Source: Syntrophomonadaceae bacterium (GTDB lineage: Bacteria > Bacteroidota > Ignavibacteria > Ignavibacteriales > SURF-24). Taken from it: DNA of 64,000 nt. The first letter of the stretch is position 1. Each line of letters starts with the position of its first letter. Position numbers and translations under genes: made by a program. This document shows, piece after piece, positions 1 to 64,000 of this stretch. The stretch lies in the NCBI GenBank assembly GCA_050259615.1, contig JBLNAZ010000170.1, positions 46,902 to 110,901 on the forward strand, in the 5' to 3' direction. Under the pieces are notes generated by a model that saw nothing but the letters and a program-made list of their open reading frames with translations, made no database searches and was not told where the DNA came from.

Positions 1-246
1 GGTGCTCTTATTGAATTCGGGAAGAAGATGAAAGGCTACTACAGCGAAGAAGCGCAGATGCTTGCAGCAGAAACAAGAACGAGCTCCCCAATCCGTGTAC
101 CGAGGGATCATGAGACGTATATGCATATAAATCTTCCAGGGCTTTTCCCGAGCGGGGAAGGGGCAGGTTACGCCGGAGGCATTGTATCGGCTGCAATGGA
201 CGGCGAGAACTGTGCCGGGGCAGTGGCAAAATATATTAATATATAG
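1..246 (+). CDS. NAD(P)/FAD-dependent oxidoreductase, C-terminal fragment (5' truncated by the window edge)
   Basis: Frame 1 is open from base 1. ETRTSSPIR and GLFPSGEGAGYAGGIVSAAMDG are typical of the C-terminus of the uncharacterised FAD-dependent dehydrogenase family. Confidence 0.85.
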   Translation, partial: GALIEFGKKMKGYYSEEAQMLAAETRTSSPIRVPRDHETYMHINLPGLFPSGEGAGYAGGIVSAAMDGENCAGAVAKYINI

Positions 247-324
247 TTTGTCCTGAATAATTAAATCGATTATTTTTGTACTGTTAAAACTGGCGGAATT
301 AAATCTTAAAATAGAGGAGTTACC

Positions 325-840
325 TTGAAAAACATTAAAGTGATCTTATTTGCGCTTGTATTATTTACAGCCTATACTACGGGTTATGCCCAGGCAGGCA
401 AGACAGAGAAAGTGGAGAATAAAACCTCAACGGTGGAAAAGTTTGATCCCAAAAGGGATGCGGCAAAGGACATTGAAAACGCCGTTATTGAAGCCAAGAA
501 ATCGGGGAAGAACATTCTTCTTGATGTTGGAGGAGAGTGGTGCCCCTGGTGCCGTGCCTTAAGCAAGCTTTTTGCGGAAAACAAGGTGATAGCTGATTAC
601 ATGAACGCGAATTATGTAGTTGTAAAAGTAAACTACAGCAAAGAAAACAAGAATGAGTCTGTGCTTTCAAAATTTCCGAAGATCCCTGGATATCCTCATC
701 TCTTTGTGCTTGACAGTGAAGGGAAGCTCCTGCACTCACAGGACACCGGGGTTTTAGAAAAAGACAAAGGCCACGATCCTGAAAAGGTAATGAATTTCCT
801 TAAAGATTGGGCTCCCAAAAACGTAAAAAAAACGAGCTGA
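325..840 (+). CDS. Exported thioredoxin-family protein
   Basis: Signal-peptide-like N-terminus, WCPWC motif, cis-Pro-type GYP, GAGGAG Shine-Dalgarno before the TTG start. Confidence 0.88.
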   Translation: MKNIKVILFALVLFTAYTTGYAQAGKTEKVENKTSTVEKFDPKRDAAKDIENAVIEAKKSGKNILLDVGGEWCPWCRALSKLFAENKVIADYMNANYVVVKVNYSKENKNESVLSKFPKIPGYPHLFVLDSEGKLLHSQDTGVLEKDKGHDPEKVMNFLKDWAPKNVKKTS

Positions 841-888
841 TTAAAGACATAGGATTTTTGAATTATTAATTTGATGTGGGAAGGAATT

Positions 889-927
889 GGCGGCTGGAGA
901 ATTTGTCTTCAGCCGCCCCGCTTTTTT
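889..927 (+). terminator. Intrinsic terminator between convergent genes
   Basis: GGCGGCTGGAGA-ATTTG-TCTTCAGCCGCC hairpin followed by a T-run. Confidence 0.7.
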
Positions 928-3900
928 AAACGGTTACAGAATTCAAACTTGCTTTAAGATTGTTGAGCTTGTACTCGGCGTTGTCGGAAATCTCCTTAAG
1001 GTAACGGTTCAGATAATAGCTGTCCTTTATGTAATTAAACAGGGCAGTGTTCTTTTCCGTTATATCTTCCAGTCCGCACAGGTAGTTCATTATCCTGAGC
1101 GTAAGCCGCCAGTTGCCCAGCTCTTCAAGGTTCTCCTTGCTGTAGTACCATTCACCTTCATAGTAGTTCACGCCTAAAAAGGATTTTACTTCCTCGTCAC
1201 CAAGGAGTTTTTCAATTGTCTCTCTTTCCTCTTTCTCCAGTTCGCCCCTGCCGTTAACTGAAGAGCTGTTTTCAGCTTGAACATTGGAATTTACTTTTGC
1301 CTTAGCCTTTGCCTTTTTCTTTTCTTCAGCAGGAGCTATCTCAGCAGTTTTTCTTGAGAGTGTGGACTTATTCTTAAGAAGAACCCTTACGAGTTTTATA
1401 ATCTGATCCACCTCGTATGTGCTTCTGCCCAGGCGGTGCAGTATCTGCTGCAGGGGTTTTGTTAAGTACAATTCATCAAACAGTTCAATCGTGCACGAAC
1501 CGTTATCGTCTTTGTGCCTTAATATTCCTATGTCCTTAAGACTTAACCACAAGGCGTAAATGAGCAGGTTCCTTGGATAGTTGGATTCCTGGCTGAGCAG
1601 GAGAGATCTTCTGAAGTCGTTGGTAACAGATTCATTATCTACAATTACATCGTTATCTATTAGCAGATCGTTAATGGATTTAACTGCTTTAAGACCGTTT
1701 GTAAAATTGCTGATCAGAACGGGCATGCTGCCGTTAGTCTGAATTTGATCCTTTACCTGATTGATGAAATACTCGTAGCGGGTAATCAGGTGCTTTAGCG
1801 TATTTTCAGTGTTCTTAATCTCCTTGTCCTTTAAAAAGAAGTCAGAAACGAGCTCAATGGCCCTGTTGTCAAAAAGATTCAGGAGCGCCTCATGGACACC
1901 GGAGAGCCTTGTTGCAATTAAAGCCTCTTCGATGCTTGGGACACCTGCTCCATTAAGATTTTTCCAGATTTCTTCGTATTCTCCGGTCTGATCATATACC
2001 TCCCTGAAATCCAGGAAAACATGATACTTAAAAGGCTGAAGGTGAATGAACAGGCCCTTTTCACCCAGCTCGCGCCCGAGCCTGATATATTCCATGTTGC
2101 TTACCAGATCGCGGTATATGTAAAAATACTTGTCATCAGTCCTGAGTCCGAGCGCAGGAACAAGGCTGGAATAAATTGTCGTCCTTTCCTCTCCAACTCC
2201 CGTTGGGATCGACTTTCCGGTTGTGCGGTTAATCCAGCCCGTAGTTTCGGAAAATTTATTATTATAGACCACAATTGCCTTTTCATCGCCAAACTTATTT
2301 GTATAGGCAAAGACATTCTGGTTAACATTGCCGTCATTGGTATAAAAATCATAGAACCAGAAATTATCCACCTGGCTGAACATATATCTTTTTTTCATGA
2401 GAGGGAATATTTCCCTCCTGTGACGCTCAACCAGATACTCGTTTATAAACTCATTATAGTAAGCTCTCTTGTATTCCATTCCGTACTTTTCGGAATAGCC
2501 TTCCACCTGTCCGTGTGCAATCATCGGGAGGCCGGGCAGTGTAACCATAAGCGTTGCAACTCCGAAATACTTGTCGTCGGTGCCGAACTGCCTTATTGCT
2601 GTTTCCTCGTCGGGATTGCTCATGAAGTTAACGTAGCGCTTTAATATTTCGGGGTTAAATTCAAGCGTGCTGGATATTACCTTTCTGTACTTTTCATTTT
2701 CCTCTTTCATCATCATGTGCATGAATGCGCTGTTATAAACGCGGTGCATGCCGAGAGTGCGAACGAAATAGCCTTCCATGAGCCAGAATGCTTCTGCAAG
2801 CAGGAGTGTATCGGGCATCTCCTCGTTTATTCTGTCGACAACCTCCCGCCAGAATTCTTTCGGAAAAAGCTGGTCGAACTCCTCAACTCTTAAACCGTAA
2901 TCGCTTCTTGAGGGGATATCGCCGCCGGATCCCGGCTGGGGGTACCACAAGCGGTGGAAGTGGCGTTTAGCAAGCGTCATTGCGGCGTCGAAACGTATGA
3001 TGGAGGTTTTCCTTGCAACGTGGAATATAGTCTGGATTACAGCCTCACGCACATAATCTTTCAGCAAGTCGAGCTGAGCCGTGTCATTCCAGGGCATGTT
3101 GGTTCCGTCGTTGCCGTGATAAATGTAGCGGACTTCACCTGTTCCGTTGTCAATTCTCTGGAATACAACAGCTGCGTCACTTTTGGACCAGTACCCGTCT
3201 TCAATTCTCAGCTGAACGCCGGGATCTTCCGACAAATCAGGCCCCGTAAACCTGTAGTTTGGAAAAGGGCTGTATGGCGACTGTATGAAATAGTCCGGGT
3301 GTTCAATTACCCATTTAGAGTAAATTCCCATGTGATTCGGAACCATATCGCTTGCGAGGCGGATTCCTCTCTGCCTGCAGCGGTAGTTCAGGTTCTGGAA
3401 GGCATGTTCTCCTCCCAGGTCATATGCAATAACGTAGTCATAAACAGAATATGCCGAAGGCACGGCCTCGGGGTTACCTGTAAGCTGTTTGATTCTTTGT
3501 GAAGCGCGGCTTCTTTCCCAAAGCCCTATAAGCCATAGACCTGTAAAATTAAAACCTGCCAGCATGTCCAGTTCCTCATCCGGAATCTGGTCCAGGTGTG
3601 CAATATGCCTGGAATATTTTCTTGAAAGCTGATCGAGCCAGACGTATACGTTTTTCGCCAGAAGAACAACCTGGGGCATCCAGTGAACATCAGGTGTAAA
3701 CCTTTCACCTTCAAGAAAGTCCAGATGAGCGTCACGTCCGTACCTGTAGCCCGATTTTCCAAGAGTAAGATAGTCCAGATCCCCGGCACCTCCCTTGTAG
3801 CGGGGGACAGCCGTAGGGGCACCGCCTCCGCCCCATGCGCCAAGCCTGTAGTCTTCCTTTATCATGTCAACGCCGCGCAGGAGCTTGTCCAGGTATCTCA

Positions 3901-4669
3901 TGTCAAGTATAATTGACCAGCGGTTAGCTATAAACTTCAGCTGTTCTTCCAGGCTGTCGGGGTTCGCAATTATTGGCGTCCTCAAGAGGTCAAAAATTGG
4001 CTGGTCATCGGGCCCGTACTTTTTTTCATTCAGGAAAAAGTCCTCAAGCTGGTTTATTATTTTGGTATATGAAGTAAGAACGGTGAGTTCTTCGTCATTA
4101 AAGAGCTCCTTAAAATCTTTGTTGCCGGGGTTATAGTTGGCAAAGAAAAGTAGAATCAGCTCCTCCAGGACAATTTCCGTATTGGGTTTTTCGTTATGAA
4201 AGTCGCGCAGATACTCCTCAGGGTCCTGATTGTTTTTGAAGACTTCCACAGGGGGGAACTGTCTTACAAAGCTCAGGAGTGTACGCCTGAGTTCTTCTTC
4301 GCCGGAATATTTTTTTACATGCTCCACAGCCCTTTTAAAGACTTCCGGGTTAGCCTTGGTCTCATACTCACGCAAAATAAAGTGATATATTTCATCCAGC
4401 AGGCCCATTGCGTTTATCTGACCGGCTCTTACCGGATTTTCAGGAGACCTTTGTGCATTGAGTTTTTGGGCAAAAATGCGTGATGCGTGAAAATTTGCAA
4501 AAACAACATTCCCGTTAAACGAGAAAATTGATACATCAAAATTATATTTTTCCCTTGCCCTTTTTGAAATATGAAATTCAAAGCCTCTGCGTAAGTTCTC
4601 AACTCCATCCGGTAAAACGCTGTCGGCCAGGTATATGGGTATATTCAAAATCCCATCTTTTTTCTGCAT
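926..4669 (-). CDS. Large GH13 alpha-amylase-family glycosidase (1247 aa)
   Basis: GH13 conserved regions: DMVPNH, IRFDAAM (nucleophile), LLAEAFW (acid/base), FMSNPDEE. No signal peptide. Confidence 0.88.
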   Translation of the reverse strand: MQKKDGILNIPIYLADSVLPDGVENLRRGFEFHISKRAREKYNFDVSIFSFNGNVVFANFHASRIFAQKLNAQRSPENPVRAGQINAMGLLDEIYHFILREYETKANPEVFKRAVEHVKKYSGEEELRRTLLSFVRQFPPVEVFKNNQDPEEYLRDFHNEKPNTEIVLEELILLFFANYNPGNKDFKELFNDEELTVLTSYTKIINQLEDFFLNEKKYGPDDQPIFDLLRTPIIANPDSLEEQLKFIANRWSIILDMRYLDKLLRGVDMIKEDYRLGAWGGGGAPTAVPRYKGGAGDLDYLTLGKSGYRYGRDAHLDFLEGERFTPDVHWMPQVVLLAKNVYVWLDQLSRKYSRHIAHLDQIPDEELDMLAGFNFTGLWLIGLWERSRASQRIKQLTGNPEAVPSAYSVYDYVIAYDLGGEHAFQNLNYRCRQRGIRLASDMVPNHMGIYSKWVIEHPDYFIQSPYSPFPNYRFTGPDLSEDPGVQLRIEDGYWSKSDAAVVFQRIDNGTGEVRYIYHGNDGTNMPWNDTAQLDLLKDYVREAVIQTIFHVARKTSIIRFDAAMTLAKRHFHRLWYPQPGSGGDIPSRSDYGLRVEEFDQLFPKEFWREVVDRINEEMPDTLLLAEAFWLMEGYFVRTLGMHRVYNSAFMHMMMKEENEKYRKVISSTLEFNPEILKRYVNFMSNPDEETAIRQFGTDDKYFGVATLMVTLPGLPMIAHGQVEGYSEKYGMEYKRAYYNEFINEYLVERHRREIFPLMKKRYMFSQVDNFWFYDFYTNDGNVNQNVFAYTNKFGDEKAIVVYNNKFSETTGWINRTTGKSIPTGVGEERTTIYSSLVPALGLRTDDKYFYIYRDLVSNMEYIRLGRELGEKGLFIHLQPFKYHVFLDFREVYDQTGEYEEIWKNLNGAGVPSIEEALIATRLSGVHEALLNLFDNRAIELVSDFFLKDKEIKNTENTLKHLITRYEYFINQVKDQIQTNGSMPVLISNFTNGLKAVKSINDLLIDNDVIVDNESVTNDFRRSLLLSQESNYPRNLLIYALWLSLKDIGILRHKDDNGSCTIELFDELYLTKPLQQILHRLGRSTYEVDQIIKLVRVLLKNKSTLSRKTAEIAPAEEKKKAKAKAKVNSNVQAENSSSVNGRGELEKEERETIEKLLGDEEVKSFLGVNYYEGEWYYSKENLEELGNWRLTLRIMNYLCGLEDITEKNTALFNYIKDSYYLNRYLKEISDNAEYKLNNLKASLNSVTV

Positions 4670-4869
4670 AAATATTCCTGTCCCTTGTAATTAGAAGAAA
4701 ATAAAAGACGCTATAACATCTAGACGATGACAAACAAAAACATATGCAGCCGCTGAAAAGACAGCATAGCTGCTAATATATCAATTAAGTAACCCTTGAA
4801 TGAAAATCAATTAACAATAAATTACCAAATTCCTGTTAAACTGTCTATTGTTAATTATTCAGCCAGAGG

Positions 4870-4897
4870 GTCCAACGTCCAACGTCCAGCGTCCGAC
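4870..4897. repeat. Four-copy 7-bp tandem repeat
   Basis: gtccaac gtccaac gtccagc gtccgac read directly in the intergenic region. Confidence 0.75.
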
Positions 4898-5033
4898 TGA
4901 AAATAGCGGCAGGTTTAGAGGTCAGCGGTGGCACAATGTTGATAATATAAGAGAATATATCCATAATAAGGGAGCTAAAAATTGATATTATTTGCATATT
5001 AAAGTATATTTTTGAATAAAAAATAAAGGTTTT

Positions 5034-7640
5034 ATGTCAACCCCGTTAATGTCGCAATATCACAAGATAAAAGAAAGTCATCCCGATACGATTCTGCTGT
5101 TCAGGGTAGGTGATTTTTTTGAAACATTTGAAGATGACGCAAAAATCGCATCCAAAGTGCTGGGAATTACATTAACCAGAAGAGCCAACGGATCAGCAGG
5201 GGATATTCCGCTTGCGGGTTTTCCTTTTCATGCCCTTGATACATACCTGCCGAAACTTGTAAGAAGCGGCTACAGGGTTGCTGTCTGCGAGCAGATAGAA
5301 AATCCGAAGTTTGCAAAGGGAATTGTAAAAAGGGAAGTAATTGAAGTTGTTACACCCGGCGTTGCATTGTCGGATAAACTTCTGGACCATAAAAAGAATA
5401 ATTATCTTGCTGCCATCTGTATGAAGGATGGAGTAACAGGCATATCATTCTGCGACATCTCGACGGGTGAATTTTTTACTTATGAAGTTCCTTTGGAAAG
5501 TATACTCGGCCAGCTCGAACTGATCAGCCCGGCTGAAATCCTTGTACAGAAAAAAGATAAAGAAGAAATTCAAAAACTGACCGAAAGGTGGAGCCAGTCT
5601 GTAAGATTTACAAAGATGGACGACTGGATCTTTAATTTCGAATACTGCCGCGATAACCTCCTGAGCCACTTTAAGACCGTAAGCCTGAAAGGTTTTGGAA
5701 TAGACCACCTTACCTCAGGCATTATTGCAGCTGGAGTAATACTGCAGTATCTTCAGGAGACTCAGAAGGTAAATCTTACACACTTAAGCAGAATATCGCG
5801 ATATAACCCTTCGGAGTATATGATGCTCGATTCTGCCACAAAGCGGAATCTTGAGATCACATACACTATGAATGACGGAGCCCGCGAGGGATCACTCATA
5901 TCTATTCTCGACAAGACCGAAACCGCAATGGGCGGCAGGATGCTGAAAAAATGGATATCTGCACCTTTAAGGAAGCTTGAACCCATTCTTCAGCGCCAGG
6001 AATGCATCGAGGAATTCTTCCAGAATAAAACCTTAAGAAACAGCTTAGTTGCTGAACTAAAAGAGGTGGGGGATTTGGAAAGGCTGGTTTCAAAAGTCTG
6101 TACGGGAAAAGCCAATCCACGTGAAATCATAAGCCTTAAGAATTCACTTAAGAAAATACCGGTTATTAAGGAGCTGCTTTCCGGCCTCAGGTCACCGGTT
6201 TTATGTAAAATTTCCTCAAATCTGGAAAGCCTCGATAAAACAGTTTCAATGGTTGAAAAGGCTATTGCTGAATATCCTCCTTTAAGCCTTAGTGACGGGG
6301 GAGTTATTGCATACGGGTTTAATCCTGAACTTGATGAATTAAGAGACCTTTCCAAAAACGCAAAGAGCTGGATTGCCAACCTTCAGAAAAGTGAAAGGGA
6401 TAGATCGGGCATTTCATCCCTTAAGGTAAGCTATAACAAAGTATTCGGGTATTACATCGAAATAAGTAACGCCAACAAGGCAAAGGTACCGGACGACTAT
6501 ATACGCAAGCAGACTCTTGTAAACGGGGAGAGATTTATTACTCCCGAATTAAAAGTATATGAAGACAAAATATTAAATGCTGAGGAGAAAATAGCTGATC
6601 TTGAGTATCAGCTATTTAATGAGGTCCGGCAGTCGGTTTCAATTGAGGCAGAAGCCATTCAGATGAATGCGCAGCTTATAGCCATGCTCGACTGCTATTT
6701 ATCCTTTGCCGAATGTGCAGTTCAGTATAATTATGTAAAGCCAGTGGTAAATGAGTCGGATATTATCGATATTGCCGACGGGCGCCACCCGGTGGTCGAA
6801 AGAATACTAAAGCCGGGAGAGAAGTTTACCCCAAACAGCTACAGGCTGGATAATTCTGATACACAGATAATAGTTCTGACAGGTCCTAACATGGCGGGCA
6901 AGTCTGTTTACTTAAGGCAGGTCGGCCTTATTGTTCTGCTTGCCCAGACGGGTTCATTTGTTCCTGCAAAAGAAGCATCCATAGGACTTGTGGACAAGAT
7001 TTATACAAGAGTAGGCGCAAGCGACAACATTTCGGCCGGGGAGAGCACATTCCTGGTTGAGATGCAGGAGGCGGCAAACATTCTTAACAATGCAACCAGC
7101 AAAAGTCTTATTCTTCTCGATGAGATTGGGCGCGGAACGAGCACCTTCGACGGCATTTCCATTGCCTGGGCACTTACAGAATATCTTCATGAAAACCCGG
7201 AGCTTTCGGCCAAGACCCTTTTTGCAACGCATTATCACGAATTAAATGAAATGGCTTCAATATTTCCGAGAATTAAAAACTTCAAGGTTGAGGTGAGGGA
7301 ATACGGCGACAAGGTGATTTTCCTGCACAAGGTTACTCCCGGCGGGGCAGACCACAGCTACGGCATTCAGGTTGCCCAGATGGCCGGCCTTCCAGACTTT
7401 GTTACCAAAAGAGCCAAGGAGATACTCCAGAACCTGGAAGGAAAGGAACTTACCCCTATGGAGATTAAGAAAGCCAGACTTGCAAAGATGAAATCTAAGG
7501 ATGAAATGCAGCTCAGCTTTTTTGAGGTAAAAGACGATTCCATACGCCAGGCGATCTCTGATTTGGAGATTGATAATCTTACACCTATTGAGGCTCTTAA
7601 TAAGCTCAATGAGTTGAAAAGGAAAGTTGGGGAAAATTAA
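5034..7640 (+). CDS. mutS: DNA mismatch repair protein MutS
   Basis: N-terminal TPLMSQY and FRVGDFFE, Walker A TGPNMAGKS, GESTFLVEM, LLDEIGRGTST, SYGIQVA. Confidence 0.98.
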   Translation: MSTPLMSQYHKIKESHPDTILLFRVGDFFETFEDDAKIASKVLGITLTRRANGSAGDIPLAGFPFHALDTYLPKLVRSGYRVAVCEQIENPKFAKGIVKREVIEVVTPGVALSDKLLDHKKNNYLAAICMKDGVTGISFCDISTGEFFTYEVPLESILGQLELISPAEILVQKKDKEEIQKLTERWSQSVRFTKMDDWIFNFEYCRDNLLSHFKTVSLKGFGIDHLTSGIIAAGVILQYLQETQKVNLTHLSRISRYNPSEYMMLDSATKRNLEITYTMNDGAREGSLISILDKTETAMGGRMLKKWISAPLRKLEPILQRQECIEEFFQNKTLRNSLVAELKEVGDLERLVSKVCTGKANPREIISLKNSLKKIPVIKELLSGLRSPVLCKISSNLESLDKTVSMVEKAIAEYPPLSLSDGGVIAYGFNPELDELRDLSKNAKSWIANLQKSERDRSGISSLKVSYNKVFGYYIEISNANKAKVPDDYIRKQTLVNGERFITPELKVYEDKILNAEEKIADLEYQLFNEVRQSVSIEAEAIQMNAQLIAMLDCYLSFAECAVQYNYVKPVVNESDIIDIADGRHPVVERILKPGEKFTPNSYRLDNSDTQIIVLTGPNMAGKSVYLRQVGLIVLLAQTGSFVPAKEASIGLVDKIYTRVGASDNISAGESTFLVEMQEAANILNNATSKSLILLDEIGRGTSTFDGISIAWALTEYLHENPELSAKTLFATHYHELNEMASIFPRIKNFKVEVREYGDKVIFLHKVTPGGADHSYGIQVAQMAGLPDFVTKRAKEILQNLEGKELTPMEIKKARLAKMKSKDEMQLSFFEVKDDSIRQAISDLEIDNLTPIEALNKLNELKRKVGEN

Positions 7641-7697
7641 TAATTAAGAAGTAAGAACCAGGAAATAAAAAGTAAGTCAATCGGGATAGAGATATAA

Positions 7698-8345
7698 ATG
7701 GCACAAAAGTTTAAGACAAAGTATATTGCCCTTGCAGGGGCATTTGTGGCAATTGCAGCAGGGCTTCTTTTGAGCGGCATCTTTTCAAGGCACTATACTC
7801 CGGAGGAAAAACAGTACATTGCTGAAATTGAAAAGATGAGGCAGCAGAAGGACCTGGAGATGCAGAACGATGCCTCATCTCCTTTTAATGCAAAGGGGAA
7901 AATCCATTTTGAAAAGCTGAAGTATTTTGATGCAGATCCGTCATATGTTTTTAAGAGCAGACTGTATGAGTATGAAAATAAGGATACCGTTACTATTTTC
8001 GGCACAAAAGGAGAACCCAGAAAGGCCCTGAGATTCGGCTATATAAAATTTGATTTCGACGGCATGAAAATTAAAATGAATGTTTACAAGGGCTTTACTC
8101 GTACAGGGCAGGAGTATTACAGCATTTGGTTTACTGACCGTACAACAAATCGTGAGTCTTACGGAGTAGGCAGATATCTGGATTTTGAGAAAATGGATAA
8201 TCCGGATTATATTTACACAGTTGATTTCAATCAGGCATACAATCCATACTGTGCATATAGCCCAAATTACAGTTGTGCTATCCCTACAAAAGATGATTAT
8301 GTGGATATTGAAATAAAGGCCGGCGAAAAAAAGTTTCATAATTAA
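7698..8345 (+). CDS. DUF1684 family protein
   Basis: FTDRTT-ESYGVGRYL and DFNQAYNPYCAYSPNYSCAIP motifs; N-terminal membrane anchor. Confidence 0.85.
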   Translation: MAQKFKTKYIALAGAFVAIAAGLLLSGIFSRHYTPEEKQYIAEIEKMRQQKDLEMQNDASSPFNAKGKIHFEKLKYFDADPSYVFKSRLYEYENKDTVTIFGTKGEPRKALRFGYIKFDFDGMKIKMNVYKGFTRTGQEYYSIWFTDRTTNRESYGVGRYLDFEKMDNPDYIYTVDFNQAYNPYCAYSPNYSCAIPTKDDYVDIEIKAGEKKFHN

Positions 8346-8356
8346 TGGAGTGAGTT

Positions 8357-9370
8357 GTGGTAGTAGTCTTAGAAAAAAATGTATCGGAACAGCAAATAGA
8401 AGAGATCATCAAGCACCTGGTGGATTTTGGTTTTGATGTTCATAAATCAACCGGTATTGAGCAGATTGTGCTCGGTGCAATTGGAGTTAAACCTGACTTT
8501 GACATCAGGAAAGTTAAGGTTCTCGACGGCGTTTATGAAGTATATAGAATTACCGAACCATACAAGCTTGCAAGCCGGAGTTTCAAGAAAGAAAATACGG
8601 TTATTGACATAAAAGGAGTTAAGATAGGGGGTAATGAAATTGTTGTAATTGCAGGCCCCTGTTCAGTTGAAAACGAGGACCAGATATTCAGCCTTGCTGA
8701 AACAGTTGCGAAGTTCGGCGGCAGGATTTTAAGAGGCGGCGCGTTTAAGCCAAGGACTTCGCCGTATTCATTTCAGGGCCTGGGAGAAGAAGGCCTGAAG
8801 ATGATGAGGAAGGCTGCAGATAAGAATAATCTGCTTGTAGTTACAGAAGTAATGCAGATCGAACAGATAGGTTTAATAGAGGAGTATGCAGATGTTCTTC
8901 AGGTTGGCGCACGTAATATGCAGAACTATCCTTTCCTGAAGGAATTAGGTAAATCCACAAAGCCGATCATGCTCAAAAGAGGACTTGCGGCAACAATAGA
9001 AGAATGGATGATGTCGGCTGAGTATATACTGGCAAGCGGCAACAAAGATGTAATTCTTTGTGAAAGGGGAATAAGGACATTTGAAACTTACACAAGAAAT
9101 ACATTCGACCTTTCGGCCATTCCGGTAGTCCATAAAAGGAGCCACCTTCCTGTAATTGCTGATCCTTCGCATGCTACAGGCTACAGGGACCAGGTTATAC
9201 CGATGGCAAGAGCTGCAGTTGCTGCAGGAGCTGATGCAATTATGGTGGAAATCCATAATGATCCGGATAAGGCTCTTTCAGACGGACCGCAGTCGCTTTA
9301 TCCCGAACAGTATGAAAAAATGATGCTGGAGCTTAAGGCTATAGCACAGGCAATCGGAAGAACGGTCTAA
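8357..9370 (+). CDS. aroF: DAHP synthase, type I-beta, with N-terminal ferredoxin-like regulatory domain
   Basis: IAGPCSVE, GGAFKPRTSPYSFQG, QVGARNMQN, ILCERGIR, DPSH, ALSDG motifs. Confidence 0.95.
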   Translation: MVVVLEKNVSEQQIEEIIKHLVDFGFDVHKSTGIEQIVLGAIGVKPDFDIRKVKVLDGVYEVYRITEPYKLASRSFKKENTVIDIKGVKIGGNEIVVIAGPCSVENEDQIFSLAETVAKFGGRILRGGAFKPRTSPYSFQGLGEEGLKMMRKAADKNNLLVVTEVMQIEQIGLIEEYADVLQVGARNMQNYPFLKELGKSTKPIMLKRGLAATIEEWMMSAEYILASGNKDVILCERGIRTFETYTRNTFDLSAIPVVHKRSHLPVIADPSHATGYRDQVIPMARAAVAAGADAIMVEIHNDPDKALSDGPQSLYPEQYEKMMLELKAIAQAIGRTV

Positions 9371-9406
9371 AGCAGCATATTTAATAACTTTAGAAACGGC
9401 AGAACA

Positions 9407-10477
9407 CTGAATATATCAATTGTAGGACTTGGTTTAATAGGGGGTTCCATTGCGAAATCCCTTAGAAAGGGTGCCGATAATTTTACTATCAGCGCATGGG
9501 ACCATGATGAGGTGTTAACAAAAGCCCTTGAAGAGAATGTAATAGACCGGAAACTAAAGTCCTTTGAAGAGGCACTTAATAGTGAAGTAATATTTTTGTG
9601 TCTTCCGGTTGAAGATTCCCTGAAAGCTTTTGAAGTGCTTGCGCCCGGTCTTAAAGAAGGTTCTCTGATTACTGATGTATGCGGCATAAAAGGGAAGTTT
9701 GAGGATCTCTGGAAATCAATTCAAAGCCAGGGGGAATATATAGGCGGTCATCCGATGACGGGAAAGGAAAAAGGTGGCTACGGCAATTCCGATCCTCTGC
9801 TTTTTGAAAATGCAGTCTATATAGTTTCTGCCAACGGCAAAGAGAGTCCCTCGATTAGGAAATTTCTGGATATAATGGCTACACTGGGTGCCAGGCCGGT
9901 TTATCTGGACCCTTATGTTCATGATAAGGTTGTTGCCAATGTAAGCCACCTGCCGCAGCTAGTTTCGGTGGCTCTGGTAAATACTGTAGCCGGAAATTCA
10001 GCCGGGGCAAATAACCTCGATTTTGCTGCCGGAGGCTTTAGGGATATGACACGCATTGCATCCAGCAGTTTTAATATCTGGAAAGATGTAATACGCCTTA
10101 ATAAAGATGAAATAATATCGGCACTTGACCTTTTTGCAGGTGAAATCAGCCGAATGAGAAATGAGATCAGCCGCGGGAACTTTCAGCTGCTGGAAGAATT
10201 GTTCAATTCTGCACGCAGCAGCAGGGAAAGAATTCCAAAAGTCAACAAAGGATTCATAACCCCTTTGTTTTATATCTCTGTTTTTATTAAAGATGAGCCT
10301 GGTTCCATCAGCAGGATTTCCTCGGCTTTGTATGGGGAGTCTATTAATATTAAGGATATTGAACTGCTTAAGTTTCGTGAAGGGACGGGAGGGACATTTC
10401 ACATAGCCTTTGACTCAGAAGATGAAAGCATCATGGCGGCTGAGATTCTTAAGAAAGCCGGGCTTGAAGTATATTGA
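9407..10477 (+). CDS. tyrA: Prephenate dehydrogenase with C-terminal ACT domain; start moved upstream of the ORF-track GTG (9512) to CTG 9407
   Basis: In-frame upstream sequence encodes NISIVGLGLIGGSIA (Rossmann GxGxxG). Also TDVCGIK, GGHPMTGKE, HD-VSHLPQ, GGFRDMTRIA and ACT motif DEPGSI. Confidence 0.9.
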   Translation: MNISIVGLGLIGGSIAKSLRKGADNFTISAWDHDEVLTKALEENVIDRKLKSFEEALNSEVIFLCLPVEDSLKAFEVLAPGLKEGSLITDVCGIKGKFEDLWKSIQSQGEYIGGHPMTGKEKGGYGNSDPLLFENAVYIVSANGKESPSIRKFLDIMATLGARPVYLDPYVHDKVVANVSHLPQLVSVALVNTVAGNSAGANNLDFAAGGFRDMTRIASSSFNIWKDVIRLNKDEIISALDLFAGEISRMRNEISRGNFQLLEELFNSARSSRERIPKVNKGFITPLFYISVFIKDEPGSISRISSALYGESINIKDIELLKFREGTGGTFHIAFDSEDESIMAAEILKKAGLEVY

Positions 10478-10498
10478 CCCCTTTGTTTTTCCCGGCAG

Positions 10499-10726
10499 CT
10501 AATAATTGTAATAAATTAGCTTTGTAATTGTTTCTGAGCCAAGGTCTGGGAATTCCTCTAAAAGCATCCCCATGGCTTCCTGCATTGAAATTTCCATAGA
10601 TCTCAGCTGACGGTATTTTGCTATTATCTGGTATTCCCTGACTTTTTTCTTGTTTAAGAGACCTTCTTTGTGCAAAAGTTCAAAAATATCTTTGCTGATA
10701 AGATCTTCCAGCGGGTTAAGTGTCAT
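10499..10726 (-). CDS. Small helical hypothetical protein (75 aa), possible DNA-binding
   Basis: Fills the intergenic gap, has an AGGA SD-like sequence upstream, and shows an amphipathic helix pattern with an HTH-like C-terminus. Confidence 0.65.
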   Translation of the reverse strand: MTLNPLEDLISKDIFELLHKEGLLNKKKVREYQIIAKYRQLRSMEISMQEAMGMLLEEFPDLGSETITKLIYYNY

Positions 10727-10958
10727 TTTTTATCCTGATATTCCGGAATTATTTTTAATTCTACGATTTATAATTTCTAAGTGATTATCGACGGTTTTCA
10801 TTTATTTTACACTGAAATTGAAGGTATTTATTTTGGGATAACCGTACTGTCGCCAAGATGGTGCCTAATGAGCCCGGTAAAGCAGTATTTTTAAGGCTTT
10901 GTTGACTACAGTCACTTAACCGGTACAAATCATTTTATATCTTTATTAGAGACTATTT

Positions 10959-12647
10959 ATGATTCGGAATATTATAATTTTCATACTGCAAAGAGTTAAA
11001 TTCCATATAAATTTAAGTTTTTTCCTGCTATTAGTAATTCCCTTTAATTTAATAAATTCAGCTGAAAATATTTTCATCCGTGTAAATCAGGTAGGTTTTC
11101 TGCCCGGGGATATTAAAACTGCAGTTATTATGTCCGCAGCAGATATCTCGGGAGAAGACTTTTTAATTTATGCAAAAAAAGGGAAAAACGCAGTTTATAA
11201 AGGGCATTTAAGCAGCAGTGTTAAAGGTGAAGGCAGGTTTCAGAATAACTATAATGTTAATTTTTCGGAATTAAAGAACCCCGGTCAATATATAATTAAA
11301 TGCGGCGGTGCAGTTTCACTTCCGTTTGCAATAGGTATTAATCTTTACAACGCTGTAGCTGACTCGCTGTTATTGTTCTTTAAGGTTCAAAGGTGCGGCT
11401 ATACGGATCCCTTTCTGCACGGAGTATGCCACATAGCGGATGCCACCAGCTTAATTGCCGGAAAATCCCCTCTGCCTGGAAAGCAGGATGTTACGGGAGG
11501 GTGGCATGATGCAGGTGACTACGTTAAATTCTTTAATACGACGGTTTTTGCAACTTATATGATGCTGTTTTCTTTTGAATTTGACCCGGTAAAGTTCGGT
11601 TTCGACGCTAATCGTAACAATATTCCTGATATACTGGAAGAAGCTAAGGTCGGGCTGGACTGGCTTCTAAGGTCGCACCTGGCAGATGACAGGTTCATAA
11701 TTCAGGTGCAGGATTTAAGAGATCATGAGCAGGGATGGCGGCTTCCCGAGCAGGATAAATTGACTTTTGACCGTCCGGCTTTCGTTGGAGGGGGGAAGAA
11801 TACCGTCGGAATATACAGTGCAGTTATGGCCCTGGCATCAAGGATATGGAAAGAAAAGCTGCATTATAATGAATTTGCAAATAAATGCCTGGAGGAAGCC
11901 ATAAAGAATTACCGGCAGGCCTCCAGGATGCCTGAAGTTGACAAAAGCGGCAGCGGTATGTACCTGGATTCGAAGTCTTCGGGCAAAATGGCCTTAGGAG
12001 CAGTTGAACTTTATGAGGCCACAAAAGACAGCAGGTACCTTAAAGAGTCAATAGAATACGCCGCTGAGGCTAAATCTGATTACTGGTGGAGTTATGGGGA
12101 CATAAACTCGGCAGCAGATTACAAAATTGCAAAATATGAGCCGGCAGTAAAAGATTACTTATTAAATAATCTAAAGAACTTTAATAACATAAAGAATAAT
12201 GCAATTTTCGGGCAGGCAGCTTCAGACACCTGGGGCTCAAACACTGCAGTTATGGGTGCCGGCCTGCAGGCTATTCTCTGGAAGCGCCTTACCGGAAGGA
12301 GTGATTTTGATTCGCTGATGGTATTTCAGCGTGATTACATTCTGGGGAAAAACCAGTGGGGAGTAAGTTTTATATACAATATTGGAAGCGTTTTTTCCAG
12401 GAATTTTCATTCGCAGGTAGGGTATTTAAGGCAGGGATATCTTCCGGGTGCCGTAGCTGCCGGACCAATAAGCAGAAAAAAACTGGAGGGCTATAAAATC
12501 AAAACAAACGAAAAGGATCCATACTGGGAATTTCAGACAGATTCAGCGGTATATCAGGATATGAGGATGGATTATGTGACAAATGAGCCGTCAATTTCAA
12601 CAAATGCCACCGCCTTATTTTTGATCGGTTACTTTGCAGGAAAATAG
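10959..12647 (+). CDS. Glycoside hydrolase family 9 (endoglucanase-like) with N-terminal Ig-like domain, exported
   Basis: IRVNQVGFLP (CelD-type Ig start), FFKVQRCG, GGWHDAGDYVK (catalytic bases), DYILGKNQWG, DYVTNEPSISTNA (catalytic acid). Confidence 0.92.
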   Translation: MIRNIIIFILQRVKFHINLSFFLLLVIPFNLINSAENIFIRVNQVGFLPGDIKTAVIMSAADISGEDFLIYAKKGKNAVYKGHLSSSVKGEGRFQNNYNVNFSELKNPGQYIIKCGGAVSLPFAIGINLYNAVADSLLLFFKVQRCGYTDPFLHGVCHIADATSLIAGKSPLPGKQDVTGGWHDAGDYVKFFNTTVFATYMMLFSFEFDPVKFGFDANRNNIPDILEEAKVGLDWLLRSHLADDRFIIQVQDLRDHEQGWRLPEQDKLTFDRPAFVGGGKNTVGIYSAVMALASRIWKEKLHYNEFANKCLEEAIKNYRQASRMPEVDKSGSGMYLDSKSSGKMALGAVELYEATKDSRYLKESIEYAAEAKSDYWWSYGDINSAADYKIAKYEPAVKDYLLNNLKNFNNIKNNAIFGQAASDTWGSNTAVMGAGLQAILWKRLTGRSDFDSLMVFQRDYILGKNQWGVSFIYNIGSVFSRNFHSQVGYLRQGYLPGAVAAGPISRKKLEGYKIKTNEKDPYWEFQTDSAVYQDMRMDYVTNEPSISTNATALFLIGYFAGK

Positions 12648-12650
12648 CAA

Positions 12651-12760
12651 TGTTTTAAAATGGCACAGTTAAAAAATGATTCTCAAATTGAGTCAGTTGA
12701 AAGAGCATAACGAGATATTATATTTGGAAATAGTAACCATTTAACGGCATAAAATTTGAT
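12651..12760 (+). promoter_or_regulatory. Candidate sigma-54 promoter with two upstream 17-bp enhancer-like sites
   Basis: CGGCATAAAATTTGAT has GG at 12746-47 and GA at 12758-59. Sites TGTTTTAAAATGGCACA (12651-67) and ATTCTCAAATTGAGTCA (12679-95). Confidence 0.45.
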
Positions 12761-12783
12761 CTATATTAAAAAACGAGCAACTT

Positions 12784-14061
12784 ATGAAAAGAAACATACA
12801 ATTGGTACAAACCGGGTTACCCCTGATTGATCAGGCTTGGGGCGGATTTTATAAAGGGGGTACATATTTACTTGTGGGACCGAAAAAGTCCGGGCGTACG
12901 CTTTTAGGCTTGCAGTATGCAATGCAGTCGGCAAGACAGAAGGAAGTCTGCTTGTATTTTACGAATATGAGGCCCAAGGACCTGATGATCCATGCAGCGT
13001 CTATAGATTTTGATATTCAGACATATATGAATCAGAATCTGATTGTTGTTGTACGTGTGACCCCGCCGGCTGATTTGTATGACCTTCGCGACCCGGATGA
13101 ATATCTCATTGAATATTTAAAAGATATAGTTACAGTTGTAGAGCAGTTTGCCCCGAAGAGAATAATTTTTGATGAACTTACTCCTTATATAGGTTTCAGC
13201 AATTTAAATCTGCTGAGGGAATCGTTTCTTGATACTCTGGAGAATATTGAGCAGAGAGACGTTACAAGTCTTTTTACAATAGGGGAGCCTGCCACACCAG
13301 TCGCACAGTCAATTGTGGATGAACTTGTACAGCACGTTACAGCTTCAATTTATCTTCAGAAAAGGATTGCTCCGGGTGACTTTAAGGCACAGAATGGAAA
13401 GATGACAATCACTCCAAACATAGGGCACACTGAAGGGCAGTTTACAGCAAACTATACAATTGAGCCTTATAAGGGGATAGTTACTGATTTTAAGCCTTCG
13501 TGGCCGCAGGCAGAATTTCCTGCCGCTCTTCAGGAAAACCGGCCTCAGCTGCAGGACGGCCGGTACCAGTCGCTTTCAAATTTCGAAACGCACCAGGAGC
13601 CGTACTCCTTTTCCAACTTTTATGAATATAACGAATTTCTGCTGCTGCTGAACAATCAGATTGCTTTATACAAGAGTACAGGACAGATATTTTCTCTGGT
13701 ATCATTCAAGCTGGATACTGCTGCAGAAAGAGACCGCCTGCTTACAATAAATCAGCTGCAGAATGCAGTACGCCTGGCAACAGATAAAAAAGACAAGATT
13801 TGTGTTTACGACAATAAAGTTATAGTGCTGCTTATAAGAAGCGATAAAAAAAATCTGGCCGGACTGGTGACAAAAATTCAGGCTAATTTTCCTTCCAGCG
13901 ATTCAAATTATTTAAAAACTGTTCAGCAGTATATTTCAGTCCTTTTTGTGGAAATTGATGAAACGGTGGAAAATGCTGAGGCATTAATGAAGAGTGTGCT
14001 TGGTGAAGAGTTCCGAAGCGATAAAAATAACGACTCATTTAACAGGTATAATTCGAACTGA
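12784..14061 (+). CDS. Degenerate KaiC/RAD55-family ATPase domain plus C-terminal degenerate GGDEF-like domain
   Basis: QTGLPLIDQAWGG-GGTYLLVGPKKSGRT (Walker A K to R) and RIIFDEL (Walker B). C-terminus FSLVSFKLD...ATDKKDKICVYDNKVIVLL...AEALMKSV follows the GGDEF secondary-structure pattern without the signature. Confidence 0.8.
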   Translation: MKRNIQLVQTGLPLIDQAWGGFYKGGTYLLVGPKKSGRTLLGLQYAMQSARQKEVCLYFTNMRPKDLMIHAASIDFDIQTYMNQNLIVVVRVTPPADLYDLRDPDEYLIEYLKDIVTVVEQFAPKRIIFDELTPYIGFSNLNLLRESFLDTLENIEQRDVTSLFTIGEPATPVAQSIVDELVQHVTASIYLQKRIAPGDFKAQNGKMTITPNIGHTEGQFTANYTIEPYKGIVTDFKPSWPQAEFPAALQENRPQLQDGRYQSLSNFETHQEPYSFSNFYEYNEFLLLLNNQIALYKSTGQIFSLVSFKLDTAAERDRLLTINQLQNAVRLATDKKDKICVYDNKVIVLLIRSDKKNLAGLVTKIQANFPSSDSNYLKTVQQYISVLFVEIDETVENAEALMKSVLGEEFRSDKNNDSFNRYNSN

Positions 14062-16940
14062 TGAAAAAAATCATTCTTCTTGCATTCTTACTTTTTTCAG
14101 CCTTAATCACCTTATCTGCACAGACGAGCCAGACAGCTCTGAAATCCGAAGCGATGAAGCAGATTCAGGCAGGAAACTTCGGCGAGGCAATTGACCTGCT
14201 CAATAAATACATATCTGCTTACCCGCACCTTTCCGACGGCTTAAATTTGAGAGGCTACTGCTTCGAAAAAAGAGGGCAGTACGGAGACGCCGTTCTGGAT
14301 TATAAACGCGCCCTCATGATCAGTCCCAACAGTTCCGATATCCAGAAAAATCTTTCCCGCGCAGAGAACGTGTGGAATTCCCTGTTATACAGGAAGATAG
14401 AAGGGCATAAAAGAGAAATTGCCATAAATCCTCAGAACGCGGTAAATTACCTGGAAATCGGAAAATGCATGAAAAATCTGGGCAGGTGGGAAGATGCTGA
14501 ATCCTGGTACGACGACTTCCTGTCGCGTACGGAAGCTTCTGCAGATGAGATTATAAGATACAGCGAAATCTTAGCTCATAATAACCACCTCGTAAAAGGA
14601 GAGAAAGTACTCAAGACCTACACCGAACGCTATCCCGATGATCAAAGGCTCTGGAGCCGCTACGGGTTCTTTACAATGTGGCTCGGCAAGTTTAAGATTG
14701 CAATTAAGGCCTTTGAAAATTCGCTTGCAATAAAACCTTTCTTTAAAGAAGCGCAGGATGGACTCGATCAGGCAAAAGGCAAAGCATATATTTTTGAGTG
14801 GACTGATACAACGGCAAGGCATAAGCAGAATGCAGCCGTAAAAGAATACGCAATTGACAAATACTACAGGCTGCTGAAGAAAAAACCTGCAGATGAAAAT
14901 ACAAGGTTTCTGCTTGTTGATGAGCTTGTTAAGGCTAAAAGATACGAAGAGGCATACCAGCAGCTTCAGGTCTTATCCAAATCACACAGCGACGACCCGA
15001 AATTCCAGCAGCTTTATGACAGCCTTAGCACAACAAGGGAAACGCTGCTGAAGAAAAAAATTGAAGATTACAAGGCACGCATTGAGAAGAATCCCACGGA
15101 TAAGGCTGCCGTGATGGCGCTGGCTGAGAGCAATAGCGGACTTTTTGATTATGACGGCGCCGTGAAAATCCTGGGAGACTACCTGGAGAAAACCCCTGAT
15201 AATGATAATCTGGACGTCAGGTTAAAAATTGCAAAGTATGCCGGATGGAACAGGGATTTCGGAAGGTCTCTGGAACAGGTGAACTTTCTGCTCGGGAAGG
15301 ACCCGGATAATCTGGAATATCAGCTTCTTCGTGCACAGCTTGCTGTATGGACCAGTCAGGACTACGACATAGCTGAAAAGCATCTTTTGAATGTTGTAAA
15401 CAAACAGCCTGAAAACACGGACGCGCTGCTTGCCTTCGGGACTCTCAGGACAAATCAGGGGAACTTCGAGGAGGCAAAAAAATACCTCGAACTTGCACGC
15501 GCAGTCGACCCCGGAAGCAAGTATGTGGAACAGCTGGATACATATCTTGCAGCCGAGATTTCAAGAGCAGAAGAAAGGAAGATTTTTGAAATTCTGGAAG
15601 AGGGAAGAAAGATACTGGTAGAGACTAATAACTGCGAGGAGGCTCTGCCGAAATACGACGAGTATTTTTCCAAAGCTGCCACCAACCGCCTTTTCCTCCT
15701 GGAATACGCAGAAGTATATGCATGCGTTAAGAATTATCCCAGGGCAATTGAGCTTTATAACCAGGCACTGAACGAAGAATACAGCTTTGATGGCGCTTTT
15801 GGACGGGCTAAGGCTTATCTGTGGGGAATGGATTCCATTAACGCGCTTTCTGAATTTAAGAAACTTGCCGTTGAGGCTCCGGACAACTTTGAAGTTCATA
15901 TGCTGCTTGGCGATTCATATCTGGCAATGCACCAGTATGATGAAGCAAGGGAGGTATACGACAGCCTCATGGAAAAATCGAATGATTCAGCTCAGGTAGC
16001 CCTCATTCAGCCCAGATACTCCTGGATTCCAGTTACTGGGTTTAGTTCGTTTTTTTCTACTTTCCCGAATTACATCGGCTTTGCACCCCAGTTCAATTAT
16101 TATTCCGATAACCAGAACCTGAGATTCCAGAACTCCGGCGGCAGACTTGAGTTCGGCCTTACGAGTTTCATTTCTGTAGGCGCAACTTTTATAAGAGGAA
16201 GCCTCTCCTCAAGGACTGCCACGAGGAATTATACTTCCCTCGAGGGAAACCTGTATTTAAGGCTCTCGCGTTATATGATGCTCTCAGGCGGCTTTGGCAA
16301 TATGACCTTCAAGGGAACGCGCAATATGCAGATCTCAAATGCCAGCCTTGTCTTTAACAGGGAAGGAAAAGAAAATAAGGTTAACCTTAGTGCTGCTTAT
16401 TCAAAAACAGATGCGGGAATTATACTCTTTTCAACACGGCTTATTGACTACAGGAACGAAAGAATAGACAGAATTATGGCCAACTTATTCAGGTTTAACG
16501 GCAGCTTCCAAAATAAGCACGGAATTAAACTTTCGGGTATGTTCAGCTATCTGAAGCTTGATGACGGCAATGCGGGTAACGACCTGCAGCTCAGGCTCGG
16601 GAAGGCTTTTGATGAGGATATTACGGCCGGATACGAATACGCCTTTGCGAACTATTCCAGAAAGTCTAACTTCTATTACTCACCCAGAAACTTTGAGTCG
16701 CACAGCCTCTGGGGAGAATGGGAGCTTGAGAAGAGTTCAGAGCTGGAACTTAAAATTGGCGCTAAACTGGGATATGTTCCGGCAAGCGACTTTTTGACGA
16801 GGGAGATTTCAGGTTCAGCCGATTACAAGGTATATAAATCCCTAACCATTATGGGCAGAATTACTGCCGGGGGCACTTACCGCTATGATGCAGCCTATAA
16901 CTTCCTTTCAGGAACTATATCGGCCTTCTGGTCACTCTAA
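14061..16940 (+). CDS. Outer-membrane protein: signal peptide, long TPR array, C-terminal beta-barrel
   Basis: About 650 aa of TPR-pattern helices, then about 290 aa of alternating beta-strands with FYYSPRNF and terminal ISAFWSL. Start overlaps the upstream stop (TGATG). Confidence 0.85.
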   Translation: MKKIILLAFLLFSALITLSAQTSQTALKSEAMKQIQAGNFGEAIDLLNKYISAYPHLSDGLNLRGYCFEKRGQYGDAVLDYKRALMISPNSSDIQKNLSRAENVWNSLLYRKIEGHKREIAINPQNAVNYLEIGKCMKNLGRWEDAESWYDDFLSRTEASADEIIRYSEILAHNNHLVKGEKVLKTYTERYPDDQRLWSRYGFFTMWLGKFKIAIKAFENSLAIKPFFKEAQDGLDQAKGKAYIFEWTDTTARHKQNAAVKEYAIDKYYRLLKKKPADENTRFLLVDELVKAKRYEEAYQQLQVLSKSHSDDPKFQQLYDSLSTTRETLLKKKIEDYKARIEKNPTDKAAVMALAESNSGLFDYDGAVKILGDYLEKTPDNDNLDVRLKIAKYAGWNRDFGRSLEQVNFLLGKDPDNLEYQLLRAQLAVWTSQDYDIAEKHLLNVVNKQPENTDALLAFGTLRTNQGNFEEAKKYLELARAVDPGSKYVEQLDTYLAAEISRAEERKIFEILEEGRKILVETNNCEEALPKYDEYFSKAATNRLFLLEYAEVYACVKNYPRAIELYNQALNEEYSFDGAFGRAKAYLWGMDSINALSEFKKLAVEAPDNFEVHMLLGDSYLAMHQYDEAREVYDSLMEKSNDSAQVALIQPRYSWIPVTGFSSFFSTFPNYIGFAPQFNYYSDNQNLRFQNSGGRLEFGLTSFISVGATFIRGSLSSRTATRNYTSLEGNLYLRLSRYMMLSGGFGNMTFKGTRNMQISNASLVFNREGKENKVNLSAAYSKTDAGIILFSTRLIDYRNERIDRIMANLFRFNGSFQNKHGIKLSGMFSYLKLDDGNAGNDLQLRLGKAFDEDITAGYEYAFANYSRKSNFYYSPRNFESHSLWGEWELEKSSELELKIGAKLGYVPASDFLTREISGSADYKVYKSLTIMGRITAGGTYRYDAAYNFLSGTISAFWSL

Positions 16941-16972
16941 GCTTTAACAACTGTTATTATGATTTTTACTTC

Positions 16973-17004
16973 AAGCCGGCTTACTTTAAGCCGGCTTTTT
17001 CTTT
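16973..17004 (+). terminator. Intrinsic terminator closing the GH9/ATPase/TPR unit
   Basis: AAGCCGGCTTA-CTT-TAAGCCGGCTT followed by Ts. Confidence 0.8.
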
Positions 17005-17070
17005 AATTTTTCAGGAATTATGCTATATTATATAATATACAAATCAATATGACCGGCTAAGGAGACTTGA

Positions 17071-17262
17071 ATGCAGAATGAAATAAGAAATAAATTTTTC
17101 TGGACTTGGCTTACAAGCATAATCATCGGTATTGTTTTAATATTAAGCATATTCTTTATGGAAGAAAGACATAATAGCTCTCAGCCTTCAACGCAGGGCA
17201 CTACGGCAACCTCACCGCAAAGTATTCAGAATAAAGACTCTGTGGGTCAGGTTAATAAATAG
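17071..17262 (+). CDS. Small single-pass membrane protein (63 aa)
   Basis: AAGGAG SD, one hydrophobic helix, Ser/Thr/Gln-rich tail. Confidence 0.65.
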   Translation: MQNEIRNKFFWTWLTSIIIGIVLILSIFFMEERHNSSQPSTQGTTATSPQSIQNKDSVGQVNK

Positions 17263-17405
17263 CAGTCTGTTTGGTTCTTCCAGCTTTTCCAGGTGGCTGC
17301 CTCATGCTCAATTCAAAATGGTTATATTAATCTTTGTTCAAAGTAAAAGTATTTATCAGCAGTAATATTGTCATACGGTTCTTCTGTTAAATGGGGAGTT
17401 AAAAA

Positions 17406-17548
17406 ATGAAGCCTATATGGTTTTTTATAGGACTGATTTTAACAGAACTGTGCTTGCTGAAACTCATCCCTATGTATGGTGGGGAGGTTTGATGACGGTA
17501 GCAGGAATACTGTTTATACTGACCAATAAAAACAAAATTGTTGAATAA
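17406..17548 (+). pseudogene. Frameshifted remnant of a small two-helix membrane protein
   Basis: GGGGAG SD and ATG give MKPIWFFIGLIL; a different frame continues RTVLAETHPYVWWGGLMTVAGILFILTNKNKIVE-stop. The 143-nt span is not a multiple of 3. Confidence 0.55.
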
Positions 17549-17803
17549 TTTTCCGGGGTATTATTAAAGGGTTCAGGCTCGTAATATCCTCTATTATTGA
17601 ACAGTAAGCTTATCTTTTAAAAGTGAGTGCAGGGGATATTTCTGTTATCTCTATAACTCCGGACGGTTAAACCTGTCAGACCTTCGGCTGCCTTCCATCC
17701 TTCCACCCGGTTATCCAATTATGTGTTGTTTGTCATTTAGGAAAAAGTAAGTTATTATTGATAAATATGTTTCTATTTATGCGCAGTAAATTAAAAGTAT
17801 GAA

Positions 17804-19939
17804 ATGGGACATTCTTTTATAAACGCAATTTTTATTACGCTATTTCTCTTCAACTCTGTGTATGCGCAGAGCCCCCCGGCAGGTGATGAGGATATTTATT
17901 ACCTGAACGGTTTGGAGTATCTTAAAAAACATGATACTGAACTGGCTGAGGAGATGTTCAAGAAATCCGTAAGGAAGTTTTCCGACGCGCCTTCCATGTA
18001 TGAACTTGCAAAACTCTACCGCGACAAAAACACTATCTCAGGCCGTGACCGTGCAAGAGAACTAGTCCAGAAAGCTATATGGAAAGATCCGAATAATATT
18101 GAATACAGGATGCTGCAGGCTTCTTTATTGGAAAAGTTCGGCCTCTCGATGTCCTTTGACAAGTATGAGGAGATAACAGAAATAGACAGCACGTATGCCA
18201 GTGCCTGGTTTAATATGGGAAGAATAAAGGAGGCAGATTTTAATGAATACCACAACTCTGTTTTTATGGAGGATTACTCGAGCCCGTTACTAAGCTATGA
18301 AAAGTTTGCGATGGAAGATATGCAGGAGGCCGAGGCTTACTTTAAGAAAGCATTAAGTTTTGATCCCAAAAACCAGGAAGCAAGGCTTCATATGGCTTTT
18401 CTTTATGAAGATGCTAACCTTCCGGATAAAGCCATTCCACTGCTCCAGGAAATGAGCCGAATAGACTCCATGAATAAGGACGCACATCTGTACCTGGGGC
18501 TTATCTACTACAAAACATCAAATATAAAAAAGTCGTATGAAGAGTATAAAAAAGCTTTAAGGCTGATGTCTTATGATGAGGAGATAGATTTCACCTTTAA
18601 CTCAGTAAAGGAACTCCTGGAGCCTCTGCTTGGAGATGAGTATAAGAAGTATACAAGCGACGAACTCAAGCAGGTAATTGACCTTTACTGGAAGGTAAAT
18701 GACCCATTAAACCTAACAGAGTATAATGAGCGGCTTCTGGAGCATTATTCACGTGTAGCATATTCAAACCTCCGTTTTACAACAAAATCCGGCGGCATTC
18801 CGGGCTGGAAGACCGACAAAGGGGAAGTAGTGATGCGCTACGGAGAGCCTGTCAAAAGGCTGCGCTACAGGCCGCACATTGTGGGCGGGGAAAGGATGTC
18901 GGTTAAGGTTAAGACCGACGTCTGGGAGTATAGCGGCCTTACATTCGGCTTTACTGATGAATACATGTCGGGTAACTACCGCTTCAGCGTGCCTGTGCCA
19001 GGCAGCAGGTATATTCCGCAGTACCCCGGCGATTCACAGAGGCTTATGGAATACTTAAGAAAAGTAAAATATGAGGATTACACCCCGAAGTACGACGGCC
19101 CGGCATTCAGCATGCCGTACTACGTTGCGCAGTTCAGGGATATGGATGGTGAGAGGAACGGGAAAACCGATGTTTACATAAATTATGCACTTAACTTCCC
19201 TGACAGTGTGATAAAGAATAAAAAATTCACGAGCGCGCATAATTACGGCATCTTCTTTACCGATAGAAACTACGAAGCGCAATTCCAGAAAAAGAGCAGT
19301 GTTGGTGCGCTGCCTGAAAATAGAAAGATCAAAATACCTTTTTCGGATGAGTACTACGTCAACTCTGTTTCCGTTACAGTGCCGCCTGATTCGGGAATCC
19401 TGGCTTTTGAAATCCTGCGCAGCATAGATAACGGTGTAGCTTCAAGCCATAAACGTTTTAAGATCAGGGAGTTTCATCCGGGTGAATTTGCCGTAAGTGA
19501 TCTTCTGCTGGCTTCAGAATTAAGCACGGGTGCTATGGGAAATTTATCCTTAAAAAGAAGGGATATCAGCATACTCCCAAATCCATTGAACACGTTTACG
19601 AAAGGGCAGAATCTTTTCCTTTATTATGAAGTTTATAACCTTTTGATGGATAAAGACAACAAGACCGATTTTGAACAGAAGATAACGGTAATTAAAGCAG
19701 AGGATGAGTCGGGAATAAAAAAAATATTTAAGGCGATAACCGGAATTTTTGGACTCGGTGGTTCAAAAGAGGAAGTCTCGCTTACTTCCAGATACCAGAC
19801 AAGTGAAAAAGACCCGCAGATGTATATACAGCTGGATATGAGTGAATATGAAGCGGGGGATTATAGAGTGCAGACAATTATAAAAGATAACATAAGCCAT
19901 AAGGAGGCAAGGGTAGAAACTATCCTGCACTGGCGTTGA
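17804..19939 (+). CDS. GWxTD domain protein with N-terminal TPR repeats, exported
   Basis: YWKVNDP-NERLLEHYSRVAYSN-PGWKTDKGEVVMRYGEP; signal peptide; TPR helices. Confidence 0.88.
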   Translation: MGHSFINAIFITLFLFNSVYAQSPPAGDEDIYYLNGLEYLKKHDTELAEEMFKKSVRKFSDAPSMYELAKLYRDKNTISGRDRARELVQKAIWKDPNNIEYRMLQASLLEKFGLSMSFDKYEEITEIDSTYASAWFNMGRIKEADFNEYHNSVFMEDYSSPLLSYEKFAMEDMQEAEAYFKKALSFDPKNQEARLHMAFLYEDANLPDKAIPLLQEMSRIDSMNKDAHLYLGLIYYKTSNIKKSYEEYKKALRLMSYDEEIDFTFNSVKELLEPLLGDEYKKYTSDELKQVIDLYWKVNDPLNLTEYNERLLEHYSRVAYSNLRFTTKSGGIPGWKTDKGEVVMRYGEPVKRLRYRPHIVGGERMSVKVKTDVWEYSGLTFGFTDEYMSGNYRFSVPVPGSRYIPQYPGDSQRLMEYLRKVKYEDYTPKYDGPAFSMPYYVAQFRDMDGERNGKTDVYINYALNFPDSVIKNKKFTSAHNYGIFFTDRNYEAQFQKKSSVGALPENRKIKIPFSDEYYVNSVSVTVPPDSGILAFEILRSIDNGVASSHKRFKIREFHPGEFAVSDLLLASELSTGAMGNLSLKRRDISILPNPLNTFTKGQNLFLYYEVYNLLMDKDNKTDFEQKITVIKAEDESGIKKIFKAITGIFGLGGSKEEVSLTSRYQTSEKDPQMYIQLDMSEYEAGDYRVQTIIKDNISHKEARVETILHWR

Positions 19940-20118
19940 AGTTAAAAAATATATGGCCCGTTTGATGCACATCACTTCAGATAAAATAATCACTTAATTA
20001 TTTTGAAAAAATTCCAGTTTATTTGATTCTTAAATCCCTTTTTAGTATCAATACTTTAGAGGCTCACCTAAACCGCATATTCAAAAAAAATGATTCGATT
20101 TTTAAGGCAAAAGCTGAT

Positions 20119-20745
20119 ATGATTTTATTTATCCTGATTTTCCTGCTGCTCCAGCAGCCGGTTATATTCTCACAGACCGCCAAACAATTTCTGGAAAAAG
20201 GCAGCATTCTGGCAGAAAAAGGAGAGCTGGCAAAAGCAGTTCATCTTTTCTCCAGGTCGATCGAAATGGATTCTTCCATCTCTGAGACCTACCTGAAAAG
20301 GGGTGATTCCAGAAGAATGCTTGAAGACTATGCCGGTGCTGTCTCAGATTACAGCAAGGCGATACTCCTTGTTAAGGATGATTTCAGGGGATACTTCAAA
20401 AGGGCAATAACAGAATGCCTTCTTAAAGATTACATGAATGCATTAAGAGATTATGACATTGCAGTTAAGTTGAGCCCCTACAATGAAGAAGTCCTCTTCG
20501 GGCGGGGCTGCACAAAGTATCTTTTTAGAGATTTTGAAGGAGCCATTTCGGATTTTACTGAAGCTCTAAGCCTGAATGCCGGCAATGAACTTATAGCATT
20601 CAGCCGCGGGGCAGCCAGGGAAGACCTGGGCGACATAAATGGCGCCATTGCCGATTATAAACTGGCGGCTTCAATAAACCCGGATTTCAGATCAATGGAT
20701 TATTTTATAAAAAGAGCCGAAGTTAAACTGAAGGCGGCAAAGTAG
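20119..20745 (+). CDS. TPR repeat protein, exported (probable start ATG 20119)
   Basis: Repeated RG-x-D(Y/F)-GA-xSD(Y/F)-xA TPR pattern; hydrophobic signal segment follows Met at 20119. Confidence 0.8.
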   Translation: MILFILIFLLLQQPVIFSQTAKQFLEKGSILAEKGELAKAVHLFSRSIEMDSSISETYLKRGDSRRMLEDYAGAVSDYSKAILLVKDDFRGYFKRAITECLLKDYMNALRDYDIAVKLSPYNEEVLFGRGCTKYLFRDFEGAISDFTEALSLNAGNELIAFSRGAAREDLGDINGAIADYKLAASINPDFRSMDYFIKRAEVKLKAAK

Positions 20746-20868
20746 CTTTTATATGGGCCCCATCTTTCAGAAAACCTTATCAGGTGAAAACGCAGAAAAA
20801 GCAAGCCTGTTTCCGCAGCTGATTTAAGACAATCCCTGTCATTCCCTTTTTTATACCCGCCTTTGCAG

Positions 20869-20993
20869 TGTGCCAAAATGTGATACTAGTCATGGACATT
20901 TATCAATATGAGACATTAATAAAAGACAAAATGTTAAAAAATGTGCTCTGGGGCATCAAAAATGCCCTAAAAATTTTTGGCACTTAATTTGGA
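20869..20993 (+). promoter_or_regulatory. Candidate sigma-54 promoter with two upstream 17-bp enhancer-like sites
   Basis: TTGGCACTTAATTTGGA has GG at 20979-80 and GG at 20991-92. Sites TGTGCCAAAATGTGATA (20869-85) and TTTATCAATATGAGACA (20899-915). Confidence 0.5.
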
Positions 20994-21033
20994 TTCCCTT
21001 TAGTCCAATTAAAAGATAACAAACGGTGGAGAA

Positions 21034-22638
21034 ATGTTCAGAGATACTTTTCACGAAAATAAGCTACTTGATACTTTAGTTTTTCCAATTCTGGACTCAA
21101 GTGAGATCGGGATCTGCATTATAGGTAAAAACGGTATCATCCATGAAATAAACGATGCTTTCTTAAAACTCTTCGGCTTTACACGCAGTGAAGTGCTCAG
21201 CAAGCATTTTTCCTCAGTTATTATGGAGGAGAATAAGGAATATTCTCTTAAACAGCACCAGGATTTCATGGAAAACGGCTACTTTGATAAAAGAGAAGTT
21301 CTCTTAAGGCAGAAAAGCGGGCAGTTTTTCTTTGCGCAGGTTACCGACCTGAAAATCAATGATGAAGCCGGCAATCTCTACAGAACCACCGCATTTTTGA
21401 ATATTACAGAAAAAAAACACAACGACCTGGTTAAGTCAATTCTGGGTAAGCTCCCAATTGAAGCCGAACCTGCCGATACTTTCGAATCGATGTTCAGAAT
21501 AGTCCATGCATCAACTGAACAGCTTATGCCGGCATGCAATTTTTATGCGGCTCTTTGTGACGAAGGGTGCGAATCAATAAGTTATCTGTACCAGGCAAAT
21601 CAGCTTTTTGACAATGAAGAAGAAAAAAATAACACGCTGGTTTATGACCAGCTGATACGTAAAATAATGAATGAAGGCGGACCGGTTCTGCTTAAAGGGG
21701 AAAACCTTAAAAACCTCTTTGACCAGAAGACGCTCGACGAAGAGATAATTCCTAGAGTAGTTCTGGCATCGGTACTTAAAATTAAGGGCTCAAATGCCGG
21801 AGTAATACTCCTTCCAAACTTTGAAGATAAGGATGCATTTACTGAAAGCCATCTTCCGATAATAAGGCTTCTTTCCGAAACTGTTTCAACAATTATGGAA
21901 AGAAGGAAATATGAGGAGCAGCTTACAATAACGAAGGAAAAGGCAGAAGAATCAAACAGAATGAAGACGGCTTTTCTGGCACAAATGTCGCATGAGATCA
22001 GGACTCCTATAAACACAATACTTTCATTTACTTCGCTGCTGAAAGAAAAATGTGAAGGCATACTTGAAGAAGAATTAAAGGAAAGCTTCAACATCATTGA
22101 AAGCGGCGGAAGAAGACTAATAAGGACCATAGATATGATATTAAATATGTCACAGCTGCAGAGTGAGTGTCTCGACACTAATCCTCAGGAAGTGGACCTT
22201 TCAACGGATATAATTGCTCCTGTTATGAAAGAGTTCTATGCCTCTGCAAAGGCAAAAAACCTTAGCTTCTCATTCAATAATCAGGTGGTTGGCGAGAAGG
22301 TCTTTGGCGATCAGAGTACAATTAAGCAGATTTTTGAGCAGCTGATTGACAATGCAATTAAGTACACCAGGACGGGCAAGGTTGAAATTTCACAGTACCT
22401 TAATTCCTACGGGCGAGTTTGTGTGTCAATTAAGGATACGGGAATTGGAATTTCAAAAGAATATCTGCCGAAACTGTTTACCGCTTTTTCACAGGAAGAA
22501 ATGGGATACACAAGACGCTTTGAAGGCAACGGCCTGGGTCTTGCGATGGTAAAAAAATATGCTGAACTGAATAACGCAGCAATTATAGTTGAAAGTGAAA
22601 AAGGACAGGGCTCAACCTTTACAGTGGCTTTCCAATAA
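21034..22638 (+). CDS. Cytoplasmic PAS-GAF sensor histidine kinase
   Basis: PAS (INDAFLKLFGFTRSEV), H-box FLAQMSHEIRTP, N-box LIDNAIKYT, DTGIG, GNGLGL, GQGSTF. Confidence 0.92.
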   Translation: MFRDTFHENKLLDTLVFPILDSSEIGICIIGKNGIIHEINDAFLKLFGFTRSEVLSKHFSSVIMEENKEYSLKQHQDFMENGYFDKREVLLRQKSGQFFFAQVTDLKINDEAGNLYRTTAFLNITEKKHNDLVKSILGKLPIEAEPADTFESMFRIVHASTEQLMPACNFYAALCDEGCESISYLYQANQLFDNEEEKNNTLVYDQLIRKIMNEGGPVLLKGENLKNLFDQKTLDEEIIPRVVLASVLKIKGSNAGVILLPNFEDKDAFTESHLPIIRLLSETVSTIMERRKYEEQLTITKEKAEESNRMKTAFLAQMSHEIRTPINTILSFTSLLKEKCEGILEEELKESFNIIESGGRRLIRTIDMILNMSQLQSECLDTNPQEVDLSTDIIAPVMKEFYASAKAKNLSFSFNNQVVGEKVFGDQSTIKQIFEQLIDNAIKYTRTGKVEISQYLNSYGRVCVSIKDTGIGISKEYLPKLFTAFSQEEMGYTRRFEGNGLGLAMVKKYAELNNAAIIVESEKGQGSTFTVAFQ

Positions 22639-22657
22639 GTTAAAAGGTGTCGAAAAG

Positions 22658-22689
22658 AAAGGCGGACTGAAGGCAGTCCGCCTTTTTTT
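22658..22689 (+). terminator. Intrinsic terminator
   Basis: AAAGGCGGACTG-AAGG-CAGTCCGCCTTTTTTT. Confidence 0.85.
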
Positions 22690-22827
22690 ATTTTAAAACG
22701 TATTCATTTTATGCATGAATTCAGTTATTTTTGCAGAGATAATATTTTTGTGCAATAGAAACATTTTTCTGTAAAATTCAGTATAAAAGGCGCTCAATAA
22801 TTCTGTTTTGCTTTTACGAGGTAATTA

Positions 22828-24279
22828 ATGATTGAATCTGTAGTTGGATTTTTTAGTGATTTAATACAAAACATACGTTTTGTAGACCTGATTGACATAG
22901 CAATAGTCTCTTTTTTCTTATATACGTTTATAAACTGGTTCAGAAAAAGCGCCTCCAGGAGACTTTTAATTGCGGTAACTGTTTTTATTGTAGTTTACCT
23001 GCTGGCAAGAATCTTTGGCCTGTACCTGACTGAGATGCTCATTAAGATAGTTATTGGTGTGATACTGATAGCTGCAATTCTGCTTTTCCAGTCAGATATC
23101 AGGCGTCTTATAGACCTTATCGGTACCTGGGGAGGCCTCAGAGGTTCCAAAAGGACCGGAATTCTAAATACTACCGTAGATACAATCATTTCCGCCTGCG
23201 CCAAAATGGCAGAGAAGCGAACTGGAGCCCTTATTGCAATCAGGGGACGCGAAATCTGGGATAACTGCATTAACGGCGGAATAGAGCTGGATGGAAAGCT
23301 GAGCCAGCCGTTGATTTACAGCATATTCAATGTAAAGTCTCCAGGGCACGACGGCGCAATTTTAGTGGAAGACAACAGAATTATTAAATTCGGGGCTCAT
23401 TTAACCCTTTCAACAAACCTTAAAGAGCTGGGTGCAGGCGGAACCCGCCATGCAGCGGCATTGGGACTTTCTGAAAAGTGCGACGCGCTTGTTATTGCCG
23501 TTTCTGAAGAAAGGGGTACAATCAGTGTTGCAGAAGATGGTAAAATGAGCATTATGTCCTCGAGCAGCGAGCTTAAAGAGAGAATTGAATTTTTCTGGGA
23601 TAAAAACTACCGTAAAAAAGAAGAGATTATTTCCAAATGGTGGAAAAGCAAAAGCCTTCATACGGCCATTGTGGCTGTATTCCTATCCATTATATTCTGG
23701 GGGCTTTTTGCCTATCAGTCGGATAAAGTCTACAGAAGCGAAACAGTACCGATTGAATTCCGCAATCTGAGGCCCGACCTGGCACTCGAAGATCCGGTTC
23801 CAATGGAAGGAAGGATCACCTTATCGGGATCTGAACAGGCATTCAGGCTTATTAATACAAAGAACCTTATCATTTCAATTGACTGTGAGAGACTTGAAAA
23901 GGGGGAAAATGAAATTATGGTGGCAAGGGACAACCTGGAACTGCCTTCGGGAGTGGACCTCTACAGCGTGGAACCCAGGGTGCTTAAAATAAAAGCCGAT
24001 GCAATGAAACTTATGCGCGTTCCGGTAAAGGTGCAGACTATGGGAAGACTTCCCGGAAACGCAAAATATAGAATGGATGCTGAACCCGGATATGTAATGC
24101 TGAGGGTACCGGTAAACAGCTATAATGTGCCAAGGTTTGTTTCTACAGAGCCGATTGATCTTTCTGGCGTGCGGGGATCATCTGCTATACCAAGCAGGCT
24201 CATTCCGCCAAAGACAACAAGGCTTCTGCCGGATCAGAGCCCTGAAATAATGGTAAGGGTTCAGGTTCCAAACAGATAG
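22828..24279 (+). CDS. Diadenylate cyclase (CdaA/DacA type) fused to YbbR-like (CdaR) domains
   Basis: Three N-terminal TM helices, FQSDIRR, TGALIAI, GHDGAI, GTRHAAALGLSE-D-VSEERG, a further TM helix, then beta-rich YbbR-like repeats (VPIEFRNL, VPVKVQTMG). Confidence 0.88.
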   Translation: MIESVVGFFSDLIQNIRFVDLIDIAIVSFFLYTFINWFRKSASRRLLIAVTVFIVVYLLARIFGLYLTEMLIKIVIGVILIAAILLFQSDIRRLIDLIGTWGGLRGSKRTGILNTTVDTIISACAKMAEKRTGALIAIRGREIWDNCINGGIELDGKLSQPLIYSIFNVKSPGHDGAILVEDNRIIKFGAHLTLSTNLKELGAGGTRHAAALGLSEKCDALVIAVSEERGTISVAEDGKMSIMSSSSELKERIEFFWDKNYRKKEEIISKWWKSKSLHTAIVAVFLSIIFWGLFAYQSDKVYRSETVPIEFRNLRPDLALEDPVPMEGRITLSGSEQAFRLINTKNLIISIDCERLEKGENEIMVARDNLELPSGVDLYSVEPRVLKIKADAMKLMRVPVKVQTMGRLPGNAKYRMDAEPGYVMLRVPVNSYNVPRFVSTEPIDLSGVRGSSAIPSRLIPPKTTRLLPDQSPEIMVRVQVPNR

Positions 24280-24367
24280 CCGTAGTGCAGACATACGCAA
24301 TTTCAGTATTTTATTTTTGAAGTATCCTGAATATTTTTAAGCTTCTTTTTTTACACAAAGTAGCAGA

Positions 24368-26692
24368 ATGGGAATCGAATTGGCAGACCAGGCGAAAGTT
24401 TTTATATTAACGGGAGAGTGGCAGGATCTTCAAAAGGGGAATACTCTGCACTTTTGGGGCGTTTCCGACGACGGAACACCCGTAGAATTTTTTATAGATA
24501 CCGTAAGACCCGTATTTTTTATCAACAGGGAAAATCCCTCCTTAAACCTGCCGGTCCATTATACCCGCAAAGAAGTAAAATTAAAGTCATTCGATTTCAA
24601 AGATGCAGATGCCTTATACTTCAAAACCCAGAAGGATCTCAGATCGGCGGCAGACTATCTCCATTCACGGAATGTAAGGACATTTGAGTCGGACGTGGAC
24701 CCCGTAAAAAGGTTCTTAATGGAAAGGTTCATTTATGCACAGCTTCAGCTTAAAGGAGAAAGCGTAAAGGCGGACAGCGGCCTCAGATTTATTAATCCAA
24801 AGGTTGAACCGTGTGAATTTGAACCCCAGTTTAGGACCGCTTCAATCGATATTGAAACCGGCATTACCGACGGCACTTTGTACTCCATTGCAGTTGACTT
24901 AAGAAGACCGGGAGGCGAAGAAAAAGTTGTTTTTATGCTTGGTGACGTCCCCTCTCAGGAGCAGGATGGCCGGCTAATGATATTTAAGACTGAAAAAGAG
25001 CTCCTGCAGAGTTTTTTAGCCTGGTTTAAGAAGTCCGATCCAGATATCATAATAGGGTGGCATGTAATAGGTTTTGACCTGATGTTTCTTGAAAATAAAG
25101 CCAGGGAGCTTCACGTGTCCTTTGATATTTCAAGGTGCGGGAAACTGACGCTTACGGAAAGGAAATCGGGGGGCTATTATGCCTATATACCTGGAAGAGT
25201 AGTACTGGACGGACCACCCTCATTAAGGAGCGCGTTTTATTCCTTTGAGGACTTTAAACTGGAAACAGTGGCACAGGAACTTCTCGGCAGGGGAAAGACA
25301 ATTGCACCAGGTGAGGATAAAATTGGTGAAATAGAAAGATATTTCAGCCAGGATAAAAGGAAGCTTGCTGAATATAATCTTCAGGATGCAGTCCTTGTAA
25401 CAGAGATATTTTCAAAGACGGGCTTAATTGACCTCTGTGTGAAAAGAGCACAGATCTCGGGGCTTATGATGGACCAGTTGTCCAGGATGACGGCGGCTTT
25501 TGACAACTTCTACCTGCCAAGGCTACATAGGGCGGGCTTTGTGGCACCCGACAATGACAATGTTAAGACGATGGACAATCTTGCAGGCGGCTATGTTATC
25601 GACCCCAGGCCGGGTATTTATGACAACGTAATTGTGATGGATTATAAAAGCCTCTATCCATCCATAATAGAGACTTTCAAGATAGATCCTCTGTCCATGA
25701 TCATGTCGGAAGAAGATACAATTCAAACTCCGGGCGGATATAAGTTCTCAAAAACAAAGCATATACTGCCTGAATATATAGGCTCTTTGATGCTTAAAAG
25801 AGCGGGGGCTAAGTTAAATAAAAATAAGCACTTAGCCCAGGCCATTAAAATTCTGATGAATAGTTTTTACGGCGTCATGGGCGCCTACGGCTGCCGGTTT
25901 TTCCACCCTTATCTTCCCAATGCCATTACCGGTACAGGACAGTGGCTCCTTCTGGAAAGCAAAAAGTTTTTTGAAGAAAAAGGCTATGAGATTGTCTATG
26001 GGGATACCGACTCGCTTTTTGTAAAACTTAAAGATGGGCAGGGTCCTTCGGCAGATCTGCTTGGCAAGCAGCTTGCCTTGGAGATTAACGTGTACTGGAA
26101 GGAAAGAATCCGGAAGGAGTTTTCGCTGGAATCTTTTCTTGAAATAGAGTTTGAAAAACATTACAGCCGGTTTATTTTAACCCAGGCCCGGGGCTCGGAA
26201 ACCGGGGCGAAAAAACGCTACGCCGGCTTAATTGACATTGACGGCAGGCATAAGCTTGAATTTACAGGAATGGAAATCGTACGCTCGGACTGGACACGCC
26301 TGGCTAAGGAGTTTCAACAGGAACTCTACAGCCTTGTGTTCAGCGGACAGGATGCTGGGGACTGGATAAGGAATTTTGTTGAAGAGGTTAACAGAGGAAT
26401 GCACAATGAAAAGCTCGTCTACAGAAAAAGGCTCAGGAAGGATCTTGACCTCTATACAAAAAACACTCCTCCGCACGTAAAAGCCGCCAGGCTCACTAAT
26501 ACTTCCTCAGGCTTGATCAGGTATGTTATGACAAAACGCGGCCCCGTTCCAATTGAACTGGACCACAGGGATTACGACTACCAGCATTATATTGATAAGC
26601 AGATAAAACCAATAGCTGATTCGGTGCTTGGACTCTTAGGGCAGTCGTTCGATACACTTTTTAAGCCCACGCAGCTCAATTTCTTCTCTTAA
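24368..26692 (+). CDS. polB: DNA polymerase II (family B)
   Basis: ExoI DIET, FESDV, DYKSLYPS, KILMNSFYG, YGDTDS, KKRYAG, VRSDWT; C-terminal QLNFF clamp-binding-like motif. Confidence 0.95.
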   Translation: MGIELADQAKVFILTGEWQDLQKGNTLHFWGVSDDGTPVEFFIDTVRPVFFINRENPSLNLPVHYTRKEVKLKSFDFKDADALYFKTQKDLRSAADYLHSRNVRTFESDVDPVKRFLMERFIYAQLQLKGESVKADSGLRFINPKVEPCEFEPQFRTASIDIETGITDGTLYSIAVDLRRPGGEEKVVFMLGDVPSQEQDGRLMIFKTEKELLQSFLAWFKKSDPDIIIGWHVIGFDLMFLENKARELHVSFDISRCGKLTLTERKSGGYYAYIPGRVVLDGPPSLRSAFYSFEDFKLETVAQELLGRGKTIAPGEDKIGEIERYFSQDKRKLAEYNLQDAVLVTEIFSKTGLIDLCVKRAQISGLMMDQLSRMTAAFDNFYLPRLHRAGFVAPDNDNVKTMDNLAGGYVIDPRPGIYDNVIVMDYKSLYPSIIETFKIDPLSMIMSEEDTIQTPGGYKFSKTKHILPEYIGSLMLKRAGAKLNKNKHLAQAIKILMNSFYGVMGAYGCRFFHPYLPNAITGTGQWLLLESKKFFEEKGYEIVYGDTDSLFVKLKDGQGPSADLLGKQLALEINVYWKERIRKEFSLESFLEIEFEKHYSRFILTQARGSETGAKKRYAGLIDIDGRHKLEFTGMEIVRSDWTRLAKEFQQELYSLVFSGQDAGDWIRNFVEEVNRGMHNEKLVYRKRLRKDLDLYTKNTPPHVKAARLTNTSSGLIRYVMTKRGPVPIELDHRDYDYQHYIDKQIKPIADSVLGLLGQSFDTLFKPTQLNFFS

Positions 26693-26798
26693 GCTTCAAG
26701 TTCCGAAAAAAATCAGCTTCATCACAGAAAAAGCTTGTTTTTATCGGCAATAATAATTATCCTCATTTTGAACATAATTACATATTTATAGGGGGATT

Positions 26799-27734
26799 AT
26801 GAACGCATTGGAGGTACGGAATTTAAGCAAATCCTTTGGCGATTTACGCGCCGTGGATAATGTTTCATTCATCGTCCCGGAGGGTTCTGTCTTTGGCCTT
26901 ATTGGCAGAAACGGTGCCGGAAAAACTACTACAATACGAATGATGATGAATATATATCTGCCAGATTCGGGCGAGGTTCTTCTTCAGGGGAATAAAATAG
27001 GGGCCGATTTTAAGAATAAAGTGGGATACCTGCCGGAGGAAAGAGGCCTGTATAAAAAGATGAAGGTGCTGGAAACTCTCCTTTATTTTGCAGAAATAAA
27101 AGGAAAATCGGGAGCGGCTCTTGAAAAGAAGGCTCTTGAATACCTGGGAAAGTTTCAGCTATTGGACAGGAAGAACTCAAAGATTGAAGACCTTTCAAAA
27201 GGCAACCAACAGAAAATTCAGTTTATTTCAACTATCCTTCACGATCCGGATTTCGTAATACTGGATGAACCTTTCTCGGGACTTGACCCCGTTAATACGA
27301 ATACACTGAAAGAGATAATTCTTGAACTTAAAAACAGGGGAAAGGTTATTATTCTTTCGACTCATCTCATGGATTTCGCAGAAAAAATGTGCGACCATCT
27401 GGCAATGATTGAGAAGGGTAAAATTATTCTGAATGGAGCGCTAAGCGACATAAAAACTCACTACGCTCAGAAAAACGTAAGTATTAATTATGAGGGGAGC
27501 CTGGCTTTTCTTAAGGATAATCCGCTCATAGAGACAATAGAGGATTTCGGAAACAGCGCAGGCATCAGGCTTAAAAATGCCAAGGATTCCAGGGAGCTCT
27601 TAAAAACAATTGTTGAGCACGATGTGGATGTGAAAAAATACGCATTAAATGAAATCTCGCTTCACGAGATATTCATTGAAATTGCCGGCAACAGGGTTGA
27701 GGGAATTGAAATGGAGGGAGCATATGTTAAATAA
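26799..27734 (+). CDS. ABC transporter ATP-binding protein (NatA/YhaQ-like)
   Basis: GRNGAGKTT, YLPEERGLY, LSKGNQQK, ILDEPFSGLDP. Confidence 0.92.
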   Translation: MNALEVRNLSKSFGDLRAVDNVSFIVPEGSVFGLIGRNGAGKTTTIRMMMNIYLPDSGEVLLQGNKIGADFKNKVGYLPEERGLYKKMKVLETLLYFAEIKGKSGAALEKKALEYLGKFQLLDRKNSKIEDLSKGNQQKIQFISTILHDPDFVILDEPFSGLDPVNTNTLKEIILELKNRGKVIILSTHLMDFAEKMCDHLAMIEKGKIILNGALSDIKTHYAQKNVSINYEGSLAFLKDNPLIETIEDFGNSAGIRLKNAKDSRELLKTIVEHDVDVKKYALNEISLHEIFIEIAGNRVEGIEMEGAYVK

Positions 27735-28992
27735 TAAAACTATTGCTGTTATGAAAAGGGAATTAAGAGAAAAACTTTTTTCAAAATCCTTCATTCTCAT
27801 GACGCTGCTTATTCCTGTATTTATGTTTGGCGTTCTGGGACTTCAGACTTATTTTATTTCTTTTTCAGGAGAGGGTAAGGTAAACCTCGAGATAATTTCA
27901 TCTTCGGAGAATATTACAGAAAACGTGAAAAATGAATTCCAGAGGGAAGACTTTACTAAGGATAAGTCTTATACCCTGGATTTCAAGACGCTGGATAAGT
28001 CTAAGCTTTCAGGGTATCTGGATGAAAAAAGAAATGAAATAGTGGATGAAAAGCTGACCGGCATTGTCTATATTTCCCCGGAATCACTGAAGGATAAAAA
28101 AGTAGAGTACTACTCAAAGACTCCTAATAACCCGAAAGTTCAGGAAAAGATAAAGCCGGCAATCAACAAAGCCCTTTCTTCAATTTATTTCAGCGCCAAG
28201 GGAGTCACAGCCTCCGACATTGCCTTTGCCAGCGGTAACGTGGACTTTAACGGCTACAAGGTATCTAAAGAAAGTAAGATAGATAAGGCAGGTTACGGAA
28301 ACCAGATAATCTCATTCCTGTTTTCATTCCTCCTTTATTTCAGCCTTCTTTTTACGGGTTCGATAATGATGAGGTCAGTTGTACAGGAAAAGAACAATAG
28401 AATTGTTGAGATACTTCTGTCTTCTGTGGAAAGTAAAGAGCTGATGACGGGAAAGATACTTGGAAGTTCAGTTACGGCTCTTATTCAGATGGCAATCTGG
28501 CTTTCGCCGGTTCTGGTGCTGATTTCAACAACATGGTTTGTACTTCCGCCGCAACTTATTCTGTCGATCAGTCCCGTGCACTTATTGTACTTTATGCTTA
28601 ATTATTTTGTTGGACTTGTAATTTTCATGGGGCTTTTTGCCGCCGTGGGCGCAATATTCGATAATGAGCAGGATGCCCAGTCGGGGATGTGGCCGATAAT
28701 GATGCTTATTATGATCCCGTTTTTTATCTCCTTATCTCTGCAGACAAATCCCGGAAGCCCTTTAGCTAAAGTTGCCTCCATTGTTCCAATTGCATCAATT
28801 ATAGTAATGCCGGCAAGAATGGCGATAACGGATGTCCCATGGATAGAGGTAGCAATTACCTTTCTGCTAAACATATCTACAATGGCATTTGTTTTCCTTT
28901 TGGCAGGCAAGATATACCGGGTGGGCATACTTATGACAGGAAAGAAGCCCAAATGGTCTGAAGTTGTGCAGTGGGTAAGATATAAGTACTAG
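27724..28992 (+). CDS. ABC-2 type permease (NatB/YhaP-like); probable start ATG 27724
   Basis: GGAGGGAG SD before 27724, EKNNRIVEILLSS and LMTGKILG motifs, multiple TM helices. Confidence 0.9.
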   Translation: MLNNKTIAVMKRELREKLFSKSFILMTLLIPVFMFGVLGLQTYFISFSGEGKVNLEIISSSENITENVKNEFQREDFTKDKSYTLDFKTLDKSKLSGYLDEKRNEIVDEKLTGIVYISPESLKDKKVEYYSKTPNNPKVQEKIKPAINKALSSIYFSAKGVTASDIAFASGNVDFNGYKVSKESKIDKAGYGNQIISFLFSFLLYFSLLFTGSIMMRSVVQEKNNRIVEILLSSVESKELMTGKILGSSVTALIQMAIWLSPVLVLISTTWFVLPPQLILSISPVHLLYFMLNYFVGLVIFMGLFAAVGAIFDNEQDAQSGMWPIMMLIMIPFFISLSLQTNPGSPLAKVASIVPIASIIVMPARMAITDVPWIEVAITFLLNISTMAFVFLLAGKIYRVGILMTGKKPKWSEVVQWVRYKY

Positions 28993-29015
28993 AAATGGTA
29001 TTTAATAAAGTTCAG

Positions 29016-29050
29016 AAAAATAAGCGGCCTGGCGGACCGCTTATTTTTTT
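29016..29050. terminator. Bidirectional intrinsic terminator
   Basis: AAAAATAAGCGG-loop-CCGCTTATTTTT between convergent genes. Confidence 0.8.
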
Positions 29051-29812
29051 TCAGAATATCACCTTATCCAAAGAATAGACCTCAACATCTACTCCGGTAG
29101 AAAAAACCTGGTGGTCAGCCGGGCGGCCGTTCAAAAGAAAACCGTTTAGAGCAAGGAGGTTCTCGTCGTATTCAGAAACTTCAGCCTTATAAAGCGGGAA
29201 AGGCCTGTGGTGGATCCTGCCGGAATAAAGCTGCCCGGTTTCCTTATCCTTTGAAAAAAGAAGATATCTTTCAACCAGGAAGAATTCCAGGGTTTTACTT
29301 TCCGCAAAAAACTCTTCTCCGGTATATCTGTAGCGGAATGTAGAGCGTGGAGTTATAAGGCCATTTTCTTTCCTCTGGCAGGAAAATACAATTTCTTCCA
29401 TACCCTCACGGGCTTCAATTTCGGATGTGTGATAGGGAAGATGAAAGAAAATATTTGCCGCTTCAACAGCAAGCGCCTGACTCGTATCAAGTGAATAAAA
29501 CCATACGCCTGGGTTTCCCTCGTTATCGAAGACATATGTCCTGACGTTAACTTCCGGGAAGTTGGAAATCTGAGGCATGGCGGGAGTAAAAATGGGACGG
29601 GCATCAAAGACAAAAAACGGTGTTATGCCAATATAGGCTCTGCCTTCAAAAGTATCCACGCGAAGTCTTTCAGGAAGTGTCTGCTGAATAACCCCAGGTT
29701 CAACTTCCCAGTGCAGGAACAATAGGTTGCGCCATTTCTGGTACATGATTGCAATACGGTCAATAGGTTTTTCCCTTATAGCCAGTCTTCCTTTTAACGC
29801 CGGGTGTTTCAT
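29051..29812 (-). CDS. YqjF/DUF2071 family protein
   Basis: MYQKWRNLLFLHW, FPEVNVRTYV, PGVWFYSLD, FLVERY motifs. Confidence 0.88.
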   Translation of the reverse strand: MKHPALKGRLAIREKPIDRIAIMYQKWRNLLFLHWEVEPGVIQQTLPERLRVDTFEGRAYIGITPFFVFDARPIFTPAMPQISNFPEVNVRTYVFDNEGNPGVWFYSLDTSQALAVEAANIFFHLPYHTSEIEAREGMEEIVFSCQRKENGLITPRSTFRYRYTGEEFFAESKTLEFFLVERYLLFSKDKETGQLYSGRIHHRPFPLYKAEVSEYDENLLALNGFLLNGRPADHQVFSTGVDVEVYSLDKVIF

Positions 29813-29926
29813 GTATTTACATATTGATTATTGCTGAATCCGTTAAGTGTTTATATTACTATAATAATCCGGCACGCAGACAAAAGCAATTGGGAAAAAG
29901 GAGTGAGGTTTACACATAAAAATAAA

Positions 29927-29958
29927 CGGGAAGCAGTGTACCATCCACTGCTTCCCGG
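29927..29958. terminator. Hairpin downstream of the efflux operon (probable terminator)
   Basis: CGGGAAGCAGTG-TACCATC-CACTGCTTCCCG, T-rich on the minus-strand 3' side. Confidence 0.65.
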
Positions 29959-30010
29959 GTCTTGTGAGTCAGAAGACGCATGATGCCGCATGCATCTTCA
30001 TCCTTAGGAA

Positions 30011-31216
30011 CTAGCTGAGTTGTAACTCCGACTGAATTTTTGCGGAATTAAGGATCTCTTTTCTGATTAGAAATTTCATCCTGAGTGCTGTAATTAAGAA
30101 TCCTGCAAGAGCAAGTATTAATAGATGAATCACTTCGGGCATTACGTCCTGCCAGCCGGCTCCCATCTGAATGATCCTGTTAAAGGCATTAAGATATGGG
30201 GTGCTTGGAAGCAGGCTGCCTATTTGTCTAATGTATACAGGCATAGCCTGAACGGGCCATGGATAGCCCGACATGAGGAACACCGGGTAGGAGGTAAATG
30301 CCACTACCTGAAGAGCAATTATCTTTTTCTTAAAGAATGACGAAATGAGTATTGCCAGGCAGACAACCGCAAAAAGAAAAATTGCAGTAATTACAACTGC
30401 GGCACTTACGTTTCCTTTGAAGCTGATTTTGAATATTGAAAAGTGCAGCGTGTAAAAAAGCATTGCGTAAGAAGCATACAGAAAAAAGTAAAAGGCTCCC
30501 TTGCCTGCAATAGTCCCAAAGATGCTTCTATTAGCTGTTATAAAGAGTTTAATAAGTGAACCCTGTTCTCTTTCTTTAGCCATACTTTCAGACAGTCCGA
30601 TTAAAAGCGTCTGTTGAAGAATAAGAACGAGCAGCCCAGGTATAAGAAAATCCCCATAACTTTCGGCGGGATTAAACATCGGTTTTACCTCGCTTTTAAG
30701 AGGTTCCGAAATTTCCTTTGCCTGCTCAAAACTAAAGCCATGAGCCTGAAAAAATCTTATTCTTACACCAGCGGCAATGGTACCCGTTACTTCATTGATG
30801 GCTTTATTGATATCGTTTGAAACCAGGAAGCGCGAAGTGTTAAGATAAATTTTTATGTCTGCCCCGCGGCCTGCTTTAAAAGAGTTTTCAAAGCCCTGAG
30901 GTATATATATCATGCCCTGTGCTTCCAGCTTATAAATGCGGTCTGTTCCGGAAGAGTAATCGGGCACAACTTCAGAAACCTTTATCAGCTGATGAGAATC
31001 CAGGTTTCTTATCAGTGTTTGCGACATCTGCGATTTATCCATGTCCGCAATTACAACGGGAACTTCTTTTTCAGTCTTATATGTATAAATTGAACTATAG
31101 AAAAATGCGTAGAACAAGGGAGACAACAGTATAATTGTAACCAGGTCCATGTCCTTTATTATAAAGCCCGCTTCTCTTTTCAAAACCGCAAAAAAGCCGC
31201 TCAGTTTTTCTTTCAT
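30011..31216 (-). CDS. ABC-2 family (YhhJ/YbhR-like) permease
   Basis: VPVVIADMDKSQMSQ, FNPAESYGDFLIPG, SGYPWP, LPSTP; six-TM pattern. Confidence 0.9.
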   Translation of the reverse strand: MKEKLSGFFAVLKREAGFIIKDMDLVTIILLSPLFYAFFYSSIYTYKTEKEVPVVIADMDKSQMSQTLIRNLDSHQLIKVSEVVPDYSSGTDRIYKLEAQGMIYIPQGFENSFKAGRGADIKIYLNTSRFLVSNDINKAINEVTGTIAAGVRIRFFQAHGFSFEQAKEISEPLKSEVKPMFNPAESYGDFLIPGLLVLILQQTLLIGLSESMAKEREQGSLIKLFITANRSIFGTIAGKGAFYFFLYASYAMLFYTLHFSIFKISFKGNVSAAVVITAIFLFAVVCLAILISSFFKKKIIALQVVAFTSYPVFLMSGYPWPVQAMPVYIRQIGSLLPSTPYLNAFNRIIQMGAGWQDVMPEVIHLLILALAGFLITALRMKFLIRKEILNSAKIQSELQLS

Positions 31217-32451
31217 ATTACTTCCTCCAATACCGGCTGGTCCTTAATTAAAAAGCGTTTTATCTGAAAGCGAAGTATATAGAAAGAAGCTGCTGAAGAA
31301 ACCAGCAGGAATATGGATAGCCTTATAAATTCAGGTACTGCATATTTAACTGGTGCACCCATCTGGTATATTTTTAAGAATCCGCTTAAGAAATGCGTAT
31401 ATGGTATCAGCTGCGCAAAATAGTTATGAAGGGCGGGCATGCCCCACAAGGGAAAAGTAAAGCCGCTGAAGATGAAGGCCGGCGTATTGATAAACAGGGC
31501 TGCTTCAGTTGCAAAGAGCTGATCATGGAATGAGCATGAAAGCAAGAACCCGAGAAAGAAAGAAACCAGAATAAAATATTCAATAAATGCCAGCGTCAGG
31601 AGCACCGACCCGTTTATCCCGATTGAAAACATCGGGAAAATGATTCCAATTAGTCCCAGAGCCGTTACTGTATGAAGCGCCAGATGGGGAAGAGCCTTGC
31701 CTGCTAATATTGTAAATGTATTATTTCCTGAAAGCTCAATAAGCTCATGAAAAGTATTATCGGCAAATTCAGAGCTTATAACGAGTACAGATGAGATCAT
31801 TATAATCATCTGGAACAATGCCGTAAGGAGTCCGGGAATAAGATAGGAAAGGTAGTTGTAGTTCGGGTTATAGAGCGACTGCGTTTCAATCCTTACGGGG
31901 CTGATGACGTTCAGGGCCTGAACCTCTGAAAGTCCCTTTGACCGTAGTTTCTTCAGCAGTATGCCGCCTGAGACCGTTCTTGCAATTGTAAGCCCGTCTT
32001 TATAAATCATATTTCCAATTATAAGGCTTGAGGTATTCTTGAATATTACCATTGAAGAGCCTTTGCCCTTTTTCAGGTCTCTTTCCATATTCTCCGGGAA
32101 ATAAAAGGCACCCTGTATATGTCCTTTCAGGAATTCCGATTTCAGCTCATTTAGTGAGTATATATGTTCCGTAACCTGCATGGAGCTTGAGGCGTCAATT
32201 GAGCGGGTGAGCATTCTGGAAACAGTGCTGTTATCGGCGTCATAAACAGCTACAGGAAGATCCCTCACAACGCCGTTTTTATAGACGAGTGCCAGTACCA
32301 GAAAAAGAATTACGGGCAGAATCACCGACAAAAGATAATTTGTTTTCTTTCCGGCAATTCTTTTTAACTCTCTTAGAAAGATTTTTATAAAGGGTGAACC
32401 CGCGTTATAATTATTTATTCTCATTTTGCTTCTTTTATAATTCAGGTTCAC
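31213..32451 (-). CDS. ABC-2 family permease
   Basis: DLPVAVYDADNS, YNPNYNYLSYLIPG, FSGFTFP, IPYTH. Confidence 0.9.
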   Translation of the reverse strand: MNLNYKRSKMRINNYNAGSPFIKIFLRELKRIAGKKTNYLLSVILPVILFLVLALVYKNGVVRDLPVAVYDADNSTVSRMLTRSIDASSSMQVTEHIYSLNELKSEFLKGHIQGAFYFPENMERDLKKGKGSSMVIFKNTSSLIIGNMIYKDGLTIARTVSGGILLKKLRSKGLSEVQALNVISPVRIETQSLYNPNYNYLSYLIPGLLTALFQMIIMISSVLVISSEFADNTFHELIELSGNNTFTILAGKALPHLALHTVTALGLIGIIFPMFSIGINGSVLLTLAFIEYFILVSFFLGFLLSCSFHDQLFATEAALFINTPAFIFSGFTFPLWGMPALHNYFAQLIPYTHFLSGFLKIYQMGAPVKYAVPEFIRLSIFLLVSSAASFYILRFQIKRFLIKDQPVLEEVI

Positions 32452-33428
32452 ATAATTATATTTACCGTCATTCCGGGCCTTAAATCCTTAATCGGGGATT
32501 TACTTCTCAGGCGAATCTCGAAAGTCTTCAGGTCAAATTCACCCTTCTGGTTTGTAGGTTTCCACGTGGCAAATTCTGCCATCGGGGAAATATAGGATAC
32601 TGCGAACTGGAATTTCTGGTTTCCAAGTGCGGGCACCTTACCGTAGAAAATCGAACCTTTTTTTATCGGACTCATTTTGTCTTCTCTTACTTGAAGGACC
32701 ACCCAGGTGTCATTGGGGTCCATTACAGTAAAGAGGGGATAGCCGCTTGCAATTATTTCACCCGGATTGGTAATTCTCTTACTCAGTTCGCCGCTAAGCG
32801 GACTGACAAGGTTCAGCTCCTGATGGTAGGCTGAAGCTTCGCTGTAAGTATTTTGTGCCTGATAGTAAAGAGCCTCAGCACCCGAGATTTCCTCCAGCCG
32901 GGCACCTTTTAATACCATATCCAGGCGTGCTTTGGCTGCTTCCATCTGTTCATTTGCGGCCTTAAACTGAAACTCCGCCTGATCCTTTTCCTGTGCCGAA
33001 ATAACCCCGTCACGGAAGAGCGCCTGAATTCTGTTCCAGGTTTTACCGGCAAGGTCATACTGTGCCTTTGCCTGGAAGTAAAGTCTTTCGGCCGCTTGTT
33101 TTTCTTCCGGGCGGGCGCCGTTATGTGCCATCTCAACCTTGCTTCTTGCTGCATCAACCAGTCCGCGCGCCTGCTCAAGTTTTGCATCCATCTCCTTGCT
33201 TTCCAGACGGGCAAGTATCTGTCCTTTATGGACAAAATCTCCTTCGGAAACAAAAACCGTATCGACCCTGCCTGGAATTTTTGAGGCAACATCCACCTGT
33301 GTGGATTCAACAATACCGGTTATGATATATTCTTCTTTATTTAAAGAATTTGCCACCAGAACTGACACCGCAACAACTGCAATTACTGCCGGAATAATTA
33401 GAACCAAACCTGACTTATTAAATTTCAC
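32448..33428 (-). CDS. HlyD-family periplasmic adaptor (probable start GTG 33428)
   Basis: VASKIPGRV-V-EGDFV-KGQ-L lipoyl-like half motif, coiled coil, FATWKPT-FDLKTFE; GTGA overlap with the TolC stop. Confidence 0.9.
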   Translation of the reverse strand: MKFNKSGLVLIIPAVIAVVAVSVLVANSLNKEEYIITGIVESTQVDVASKIPGRVDTVFVSEGDFVHKGQILARLESKEMDAKLEQARGLVDAARSKVEMAHNGARPEEKQAAERLYFQAKAQYDLAGKTWNRIQALFRDGVISAQEKDQAEFQFKAANEQMEAAKARLDMVLKGARLEEISGAEALYYQAQNTYSEASAYHQELNLVSPLSGELSKRITNPGEIIASGYPLFTVMDPNDTWVVLQVREDKMSPIKKGSIFYGKVPALGNQKFQFAVSYISPMAEFATWKPTNQKGEFDLKTFEIRLRSKSPIKDLRPGMTVNIIM

Positions 33429-34900
33429 TTTTTGTTCTCCTTTAACCATACTGATAAAATCTTTTGCGGATCCCCCGCTGCAACGTATAAATCTGTAAGG
33501 GATCTGTAATAATCATAAAGGGACAGGAGGCTTTCAACCCGGTTTTTCTCCAAAGAGAGCTGGGCATCAATTACTTCAAGTGACGTACCCATGCCCGACT
33601 GAAAGCGCTTGTCATTCAAGCGCAGGTTCTCCTGTGCCAGCGTTAGGGATTTCTCAAGTTTCTCATATCGCGTCACAGCATTTTTCATATCTCTGTATGA
33701 TTTATTTACCCACAGGTCTATTTTTCTTTTAGCCTCGGCCTCAGCGTAACTGATTTCTCTTTCCATATGCACGGCATTCTGAAGTTTTGAATAGTCCTTA
33801 AGTCCGTTAAATATGTTAAACTTAAGCTGCAGGCCGACAGCCCAGCGCGGCTCCAGGCTGGAAAGATACTGCGGAAGCATTTCGTACTTTCCGAATGCTG
33901 CAACCGTCGGCAGAAAATTAGCGCGCTCGGCAGTATATTTTTCAGATGCAGCCTCTTTTTTCAGCCCAATAAGTTTAAGCATCGGCTGGTTAACTCTGGC
34001 TGATTCCAGAAAGTACTCCAGTGAACCCGTGGCTTCTTGATAGACCAGGCTGTCGGAAAGAGTTACACTAGTGCTTTCATACAGGCCCATAGTATTCTGA
34101 AGCGAGATTGTGGCCAGTTCAAGTTTGTTTTCATCATCGGCCAGGTTTCTTTCAGCTTCGGCTTCTGCCACCCCGGCACGAAGAAGGTGATAGTTGGCAA
34201 TGAGTCCCTCATTAAAAAGCTTTTCTGCATTTGCCTTATGTTTTCTTATACCTTCAAGTACATTTAAGCGCGTTTTGACTATGCTATTCATAAGTACGAC
34301 GCTTAAATAGTTATTTACAGTTTCCTGAATGATCTCGTTCTGCACTTTCTGAAGTTCAACCAGGGCAGACAATTTTTCCTCAGATGCGAAGTTTTTTGCC
34401 GCAATCAGCTTGCCGCCGGTAAAAAGGGGCTGAACGCCCGTGAGTGTAGCATTCTTAAAATCCTGTTTCTTGAAGGTTTCTTCAAAAGCAGGGAGGGCAG
34501 AGTTAAGCTGTGTAAAATACTGCGTGTACAGGCCGGCCTTCTGCTGGTCTGTCAGTGGCTGCCCCTGTAGCGATTTATAAATATTTGCCATCTCAGTCTG
34601 GTTCTTAGACTGCAGTGTAATTATAACGTCTCTGATTGGAGCCAGATCAATATTCATAGGCTCATTCAGGTGATTATAACTGCTTTCAAAGTTAACCGAC
34701 GGAAGAAAGTTACCCCAGGCTTCCAGGTCCTGAAATTTCTTCCTGGTCAGATTCTCTTCATACTGTTTTATTTTTTCGTTATTCTTAAGCGAAATCTTAA
34801 TTGCTTCATTCAAAGAAAGTGACTGTCCGTCTGTTGAGGCGGGAAGGGCAGTCAACAACACCATAAGAACAAGGAGCACAATTTTTGATCTTTTAACCAT
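33425..34900 (-). CDS. TolC-family outer membrane efflux protein
   Basis: Signal peptide, LSLNEAIKISLKNN, FLPSV, QPLFTGG, RFQSGMGTSLEVIDAQ. Confidence 0.92.
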   Translation of the reverse strand: MVKRSKIVLLVLMVLLTALPASTDGQSLSLNEAIKISLKNNEKIKQYEENLTRKKFQDLEAWGNFLPSVNFESSYNHLNEPMNIDLAPIRDVIITLQSKNQTEMANIYKSLQGQPLTDQQKAGLYTQYFTQLNSALPAFEETFKKQDFKNATLTGVQPLFTGGKLIAAKNFASEEKLSALVELQKVQNEIIQETVNNYLSVVLMNSIVKTRLNVLEGIRKHKANAEKLFNEGLIANYHLLRAGVAEAEAERNLADDENKLELATISLQNTMGLYESTSVTLSDSLVYQEATGSLEYFLESARVNQPMLKLIGLKKEAASEKYTAERANFLPTVAAFGKYEMLPQYLSSLEPRWAVGLQLKFNIFNGLKDYSKLQNAVHMEREISYAEAEAKRKIDLWVNKSYRDMKNAVTRYEKLEKSLTLAQENLRLNDKRFQSGMGTSLEVIDAQLSLEKNRVESLLSLYDYYRSLTDLYVAAGDPQKILSVWLKENKK

Positions 34901-34926
34901 TAATAAAAACCTGTATTATTGTATAA

Positions 34927-34940
34927 TGAATCAGAATTCA
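34927..34940. promoter_or_regulatory. Putative TetR operator upstream of tolC
   Basis: TGAAT-CAGA-ATTCA palindrome; the same form occurs upstream of tetR. Confidence 0.65.
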
Positions 34941-34981
34941 ATAATAAAGCAAAAAAATAGCTGAAGTCTGGTCTTCAGCCT

Positions 34982-35569
34982 TTACTTTAACAATCCCTGT
35001 TTGCTGAAATACTTAATATTATGTCTTATTTTATCCAGAGGGAACTCTTCAGGATTCTGGGCCCACTGGTGCAAAAGATGGCGCAGGCCTCCGAAAACGA
35101 AAGATCTTACTATTTTTACGTCAATATCCGGCGTAAAAGCACCGTTGTTAATTCCTTCCAAAACAATGCATTCACCAAGATCAATAAACTTCTGGTAATA
35201 GGGCGTAAATTCTTTAGGATATTTCTGGAGAAGGTAATGCTGTTCGTTTACAAAAACCACTGCAAGTGACGGATCCTGAATAAACATATCAAAAAGAAGG
35301 TCGAGCATGGCGTCAAACTTCTCAATTGAGTTAACGTCGGTCCTTTTTGACAGGGCGTTCAGCTCATTAAAAAGCCTTTCCCAAAGCTGGTCGAAAATTT
35401 TCTGCAGTATGGTTTCTTTATTTTTATAATAAACATATATACTTCCTGTAGCCACACCGGCAAGCTCAGCAATTTTATGGATCTTGGCATTATGGTACCC
35501 GCTTTCGGCAAATACCTTAATGGCTGCCACTAATATATCGTTTCCCTTATTTCCTTCTTTTAATCTCAT
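34982..35569 (-). CDS. TetR/AcrR family regulator (YsiA/FadR-like)
   Basis: ILVAAIKVFAESGY-IAELAGVATGSIYVYYKNKE HTH. Confidence 0.93.
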   Translation of the reverse strand: MRLKEGNKGNDILVAAIKVFAESGYHNAKIHKIAELAGVATGSIYVYYKNKETILQKIFDQLWERLFNELNALSKRTDVNSIEKFDAMLDLLFDMFIQDPSLAVVFVNEQHYLLQKYPKEFTPYYQKFIDLGECIVLEGINNGAFTPDIDVKIVRSFVFGGLRHLLHQWAQNPEEFPLDKIRHNIKYFSKQGLLK

Positions 35570-35585
35570 CGTGCACCTGCATTAT

Positions 35586-35599
35586 TGAATTGCTATTCA
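35586..35599. promoter_or_regulatory. Putative TetR autoregulatory operator
   Basis: TGAAT-TGCT-ATTCA palindrome 16 bp upstream of the tetR start. Confidence 0.65.
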
Positions 35600-35686
35600 A
35601 AAATAAATCTGATTTTCTGAATTGTCAAGATTAATTTTCAAAAAAATGCGGGAAGATGAAAAATCCTCTTCCCGCGCTGAATTAAA

Positions 35687-36979
35687 TCAAAAATTATGAG
35701 CAAAAGACTTTCCGTTGCCCGCGGTCATCTCCTGGAGGTGTTGTTGTCTTTTCATATCCTGTTCTTCAGAGGTTAGTATTTCAACCTTTACCCAGCCGGG
35801 TTCTCTTTCATCAAACGCCTTGTAAGCTTTAATTATGGAATCAAGAGTTCCAACCTGAGTAATGATCTGTCTGGGGCTGACAACTCCGCCCTGAACCAGT
35901 TCCAGAAGTATTGGGATATATTTACGGTGATTGCAGTTTCCGGCCTTAATAGTCAGGTTCTTATTCATTGCCATTCCGAAGGGAAAAGACTGGAAAGTCT
36001 GGGGATATACGCCTATTATGGACATTGATCCCGCTTTGGCAATAGCCTCGGCCTGCCAGAGAAGTGCCTGCGAAGGCCCGTTGCCAGGAATCCAGTTATT
36101 TCCATGAGGGTTGGTTCTTGGAGCCACCTGGTCTACTTCCTTCCTGAACTGGCTGTCGAGCTTCCTGGATTTTTTCAGTGCAGGTCCCTTCTCAGGCTGC
36201 ATTGCATCTACGCCGACGGCATCAATTGTTCGGTCCACGCCGATGCCGCCTGTCAGTGAGTGTATTACTTCAACGGGATCCTCCTCATCAAAGTTGATGA
36301 TTTCGGCTCCATGGCTGCGTGCCATTTCAAGTCTTGAGGGGATCCTGTCTATTGCCAGCACGCGGCCGGCTCCCAAAAGAAAAGCGCTCATTATTGCAAA
36401 CTGGCCTACGGGGCCGCACCCGAAGACAGCCACGGTATCGCCATGCTTAATTTCTGCCATTTCAGCGCCAAAATATCCGGTAGGGAATATATCCGAAAGC
36501 AGAATTGCGTCGTCATCTGTTACGTCATCAGGAATTTTAACCAGGCCCGCATTTGCAAATGGAATCCGGGCCTTTTCAGCCTGAAGACCATTTAAGGCGC
36601 CGCTCATAACGGGTCCGCCGAAAAAAGCCGTCCCGGCGTTTTTACCCATCGGGTTTGCATTATCGCACTGCGAGAAGTATCCTGCACGGCAGTAAGAGCA
36701 GTAGCCGCATCCGATAGTTGAGGGAATGATTACTCTGTCGCCCGCCTTAAGGTTCCTGACCTCCTTGCCAATCTCTTCAACTATACCAATTCCTTCGTGG
36801 CCTATTATTGTCCCTGATTTCATTCCTGTCAATGTTCCTCTTACAAGGTGCAGGTCTGTTCCGCAGATTGCGCAGGAAGTAATTTTTACAACAGCATCAT
36901 GGGGATCTTTAATTCTGGGTTCTTTTACCTCTTCGAGTCTTATGTCGCCAACTCCGTGAAATACAACCGCTTTCATCAC
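35687..36979 (-). CDS. Zinc-dependent alcohol dehydrogenase (formaldehyde dehydrogenase-like MDR)
   Basis: ICGTDLH, GHEG, CGYCSYC-x7-C structural Zn site, LSDIFPTG, GCGPVG. Confidence 0.92.
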   Translation of the reverse strand: MMKAVVFHGVGDIRLEEVKEPRIKDPHDAVVKITSCAICGTDLHLVRGTLTGMKSGTIIGHEGIGIVEEIGKEVRNLKAGDRVIIPSTIGCGYCSYCRAGYFSQCDNANPMGKNAGTAFFGGPVMSGALNGLQAEKARIPFANAGLVKIPDDVTDDDAILLSDIFPTGYFGAEMAEIKHGDTVAVFGCGPVGQFAIMSAFLLGAGRVLAIDRIPSRLEMARSHGAEIINFDEEDPVEVIHSLTGGIGVDRTIDAVGVDAMQPEKGPALKKSRKLDSQFRKEVDQVAPRTNPHGNNWIPGNGPSQALLWQAEAIAKAGSMSIIGVYPQTFQSFPFGMAMNKNLTIKAGNCNHRKYIPILLELVQGGVVSPRQIITQVGTLDSIIKAYKAFDEREPGWVKVEILTSEEQDMKRQQHLQEMTAGNGKSFAHNF

Positions 36980-37586
36980 ACCTCCTTATTTTGTTATAAT
37001 TATAATATTAATATTGAACAAAAATTCAAGGTTATTAGCTTTCAACGCAGGCTTTAGTCTGAGGGGAGAGTATGGGAAAGCATGAACGTGTTTTATTCTA
37101 AGGAAAAAGGAGGCGAAGTTCTTTTAGGCAGCAAACTATTGTTTTCTTAAAAAATATATTTATTAAGTTCTTTAAAGTTTGTATTGTAGATAGAGAACAA
37201 AACTGACCAGGGGGAAAAGCTTAAGGAGTATTAAGAATAAGAAAAAAATGAGATGATTTGTCTTAAAAATTTCCCTGCAAGGTTGCTATTGTTCAAAATA
37301 AATTTTAGTTTTCGACACGGAATCTGATTATACTGATTCCATGACATTTCCGTATTGATTAGCCCATTCTAAACAAAGTAAAGGTTCATTTATGTGCAGG
37401 ATCCTTTATGGCGTTTTCCTGCTGCTCTCAGCTCTTCAAAAAACGAGAAAGCAGCTATTCCCCACAGGAATGGGAGGTTTATTCCTCCAGAAAATTCTTA
37501 TTTGTTCGATGTACTGTCGGGTTGGGAGAAATTGGTCACAATGTCCTTAAATAATTATTTCTAATACTGAATCATAAGAGGTTAAA

Positions 37587-39077
37587 ATGCGAAGAAAGTA
37601 TCCTCTTTCGGCTTACAATTGGACTTCTCTTATCGGATTGACTATAGCTATAATAGCACTGATTATGATAATCTTCCTTTTTGTAATTTCAGCATTCATT
37701 CAGGAGGGAAGTTCATATCTTGGTCTGGTAATTTATATTCTGCTTCCTGCCTTTTTAATTGTAGGATTGATCTTAATTCCTGTCGGCATGTATTCACAGA
37801 TGCGTAAGGACAGAAAGAGTAAAGAAGTTGAAGGTGCCAGAAGATGGCCGCAAATTGATTTAAATAACGATCGCCACAGGAACGGATTTATATTTTTTGC
37901 AATAGGAACGGCAGTATTTCTCTTAGTCTCGGCAATCGGAAGCTATGGCGCATTTAATTTCACAGAATCTGTGGAATTCTGCGGTACAATTTGCCACACG
38001 GTTATGAAACCGGAATATACAGCATACCAGCATTCTCCGCATGCAAGAGTAGCTTGCGTGGAGTGCCACGTTGGAACGGGTGCCAACTGGTACGTGAAGT
38101 CAAAAATGTCGGGCCTTTATCAGGTTTATGCAGTGACAATAGGAAAATATCCAACTCCTATTCCTACTCCTGTAAAGAACCTGAGACCTGCACGTGAAAC
38201 CTGTGAACGCTGCCACTGGCCGTCAAAGTTCTATGCCAGGCAGCTCCGTCTGGAAAGGCACTATTTAGCAGATGATACCAACAGCGAGTGGGACATTAAC
38301 CTTGTATTGAAAACAGGTCCCTCCATCAGTGCTCTTGGACTTCAGGAAGGGATTCACTGGCACATAAATCCTAACACTAAAATTGAATATGCTGCCAAGG
38401 ATGAACAAAGACAGACCATTCCATGGGTAAGGTATACAAATCTTAAGACTGGCCAAACTACCGTTTTCAAAGTTGCAGATGACAATACAGCCCAAAATAC
38501 TGAAACAAGAGTTATGGACTGCATCGACTGTCACAACCGTCCGTCTCACAACTATCTGCCGCCTTCGGTTTTTGTGAACAACGCAATTAATTCCGGGGCG
38601 ATCTCAAAAGACATTCCAGGTATAAAATCTCTGGCCATGGAAATTTTCAGCAAGGATTTTTCAACTACGGATTCCATGATGAACTATATTAAAACCCAGG
38701 TTGTAAATCACTATAATGAAACTAACTACTATGCCTCGAATAAGACGGCTGTTGACAATGCGGTTAGAGGACTTCAGGATCAGTTCAGCCAGAATATTTT
38801 CCCTGAGATGAGGGTTAAATGGAGCGCATATCCGAACAATATCGGACATCTTAATTTTCAGGGTTGTTTCAGGTGCCACGACGGAAACCACAAGAGCAGT
38901 GACGGCAAAGTTATCTCAAAAGACTGTAACCTCTGCCACACAATAGTAGCTCAGGGTTCTCCGCAGAATATTGAAGCTTCCAATGTTAACAGTTCGCTTG
39001 AATTTAAGCATCCTGTAGATGTTGGCTACTCCAGCGAGATGTCTTGTACGGATTGTCACACGGGACTGAATCCATAA
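37587..39077 (+). CDS. Inner-membrane multiheme c-type cytochrome, NapC/NirT family, ImcH-like
   Basis: Three N-terminal TM helices; heme motifs CGTICH (CX3CH), CVECH, CERCH, CIDCH, CFRCH, CNLCH, CTDCH. Confidence 0.88.
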   Translation: MRRKYPLSAYNWTSLIGLTIAIIALIMIIFLFVISAFIQEGSSYLGLVIYILLPAFLIVGLILIPVGMYSQMRKDRKSKEVEGARRWPQIDLNNDRHRNGFIFFAIGTAVFLLVSAIGSYGAFNFTESVEFCGTICHTVMKPEYTAYQHSPHARVACVECHVGTGANWYVKSKMSGLYQVYAVTIGKYPTPIPTPVKNLRPARETCERCHWPSKFYARQLRLERHYLADDTNSEWDINLVLKTGPSISALGLQEGIHWHINPNTKIEYAAKDEQRQTIPWVRYTNLKTGQTTVFKVADDNTAQNTETRVMDCIDCHNRPSHNYLPPSVFVNNAINSGAISKDIPGIKSLAMEIFSKDFSTTDSMMNYIKTQVVNHYNETNYYASNKTAVDNAVRGLQDQFSQNIFPEMRVKWSAYPNNIGHLNFQGCFRCHDGNHKSSDGKVISKDCNLCHTIVAQGSPQNIEASNVNSSLEFKHPVDVGYSSEMSCTDCHTGLNP

Positions 39078-39182
39078 TTGTTAAATTTGTACTCAGGTGA
39101 ACCCTGGCCGGGGTTTACCTGGGGATTAAAATATTTTCTAAATAAAACTTAATAATACTTTTCCCTAAGCAGGAGTGGTTTT

Positions 39183-39413
39183 ATGGATAAGGTGACAAAC
39201 TATACTTTAATCCGGGATTATATAAGCTCTCATACCGGAACATCCGAGGACAATCTGGTTACATCAGGGATGAGTTTTGTTAAGTTGTGTAATGCAGCTA
39301 TTGTCTGTTACAGATTTACCGGTACATTAGGAAATCTGGCTCATGCCTTCGAGCATTTGGTTACACTAATTGAAAAAGAAAAAGAAGAGGAAAAGCTCAG
39401 AAAATCCAGATAA
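39183..39413 (+). CDS. Small hypothetical protein (76 aa)
   Basis: AGGAG SD, fills the gap, followed by a terminator. Confidence 0.6.
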   Translation: MDKVTNYTLIRDYISSHTGTSEDNLVTSGMSFVKLCNAAIVCYRFTGTLGNLAHAFEHLVTLIEKEKEEEKLRKSR

Positions 39414-39431
39414 GAGCTTTATCTGATTTAT

Positions 39432-39470
39432 AAAAAAAGTCCCATACACTTTTGTGTGCGGGACTTTTTT
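39432..39470. terminator. Bidirectional intrinsic terminator
   Basis: AAAAAAAGTCCCATACAC-TTTT-GTGTGCGGGACTTTTTT. Confidence 0.8.
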
Positions 39471-39490
39471 ATTACCGGATAAGTTTTTAA

Positions 39491-40174
39491 TCAGCCTTTA
39501 ACCGGAGGCAGTTGGCCCTTTTCAGCAGCTTTTTTCAGCTTATCGTTTGCAAAAATTGCAATTTCAACGCGCCTGTTGGCCTGCTTTCCTTCGGGGGTAT
39601 CGTTGGAGGCCACGGGCTGGCTTTCGCCATAACCTTTAGTTGTAATTCTCGAACCCTGAACTCCAAGCTCTTTTACATATGTCGATACCGAAGAAGCTCT
39701 CTTTTCAGAAAGGGTCTGGTTATAAGCATCAGTGCCGTCTGAATCTGTATGTCCTTCGATCAGGATATTTGTATCGGCATACTTTTTCAGAACTTTTGCG
39801 AGCTGGTCTATATTGTCCCTGGCTGCAGACTGAAGGTCGGATTTATTCGTTGCAAACAGAATTCCCGACGGGAATGTAATTTTTATGCCTTCGCCTACTC
39901 TTTCAACCCTGGCACCTTCAAGATCCTTTCTCATTTCCTCTGCCTGGCGGTCCATATAGTTTCCGATCAGTGCTCCTGCTGCTCCGCCGACGGCCGCGCC
40001 GATGATTGCGCCCACGGCAGTACTTCCGGTTTTACTTCCTATTACTCCTCCTATTACGCCGCCTGCGGCTGCCCCTATACCTCCGCCTTTTACCGTATTG
40101 CTGGCTCCGCACCCGGCGGACAGGAATGAAGCAATAATTAACAAAGCCAGAAATGCTTTTACCGATCTATGCAT
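39491..40174 (-). CDS. OmpA-family lipoprotein with glycine zipper (YiaD-like)
   Basis: Lipobox LSAGC, Gly-zipper, IEGHTDSDG-N-LSEKRA, NRRVEI. Confidence 0.93.
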   Translation of the reverse strand: MHRSVKAFLALLIIASFLSAGCGASNTVKGGGIGAAAGGVIGGVIGSKTGSTAVGAIIGAAVGGAAGALIGNYMDRQAEEMRKDLEGARVERVGEGIKITFPSGILFATNKSDLQSAARDNIDQLAKVLKKYADTNILIEGHTDSDGTDAYNQTLSEKRASSVSTYVKELGVQGSRITTKGYGESQPVASNDTPEGKQANRRVEIAIFANDKLKKAAEKGQLPPVKG

Positions 40175-40428
40175 GATAAATCTCCATAAATTTATTTCAG
40201 AATAATGTTCATCTCAGGATGTACATCCATATAATTTTAGCAAAAATTAAAGCATATTGAAAGGCATTAAACCGGTTTCGGGCATTTATTAAAAGCATTT
40301 CCCAGGGAGTGAATTAAATTCATCCAGCCCGGCTTACATTGATTTTGTTTGTAGTATTGACTAAAATAAATTGTGGAGTAATAGCTAAAATAGTCTTAAG
40401 ATACATAAAGCTTCAGTAATGGAAAGGA

Positions 40429-41040
40429 TTGAATATGAAAAGACATGTATTTGTTTCGCTGTTATTAGTCATTTTATTGTTTGGTGCCGGTTCATCATAC
40501 GCCCAGATGGGTGTATCAATTCAGGCCGGAACTGCAATCCCCACTGGTGATTTAAGCAACAGTGCAAAGCTTGGCTGGGGAGGACAGGGGAATTTTGAAT
40601 ACCTGGCAGCTCCAAACCTGAGCCTTATGGCCACAGTAGGATACTATCTGTGGGGGGCAAAAAGCGACTTAATGGGACTGGTTGACTATACGTTTTCCAC
40701 TATACCGGTTCTAATCGGGGCGAAGTATCTTTTTATGGAAGGCGACATGCATCCGTATGTGGGGGCAGATATCGGCGTACACTTCCTTAAAACAAAAATT
40801 TCCAGCAGTATTAATATTTTAGGCTCCAGTCTGGAGGAAAGCAATAGTGAATCAAAGTTCGGTTTTGCGCCAATGGCAGGCCTTAGGATGCATATGCCTC
40901 CAAACGTAGACCTGGACCTGAATATCAGCTACAATATAATTCCTTCTTCCGGCAGTAATATTTCCAATGGCATTATTTCAACTTCTAGCAGCAGCACCAG
41001 CTATCTGGGAATTATTGTTGGAGCTTTAATAGCGCTTTAA
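40429..41040 (+). CDS. Small outer-membrane beta-barrel protein
   Basis: Signal peptide ending SYAQ, IPVLIGAKY, HPYVGADIG, FGFAPMAG strands. Confidence 0.8.
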   Translation: MNMKRHVFVSLLLVILLFGAGSSYAQMGVSIQAGTAIPTGDLSNSAKLGWGGQGNFEYLAAPNLSLMATVGYYLWGAKSDLMGLVDYTFSTIPVLIGAKYLFMEGDMHPYVGADIGVHFLKTKISSSINILGSSLEESNSESKFGFAPMAGLRMHMPPNVDLDLNISYNIIPSSGSNISNGIISTSSSSTSYLGIIVGALIAL

Positions 41041-41288
41041 GGCCTCGGGAAATTTACCTTCTCCTCTGAACTTTACGACATGGCCCCGGCAAAAAATGCC
41101 GGGGGATTTGTATTGTCTGCAATAGGATGGAATTCTCTTCCCGGGAATAGTGTTGCTTATTGCAATATTTTCCAAATTCTGGTAAGTTTTACCGGATACA
41201 TCTCGGGTATATCCACATTCAGAATAAATTTGTATTTTAGAATTAACGGGATCGTTTGAGATTTCTCCAAATCTTAAAATGGGGCATA

Positions 41289-44009
41289 ATGATTCTTAAT
41301 CAAAAAGTTTACAAATATTCCAATATTACTGCATTTGCAGCGTTCATTTTCTTCCTGGGGCTGACCGCCTGGTTATGGATGGATTCCAGGCGTGAGACAC
41401 AGAAAAATGCCAGCGAAAGATTTGAATTCAGGGTATTTGAAATAAAACAGGCCATTCACCAGCGCATGCAGGAATATGAAAAAATACTGCTTGGAGGTGC
41501 AGGGCTTTTTGACGTTGCCAAACCTGTTACGCGCCAGATGTGGCGCGATTATGTGCACAGGCTGAAAATAAGCGAGACTTCCCCGGGAATTCAGGGCATT
41601 GGGTTTTCTATTCTGTTAAGACCTTCAGACATAAAACCGCACGAAGAGAAAGTCAGGTCGCAAGGTTATCCTCAGTATAAAGTCTGGCCCGAAGGAGAAC
41701 GTGAATTCTATACGTCAATTGTTTTTCTTGAACCCTTTTCCGGCATTAATCTCAGGGCATTCGGATACGATATGTATTCAGAACCTATCAGGCGAAAGGC
41801 CATGGCTACGGCAATGGATTCCGGAGTGACTGCTTTGACTGGGAAAGTAAGGCTGGTGCAGGAAGGCAGTACAGCCGTACAGGAGGGATTTCTAATGTAC
41901 CTGCCTGTATACCGTAGAGATTCAGAATTAAATACGGTTGAGGAAAGAAGAGGTGCCTTAATAGGATTTGTATATAGTCCATTTAGAATGAATGACCTGA
42001 TAAATGGTTTATTTGGGCAGGGACCGACTGACATCACACTAAAGATTTATGATGGGGAACTCCCTTTAAAAAAGGAGCTAATGTACAACGGCGGCCCTAA
42101 GGGGGAGGCAGTGGATTCGGGCAATACTCCCTTATTCAGTAAATCCGAGCTGATCAATATTGAGGATCACACCTGGACGCTGCAGTTTTCTACGCTCCCG
42201 ATGTTTGAAAGAACTATAGATAACCAGAAATCTCCAATCATCCTTATTTCAGGCATAATTATCAGCCTTCTTTTTGCCGCTGTCGTAAAATCTCTTTCTT
42301 CAACGCGGGCCCGTGCACTGGCTCTGGCCGTTGAAGTCAATGAGAGAAAACGTGCCGAAGAAGCTTTAAGAGAGAGTGAGGAAAGATTCCGTCTGATAAC
42401 GGAAAATGCCAACGACCTGATATCCGTACAGAACATGGAAGGGAAGTTTATTTATACCAGCCCTTCTTTCAGCATAAAGCTGGGCTATAGCCCGGAAGAG
42501 CTCTTAAGAATGGGCCCTGCTGAGCTGGTACATCCGGATGATCAGGCAGCGATTTCCGATGGGAGAAACCCTTCCTCTGTGCAGTTCCGCATCCATACGA
42601 TTAAAGGAGAGTGGATATGGATGGAGGGTACAAACAGCCTTATGAGGATGAAAGACAGCAATTATATACTCGGAATTGCACGCGAAATAACGGAAAGAAA
42701 AAAGGCCGAGGAAGCTCTGAAAGAGGAAATATTCAGGGCTGAAACTATGATTAAAGTATCCAATATGTTTGCGGAACTGTCGCTTGATTATAAGGCTGTT
42801 CTGGATAATGCTGCTAAAGTCACTTCCGAGTTAATTGGAGATGCAGCGATTGTAAGGATTATTTCAGATGATAAGAATTATCTTGAGCCTGCGGCAGTCT
42901 ACCACCCTGATAATGAAGCCCGGAGCCTATTAAATGAAGTGCTCCAGTCTGCTCCTCAGAAGCTGAACAGCGGGCTTTCAGGAAAGGTTGCAGCTACATC
43001 TGAAAGCGTGATTATTCAGGAAGTGGAATTAAAGGAAATTAAAAATTCCATCAGGCCAGAATTCACAAAATACTTTGAAAAGTACGGCATTCATGGAATT
43101 CTTGTTGTTCCATTAATAGTCGGCAGGCAGACTATCGGCACATTAAGCGTAATGAGGACCAGTCCCGGGAGGCCATACTCCCCGAAGGACAGATATTTTC
43201 TTGAAGAACTTGCAAACAGAATTGCAATTGCAATTGTAAATTCGCGTCTGCATCAGGAAAAAGTACATGAAATTGAAGAAAAGAGAATTGCGGAAGAAAA
43301 GCTGAAAAAAACTCTTGAAGAACTGGCCAGATCCAATACAGAGCTTGAAAACTTTGCATACGTAGCATCGCACGACCTTCAGGAGCCTTTAAGAATGATT
43401 TCAAGCTACACACAGCTTATTTCCAAACGCTATAAAGGGAAGCTGGACACAAAAGCCGACCAGTTCATCAGTTTTACTGTGGACGGGGCAGTAAGAATGC
43501 AGCAGCTGATTCACGATCTTCTGGAATATTCAAGAGTTGCAACCAGGGGCAAGCCGTTTGCACCCGTGGACAGCAATGAAATTATCAGAACAGTCTTAAA
43601 CAACCTTCAGATCAGCATAAAGAAAAATAATGCCGTTATTACGTTTGATTCCATGCCTCGGGTAATGGGAGACGACATTCAGCTCATGCAACTATTCCAG
43701 AATCTGATAAGCAACGCAATGAAGTTTAAGAGCAGTGAGGTGCCGGAAATAAAAATAAAGGCAGAAGACAAGGGGTGCGAATGGTTGTTTTCGGTCCAGG
43801 ATAACGGAATTGGCATAGATCCACAGTTTAAGGAAAGGATTTTTGTTATTTTTCAGCGCCTGCATGAAAGGGAAGCATATCCCGGTACAGGAATCGGTCT
43901 GGCTGTCTGCAAAAAGATCGTAGAAAGGCATGGAGGCAGGATCTGGGTTGACTCTGACCCTGGTAAAGGCTCGACCTTCCTGTTTACGATTCCTAAAAGA
44001 AATCCCTGA
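41289..44009 (+). CDS. CHASE-PAS-GAF sensor histidine kinase (probable start ATG 41289)
   Basis: CHASE (PGIQGIGFS, NLRAFGYDMYSEP-RR-AM), PAS (VHPDD), GAF, FAYVASHDLQEPLR, FQNLISNAMKF, YPGTGIGL. Confidence 0.93.
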   Translation: MILNQKVYKYSNITAFAAFIFFLGLTAWLWMDSRRETQKNASERFEFRVFEIKQAIHQRMQEYEKILLGGAGLFDVAKPVTRQMWRDYVHRLKISETSPGIQGIGFSILLRPSDIKPHEEKVRSQGYPQYKVWPEGEREFYTSIVFLEPFSGINLRAFGYDMYSEPIRRKAMATAMDSGVTALTGKVRLVQEGSTAVQEGFLMYLPVYRRDSELNTVEERRGALIGFVYSPFRMNDLINGLFGQGPTDITLKIYDGELPLKKELMYNGGPKGEAVDSGNTPLFSKSELINIEDHTWTLQFSTLPMFERTIDNQKSPIILISGIIISLLFAAVVKSLSSTRARALALAVEVNERKRAEEALRESEERFRLITENANDLISVQNMEGKFIYTSPSFSIKLGYSPEELLRMGPAELVHPDDQAAISDGRNPSSVQFRIHTIKGEWIWMEGTNSLMRMKDSNYILGIAREITERKKAEEALKEEIFRAETMIKVSNMFAELSLDYKAVLDNAAKVTSELIGDAAIVRIISDDKNYLEPAAVYHPDNEARSLLNEVLQSAPQKLNSGLSGKVAATSESVIIQEVELKEIKNSIRPEFTKYFEKYGIHGILVVPLIVGRQTIGTLSVMRTSPGRPYSPKDRYFLEELANRIAIAIVNSRLHQEKVHEIEEKRIAEEKLKKTLEELARSNTELENFAYVASHDLQEPLRMISSYTQLISKRYKGKLDTKADQFISFTVDGAVRMQQLIHDLLEYSRVATRGKPFAPVDSNEIIRTVLNNLQISIKKNNAVITFDSMPRVMGDDIQLMQLFQNLISNAMKFKSSEVPEIKIKAEDKGCEWLFSVQDNGIGIDPQFKERIFVIFQRLHEREAYPGTGIGLAVCKKIVERHGGRIWVDSDPGKGSTFLFTIPKRNP

Positions 44010-44159
44010 GGTAAGCGGTTATAGTTCTTTTTTATGTTATTGCATAGTGGTCGTCTGTTCACTATATTTGTGCGGTTTACTTTCAGCCCTTCAGATTAAT
44101 AATCTCCTGAAGGCAGGGAAGTATGGCTCTAGGGCCGATTAGAATCCGCAGGTATAAAT

Positions 44160-44858
44160 ATGGCAGTAAAAAAGAAAAACATAAAAAAGAACAGCAAAAG
44201 CAGCAGCAAAAGTAAAGCAGTCCCGCTGAAAAAAGGCAAGGAAGCTTCATCAGAAAAAGTGGAACCTCTGCGGCTGAAAAAGAAGAAAACGTATTCAGTT
44301 AAGAAAGAAGGGGCATCAAAAGCCGATAAGGATAAAGGGGCTTCGCAGAAAAAAAAGGGACCGACTTTATCAAAGAGGTCTAAAGCCAGGAAGCCCAGCC
44401 TAAAGGGTACCAAAGCAAAGAATTCCAAAGCAAAGAATTCCAAAGCAAAGAATTCCAAGACGGAAAGTGTTAAAGCAGTTCCGCAAAAGAGAACCAGGGC
44501 AGCTGCAAAAGGGAATAAAAAGCCTCTTCCGGTAATAAAAGCAGAACCGGTTCCGGAAATAAAAAAGAAATTACCTCAGGGAAAGAAAAAAAATAGTATA
44601 GAGGCTGAAAGAAAGGAAGAAAATGCATCCTGGAAGTTTTTCGAAAAAAACGGAAGTGTGTTAATTAAGATTTATACCGAAAGTGAAGCTATTTTCTCTA
44701 AACTTGCGAGAATACAGGGTATACAGAAAAGCGCGAAATACTTTATTAAAGGGCGGCAGGTTGGAGCGGATTTTATTGTCCCGCTCGATATGGCAGAATC
44801 GGCCTGCAGTATTGCGGGAGTTAAGATTCCTAAAATTACAGTCAGAAAGCCGGAGTAA
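44160..44858 (+). CDS. Very basic Lys-rich (histone H1-like) protein with small C-terminal globular domain
   Basis: About 150 aa of K/S/A-rich low-complexity sequence followed by about 75 aa of normal composition. Confidence 0.7.
   Translation: MAVKKKNIKKNSKSSSKSKAVPLKKGKEASSEKVEPLRLKKKKTYSVKKEGASKADKDKGASQKKKGPTLSKRSKARKPSLKGTKAKNSKAKNSKAKNSKTESVKAVPQKRTRAAAKGNKKPLPVIKAEPVPEIKKKLPQGKKKNSIEAERKEENASWKFFEKNGSVLIKIYTESEAIFSKLARIQGIQKSAKYFIKGRQVGADFIVPLDMAESACSIAGVKIPKITVRKPE
44410..44458 (+). repeat. 15-bp coding tandem repeat, about 3.3 copies (KAKNS)
   Basis: CCAAAGCAAAGAATT x3 plus CCAA, perfect copies. Confidence 0.92.
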
Positions 44859-44871
44859 TCCTGCTTTTCTT

Positions 44872-46467
44872 TTACAATTCCGGAGTAAAAGGGAAACCCG
44901 GTAAATGGTTTTGTGCTTTCAGCTCATTTTGAAGTTTCTGCTTTTCTTCAAACATAGCCTGAGAAACTGAAACATGGTAAGTATGGGGGTTAATGAGTCT
45001 TTTAACTCCCGTGTCGAGCCTGCTAAGGTCCTTTTCCCTGGTTTGTCTGATCTGTTCAATGGAAGGGAATTCATAAACAGTTTTCCCGTTTTCAATTATT
45101 TTCTTAAGCAGGCTTTCCATTTCCGGATAGTCATTTTTATCTATAGTACGGCTTTTGCTTTTATCTGAGGGATGAACGAGCTGAATCTGTTTCCATTCCC
45201 TGGCGTTTTCACCTTTTAACGTAATCAGATCGGCGTTAGCCTTACCGGACTTGTCATAAATCCTCCACAATTCCTTTTGTCCAGGATTCGGGATTTTTTC
45301 AACCGACTCGGAGATTTTCATAACGGGAATCCAGCCGTTGTTATCCACAGCAACGAGTTTATAAACTCCGCCCAGGGCTGCCTCTCCCTGGGAAGTTACA
45401 AGTCGCGTTCCAACGCCGTAGACCAGGCGGCTGATTATTTCATCGGGAATTAATCCTTCCTTAGGGGCTTCATCTTCAATCTGTGTGATGATCTGCCAGA
45501 TATTCATTTCGTCGAGTTCATTTGAAAGCACGACTTTTGTTTCTTTCAGACCTGCATTATTCAGCATTTTTACGGCTTTAACGCTCAGGTATGCCAAGTC
45601 ACCCGAATCAAGGCGCACTCCCTGCGGAGTATGTCCTTTTGCTTTAAGTTTTTCAAAGACCTTAATAGCATGAGGAATGCCGCTTTCAAGCGTATTAATT
45701 GTATCCACAAGCAGTGTGCAGTCATCGGGATACAGATCTGCAAATGCTTCGAAGGCTTCCAGTTCAGTCATCCCTAATGAAATGAACAGTTGAACCATGC
45801 TGTGCGCATGAGTGCCTTTAGGGGGATAGCCCAGAACGTAGGATATGCCAGCATTGGAGGAATAATCGGCTCCCCCTATAAGGGCTCCTCTGACGGCGGC
45901 AACGGCGCCTCTGTCCTGGCCGCGCCTGGCGCCGAATTCCAGCACGGGCTGTTTACGGCATATCTCTTTTATTCTGGAGGCTTTTGTGGCAATAAGCGTC
46001 TGGAAGTTCAGCTGGTTAAGAAGCGCAGTTTCCACAATCTGAGCCATAACAAGCGGCCCTTCAACAATTGTAAGAGGCTCGTTCGGGTGGACACATCTGC
46101 CCTCTGGAATAGCTCTAATAGTAAAGCTTCGAAAATCCCCGTTATTTTTTAACCATTTCAAGAAGTCGTCCTTAAAAAGTCTTTCCCCTTTGCTGTTTCT
46201 GTGGTTTTTCAAGAATTCAATTTCCTCATTCCTGAAGTGTGAGTTCTGCATCCAGTCTATAAACCATTCCAGTCCCGCGTTTATGCAGTATCCTGCCTTA
46301 TGAGAGCCGTAGTCGGGGTATTTTCTAAAGAAGTGATCGAAGACGACGCGTTTATCCTGAAGTCCCAAATGAAAATACAGCTGCGCCATAACCAGTTCAT
46401 ACTGGTCTGTAAATAGGATTCCCTCGGTAATTGTCCGATCAAACTTTCTCAGCAATTCATCTCCCAA
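44872..46467 (-). CDS. pncB: Nicotinate phosphoribosyltransferase
   Basis: [22 protein letters not shown] (phospho-His), [27 protein letters not shown]. Confidence 0.95.
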
Positions 46468-46653
46468 CAGTTGTGTACTTTTAGTAATATTGTCAAAAAG
46501 GTGAAAAGTTTCAAACTTTGAGAAGGGATGGGTACTAAAGAAACTGAAGAACTAAAATTGCAGAAAATAAAAGGCGGCAAGAGGGGGAGTCCCTGCCGCT
46601 AAAATTAGGAGAAGATCTAATACTCAGAAGATTTAACTCTAGAAGATCAGATC

Positions 46654-46929
46654 TCAATTTTCAACTAATGATCTTTTTTTCATCAGGCTGTAAACCGCGT
46701 AGTGAACAGCCGCTGTAAGAGGTTTTCCCGAGTTCATTTCCTCGCAGACCTCTTTTACAAAGTCATCCTTTGGAATATATTTTGTATTTACTCCTACTTC
46801 AAGGCATATTTCATTTTCAGTGGAATCACAAATATATTCAAGTTTGGCTGCCTGCGTAATTACGTCTTCGTAATTAAGTTCTTTCCCTTTATCCTTAAAA
46901 GCTCTGCCGTAAAAATTTTTAAGATTCAT
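46654..46929 (-). CDS. Small hypothetical protein (91 aa)
   Basis: AGGAGG SD upstream on the minus strand; stand-alone ORF. Confidence 0.7.
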   Translation of the reverse strand: MNLKNFYGRAFKDKGKELNYEDVITQAAKLEYICDSTENEICLEVGVNTKYIPKDDFVKEVCEEMNSGKPLTAAVHYAVYSLMKKRSLVEN

Positions 46930-47116
46930 TCTTACCTCCTAACCAATATCGAATAATTCCCTTTATATATATATATGGTTACAGAGGCAGGATTCGGAAA
47001 AATATTTGAAAAAAAATAATTTTTTTTCAAATATTTTAATAAATGGTTAAAAAAAGGGGTGGAGAGTACAAAAAATTGTAATCCCCGACTCTTAGAAAAG
47101 TATTCATATAGAAGAA

Positions 47117-50100
47117 CTATAATGAAAAGGCCCTATCAATCAGTTCATCCTGCTCTTTTTGATGCATTTTTAAGGAACCTGAAGCCGGGCTGGCGCTTTC
47201 ATTTCTTCCTGCATAGAAAAGGTTCCTGTTTTGTGAAGTTAAATCCCCGGACTTCTGGAGAATAAAGCTCCAGGCTCCCATATTTTTAGGCTCCTCCTGC
47301 GTCCAAACGATTGTGCGGGCATTTGTGTAAGAATTAATAACTGTCTTAATTTCTTTAATTGGGAACGGGTAGAGTTCTTCCAGGCGTATGACGGCCGAAT
47401 CGCTGATATTATTTTTATTTTTATAGGCGAGCAGCTCAAAATAAAGTTTTCCGCTTACCAGAAGGAGTCTTTTAACAATATTTTTATCCTGTACTGAAAC
47501 GTCATCCAGAACTTTGGAGAATTTACCTGAAGTCATTTCACTGAGAACGGAGCGTGCCTCCGGCAGCCTGAGCAGGCTTTTAGGTGTAAAAATAACCAGA
47601 GGCCGGTGCAGATTATACTTTATCTGGCGGCGCAGCAGGTGAAAATTCTGTGCCGGTGTAGTCACATTGCATATAGTCATATTATCTTCTGCCGCAAGTG
47701 AAAGAAATCTTTCTATTCTTGCGCTCGAATGTTCAGGTCCCTGGCCTTCATATCCGTGAGGCAGAAGAAGTACCAGGCGATTTGGCAGTTTCCACTTACT
47801 ATAGGCACTGACCAGGAAGTTATCAATTATTACCTGTGCGCTATTGGCAAAGTCGCCAAACTGTGCCTCCCAGAGTACCAGTGATAAAGGGTCGGCTACG
47901 CTGTAGCCCAGTTCAAAGCCCAGCACTGCAGCTTCGGAAAGCAGGCTGTCAAGTGCTTCCATGGATGCCTGGTTTTGTGCCATGTGGTTTAAGAGCAGGA
48001 TCTCCTCTCCGGTATTTATGTCGGATAAGATCAGGTGTCTCTGGCTGAAGGTTCCTCTGGCGCTGTCCTGGCCGCTTAAGCGGATGGGGGTTCCTTCCAG
48101 AAGAAGTGTCCCAAAAGCCAGGGCTTCAGCATATGCCCAGTCGATAGGCATTTGCGGGTTTTTAATAAGTTCTTTTCTTTTTGTGAGCATTCTGGCCAGT
48201 TTAGGATTTGCAACAAATCCTTCGGGCAGGGTAGTTATGCCCTCCACTACTTTAATAATCTCTTCAGAAGCTGCTGCGGTGGGTTCAATTTCTTTCTGAA
48301 CATTTAACTTGTCCTCAGGAACCGCAAGTGGCAGATCTGAATAAAAATCGAAAGTATCGTTTGCTGATTTATCAAAAGACTCGTTCAGGCACTCATTTAC
48401 ATTTGTTCTTTTATCTATTTCTTCATCTGAAGAAATGAATTTTTCTGCAATAAGCTTCTGTTTATAGAGTTCTTTTACAGAAGGGTGTTCCTTAATATTC
48501 CTGTACATTACAGGCTGTGTATAGGCCGGATCGTCTCCTTCGTTATGGCCATGGCGCCTGTAGCCAAAAAGATCAATTACAACGTCCTTATTGAATTTCT
48601 GCCGGTATTCATACGCCAGACGTGTAACCCATAAGGCAGCTTCAGGATCGTCGCCGTTAACGTGAAATATTGGTGCCTGCACCATTTTAGCCACGTCTGT
48701 TGCATAAATAGATGAGCGGGCCTCAGCCGGATCGGTAGTAAAGCCTATCTGGTTATTTATTATGAGGTGGATTGTGCCGCCTGTGCGGTAGCCTTTTAGC
48801 TGTGACAGGTTAATCGTTTCGGCAACAACTCCCTGACCGGCAAATGCGGCATCGCCATGGATTAAGAGGGGAATGATAACTTTGCGTTCTGTATCGCCGG
48901 CTCTTTTCTGTTTTGCCCTTACAATTCCCTCTACAACCGGGTTAACCCATTCAAGGTGACTCGGGTTAGAGGCTACCGAGACTGTTAGTGTTTTCCCGTT
49001 AATTGCTTTTACTTCTCCTGAAGCCCCGAGGTGATACTTGACGTCGCCTGAACCCTGGACTGAATTAGGGTCGATATTACCCTCAAATTCAGTAAATATT
49101 TTCTCATAGGATTTACCGATTATATTAGCCAGTACGTTCAGGCGCCCGCGGTGTGCCATGCCCATAAAAATTTCCCGTACGCCGTCTTCGGCCGATAGGT
49201 TTATCAGGTAGTCAAGCAGCGGTATTACAGTTTCTGAGCCTTCGAGGGAGAACCTTTTATGCCCCACAAACCTTGTATGGAGGAAATGCTCAAACTCCTC
49301 GGCAATTACGAGCTGCCAGAGAATTCGTTTTTTCTCTTCGGCACTGAATGTAAAATGGTTTCTGATAGGTTCCATTTTACTTTGCAGCCATGCTTTTTCT
49401 TCGGGATGCTGAATGTGCATGGACTCTATGCCGATCTTGTCGCAGTATGTCTGCTGCAGGATGTCTAAAATTTCCCTAAGTGTCCCGGTTTCCTTTCCGC
49501 CAAGGCCGCCTGTTATGAACTTCCTGTCATAATCCCATATTGTAAAGCCATGGTTGGCAGGATCAAGTTCAGGGTGGTAGATTGAATTGACCCCGAGAGG
49601 GTTAAGGTTTGCAATGAGGTGGCCTCTTACTCTGTATATATTTATCAGCTGCAGTATTCCGGCCTGCTTTTCAATATTATCCATTCCGGGAATTGCCGCA
49701 TAAGTCTTACCCTGAGTATCCTCCCTGTAGTTAACAGGTTTCTGCGGGATATTGAAATCCTTAAAAATATCCTCATAAAAATTTTCCTCACCCAGCAGCA
49801 GGTCATTTATAAGTTTTAAGAACAGCCCCGATTCGGCGCCCTGGATTACGCGGTGGTCGTAGGTGCTTGTAATATTCATAACCTTGCCTATACCGAGTTC
49901 GGCTATTGTAGAGCGGCTCATAGCCTGATATTGTGCGGGATAATCTATAACGCCTATAGCTATAATACCGCCCTGTCCGGTCATAAGTCTGGGAATAGAG
50001 GATACGGTGCCCACGGTGCCGGGGTTTGTAAGGGAGATAGTGGTTCCCTGAAAGTCGGATGGTTCAATTCTGCCCGTCCGGGAGCGTTTAATTACGTCGT

Positions 50101-50788
50101 CGTAAGCTTTCCTGAAATCTGAAAAATTCATCTTATCGGCCCCTTTAACGTTGGGGACAATTAATGAGCGTGTACCGTCTTTTTTCTCAATATCTATAGC
50201 CAGGCCGAAGTTAACCTCTTTTTTCTGCACCAGGTAAGGTTTTGCGTTAACCATGGCAAAGGAATTATTCATTGAAGGGAACAGCCTGAGTGCCCTGACA
50301 ATTGCATAGGCTACAATATGTGTAAACGAAATTTTCCCCTGATTGGTTTTTTGAAGAAACTGGTTAATTATTCTGCGGTTTTCTTCCAGGAGTTTAACAG
50401 ATATCGTCCTCTGGCTTGTAGCAGTCGGCATGGTAAGGCTGCCCGTCATATTCTCAATAATTCTTGCCCCGACGCCCGTAATAAGTTGATAGTTTTCGTG
50501 TTCTCCTGAAGGGGGGGGAGATGTCTGACGGGAAGGCTCCTTTAGTGCAGGCTGCTGTTTAGGCTGTTTTAATTCCGTTTGCACCGGCTCCTGGATTGCT
50601 GTCCGAGGCTTTTTTTGCGCCGGAGATTTTTCTGCAGTTTTCAGATTATTAAAGTAGTTCTGCCAGAATTCCGAAACGGAATTTTTATCATTCAAATAGC
50701 TGTCGTATAAATCTGCTACATACCAGAAATTTGAGCCAAACTGCTCAAAGAGAATTTCATGTCCATCGGATAAATGCTGTTCATCCAT
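47117..50788 (-). CDS. kgd: Multifunctional 2-oxoglutarate dehydrogenase/decarboxylase (Kgd/OdhA-type E2-E1 fusion)
   Basis: Acyltransferase domain (TISLTNPGTVGT, STYDHRVIQGAESG) fused to E1o (KRFSLEG, GMAHRGRLN, HGDAAFAGQG, RRHGHNE, WEAQFGDF, LPHGYEGQGPEHSS). Confidence 0.93.
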   Translation of the reverse strand: MDEQHLSDGHEILFEQFGSNFWYVADLYDSYLNDKNSVSEFWQNYFNNLKTAEKSPAQKKPRTAIQEPVQTELKQPKQQPALKEPSRQTSPPPSGEHENYQLITGVGARIIENMTGSLTMPTATSQRTISVKLLEENRRIINQFLQKTNQGKISFTHIVAYAIVRALRLFPSMNNSFAMVNAKPYLVQKKEVNFGLAIDIEKKDGTRSLIVPNVKGADKMNFSDFRKAYDDVIKRSRTGRIEPSDFQGTTISLTNPGTVGTVSSIPRLMTGQGGIIAIGVIDYPAQYQAMSRSTIAELGIGKVMNITSTYDHRVIQGAESGLFLKLINDLLLGEENFYEDIFKDFNIPQKPVNYREDTQGKTYAAIPGMDNIEKQAGILQLINIYRVRGHLIANLNPLGVNSIYHPELDPANHGFTIWDYDRKFITGGLGGKETGTLREILDILQQTYCDKIGIESMHIQHPEEKAWLQSKMEPIRNHFTFSAEEKKRILWQLVIAEEFEHFLHTRFVGHKRFSLEGSETVIPLLDYLINLSAEDGVREIFMGMAHRGRLNVLANIIGKSYEKIFTEFEGNIDPNSVQGSGDVKYHLGASGEVKAINGKTLTVSVASNPSHLEWVNPVVEGIVRAKQKRAGDTERKVIIPLLIHGDAAFAGQGVVAETINLSQLKGYRTGGTIHLIINNQIGFTTDPAEARSSIYATDVAKMVQAPIFHVNGDDPEAALWVTRLAYEYRQKFNKDVVIDLFGYRRHGHNEGDDPAYTQPVMYRNIKEHPSVKELYKQKLIAEKFISSDEEIDKRTNVNECLNESFDKSANDTFDFYSDLPLAVPEDKLNVQKEIEPTAAASEEIIKVVEGITTLPEGFVANPKLARMLTKRKELIKNPQMPIDWAYAEALAFGTLLLEGTPIRLSGQDSARGTFSQRHLILSDINTGEEILLLNHMAQNQASMEALDSLLSEAAVLGFELGYSVADPLSLVLWEAQFGDFANSAQVIIDNFLVSAYSKWKLPNRLVLLLPHGYEGQGPEHSSARIERFLSLAAEDNMTICNVTTPAQNFHLLRRQIKYNLHRPLVIFTPKSLLRLPEARSVLSEMTSGKFSKVLDDVSVQDKNIVKRLLLVSGKLYFELLAYKNKNNISDSAVIRLEELYPFPIKEIKTVINSYTNARTIVWTQEEPKNMGAWSFILQKSGDLTSQNRNLFYAGRNESASPASGSLKMHQKEQDELIDRAFSL

Positions 50789-51158
50789 TATGCTATACCC
50801 TCAATTATTACTTTCGTATTATGTCCCCATTATTTCAGTTTAAGAAAATATAGGTTCAAACTCAATCTAGCATAAAAGCCCCTTATTCAGGAATTTAAGG
50901 GTATGCAGATTTATTTGCACTATTGTTCCCTTTAAAAAGTTAGATTTTCCTTGCAAATGGTGCATAATTTTACAAAATTGCAAAATAGAATTAAATTAAT
51001 AACGATAAGTGAAAGTAAAGATATGCTCTTTACAGATGTAAATACATTTTATTTCCAGAAATTAAATCCCCTCTTGCTTCGGCATTGCCCTGATTTGTAA
51101 GTCTTCAGTTCTACTTGCCCTTTTTTTAATATAGTTTTAATGACTAGGAGGAAATTAT

Positions 51159-52991
51159 ATGTGCGGTATAGTCGGATATATTGGCGCTAAGAATTGTATT
51201 CCTATATTACTCGGCGGGTTAAAAAGGTTAGAATACCGTGGTTATGATTCTGCTGGTGTCGGGGTTCTTTCCCAAGGTAAAGCCCTTGTTGTTAAAAGTG
51301 TAGGAAAAGTCACCGTTCTACAGGATAAATTAGAAAATCTCAGTATTAGTTCAACTATCGGTATCGGTCATACCAGGTGGGCAACTCATGGCGTTCCAAA
51401 CGAAACAAATGCCCATCCGCATGTGAACAACGAAAATTCCCTGATGTTAATTCATAATGGAATTATTGAGAACTACGCGGCTTTGAAAGAAACACTAAAA
51501 CTAAGCGGTTATATTTTTAAGAGTGATACAGATACAGAAGTTTTGGCTCACCTGATAGATAGTTTTATAAACAAAGGTTTGACTCTCTTCAACGCAGTGA
51601 GAGCTGCATTGAACGAAGTTGAAGGAACCTACGGCATTGCAGTGGTATCTGAAAATGAACCGGATAAGATTGTAGTAGCCAAAAAGGGTTCTCCGCTTGT
51701 TATAGGTATAGGCAATGATGAAAACTTCATAGCTTCGGATGTAAGCGCGCTTGTAGCGCATACCCAGCAGGTAGTATATCTTGAGGATGGGGAAGTAGTT
51801 GAAGTATATAAAGATAAATTCATCGCCAAGGATGTTTCGGACAAAGAAATTGAAAAGAAAGTGCAGGAAATTACCCTTAAGCTCGATGAAATCAGCAAGG
51901 GCGGTTTTGCCCACTTTATGCTCAAGGAAATTATGGAGCAGCCGGAATCCATCTGCAATTCCATGCGCGGAAGGCTTGTTCTCTCTGAAGGCACTTCGAA
52001 GCTTGGGGGTATTGAGGATTTTGCGGACCGTCTGGCACAGTCCAGAAGGATCATTATTTCCGCATGCGGCACCTCCTGGCATGCAGGTCTGGTAGGTGAG
52101 TACATGTTTGAGCAGTTTGCAGAGATACCCACAGAAGTGGAATACGCCTCGGAGTTCAGATACAGGAACCCCTTAATCTATCCTGATGATACGGTAATAT
52201 TTATTTCTCAAAGCGGCGAGACGGCTGATACACTTGCCGCGTTAAAAGAATCCAAAAGGCGGGGCGCATTATGCATAGGCGTATGTAACGTTGTAGGCAG
52301 TTCAATTGCAAGGGAAAGTCACGCAGGGGTTTACATACACGCAGGTCCCGAGATCGGAGTGGCTTCGACGAAGGCTTTCACATCGCAGCTGATTGTGCTT
52401 TCACTCATTACGCTTTTAATTGCCAGGAAGAAGCGTATGAGCCTGGTGGACGGGCAGAATATAGTCTCTGAAATTGAGCAGATCCCTGAGAAAATTGAGC
52501 GGATACTCAAGCTTTCTGACGAGATTGAAAAAATTGCCGAAGAGTTTAAGGATTCGCAGAATTTCCTCTATTTAGGACGAGGCTATAATTTCCCCGTTGC
52601 TTTGGAAGGCGCCCTGAAGCTGAAGGAAATCTCCTATATTCATGCCGAAGGATATCCTGCGGCTGAAATGAAACATGGTCCCATTGCATTAGTTGACAAG
52701 AATATGCCTGTTGTTTTTATAGCTCCTAAGGATTCGACATACGACAAAATCCTCAGCAACATTCAGGAGGTAAAAGCAAGGCAAGGAAGAATTATTGCAA
52801 TCGCATCGGAAAGTGACGACAAGATAAACGATCTTGTGGATTATGCGATTAAAATCCCGGACACAATAAGGATGTTAATGCCGATACTTACTGTAATACC
52901 TTTACAGATGTTGGCTTATCATATAGCAGTTAAGAAGGGGCTGAATGTTGACCAGCCCAGAAATTTAGCTAAAAGTGTTACAGTTGAATAA
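51159..52991 (+). CDS. glmS: Glutamine-fructose-6-phosphate aminotransferase
   Basis: MCGIVG, LEYRGYDSAG, GHTRWATHG, SQSGETADT, PRNLAKSVTVE. Confidence 0.99.
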   Translation: MCGIVGYIGAKNCIPILLGGLKRLEYRGYDSAGVGVLSQGKALVVKSVGKVTVLQDKLENLSISSTIGIGHTRWATHGVPNETNAHPHVNNENSLMLIHNGIIENYAALKETLKLSGYIFKSDTDTEVLAHLIDSFINKGLTLFNAVRAALNEVEGTYGIAVVSENEPDKIVVAKKGSPLVIGIGNDENFIASDVSALVAHTQQVVYLEDGEVVEVYKDKFIAKDVSDKEIEKKVQEITLKLDEISKGGFAHFMLKEIMEQPESICNSMRGRLVLSEGTSKLGGIEDFADRLAQSRRIIISACGTSWHAGLVGEYMFEQFAEIPTEVEYASEFRYRNPLIYPDDTVIFISQSGETADTLAALKESKRRGALCIGVCNVVGSSIARESHAGVYIHAGPEIGVASTKAFTSQLIVLSLITLLIARKKRMSLVDGQNIVSEIEQIPEKIERILKLSDEIEKIAEEFKDSQNFLYLGRGYNFPVALEGALKLKEISYIHAEGYPAAEMKHGPIALVDKNMPVVFIAPKDSTYDKILSNIQEVKARQGRIIAIASESDDKINDLVDYAIKIPDTIRMLMPILTVIPLQMLAYHIAVKKGLNVDQPRNLAKSVTVE

Positions 52992-53015
52992 CTATTAATA
53001 GGGAGGTTTATTTTT

Positions 53016-54335
53016 ATGGCTCGTAAAAACGTTCTCATCATGGGTGCCGCAGGGCGCGATTTCCATAACTTTAATGTTTATTTCAGGAACAATAAGGAGT
53101 ACAATGTAGTTGCCTTTACAGCAACACAGATCCCTAACATTGACGGCAGAGTTTACCCAAAGGAACTGGCCGGGGAACTGTATCCTGAAGGAATTAAAAT
53201 TTACGATGAATCAGAGCTGGAATGCCTGATTGATGAGCTTGAAGTTGAGGAAGTGGTTTTCTCTTATTCAGATGTTCCTTTCAATTATGTAATGACGAAG
53301 GCCTCAATAGTTAATGCCGCAGGTGCCTCTTTCAGACTCCTGGGGGCAGAAGAAACCCAGATTAAAAGCTCCAAGCCGTTAATTTCTGTTCTGGCTGTAA
53401 GAACCGGAAGCGGAAAGAGCCAGACTTCGAGAAAGGTAGTTGAAGTTTTAAGAAATGCCGGTAAAAAAGTAGTTGCCATACGCCACCCGATGCCTTACGG
53501 CGATCTTGTAAAGCAGAAGGTTCAGAGATTCGGCTCTTTAGAAGACCTGAAGCTTCATGAATGTACAATTGAGGAAATTGAAGAATATGAACCACATATT
53601 GCTTTAGGCGGCGTTATTTACGCAGGCGTAGATTACGGTGCAATTCTTGCCGAAGCTGAAAAAGAAGCTGACGTCATACTCTGGGACGGCGGCAATAACG
53701 ACATATCATTCTATAAGTCTGATGTTACTTTCACTGTTGTTGATCCGCACCGTCCGGGTCACGAAATGACTTACTATCCGGGGAACACTTCTCTCAGGAT
53801 GGCTGACTGCGCAATCATAAATAAAATTGATTCAGCTGATCCGGTAAACATTCTGACAGTAAGAAACAATATCCGCAAGGTAAACCCGGGTGCAAAGATT
53901 ATTGACGGAGCCTCACCGATATTTGTTGACAATCCTGAGCTAATAGCAGGAAAAAGGGTGCTCGTTGTTGAAGACGGTCCTACTTTGACACACGGTGAAA
54001 TGGAATACGGCGCAGGAACAATTGCCGCCATGAATTTCGGAGCAAAAGAAATCGTAGATCCCAGGCCTTATACCGTAAAATCTATTACTGCAACCTATCA
54101 AAAGTATCCGAAAATTGGTATTTTACTGCCTGCGATGGGATACGGTGATGACCAGGTAAAAGATCTTGAAGATACTATTAACAATACGGATTGCGATTCA
54201 GTGGTTATCGGTACCCCTATTGATTTAGGCAGGATACTTAAGATAAACAAACCATCAACCCGTGTACGTTATGAGCTCCAGGAAATCGGAGCAATTACAG
54301 TTGAAAGCATTCTAAAAGAAAAAGGGATTATATGA
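53016..54335 (+). CDS. P-loop protein of the cyclic 2,3-diphosphoglycerate synthetase-like family; probable arginine synthetase (ArcE)
   Basis: GAAGRDFHNFN, RTGSGKSQTS P-loop, RHPMPYG, EEYE, WDGGNND, EDGPTLTHG; coupled to carbamate kinase and OTCase genes. Confidence 0.8.
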   Translation: MARKNVLIMGAAGRDFHNFNVYFRNNKEYNVVAFTATQIPNIDGRVYPKELAGELYPEGIKIYDESELECLIDELEVEEVVFSYSDVPFNYVMTKASIVNAAGASFRLLGAEETQIKSSKPLISVLAVRTGSGKSQTSRKVVEVLRNAGKKVVAIRHPMPYGDLVKQKVQRFGSLEDLKLHECTIEEIEEYEPHIALGGVIYAGVDYGAILAEAEKEADVILWDGGNNDISFYKSDVTFTVVDPHRPGHEMTYYPGNTSLRMADCAIINKIDSADPVNILTVRNNIRKVNPGAKIIDGASPIFVDNPELIAGKRVLVVEDGPTLTHGEMEYGAGTIAAMNFGAKEIVDPRPYTVKSITATYQKYPKIGILLPAMGYGDDQVKDLEDTINNTDCDSVVIGTPIDLGRILKINKPSTRVRYELQEIGAITVESILKEKGII

Positions 54336-55276
54336 GGAAACTGGCTGTTGTTGCCTTTGGAGGCAACGCGCTCCTGAGGGCTGGCCAGGTTGGAACAGCA
54401 GACGAACAGGAGCAGAATTCATATGATACCTGTAAGAATCTCATAGAACTCATTAAAGATGGCTACGACATTGTAATTACGCATGGCAATGGTCCCCAGG
54501 TGGGCAATATTTATTTAAGGAGTGATGCGGGCTATTCCTTATACAAGATTCCAAAGATGCCGCTGGATATCTCTGTAGCAGATTCCCAGGGGGAAATTGG
54601 CTACATGATTGAGCGCCAGATGAGGAATCTTCTTATAGAAAACAATATCGACAGGAAAGTCCTGACGGTATTAACCCAGGTATTAGTTGATAAAGACGAC
54701 AGCGCTTTTGCGGTGCCTACCAAACCGGTAGGCCCTTATTATCTTAAGGAAGAGGCTGATCTGCTTGCAAAGACTAATAACTGGCTTTTTAAGGAAGATC
54801 CGAGGAAAAGGGGCTGGAGGCGTGTTGTTGCCTCCCCCAAGCCGCTCAATATAATGAATTCTGAGCTGATTGGGGAACTTGCCAGAGAAGGACATATTGT
54901 AATTGCCGCAGGAGGCGGAGGCATACCCGTCTTTCTGGACGAGAACAACACTTACCGTCCCGTTGAAGATGCTGTAATCGATAAGGATCTGGCTTCAGCT
55001 CTGCTGGGATACCAGATAAAAGCTGATGCATTCTTTATACTTACAGACGTTGCAAAAGTCTGCCTTAATTTCAATAAGCCGGACCAGGTTCAGCTCGATG
55101 AATTAAAGCTTGAGGATGCAAAAAGGTACTTTGAGGCCGGAGAGTTTCCAGCTGGCAGCATGGGCCCGAAAATTATGGCTGCAATTAAATTTGTTGAATG
55201 CAGCGGAAAGGAAACAATTATTACTGAGGCCACCAGACTTACTGACCTGAACAGCGGGACTAAAATAATTCTTTAA
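54332..55276 (+). CDS. arcC: Carbamate kinase
   Basis: AFGGNAL, THGNGPQVG, PTKPVGP, WRRVVASP, GGGGIPV, AVIDKD, GSMGPK. Confidence 0.96.
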   Translation: MRKLAVVAFGGNALLRAGQVGTADEQEQNSYDTCKNLIELIKDGYDIVITHGNGPQVGNIYLRSDAGYSLYKIPKMPLDISVADSQGEIGYMIERQMRNLLIENNIDRKVLTVLTQVLVDKDDSAFAVPTKPVGPYYLKEEADLLAKTNNWLFKEDPRKRGWRRVVASPKPLNIMNSELIGELAREGHIVIAAGGGGIPVFLDENNTYRPVEDAVIDKDLASALLGYQIKADAFFILTDVAKVCLNFNKPDQVQLDELKLEDAKRYFEAGEFPAGSMGPKIMAAIKFVECSGKETIITEATRLTDLNSGTKIIL

Positions 55277-55328
55277 GAGTGGCTCAATAAAAACAGATAA
55301 AATTGAAAAAGCAGTAAATGGAGAAAAA

Positions 55329-56261
55329 ATGGCAGTTAATATGAAAGGAAAAAGCCTAATTTCCATAAATGACCTTACAATTGAGGAAGTTTGGCAAATT
55401 TTTGAACTCAGTGCAACTCTCAAAATGAAACGCCTTACCGGGGAACCCCATAGATTACTTGAAGGCAAAACCCTCGGAATGATATTTTCAAAGCCTTCAA
55501 CAAGAACAAGAATTTCTTTTGAAGTCGGTATTTATGAGCTTGGCGGGATCGGGATGTATTTCGGCCAGAACGACCTTCAGTTAAAAAAGAGTGAAAGCGT
55601 TGCCGATACAGCCAGGGTTCTCTCACGCTACTTAAGCGGTATTATGATCAGGACATTTGATCACCAGGATGTAATTGATCTGGCAACTTACGGATCGATT
55701 CCGGTAATAAACGGACTGACAGATTTATTGCACCCCTGCCAGGTTTTGACAGACCTTTTTACAATCTATGAGAAAAAGAGGGTGTTAAAAGGACTGAAAC
55801 TTGCATACATTGGCGACGGAAACAATATGGCGCACAGCCTGCTGTACGGATGTTCAAAAGTCGGGATGAATATTGCAATTGCTTCACCTTCAGGTTATAA
55901 GCCTGTTGAACAGATCGTTAAAAATGCCGAAGCAAATGCTAAGTATATGGGCAGCAAAGTTGAAATTCTGGATGATCCTGTTGCTGCAGTGAAGGATGCC
56001 GATATCGTTTATACCGACGTATGGGCCAGCATGGGTCAGGAAAAAGAAGCCGAAGAGCGTAAAAAGATATTCCATAAGTTCCAGGTTAATCCGGGACTTG
56101 TAAAGAATGCAAAAGAAGATTACCTGTTTATGCACTGCCTGCCTGCACATAGGGGAGATGAAGTGGTAAACGAAGTTTGTGATTCCCCGAATTCCATAAT
56201 ATTTGATGAGGCTGAAAACAGACTTCACGTTCAAAAAGCAATTATGGCCCTTGTGATGTAA
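55329..56261 (+). CDS. argF: Ornithine carbamoyltransferase
   Basis: STRTR, HPCQ, GDGNN, DVWASMG, HCLPA, AENR. Confidence 0.97.
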   Translation: MAVNMKGKSLISINDLTIEEVWQIFELSATLKMKRLTGEPHRLLEGKTLGMIFSKPSTRTRISFEVGIYELGGIGMYFGQNDLQLKKSESVADTARVLSRYLSGIMIRTFDHQDVIDLATYGSIPVINGLTDLLHPCQVLTDLFTIYEKKRVLKGLKLAYIGDGNNMAHSLLYGCSKVGMNIAIASPSGYKPVEQIVKNAEANAKYMGSKVEILDDPVAAVKDADIVYTDVWASMGQEKEAEERKKIFHKFQVNPGLVKNAKEDYLFMHCLPAHRGDEVVNEVCDSPNSIIFDEAENRLHVQKAIMALVM

Positions 56262-56288
56262 AATCCTGCGGGTCCTTTGTTTAGATGG

Positions 56289-56318
56289 ATGCCGGGTAAA
56301 TACCCGGCATTTTATTTT
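56289..56318 (+). terminator. Intrinsic terminator after argF
   Basis: ATGCCGGGTA-AA-TACCCGGCAT followed by TTTATTTT. Confidence 0.8.
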
Positions 56319-56427
56319 AAAAAGAATAATTTCCATACTGATAAATTGAATACGGGCAGGTATGTACTTTTATCTGTAATTGCTTATTTTGGTAGAAGCA
56401 ATTAATTACTTTTACGGAGGAGCAGTA

Positions 56428-57279
56428 ATGAAGTATTTTTACCGGATATTATTTCTTGCAGCATTAATATTATCTGTAAGCCTGCAGTCATCTTCATATG
56501 CAAAAGAGCCGAAGGGAAAAAAGCCGTGGCTTATTTTGGCAAAGGAAGATCTGGCCAGGGGGACTTACCACACAGATCATTACAGGATTTTTAAGAAGTA
56601 TACGTCGGGCTATAACCTGGAAGTCCTGAAAGCAATCGACATGGTACAGGCCCACGCAATGGACGGAGGAGGCTACTTTATAGGCAAGGACTCCGTCCCG
56701 ACTGAATCCCCGACATATTACGAGCTTAAACTGTTTGATAAATCTCTCATAACTCCTCCGCGCCACAGCAGTTACTGCTCGGGAAGTTCGTATTCCGCTT
56801 TTATAGAAGCCTTAAATATTATACTGGCAAAGAAGGGGAAAAACTTAACTCCGGAGAGGCTGGAAGCGCTAAGAATGCAGGAACCCAACGGCGGCAGACG
56901 GGAAGACTGGATAAAATTCTGGGGTATCTGGAATGCCGATGGTTTTGGAAGTCAGTTTGCCATGGTACAGTATTCCCAGATGGGCGTCGAGGTTAAGCCT
57001 GAGGATGCACGCCCGGGTGATTTTCTGAACATATCCTGGAAAACAGGTATAGGGCATTCTGTAGTTTTTCTCGGCTGGTACATGGATGAGAAAAACAATA
57101 AAAATATGGTTTACTGGAGCAGCCAGAAAAGTACAAACGGCTTCGGCGACCAGGTGGTTTCTTTGGATAGAATAAAAGACGTAAAGATTGTAAGGCTTAC
57201 AAAGCCCGGAAACCTGTTTAAGTTTGACATAAACCAGAAAATAAATAAAGATGTACCGGGAGATCAGATCAACTGGTAG
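56428..57279 (+). CDS. Exported hypothetical protein, possible NlpC/P60 papain-like fold (probable start ATG 56428)
   Basis: GGAGG SD, signal peptide, SYCSG and RPGDFL-GHSVVFLGW. Confidence 0.65.
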   Translation: MKYFYRILFLAALILSVSLQSSSYAKEPKGKKPWLILAKEDLARGTYHTDHYRIFKKYTSGYNLEVLKAIDMVQAHAMDGGGYFIGKDSVPTESPTYYELKLFDKSLITPPRHSSYCSGSSYSAFIEALNIILAKKGKNLTPERLEALRMQEPNGGRREDWIKFWGIWNADGFGSQFAMVQYSQMGVEVKPEDARPGDFLNISWKTGIGHSVVFLGWYMDEKNNKNMVYWSSQKSTNGFGDQVVSLDRIKDVKIVRLTKPGNLFKFDINQKINKDVPGDQINW

Positions 57280-57287
57280 AAGGAAAT

Positions 57288-57315
57288 ACAAAAGCGGCAC
57301 CAGTTGCCGCTTTTG
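57288..57315. terminator. Bidirectional intrinsic terminator
   Basis: ACAAAAGCGGCA-CCAGT-TGCCGCTTTTGT. Confidence 0.8.
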
Positions 57316-58770
57316 TTATGCTTCAGGTAAAACAATGGAAAATACAGTTTCCCCGCTGGGTTCAGAGTGAACATGAATTTCACCATTATGCCATGTTACG
57401 ATGGATTTTACCACTGAAAGCCCCAGACCGGCTCCACCCAGGCTCCTGTTTCTTGAGGATTCAGCCCTGAAGAACCTGTCGAATATTTTAGGGAGCAGCT
57501 CTTCAGGAATTCCCGGGCCATGGTTCTTTACAGAAATATTAATTTTGTTTGCTTCCATCCGGCTGACTTCAATAATTACAGGGGTGTTTTCATCACCAAA
57601 CTTTATTGCGTTGTCAACCAGGTTAAAAAGCGCCTGGCGCATCCATTCCTGGTCAAGAAAAACGTTTGCATCGTTTTGCACATTAAACAGAAGTTCAAGC
57701 TGATTTTCTCCGGCCATAAAGCTCATGTCAGACAAAATGTCTTCGAGGTAAGCCTTCAGGTTCACTTTTTCCATGTTTATTTTAATCAGCGAGTGATCAA
57801 TTTTTGAAATAAAGAAAAGCTTATCAACGATATTTATAAGCCTGAGAGTTTCCTCATAATTGCTTTGAAGAATTTCCCTGTATTCCACGTGAGTTTTGGG
57901 AGATTTGAGAGCAACTTCAATTTCACCGCGTAAAATAGTAAGGGGGGTTTTAAGTTCGTGTGAAGCTGAAATTGAAAACTGATTCATATACTCAATGGAT
58001 GTTTTAATCCTGTGTATCATTTCATTCAGCCTTCTGACCAGGCGTCCGTATTCATCCCCAAATTCTTCGCCCTCAATTTTCTCATTCAGGTTTTGGGCAG
58101 TAATCTCATCGAGCCTTCTTATTACACGGTCAATTCTGGAGAGCGACCGGGCTGAAATGAGAAAGCCTCCTATAATGGAAATGATCAGGAAAATAGGGGC
58201 AATAATTACGTAAGTATCCTTCAGACTGTCCAATGCCTCGTGGATCAGGTCAGCGGGGAAGGCTACAATAATTTTGTATCTTCCTTTCTGAAGATATGCG
58301 CCTCTTATTGTATAAGGAGAAAGCTTTTCATTTCTGAAAGCCAGTATGTTTACCTTATTTGTCTTAACCTGAGGAAAGTCAAGCTTGTGCCCCATAAGGT
58401 TTTCTGTTCTGAAGATTATCTTATCCTTAAATTGTACCTGGACATATGTGTTGCGCGGGTTAAGTGTAACGGCTTCAAATATAAGGTCATAAACAAGATC
58501 TTCGGGTGAAGTGTAGACCGAGTCGGGCTGGAAGTCATTCAGGTCTATTTTGCTGTCCGAGACGAAATTATAAATTGCTTCAGTCTGTCTTGTAAGCGCA
58601 ACATCCAGCTGTTCATTAAGGCTGTGGTGAGTATAGATATAAATGGCAGCACCTATCAAGGCCTCAAGAAGCAGAAACAGCAATGAATACCACAAAGTAG
58701 TCTTAAAGCGTGTTGTCTTTACATACAAAGCTGCTTTGGAGAAAGTCTTTTGCAAGTTTAATATTTTCAC
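57316..58770 (-). CDS. HAMP sensor histidine kinase (CusS/ArlS-like)
   Basis: Two TM helices, HAMP, ASHELKTPLT, NLVDNAIKF, IFDRFFR, GAGLGLS. Confidence 0.93.
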   Translation of the reverse strand: MKILNLQKTFSKAALYVKTTRFKTTLWYSLLFLLLEALIGAAIYIYTHHSLNEQLDVALTRQTEAIYNFVSDSKIDLNDFQPDSVYTSPEDLVYDLIFEAVTLNPRNTYVQVQFKDKIIFRTENLMGHKLDFPQVKTNKVNILAFRNEKLSPYTIRGAYLQKGRYKIIVAFPADLIHEALDSLKDTYVIIAPIFLIISIIGGFLISARSLSRIDRVIRRLDEITAQNLNEKIEGEEFGDEYGRLVRRLNEMIHRIKTSIEYMNQFSISASHELKTPLTILRGEIEVALKSPKTHVEYREILQSNYEETLRLINIVDKLFFISKIDHSLIKINMEKVNLKAYLEDILSDMSFMAGENQLELLFNVQNDANVFLDQEWMRQALFNLVDNAIKFGDENTPVIIEVSRMEANKINISVKNHGPGIPEELLPKIFDRFFRAESSRNRSLGGAGLGLSVVKSIVTWHNGEIHVHSEPSGETVFSIVLPEA

Positions 58771-58826
58771 GGCTTAGAAATAATAAATTACCCCGGCGAA
58801 AGGGGCTATTTTTGTACAGAAATTCA

Positions 58827-59498
58827 TTAGTTGTCTTTTATAGAATATCCGACACCTCTTATAGTAAATAAAAGCTGTTTATCAAAATCCTTATCTATTT
58901 TATTTCGGAGTTTATTTATATATACATCTATTACATTTGTATCAGTATCGAAATGGTAGTCGTAGACGTGTTCTGAAAGTCGCGTTCTGGAAATAACCTT
59001 ATTTTTATTTCTCAGCAGGAATTCCAGGACTGAATACTCCTTTGGAGTAAGGGAAATTTCAACTCCATTTCTGATAACGCTGTGTGTCTGCAGGTCGAGC
59101 GTCAGGTCTCCGGCTCTGAGTGAAAGGGATATATCCGATTCTTTTCTTCTTAGGAGGGCGCGGACTCTGGCCAGGAGTTCTTCAAAAGCAAAAGGTTTCG
59201 TCAGGTAATCATCAGCTCCCGCATCCAGCCCTTCAACTTTACTTTCAACCGACTGTCTTGCAGTTAAAAGTAAGACCGGGGTGGATATTTTATTATCCCT
59301 GATTTCTTTCAGGAGCATTAAGCCGTTGGTAAAGGGGATCATTATATCAAGAATGATGAGGTCATATTCCTGCGACAGGGCCAGTTCGCGCCCCTGCCTG
59401 CCGTCGAAGGCCGCATCAACTGTGTAGTACTCCTCCTCAAGACCTTTCCTGATAAAGGAAGCCACCTTTTTTTCATCTTCAACGAGTAATACTTTCAT
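58827..59498 (-). CDS. OmpR/PhoB family response regulator (CusR-like)
   Basis: VLLVEDE, LDIMIP, GADDYLTKPF, NVIDVYI-LR-KID, TIRGVGY. Confidence 0.95.
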   Translation of the reverse strand: MKVLLVEDEKKVASFIRKGLEEEYYTVDAAFDGRQGRELALSQEYDLIILDIMIPFTNGLMLLKEIRDNKISTPVLLLTARQSVESKVEGLDAGADDYLTKPFAFEELLARVRALLRRKESDISLSLRAGDLTLDLQTHSVIRNGVEISLTPKEYSVLEFLLRNKNKVISRTRLSEHVYDYHFDTDTNVIDVYINKLRNKIDKDFDKQLLFTIRGVGYSIKDN

Positions 59499-59513
59499 TA
59501 AAATAAATTACTT

Positions 59514-59544
59514 AAAAAAAAGGAGAGTTAAAAACTCTCCTTTT
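59514..59544 (-). terminator. Intrinsic terminator between the small exported protein gene and the response regulator
   Basis: AAAAGGAGAGTT-AAA-AACTCTCCTTTT with a T-run on the minus strand. Confidence 0.7.
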
Positions 59545-59574
59545 CATGCGAAATAATTCAGAAGTTAACTGAAA

Positions 59575-59904
59575 TTACTTTTTGCTTTTATCGTTATTGT
59601 CTGAAGAAGAAGATTTATCTGTCTTAGTGCTGGATTCTGTAGTTTTATGCTTCATCGATCTGTGTTTTTTGTGATGTTTCATCTTGGCAGAAGAAGTGTC
59701 GTTAGCTGCAACGTTTGTTCTTTCCTTCTTCGTAGTAACCTTTGTAGTTTCAGTTTTTTTGTTTCCCTGTTTATCTGATTTTTCCACTTTTTCTGTCTTT
59801 GTGGAAGTGCTCTTCTGATCCTTATTCTGTGCATATGTTGATAAATTTACGCCCCAGAAGAGGACTGTAACTGCCATTAATACTGCAAAAATACGTGCTT
59901 TCAT
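59575..59904 (-). CDS. Small exported, basic, low-complexity protein (109 aa)
   Basis: AAGGA SD, signal peptide ending TYAQ, K/T/S-rich mature region with KHHKKHR. Confidence 0.75.
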   Translation of the reverse strand: MKARIFAVLMAVTVLFWGVNLSTYAQNKDQKSTSTKTEKVEKSDKQGNKKTETTKVTTKKERTNVAANDTSSAKMKHHKKHRSMKHKTTESSTKTDKSSSSDNNDKSKK

Positions 59905-59972
59905 TTTTTTGATTCCTTTAACTTATAATGTTAATGTTGTTTGTTTAACAATATAAAGTTAAGCAATGACTA

Positions 59973-59998
59973 TTAAGGAATTCTTAAAGGAAGATTAA
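59973..59998 (-). promoter_or_regulatory. Three TTAA half-sites at 11-bp period (candidate OmpR-family binding site)
   Basis: TTAA at 59973, 59984 and 59995; minus strand reads TTAATCTTCCT TTAAGAATTCC TTAATAG. Confidence 0.5.
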
Positions 59999-60058
59999 AA
60001 TATTTTAATCTTCAGGGGCAGTATTGAAGCCTTTCTGCCCCGCTTTTAGGTAAAATAT

Positions 60059-61891
60059 TTATACTCCCTTATAGTCCATATGGAAAGTAAAATGGGGGAA
60101 CTGCTTTGGCAGATGAATTATGTTGTAAATCATAACGCCGATCGACATTCTGTCGAGCCAGGAAGAAAGCGGCCAGCCGAAATGGATATGCAGTTTTTTG
60201 TCGGGCGGCATTTCATATTCCAGTGTTTTAAGAAGGGCAACAATCATATCAAATAATTTCATTCCTCTTTGGATAGATATCCAGAAGTGGTTTGGGCTGA
60301 AGTTCTGGGGCGCCTCGTTTCTGGGGGAATAGAAACTAATGAATAAGTTATCTAATTGTGTTTCCTGCAATTCATATTCAGATGGGCGTCTGAAGTAAAG
60401 GTGAACGTCATCCGAAGGTACATCACTGATAGCAAAAATAATATCCATTGGGGTTCTGGTAGCCCTTCTGACTGGGATTTCTGGAGCCCTGAATTTTGAT
60501 ATTCTAATGCCGGCAAGCAGGAACAGGAGTGTAATGCTGAACCAGAGCAGGGTGCCGTAGGGCCTGTTCAGTGCAATATAAATGAATGTACTGAGAAGAA
60601 TAATAAATAAAATTAAAGTGCCGATTCTGGAAGTGTGGTATGAAATTTCCTTTGTGCCTTTAGAATACCTGTAGATAATAAGCGAACCGGTGTTGATGCA
60701 AAAACTAGCAATGAGTCCCACGGCATACATTTCAGCCAGTATAGCCTGGCTGCCGCTTGTAACGATAAGAATTGCGGTATAAAATATTCCGTTAACAATA
60801 TGGATTCTGTAGAGCGACTGTTTTTTGTTCAGTTGAATAAGCCAGCCGTAATTATATCTTTCACCAACTTTTTCAATGAGTTCGGCTGAAGCTACCATGG
60901 CGGTATTGACAGCCATAATAAGTGTTATACTGGCGAGGATGGAAACAAGGACTCCGAAGAGTTCACCGTTAACGCTGGTGGCGAAGGCCGGTATAAGATC
61001 GGTTTCATGCTTGCTTATATCTACATTCGATGAAAGCGCAAGCAGTGCAATTATAGGAGTAACTATACCGACAGTAACAGCAAGAAAGAAGTAAGCCTTT
61101 CTAATTTCCTTCCAGCTTTTTACAAGTGAGGCAGTCTGAAGCACAGATTCAATACCGGAGTAGGCCAGAATACAGCTTCCGATGCCGATAATTATGTTCT
61201 GATAGGAATGGAAAATTGATCCTCCGCTCAGATCATGCCAGAAGTCGCCAAAGCTTGCATTAAGCTGCATTAGAGTATGCTGATTAAAGTTGGCAAAGCC
61301 GCCAACGATGAGGTTTACCAGAACAAAGGACGCAAATACAAAGATCAGGAAAGTAAACTTTGCATTTTCCTTTATTCCCACAATATTAAGTCCGGTGATG
61401 AGCCAGATTACAATGATTTTTAAGAAGAACTTTGCTCCCAGCCCGAGAGCCAAAAAAGAAGTGCCGTTTTCCACGGCGCTGACCGTTGAAATAGCGGCTG
61501 TAAGAACATAGCTTACTATAATTGATGAAATAGCAATAAAAGAGGTATTGGGTCCCAGAACCAGATAGGAAAACGAATAGACTCCGCCGCCTTTTATATT
61601 ATTTGCCTCAAGTATTTCGGAAATCTCCACCATTCGTGTGGAAAGAAAACGGATCAGAATAGATGTTAGGGCAATGTAGACTATCGCCTTAATTCCTATA
61701 AAACGGAAGGCTTCAAAAGGAGCATAGTAAACCGAAGTCAGTTCATCCATTAAGGTAATAATACCAACGGCTATCCATGTGAGCCACCATCTTCCGTTAA
61801 AAAGATATGAAAGAAAATCTTTCTTGCTCATTACTTTTATGAACAGGGCGACAAGCAGTATGTTAATTATAGCATATATAAAAGTAAGCAT
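60059..61891 (-). CDS. APC-superfamily permease with soluble C-terminal domain (KimA/YdaO-like)
   Basis: DELTSVYYAP, GGGVYS, YVLTAAIS, NIVGIKE, YSGIES, MYAVG; at least 12 TM helices. Confidence 0.82.
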   Translation of the reverse strand: MLTFIYAIINILLVALFIKVMSKKDFLSYLFNGRWWLTWIAVGIITLMDELTSVYYAPFEAFRFIGIKAIVYIALTSILIRFLSTRMVEISEILEANNIKGGGVYSFSYLVLGPNTSFIAISSIIVSYVLTAAISTVSAVENGTSFLALGLGAKFFLKIIVIWLITGLNIVGIKENAKFTFLIFVFASFVLVNLIVGGFANFNQHTLMQLNASFGDFWHDLSGGSIFHSYQNIIIGIGSCILAYSGIESVLQTASLVKSWKEIRKAYFFLAVTVGIVTPIIALLALSSNVDISKHETDLIPAFATSVNGELFGVLVSILASITLIMAVNTAMVASAELIEKVGERYNYGWLIQLNKKQSLYRIHIVNGIFYTAILIVTSGSQAILAEMYAVGLIASFCINTGSLIIYRYSKGTKEISYHTSRIGTLILFIILLSTFIYIALNRPYGTLLWFSITLLFLLAGIRISKFRAPEIPVRRATRTPMDIIFAISDVPSDDVHLYFRRPSEYELQETQLDNLFISFYSPRNEAPQNFSPNHFWISIQRGMKLFDMIVALLKTLEYEMPPDKKLHIHFGWPLSSWLDRMSIGVMIYNIIHLPKQFPHFTFHMDYKGV

Positions 61892-62082
61892 GTATATTTA
61901 GCCGTAGTAATTTCAAAAATCCAATCCGTAATATATTGAAAACTAAGATTTCTGCAAAAGGTTTTATCTTTAAGTTAAGCATATAAAATGTCTGGAAACA
62001 CTGAAATTCTTCCCGGAAAATGGCTTTCAGGTGTTAACTATTAGAGAATAATTTCGAAAATATAAATAAAAAATAGAGTTAA

Positions 62083-62397
62083 ATGAGTGACGAACAACTT
62101 TTTGAAAGAATTAAAGACGCTTTAAGAGGGAAGGTGGAAACTTTTCTTGAAAAGGTAACTCCTGTTTATGCCGCCCTGAATTGGGAATGGAACGTTAACG
62201 GGGAGACCCGGATTCCTAATGAAGAGGACGTAATGTTTAAGCTCTATAACCTGATTGATGCGCTTCAGTTTAACAGAAAAGGTTACTGGACTGCATCCTG
62301 CGGACTGAAAGTTCAGTACCAGTTCACAAAAGCGGGAATAGAAGTATCCATGGTCTTTACAAAAGAGATTGCAGACCGGGGTGTTTATAATTTCTAA
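62083..62397 (+). CDS. Hypothetical protein (104 aa)
   Basis: Stand-alone ORF with normal globular composition, filling the gap. Confidence 0.65.
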   Translation: MSDEQLFERIKDALRGKVETFLEKVTPVYAALNWEWNVNGETRIPNEEDVMFKLYNLIDALQFNRKGYWTASCGLKVQYQFTKAGIEVSMVFTKEIADRGVYNF

Positions 62398-62443
62398 ATT
62401 GCAGGATTTAACAAACGGAAATTCACACCGGGCACTAAAAACC

Positions 62444-63274
62444 TCAAAGACTTAAGAAGGTAAAATAGTGCCTGGAAAGTGTCTTTTGAACATGTTCCGC
62501 CTCTTCCAGGGTGGAAAAGATCCCGAAGACAGTGGAACCGCTTCCTGTCATAAGTGAAAATTTTGCTCCCTTGCGGTACATAAGGTCCTTGATGCTTTCA
62601 ATTTCGGGATATTTATTGAAAGCATATTCCTCAAAACTGTTTGTAACATACTTTATGCACTCCGGCATATTATTCCAGCAGATGCTTTCAATCATCCTGA
62701 GGTCAAACGGGGCAGGGGCAACCCTTACGTTCTGGTAGGCTTCCTTTGTGGAAATGTGTATTCCGGGGTTAACAATCAATAGAGGATACGGGATTTCCAG
62801 GTTAAGCATTGAAAGCAATTCACCGCGGCCCTGGGCAAATGCACTTCTGGGTTTAATAAAAAATGGGACGTCTGAACCGAGTGTTAAAGCAAACTCTCTT
62901 AGAGTATCCATATTGAAGCTCAGCTGAAACATCTCATTTAAGGATACAAGTGCCGCTGCGGCATCTGAACTTCCGCCCCCCATACCGGCACCCATAGGAA
63001 TATATTTCTTCAGCTCTATTTTAACGTTGATAATTTTACCCGATTGCTCTTCTAAAAGCTTCTTTGCCTTTACTACAAGGTTACTCTCATCCTCAATTTC
63101 TTTTACATCAGAAACAAATTCAAAGCGGTCGTTCCGGGAGAAAATGAGTTCGTCAAAAAGATCATGGACAGGGTAGAATACGGTTTCAATATTATGAAAG
63201 CCGTCAGCTCTTTTTTCAGTTACAAAAAGTCCTATATTTATCTTTGCAGGTGCTTTAATTTCCAGATAATCCAT
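62444..63274 (-). CDS. ispE: 4-diphosphocytidyl-2-C-methyl-D-erythritol kinase
   Basis: APAKINIGL, IPMGAGMGGGSSDAA, LGSDVPFF, GRGE, MTGSGS. Confidence 0.96.
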   Translation of the reverse strand: MDYLEIKAPAKINIGLFVTEKRADGFHNIETVFYPVHDLFDELIFSRNDRFEFVSDVKEIEDESNLVVKAKKLLEEQSGKIINVKIELKKYIPMGAGMGGGSSDAAAALVSLNEMFQLSFNMDTLREFALTLGSDVPFFIKPRSAFAQGRGELLSMLNLEIPYPLLIVNPGIHISTKEAYQNVRVAPAPFDLRMIESICWNNMPECIKYVTNSFEEYAFNKYPEIESIKDLMYRKGAKFSLMTGSGSTVFGIFSTLEEAEHVQKTLSRHYFTFLSL

Positions 63275-64000
63275 TTATTGCATCCCTGATTTTTTTTATG
63301 TGGTTTTGGTTTGAGCCGCAGCATGAACCTATAAAGCTCGGCCTTAATGGAAGCATTCGTTTTACAATCCTGTAATAAGCTTTCTCGTCAACTCCGCATT
63401 TAATTACTTCATCTTTATAGTTTCCGCTTCCGCAGTTCAGGTACGCACCCCAATTGTATGTGAATCTATAGTCCGAAATGAAATCCTCAAAAACCTTGGG
63501 AGTGATGCAGTTCAGCCCGACTGCAAGCGGATTAAATTTCTGAACGAAACCGATTACTTCACTGGCACTTTCACCCGAAAGAATTCTTTTCTCCTCATTT
63601 ATAAAGAGACTCATTACGTAAGGGATGTTGTTTTTACTGCAATAGCGGCAGATTATCTCAATTTCATCAAAGTGACTTTGGGTTTCATTCAATATGAAAT
63701 CAGCCCCGTTTAGCATAAGTAAAGTTATATGGGTAATGTGGTTGCTTTCAAGTTCGTTCAGGCTTAGAGTTCTTTTTTCCTGGTAACAGTCCTCAGCAGG
63801 TGCGTTGGAACCCGCAATCAGAACCGGCAGGCTGCTGCGCGCAGCTTTGGCCGCATCCATATTTCTTTTAACAAGAAGCTCTGAACTGAGGCTGGATACT
63901 CCGCTTAAATTAATTGCAGCAGGATTTGACCTGAAGGTATTTGCAGTGATAATATCTGCCCCGGCCTGAATGTACTCTTTATGAATATTTATTACCATTT
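63255..64000 (-). CDS. Homocysteine S-methyltransferase family protein (5' truncated by the window edge)
   Basis: IHKEYIQAGADIITANTF, ET, GLNC, IGSCCG Zn-binding motifs. Confidence 0.88.
   Translation of the reverse strand, partial: MVINIHKEYIQAGADIITANTFRSNPAAINLSGVSSLSSELLVKRNMDAAKAARSSLPVLIAGSNAPAEDCYQEKRTLSLNELESNHITHITLLMLNGADFILNETQSHFDEIEIICRYCSKNNIPYVMSLFINEEKRILSGESASEVIGFVQKFNPLAVGLNCITPKVFEDFISDYRFTYNWGAYLNCGSGNYKDEVIKCGVDEKAYYRIVKRMLPLRPSFIGSCCGSNQNHIKKIRDAINGLSGN

Follow-up and report, generated by a model that had tools for sequence, protein, structure and literature searches.

A glmS-arcE-arcC-argF locus in an Ignavibacteriales bacterium probably encodes an arginine synthetase pathway run mainly towards arginine breakdown

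What takes the place of arginine deiminase in a bacterium whose ornithine carbamoyltransferase (OTC) and carbamate kinase genes lie in one operon, as in the arcABC layout, while arcA is missing? The window, a 64,000-nucleotide stretch from the assembly of an Ignavibacteriales bacterium (4.44 Mb, 247 contigs, 96.25% complete), contains three plus-strand open reading frames that raise this question (Table 1). A first-pass annotation of the window had described them as a P-loop gene resembling cyclic 2,3-diphosphoglycerate (cDPG) synthetase, overlapping carbamate kinase by ATGA and followed by OTC. The coordinates bear this out, with the end of the first gene (GGG ATT ATA TGA) overlapping the start of the second (ATG AGG AAA) at 54332. 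The same annotation saw no arcA in the window, and the absence extends to the whole of the 96.25% complete genome, which gave no TIGR01078 match at E ≤ 0.001. We consider it probable that glmS, arcE, arcC and argF form one transcription unit encoding the arginine synthetase pathway, and that this pathway serves mainly to break arginine down.

The carbamate kinase and OTC genes were assigned by equivalog models, and the former was the single TIGR00746 match across the genome. The OTC protein carries STRTR, HPCQ, SMG and FMHCLP, which we take to be the carbamoyl-phosphate and ornithine motifs of OTCs. It scored 332 bits against the putrescine carbamoyltransferase model, under the cut-off of 500, and its top-scoring model was an OTC subfamily model and not one specific to breakdown. 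Upstream, glmS ends 24 bases before the arcE start; it is likely the first gene of the transcription unit and would be co-transcribed with arcE, arcC and argF. The terminator-like hairpin after argF would close the unit.

Table 1. Features of the glmS-arcE-arcC-argF locus, in window coordinates.
Feature	Position	Strand	Evidence
glmS, glutamine--fructose-6-phosphate transaminase	51159..52991	+	TIGR01135, 833.5 bits (cut-off 418)
arcE ribosome-binding site, AGGGAGG	53000..53006	+	Read from sequence; ends 9 bases before ATG at 53016
arcE-type arginine synthetase gene (P0001, 439 aa)	53016..54335	+	Identity to Thermococcales homologues
GAAGRDFH, N-terminal conserved motif	53043..53066	+	G10, G13, R14 invariant, H17 nearly so (alignment A3, 38 homologues)
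RTGSGKS, presumed Walker A P-loop, residues 129-135	53400..53420	+	Conserved in alignment A3
WDGGNND, Walker-B-like region, residues 223-229	53682..53702	+	Invariant in alignment A2 (15 sequences)
NKID, NKxD-like motif, residues 269-272	53820..53831	+	K270 nearly invariant (A3)
ATGA, arcE stop/arcC start overlap	54332..54335	+	Read from sequence
arcC, carbamate kinase (314 aa)	54332..55276	+	TIGR00746 equivalog, 367.7 bits (cut-off 358.25)
argF/arcB, OTC (310 aa)	55329..56261	+	TIGR00658 equivalog, 429 bits (cut-off 280.85)
Intrinsic-terminator-like hairpin and T run	56287..56322	+	11-pair stem, 6 G-C pairs, then TATTTTAAAA

The arginine synthetase pathway has been characterised in Thermococcus kodakarensis, where ArcE (TK2200) works with the OTC ArcB and the carbamate kinase ArcC (PMC11032458; PMC13260591), and arcE homologues are reported throughout the Thermococcales (PMC11032458). 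The product of the first gene, P0001, was 65% identical (80% positives) over 432 aa to a protein of Thermococcus sp. 21S9 and 64% identical over 433 aa to one of Pyrococcus furiosus DSM 3638, with zero gaps in either case; these figures refer to Thermococcales proteins other than TK2200, to which P0001 is tied through these proteins and the published statement on that order. In the class to which a named Methanofastidiosia locus belongs, 59 of 61 genomes had a homologue, at 48–67% identity among the full-length matches listed (approximately 30 genomes at 64–67%). A cluster look-up with a protein of this class returned Thermococcus, Pyrococcus and Palaeococcus names. The 15 Thermococcus/Palaeococcus names listed from a 201-member 90% cluster did not include T. 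kodakarensis, look-ups on 20 distant homologue representatives gave no Thermococcus names, and Thermococcales were absent from the best 80 loci in the homologue scan of genome contigs. The gene is single-copy in its own genome, and the ArcE family tree, being unrooted with no outgroup, shows only placement inside the family. By sequence and fold, P0001 belongs to the ArcE family; because of its 64–65% identity to proteins of the order in which the reaction was measured, it would convert arginine + ADP + Pi to citrulline + NH3 + ATP. No assay of a bacterial ArcE homologue was found in the literature searched.

The fold of P0001 matches P-loop kinases and NTPases. Across the 38 homologues of alignment A3, G133 of RTGSGKS was invariant and R129, T130, G131 and K134 were nearly so. 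WDGGNND retrieved 595 relatives when used as a search pattern, and we liken NKID to the NKxD motif of SIMIBI and G-protein families. Pfam gave a weak cobW/HypB/UreG P-loop match (E 9e-5), NCBIfam gave no match, and the best solved relative by sequence was a cDPG synthetase (9sxb, E 6e-4, 22 bits), so the label of a cDPG synthetase-like P-loop gene had been a fair one. A 15-sequence family profile likewise matched cDPG synthetase best (65.8 bits). The AlphaFold2 model (mean pLDDT 93.8) gave cDPG synthetase 8oru as its top Foldseek match (E 6.9e-17, TM 0.46, 15% identity), followed by a second group with LpxK, the tetraacyldisaccharide 4'-kinase of Aquifex aeolicus (4ehy, TMt 0.59–0.61). LpxK shares the P-loop kinase core but differs in substrate, the match being confined to the core at 11–12% identity. 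TK2200 has fold neighbours of the same kind (LpxK 4EHY and other P-loop NTPases), and its nucleotide binding was inferred by superimposing 4EHY on it. The nucleotides of the characterised arginine synthetase are ADP and ATP (PMC11032458), and a tetramer-type sigmoidal response to ADP has been reported for TK2200.

Could P0001 instead be a true cDPG synthetase, as its database name says? NCBI calls the close homologues "cyclic 2,3-diphosphoglycerate synthase" or "GTPase", and the Methanothermus fervidus cDPG synthetase (8ORU, 8ORK; also 9SXB) is distantly homologous to P0001 and shares its overall P-loop fold, this enzyme being both the best structural and profile match and the source of the name. 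However, similarity to the solved enzyme amounts to 22 bits and 15% identity, and the gene context differs, arcE here being translationally coupled to carbamate kinase. NF003259 (PRK04220.1), which we take to be 2-phosphoglycerate kinase, had no match at E ≤ 0.001 in the 96.25% complete genome. Moreover, the Thermococcus, Pyrococcus and Palaeococcus proteins bear the identical NCBI name, so the name carries no weight. We regard a cDPG synthetase identity as close to refuted and give it hardly any probability.

The substrate of P0001 might also be a different guanidino or ureido compound, or the protein might have some other P-loop function, its gene merely adjoining arcC and the OTC gene. Among the best 80 diverse homologue loci, just 13 had arcC within the fetched flank (up to 5 kb), which means that membership of the family does not always go with the arginine synthetase pathway. 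In addition, the residues that determine specificity are not known, and the PDB copy searched held no ArcE structure. Against this, the gap-free identity of 64–65% to the Thermococcales proteins is far above the level usual for a change of substrate, the neighbouring gene encodes a true OTC rather than a putrescine carbamoyltransferase, and across the class arcE and arcC co-occur at short distance. Of 201 genomes sampled from the phylum, 35 carry arcC; arcE was found in 32 of these, at a distance of 7 kb or less in 29 of the 32 pairs, and none of the 201 reached the arcA cut-off. Within this class and phylum sample, whose members are relatives and not independent samples, arcE appears to be a regular partner of carbamate kinase. 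A different substrate or function is, in our judgement, very improbable. The proposal that an ArcE-type pathway replaces arginine deiminase was thus supported by the Thermococcales identity, the remoteness of the cDPG synthetase similarity and the lack of arcA.

In the proposed pathway, the arginine synthetase would occupy the place that arginine deiminase has in other bacteria. OTC would then cleave citrulline phosphorolytically to ornithine and carbamoyl phosphate, from which carbamate kinase would make a second ATP. The last two steps (OTC and carbamate kinase), the operon layout and the net reaction (arginine to ornithine + CO2 + 2 NH3) are those of the arcA-arcB-arcC pathway; the differences are that arcA is missing from the genome here and that the ArcE step is non-hydrolytic and stores the energy in ATP, so that each arginine yields two ATP against one, as described in PMC11032458. 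The three enzyme families, and the absence of arginine deiminase, are shared with T. kodakarensis. Unlike that hyperthermophilic archaeon, the host here is an Ignavibacteriales bacterium, apparently mesophilic since soil and rice-paddy runs hold parts of its genome (small shares only), and its arcE, arcC and OTC genes lie in a single operon that starts with glmS.

The rest of the genome bears on which way the pathway runs. Besides arcA and 2-phosphoglycerate kinase, neither of which turned up, the first-pass annotation had listed argG and argH for a genome-wide check; both were present, together with carA and carB. T. kodakarensis lacks CarAB and ArgGH (PMC11032458) and needs the arginine synthetase pathway as its carbamoyl phosphate source (PMC13260591). 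The bacterium here has both systems besides ArcE, so the pathway is not needed for that purpose, unlike in T. kodakarensis. The arg cluster has the order argCJBD-argR-argGH with argF missing, and the OTC at the locus is the one true OTC in the genome, the other two carbamoyltransferases being pyrB and a ygeW-like enzyme below the OTC cut-offs. The same OTC must therefore also supply citrulline to ArgG and ArgH for arginine synthesis, a sharing that sets this genome apart from T. kodakarensis. An arginine/ornithine antiporter model found nothing above its cut-off in the genome, which is no evidence either way because it also fell below cut-off in all 14 control genomes.

It had been suggested that the enzymes may run in reverse, as a three-enzyme route from ornithine to arginine that bypasses CarAB and ArgGH. 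As a necessity this does not hold, given the presence of argG, argH, carA and carB. A weaker form is that the three enzymes are mainly or conditionally synthetic, offering, under ample ammonium, a cheaper ammonia-dependent arginine route in parallel with CarAB and ArgGH. Carbamate kinase would make carbamoyl phosphate from NH3 + CO2 + ATP, OTC would make citrulline, and ArcE would use free NH3 and one ATP to make arginine. The reaction is reversible, T. kodakarensis can make arginine from citrulline, and for bacteria without ArgGH the authors bring up a possible role in biosynthesis (PMC11032458). The arginine synthetase equilibrium is approximately 10 towards citrulline + ATP at 80 °C (PMC11032458); at this value the direction is set by metabolite levels and is not readable from sequence. 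In this genome, the only OTC lies in the arcE operon, apart from an arg cluster that has no argF, and a nitrogen-assimilation gene, glmS, heads the operon.

However, CarAB and ArgGH leave no gap to fill here, the authors regard ArcE as catabolic where both systems exist (PMC11032458), and the Ks for ammonia is reported to be in the millimolar range. The relatives also speak against synthesis. Among 19 genomes surveyed (the bacterium's own, 17 of the same order and one of the same class), seven lacked argG, argH and argJ, and six of these seven kept arcE and arcC. One of the six is a single-contig genome with an arcE-arcC-argF locus, whose OTC was 83% identical over the part fetched. Retention of arcE and arcC in these six relatives points to arginine breakdown, and the relatives without argJ have no ornithine synthesis, so that a synthetic route would there lack a substrate made by the cell itself. 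We therefore think a mainly or conditionally synthetic role unlikely, and arginine breakdown the most likely net direction.

A further possibility, which we hold to be quite unlikely, is that the operon works as a valve for arginine that opens both ways according to nitrogen status, with the only OTC and the only carbamate kinase transcribed together with ArcE downstream of glmS. When ammonium is high, the three enzymes would make arginine for approximately two ATP, sparing CarAB and ArgGH; with arginine available, the same enzymes would run backwards and gain two ATP. Such a valve would resemble the way cells choose glutamate dehydrogenase or GS-GOGAT and, if true, would give the first example of a cell in which ArcE and ArgGH are alternatives for arginine synthesis.

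With breakdown as the preferred direction, arginine fermentation in these bacteria would be credited with two ATP, not one. An enzyme known experimentally only from a hyperthermophilic archaeon would thereby be extended to a group of bacteria widespread in soils and sediments. The first-pass annotation overrated the novelty of this, as the wide occurrence of the ArcE family in bacteria, Bacteroidota included, was already published in 2024 (PMC11032458). It was right that standard annotation misses the pathway. The locus adds one more bacterial case of a known pathway that is still mislabelled in databases, and the error is systematic, since the proteins of Thermococcus, Pyrococcus and Palaeococcus bear the wrong name as well. 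Owing to the misnaming, metabolic reconstructions will overlook arginine catabolism and may posit a thermoprotectant pathway that does not exist.

ARG-box-like matches upstream of glmS had 4 mismatches and lay in AT-rich DNA, and one at the glmS/arcE junction was set aside, its conserved GTTGAATAA being the coding end of glmS. An Rfam scan of 50500–57600 gave one chance-level match and no glmS ribozyme. A sigma-70 promoter scan, which is uninformative for this phylum, gave 10 sites, fewer than the mean of 14.9 in shuffled sequence.

The link to glmS recurs in relatives. Immediately upstream of arcE, glmS was present in 13 of 16 loci of the same order, and the spacer was 11–25 bases in most relatives, with little in it beyond a ribosome-binding site. 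Rice-paddy RNA-library contigs of relatives (mostly 90–95% alike) span the glmS/arcE and arcE/arcC/argF junctions; they prove neither transcription nor a single transcript, and the parts left uncovered carry no weight.

All three open reading frames lie exactly where the first-pass annotation had placed them, each on the forward strand, and the ATGA by which it had the P-loop gene overlap carbamate kinase is present. Its carbamate kinase and ornithine carbamoyltransferase (OTC) were likewise borne out, both proteins passing equivalog cut-offs. The OTC scored below the cut-off of the putrescine carbamoyltransferase model (332 bits, cut-off 500) and contains the OTC motifs STRTR, HPCQ, SMG and FMHCLP. 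The 24 bases between glmS and arcE hold a ribosome-binding site alone.

Features of the arcE operon and its borders (window positions)
Feature	Position	Strand	Remarks
glmS	51159-52991		stop 24 bases upstream of arcE
arcE (P0001)	53016-54335	+	439 aa ORF
ATGA	54332-54335	+	stop of arcE and start of arcC in common; read from sequence
arcC, carbamate kinase	54332-55276	+	314 aa ORF; TIGR00746 367.7 bits, cut-off 358.25
argF, OTC	55329-56261	+	310 aa ORF; TIGR00658 429 bits, cut-off 280.85
Strong terminator-like hairpin	56287-56312		3' of argF

The arcE product, P0001, gave a weak cobW/HypB/UreG P-loop match and nothing else in Pfam, and no match in an NCBIfam search. Proteins closely related to it (81-99% identical) come from Ignavibacteriales, Melioribacteraceae and comparable bins, and are named "cyclic 2,3-diphosphoglycerate synthase" or "GTPase" by NCBI and "predicted GTPase" by JGI; standard annotation would thus miss the enzyme, as had been anticipated. 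The expected likeness to cyclic 2,3-diphosphoglycerate synthetase (cDPGS) is real but remote, since a PDB search with the single sequence matched cDPGS best at 22 bits (9sxb, E = 6e-4) and a 15-sequence family profile reached 65.8 bits. The confident AlphaFold2 model (mean pLDDT 93.8, pTM 0.91) was structurally closest to M. fervidus cDPGS (8oru; TM-score 0.46, 15% identity) and then to LpxK (4ehy).

P0001 was linked to the characterised archaeal enzyme by way of L104, a named Methanofastidiosia locus that the genome scan had recovered and whose class was searched in 61 genomes. An arcE homologue was found in 59 of them, the full-length matches listed being 48-67% identical, and in about 30 genomes (1.7-2.2 Mb, nearly all single contigs) identity to P0001 was 64-67%. 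One of these proteins (locus L130) was 87-94% identical to named proteins of Thermococcus, Pyrococcus furiosus, P. horikoshii and Thermococcus litoralis, and led to a 90% cluster of 201 members, including many Thermococcus species and Palaeococcus. Compared directly, P0001 and the Thermococcus sp. 21S9 protein are 65% identical (80% positives) over 432 gap-free residues, and P0001 is 64% identical to the protein of P. furiosus. Homologues of arcE occur throughout Pyrococcus, Thermococcus and Palaeococcus, according to the 2024 ArcE paper (PMC11032458). An unrooted tree built from 112 family members placed P0001, with full support, in a clade of 17 sequences from its own order, nested in a 22-row set (support 95) mostly of its own phylum with one Spirochaetota bin; 12 rows from the archaeal class, Thermococcales-like by their homologues' names, formed a neighbouring clade. 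By these identities, that distribution and the tree placement, P0001 is a member of the ArcE family on sequence grounds, the reaction having been measured in T. kodakarensis only. Thermococcus, Pyrococcus and Palaeococcus family members (P0295-P0316, P0412-P0425) are themselves named 'cyclic 2,3-diphosphoglycerate synthase' or 'GTPase' in NCBI and UniRef, so the misnaming reaches even the order that yielded the characterised arginine synthetase.

The association of arcE with arcC recurs in several phyla and is far from universal. In an even sample of 201 Bacteroidota genomes, cross-tabulated by hand from coordinates, arcE was present in 42 and arcC in 35; 32 had both, 10 arcE alone and three arcC alone. 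The two genes lay on one contig less than 7 kb apart in 29 of the 32. No genome of this sample reached the arginine deiminase (arcA) cut-off of 489 bits; weaker deiminase-superfamily genes, all under it at 115-356 bits, occurred in 66. Five same-order genomes carry such a sub-cut-off gene as well as arcE. Of 16 fetched same-order loci, 14 have arcC next to arcE, 13 have glmS ahead of arcE, and at least nine have an OTC-like gene after arcC (the loci stop about 0.5 kb past arcC). In a diverse set, the best 80 loci from named genomes in the scan, 13 carried arcC and six carried an OTC-like gene within fetched flanks of up to 5 kb. The carbamoyltransferase after arcC in three relatives (L026, L034 and L037; genomes G165, G101 and G129) is 37-41% identical to the window OTC, against 75-90% in the other relatives, and may be of a different, perhaps dedicated catabolic, type.

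The window's own genome, 96.25% complete at 4.44 Mb in 247 contigs, carries single copies of arcE and carbamate kinase, with no arcA-like gene and no match to NF003259, presumably 2-phosphoglycerate kinase. It encodes three carbamoyltransferases: the operon OTC; pyrB, which adjoins pyrC and pyrR; and, next to a ygeY-like hydrolase, a ygeW-like enzyme under the OTC cut-offs. An argC-argJ-argB-argD-argR-argG-argH cluster, without argF, lies on another contig (C163, locus L016 9145-16466), and both carA and carB were found. Conventional arginine synthesis is therefore complete, provided the operon OTC serves it, and the cell does not require the suggested detour around CarAB and ArgGH. Upstream of the cluster (L016 16467-16899) is a series of overlapping ARG-box-like sequences that differ from the E. 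coli consensus at 2-3 positions. The ygeY- and ygeW-like genes are clustered with a PLP enzyme and a MocA-like cytidylyltransferase (C82, locus L017 8190-13902), which the arcE-operon carbamate kinase may also serve, being the sole one in the genome.

Direction was assessed in the window's genome, 17 others from its order and one more from its class (19 in all). Eleven had argG, argH and argJ, one had them as contig-end fragments, and seven, all 99-100% complete, lacked all three (G029, G097, G101, G169, G173, G177, G089) and are probably arginine auxotrophs. Six of these seven keep arcE and arcC, one of them a single-contig genome with an arcE-arcC-argF locus (L027) whose OTC shares 83% identity with the window OTC across the fetched part; the seventh has arcC and a deiminase-like gene without arcE. 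Because the module is kept in genomes unable to make ornithine or argininosuccinate, it is best explained as catabolic. The ArcE reaction can run both ways, favouring citrulline and ATP with K about 10 at 80 °C (PMC11032458), so these enzymes could conditionally run toward arginine, a role that we consider unlikely. In organisms equipped with ArcE as well as ArgGH, the authors of that paper also regard ArcE as catabolic.

The glmS-arcE spacer is 11-25 bases in most same-order relatives (loci L022-L037), and with glmS preceding arcE at such short range, amino-sugar synthesis for the cell wall and arginine catabolism appear to share one transcript. In L036 (G121) the spacer is longer and contains a GC-rich hairpin, CCGGGGCGATCCCCCGG, a candidate internal terminator or attenuator. 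Upstream of glmS (50902-50976) are two ARG-box-like sequences with four mismatches each, one having an 11-mer in common with the argC upstream region; such matches are no more than AT-rich DNA would yield. Four rice-paddy RNA libraries contained contigs mostly 90-95% identical to this stretch, and hence from relatives. One of 2073 bases runs from the arcE end through arcC into argF, and others span the glmS/arcE and arcC/argF junctions; they are a weak hint of expression and prove neither transcription nor a single transcript.

A 2024 paper (PMC11032458) described the enzyme, its pathway and its wide bacterial occurrence, Bacteroidota being represented there by Petrimonas, and a 2026 paper (PMC13260591) added a part in supplying carbamoyl phosphate in Thermococcales. 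Our literature searches turned up neither an assay of a bacterial ArcE homologue nor any paper dealing with Ignavibacteria. What sets this locus apart is its conserved glmS-arcE-arcC-argF unit, one sole OTC common to operon and arginine biosynthesis, and comparative evidence that points to catabolism.

Elsewhere in the window, 47117-50788 (-) encodes a fusion protein of 1223 aa in which 2-oxoglutarate decarboxylase/dehydrogenase E1 is joined to an E2-type acyltransferase domain (NF008907, 1695 bits), an architecture familiar from Actinobacteria. Past the terminator, 56430-57279 (+) encodes a probable secreted protein without family match. About 4 kb downstream, 60059-61891 (-) encodes a 610-aa APC-type amino acid permease.
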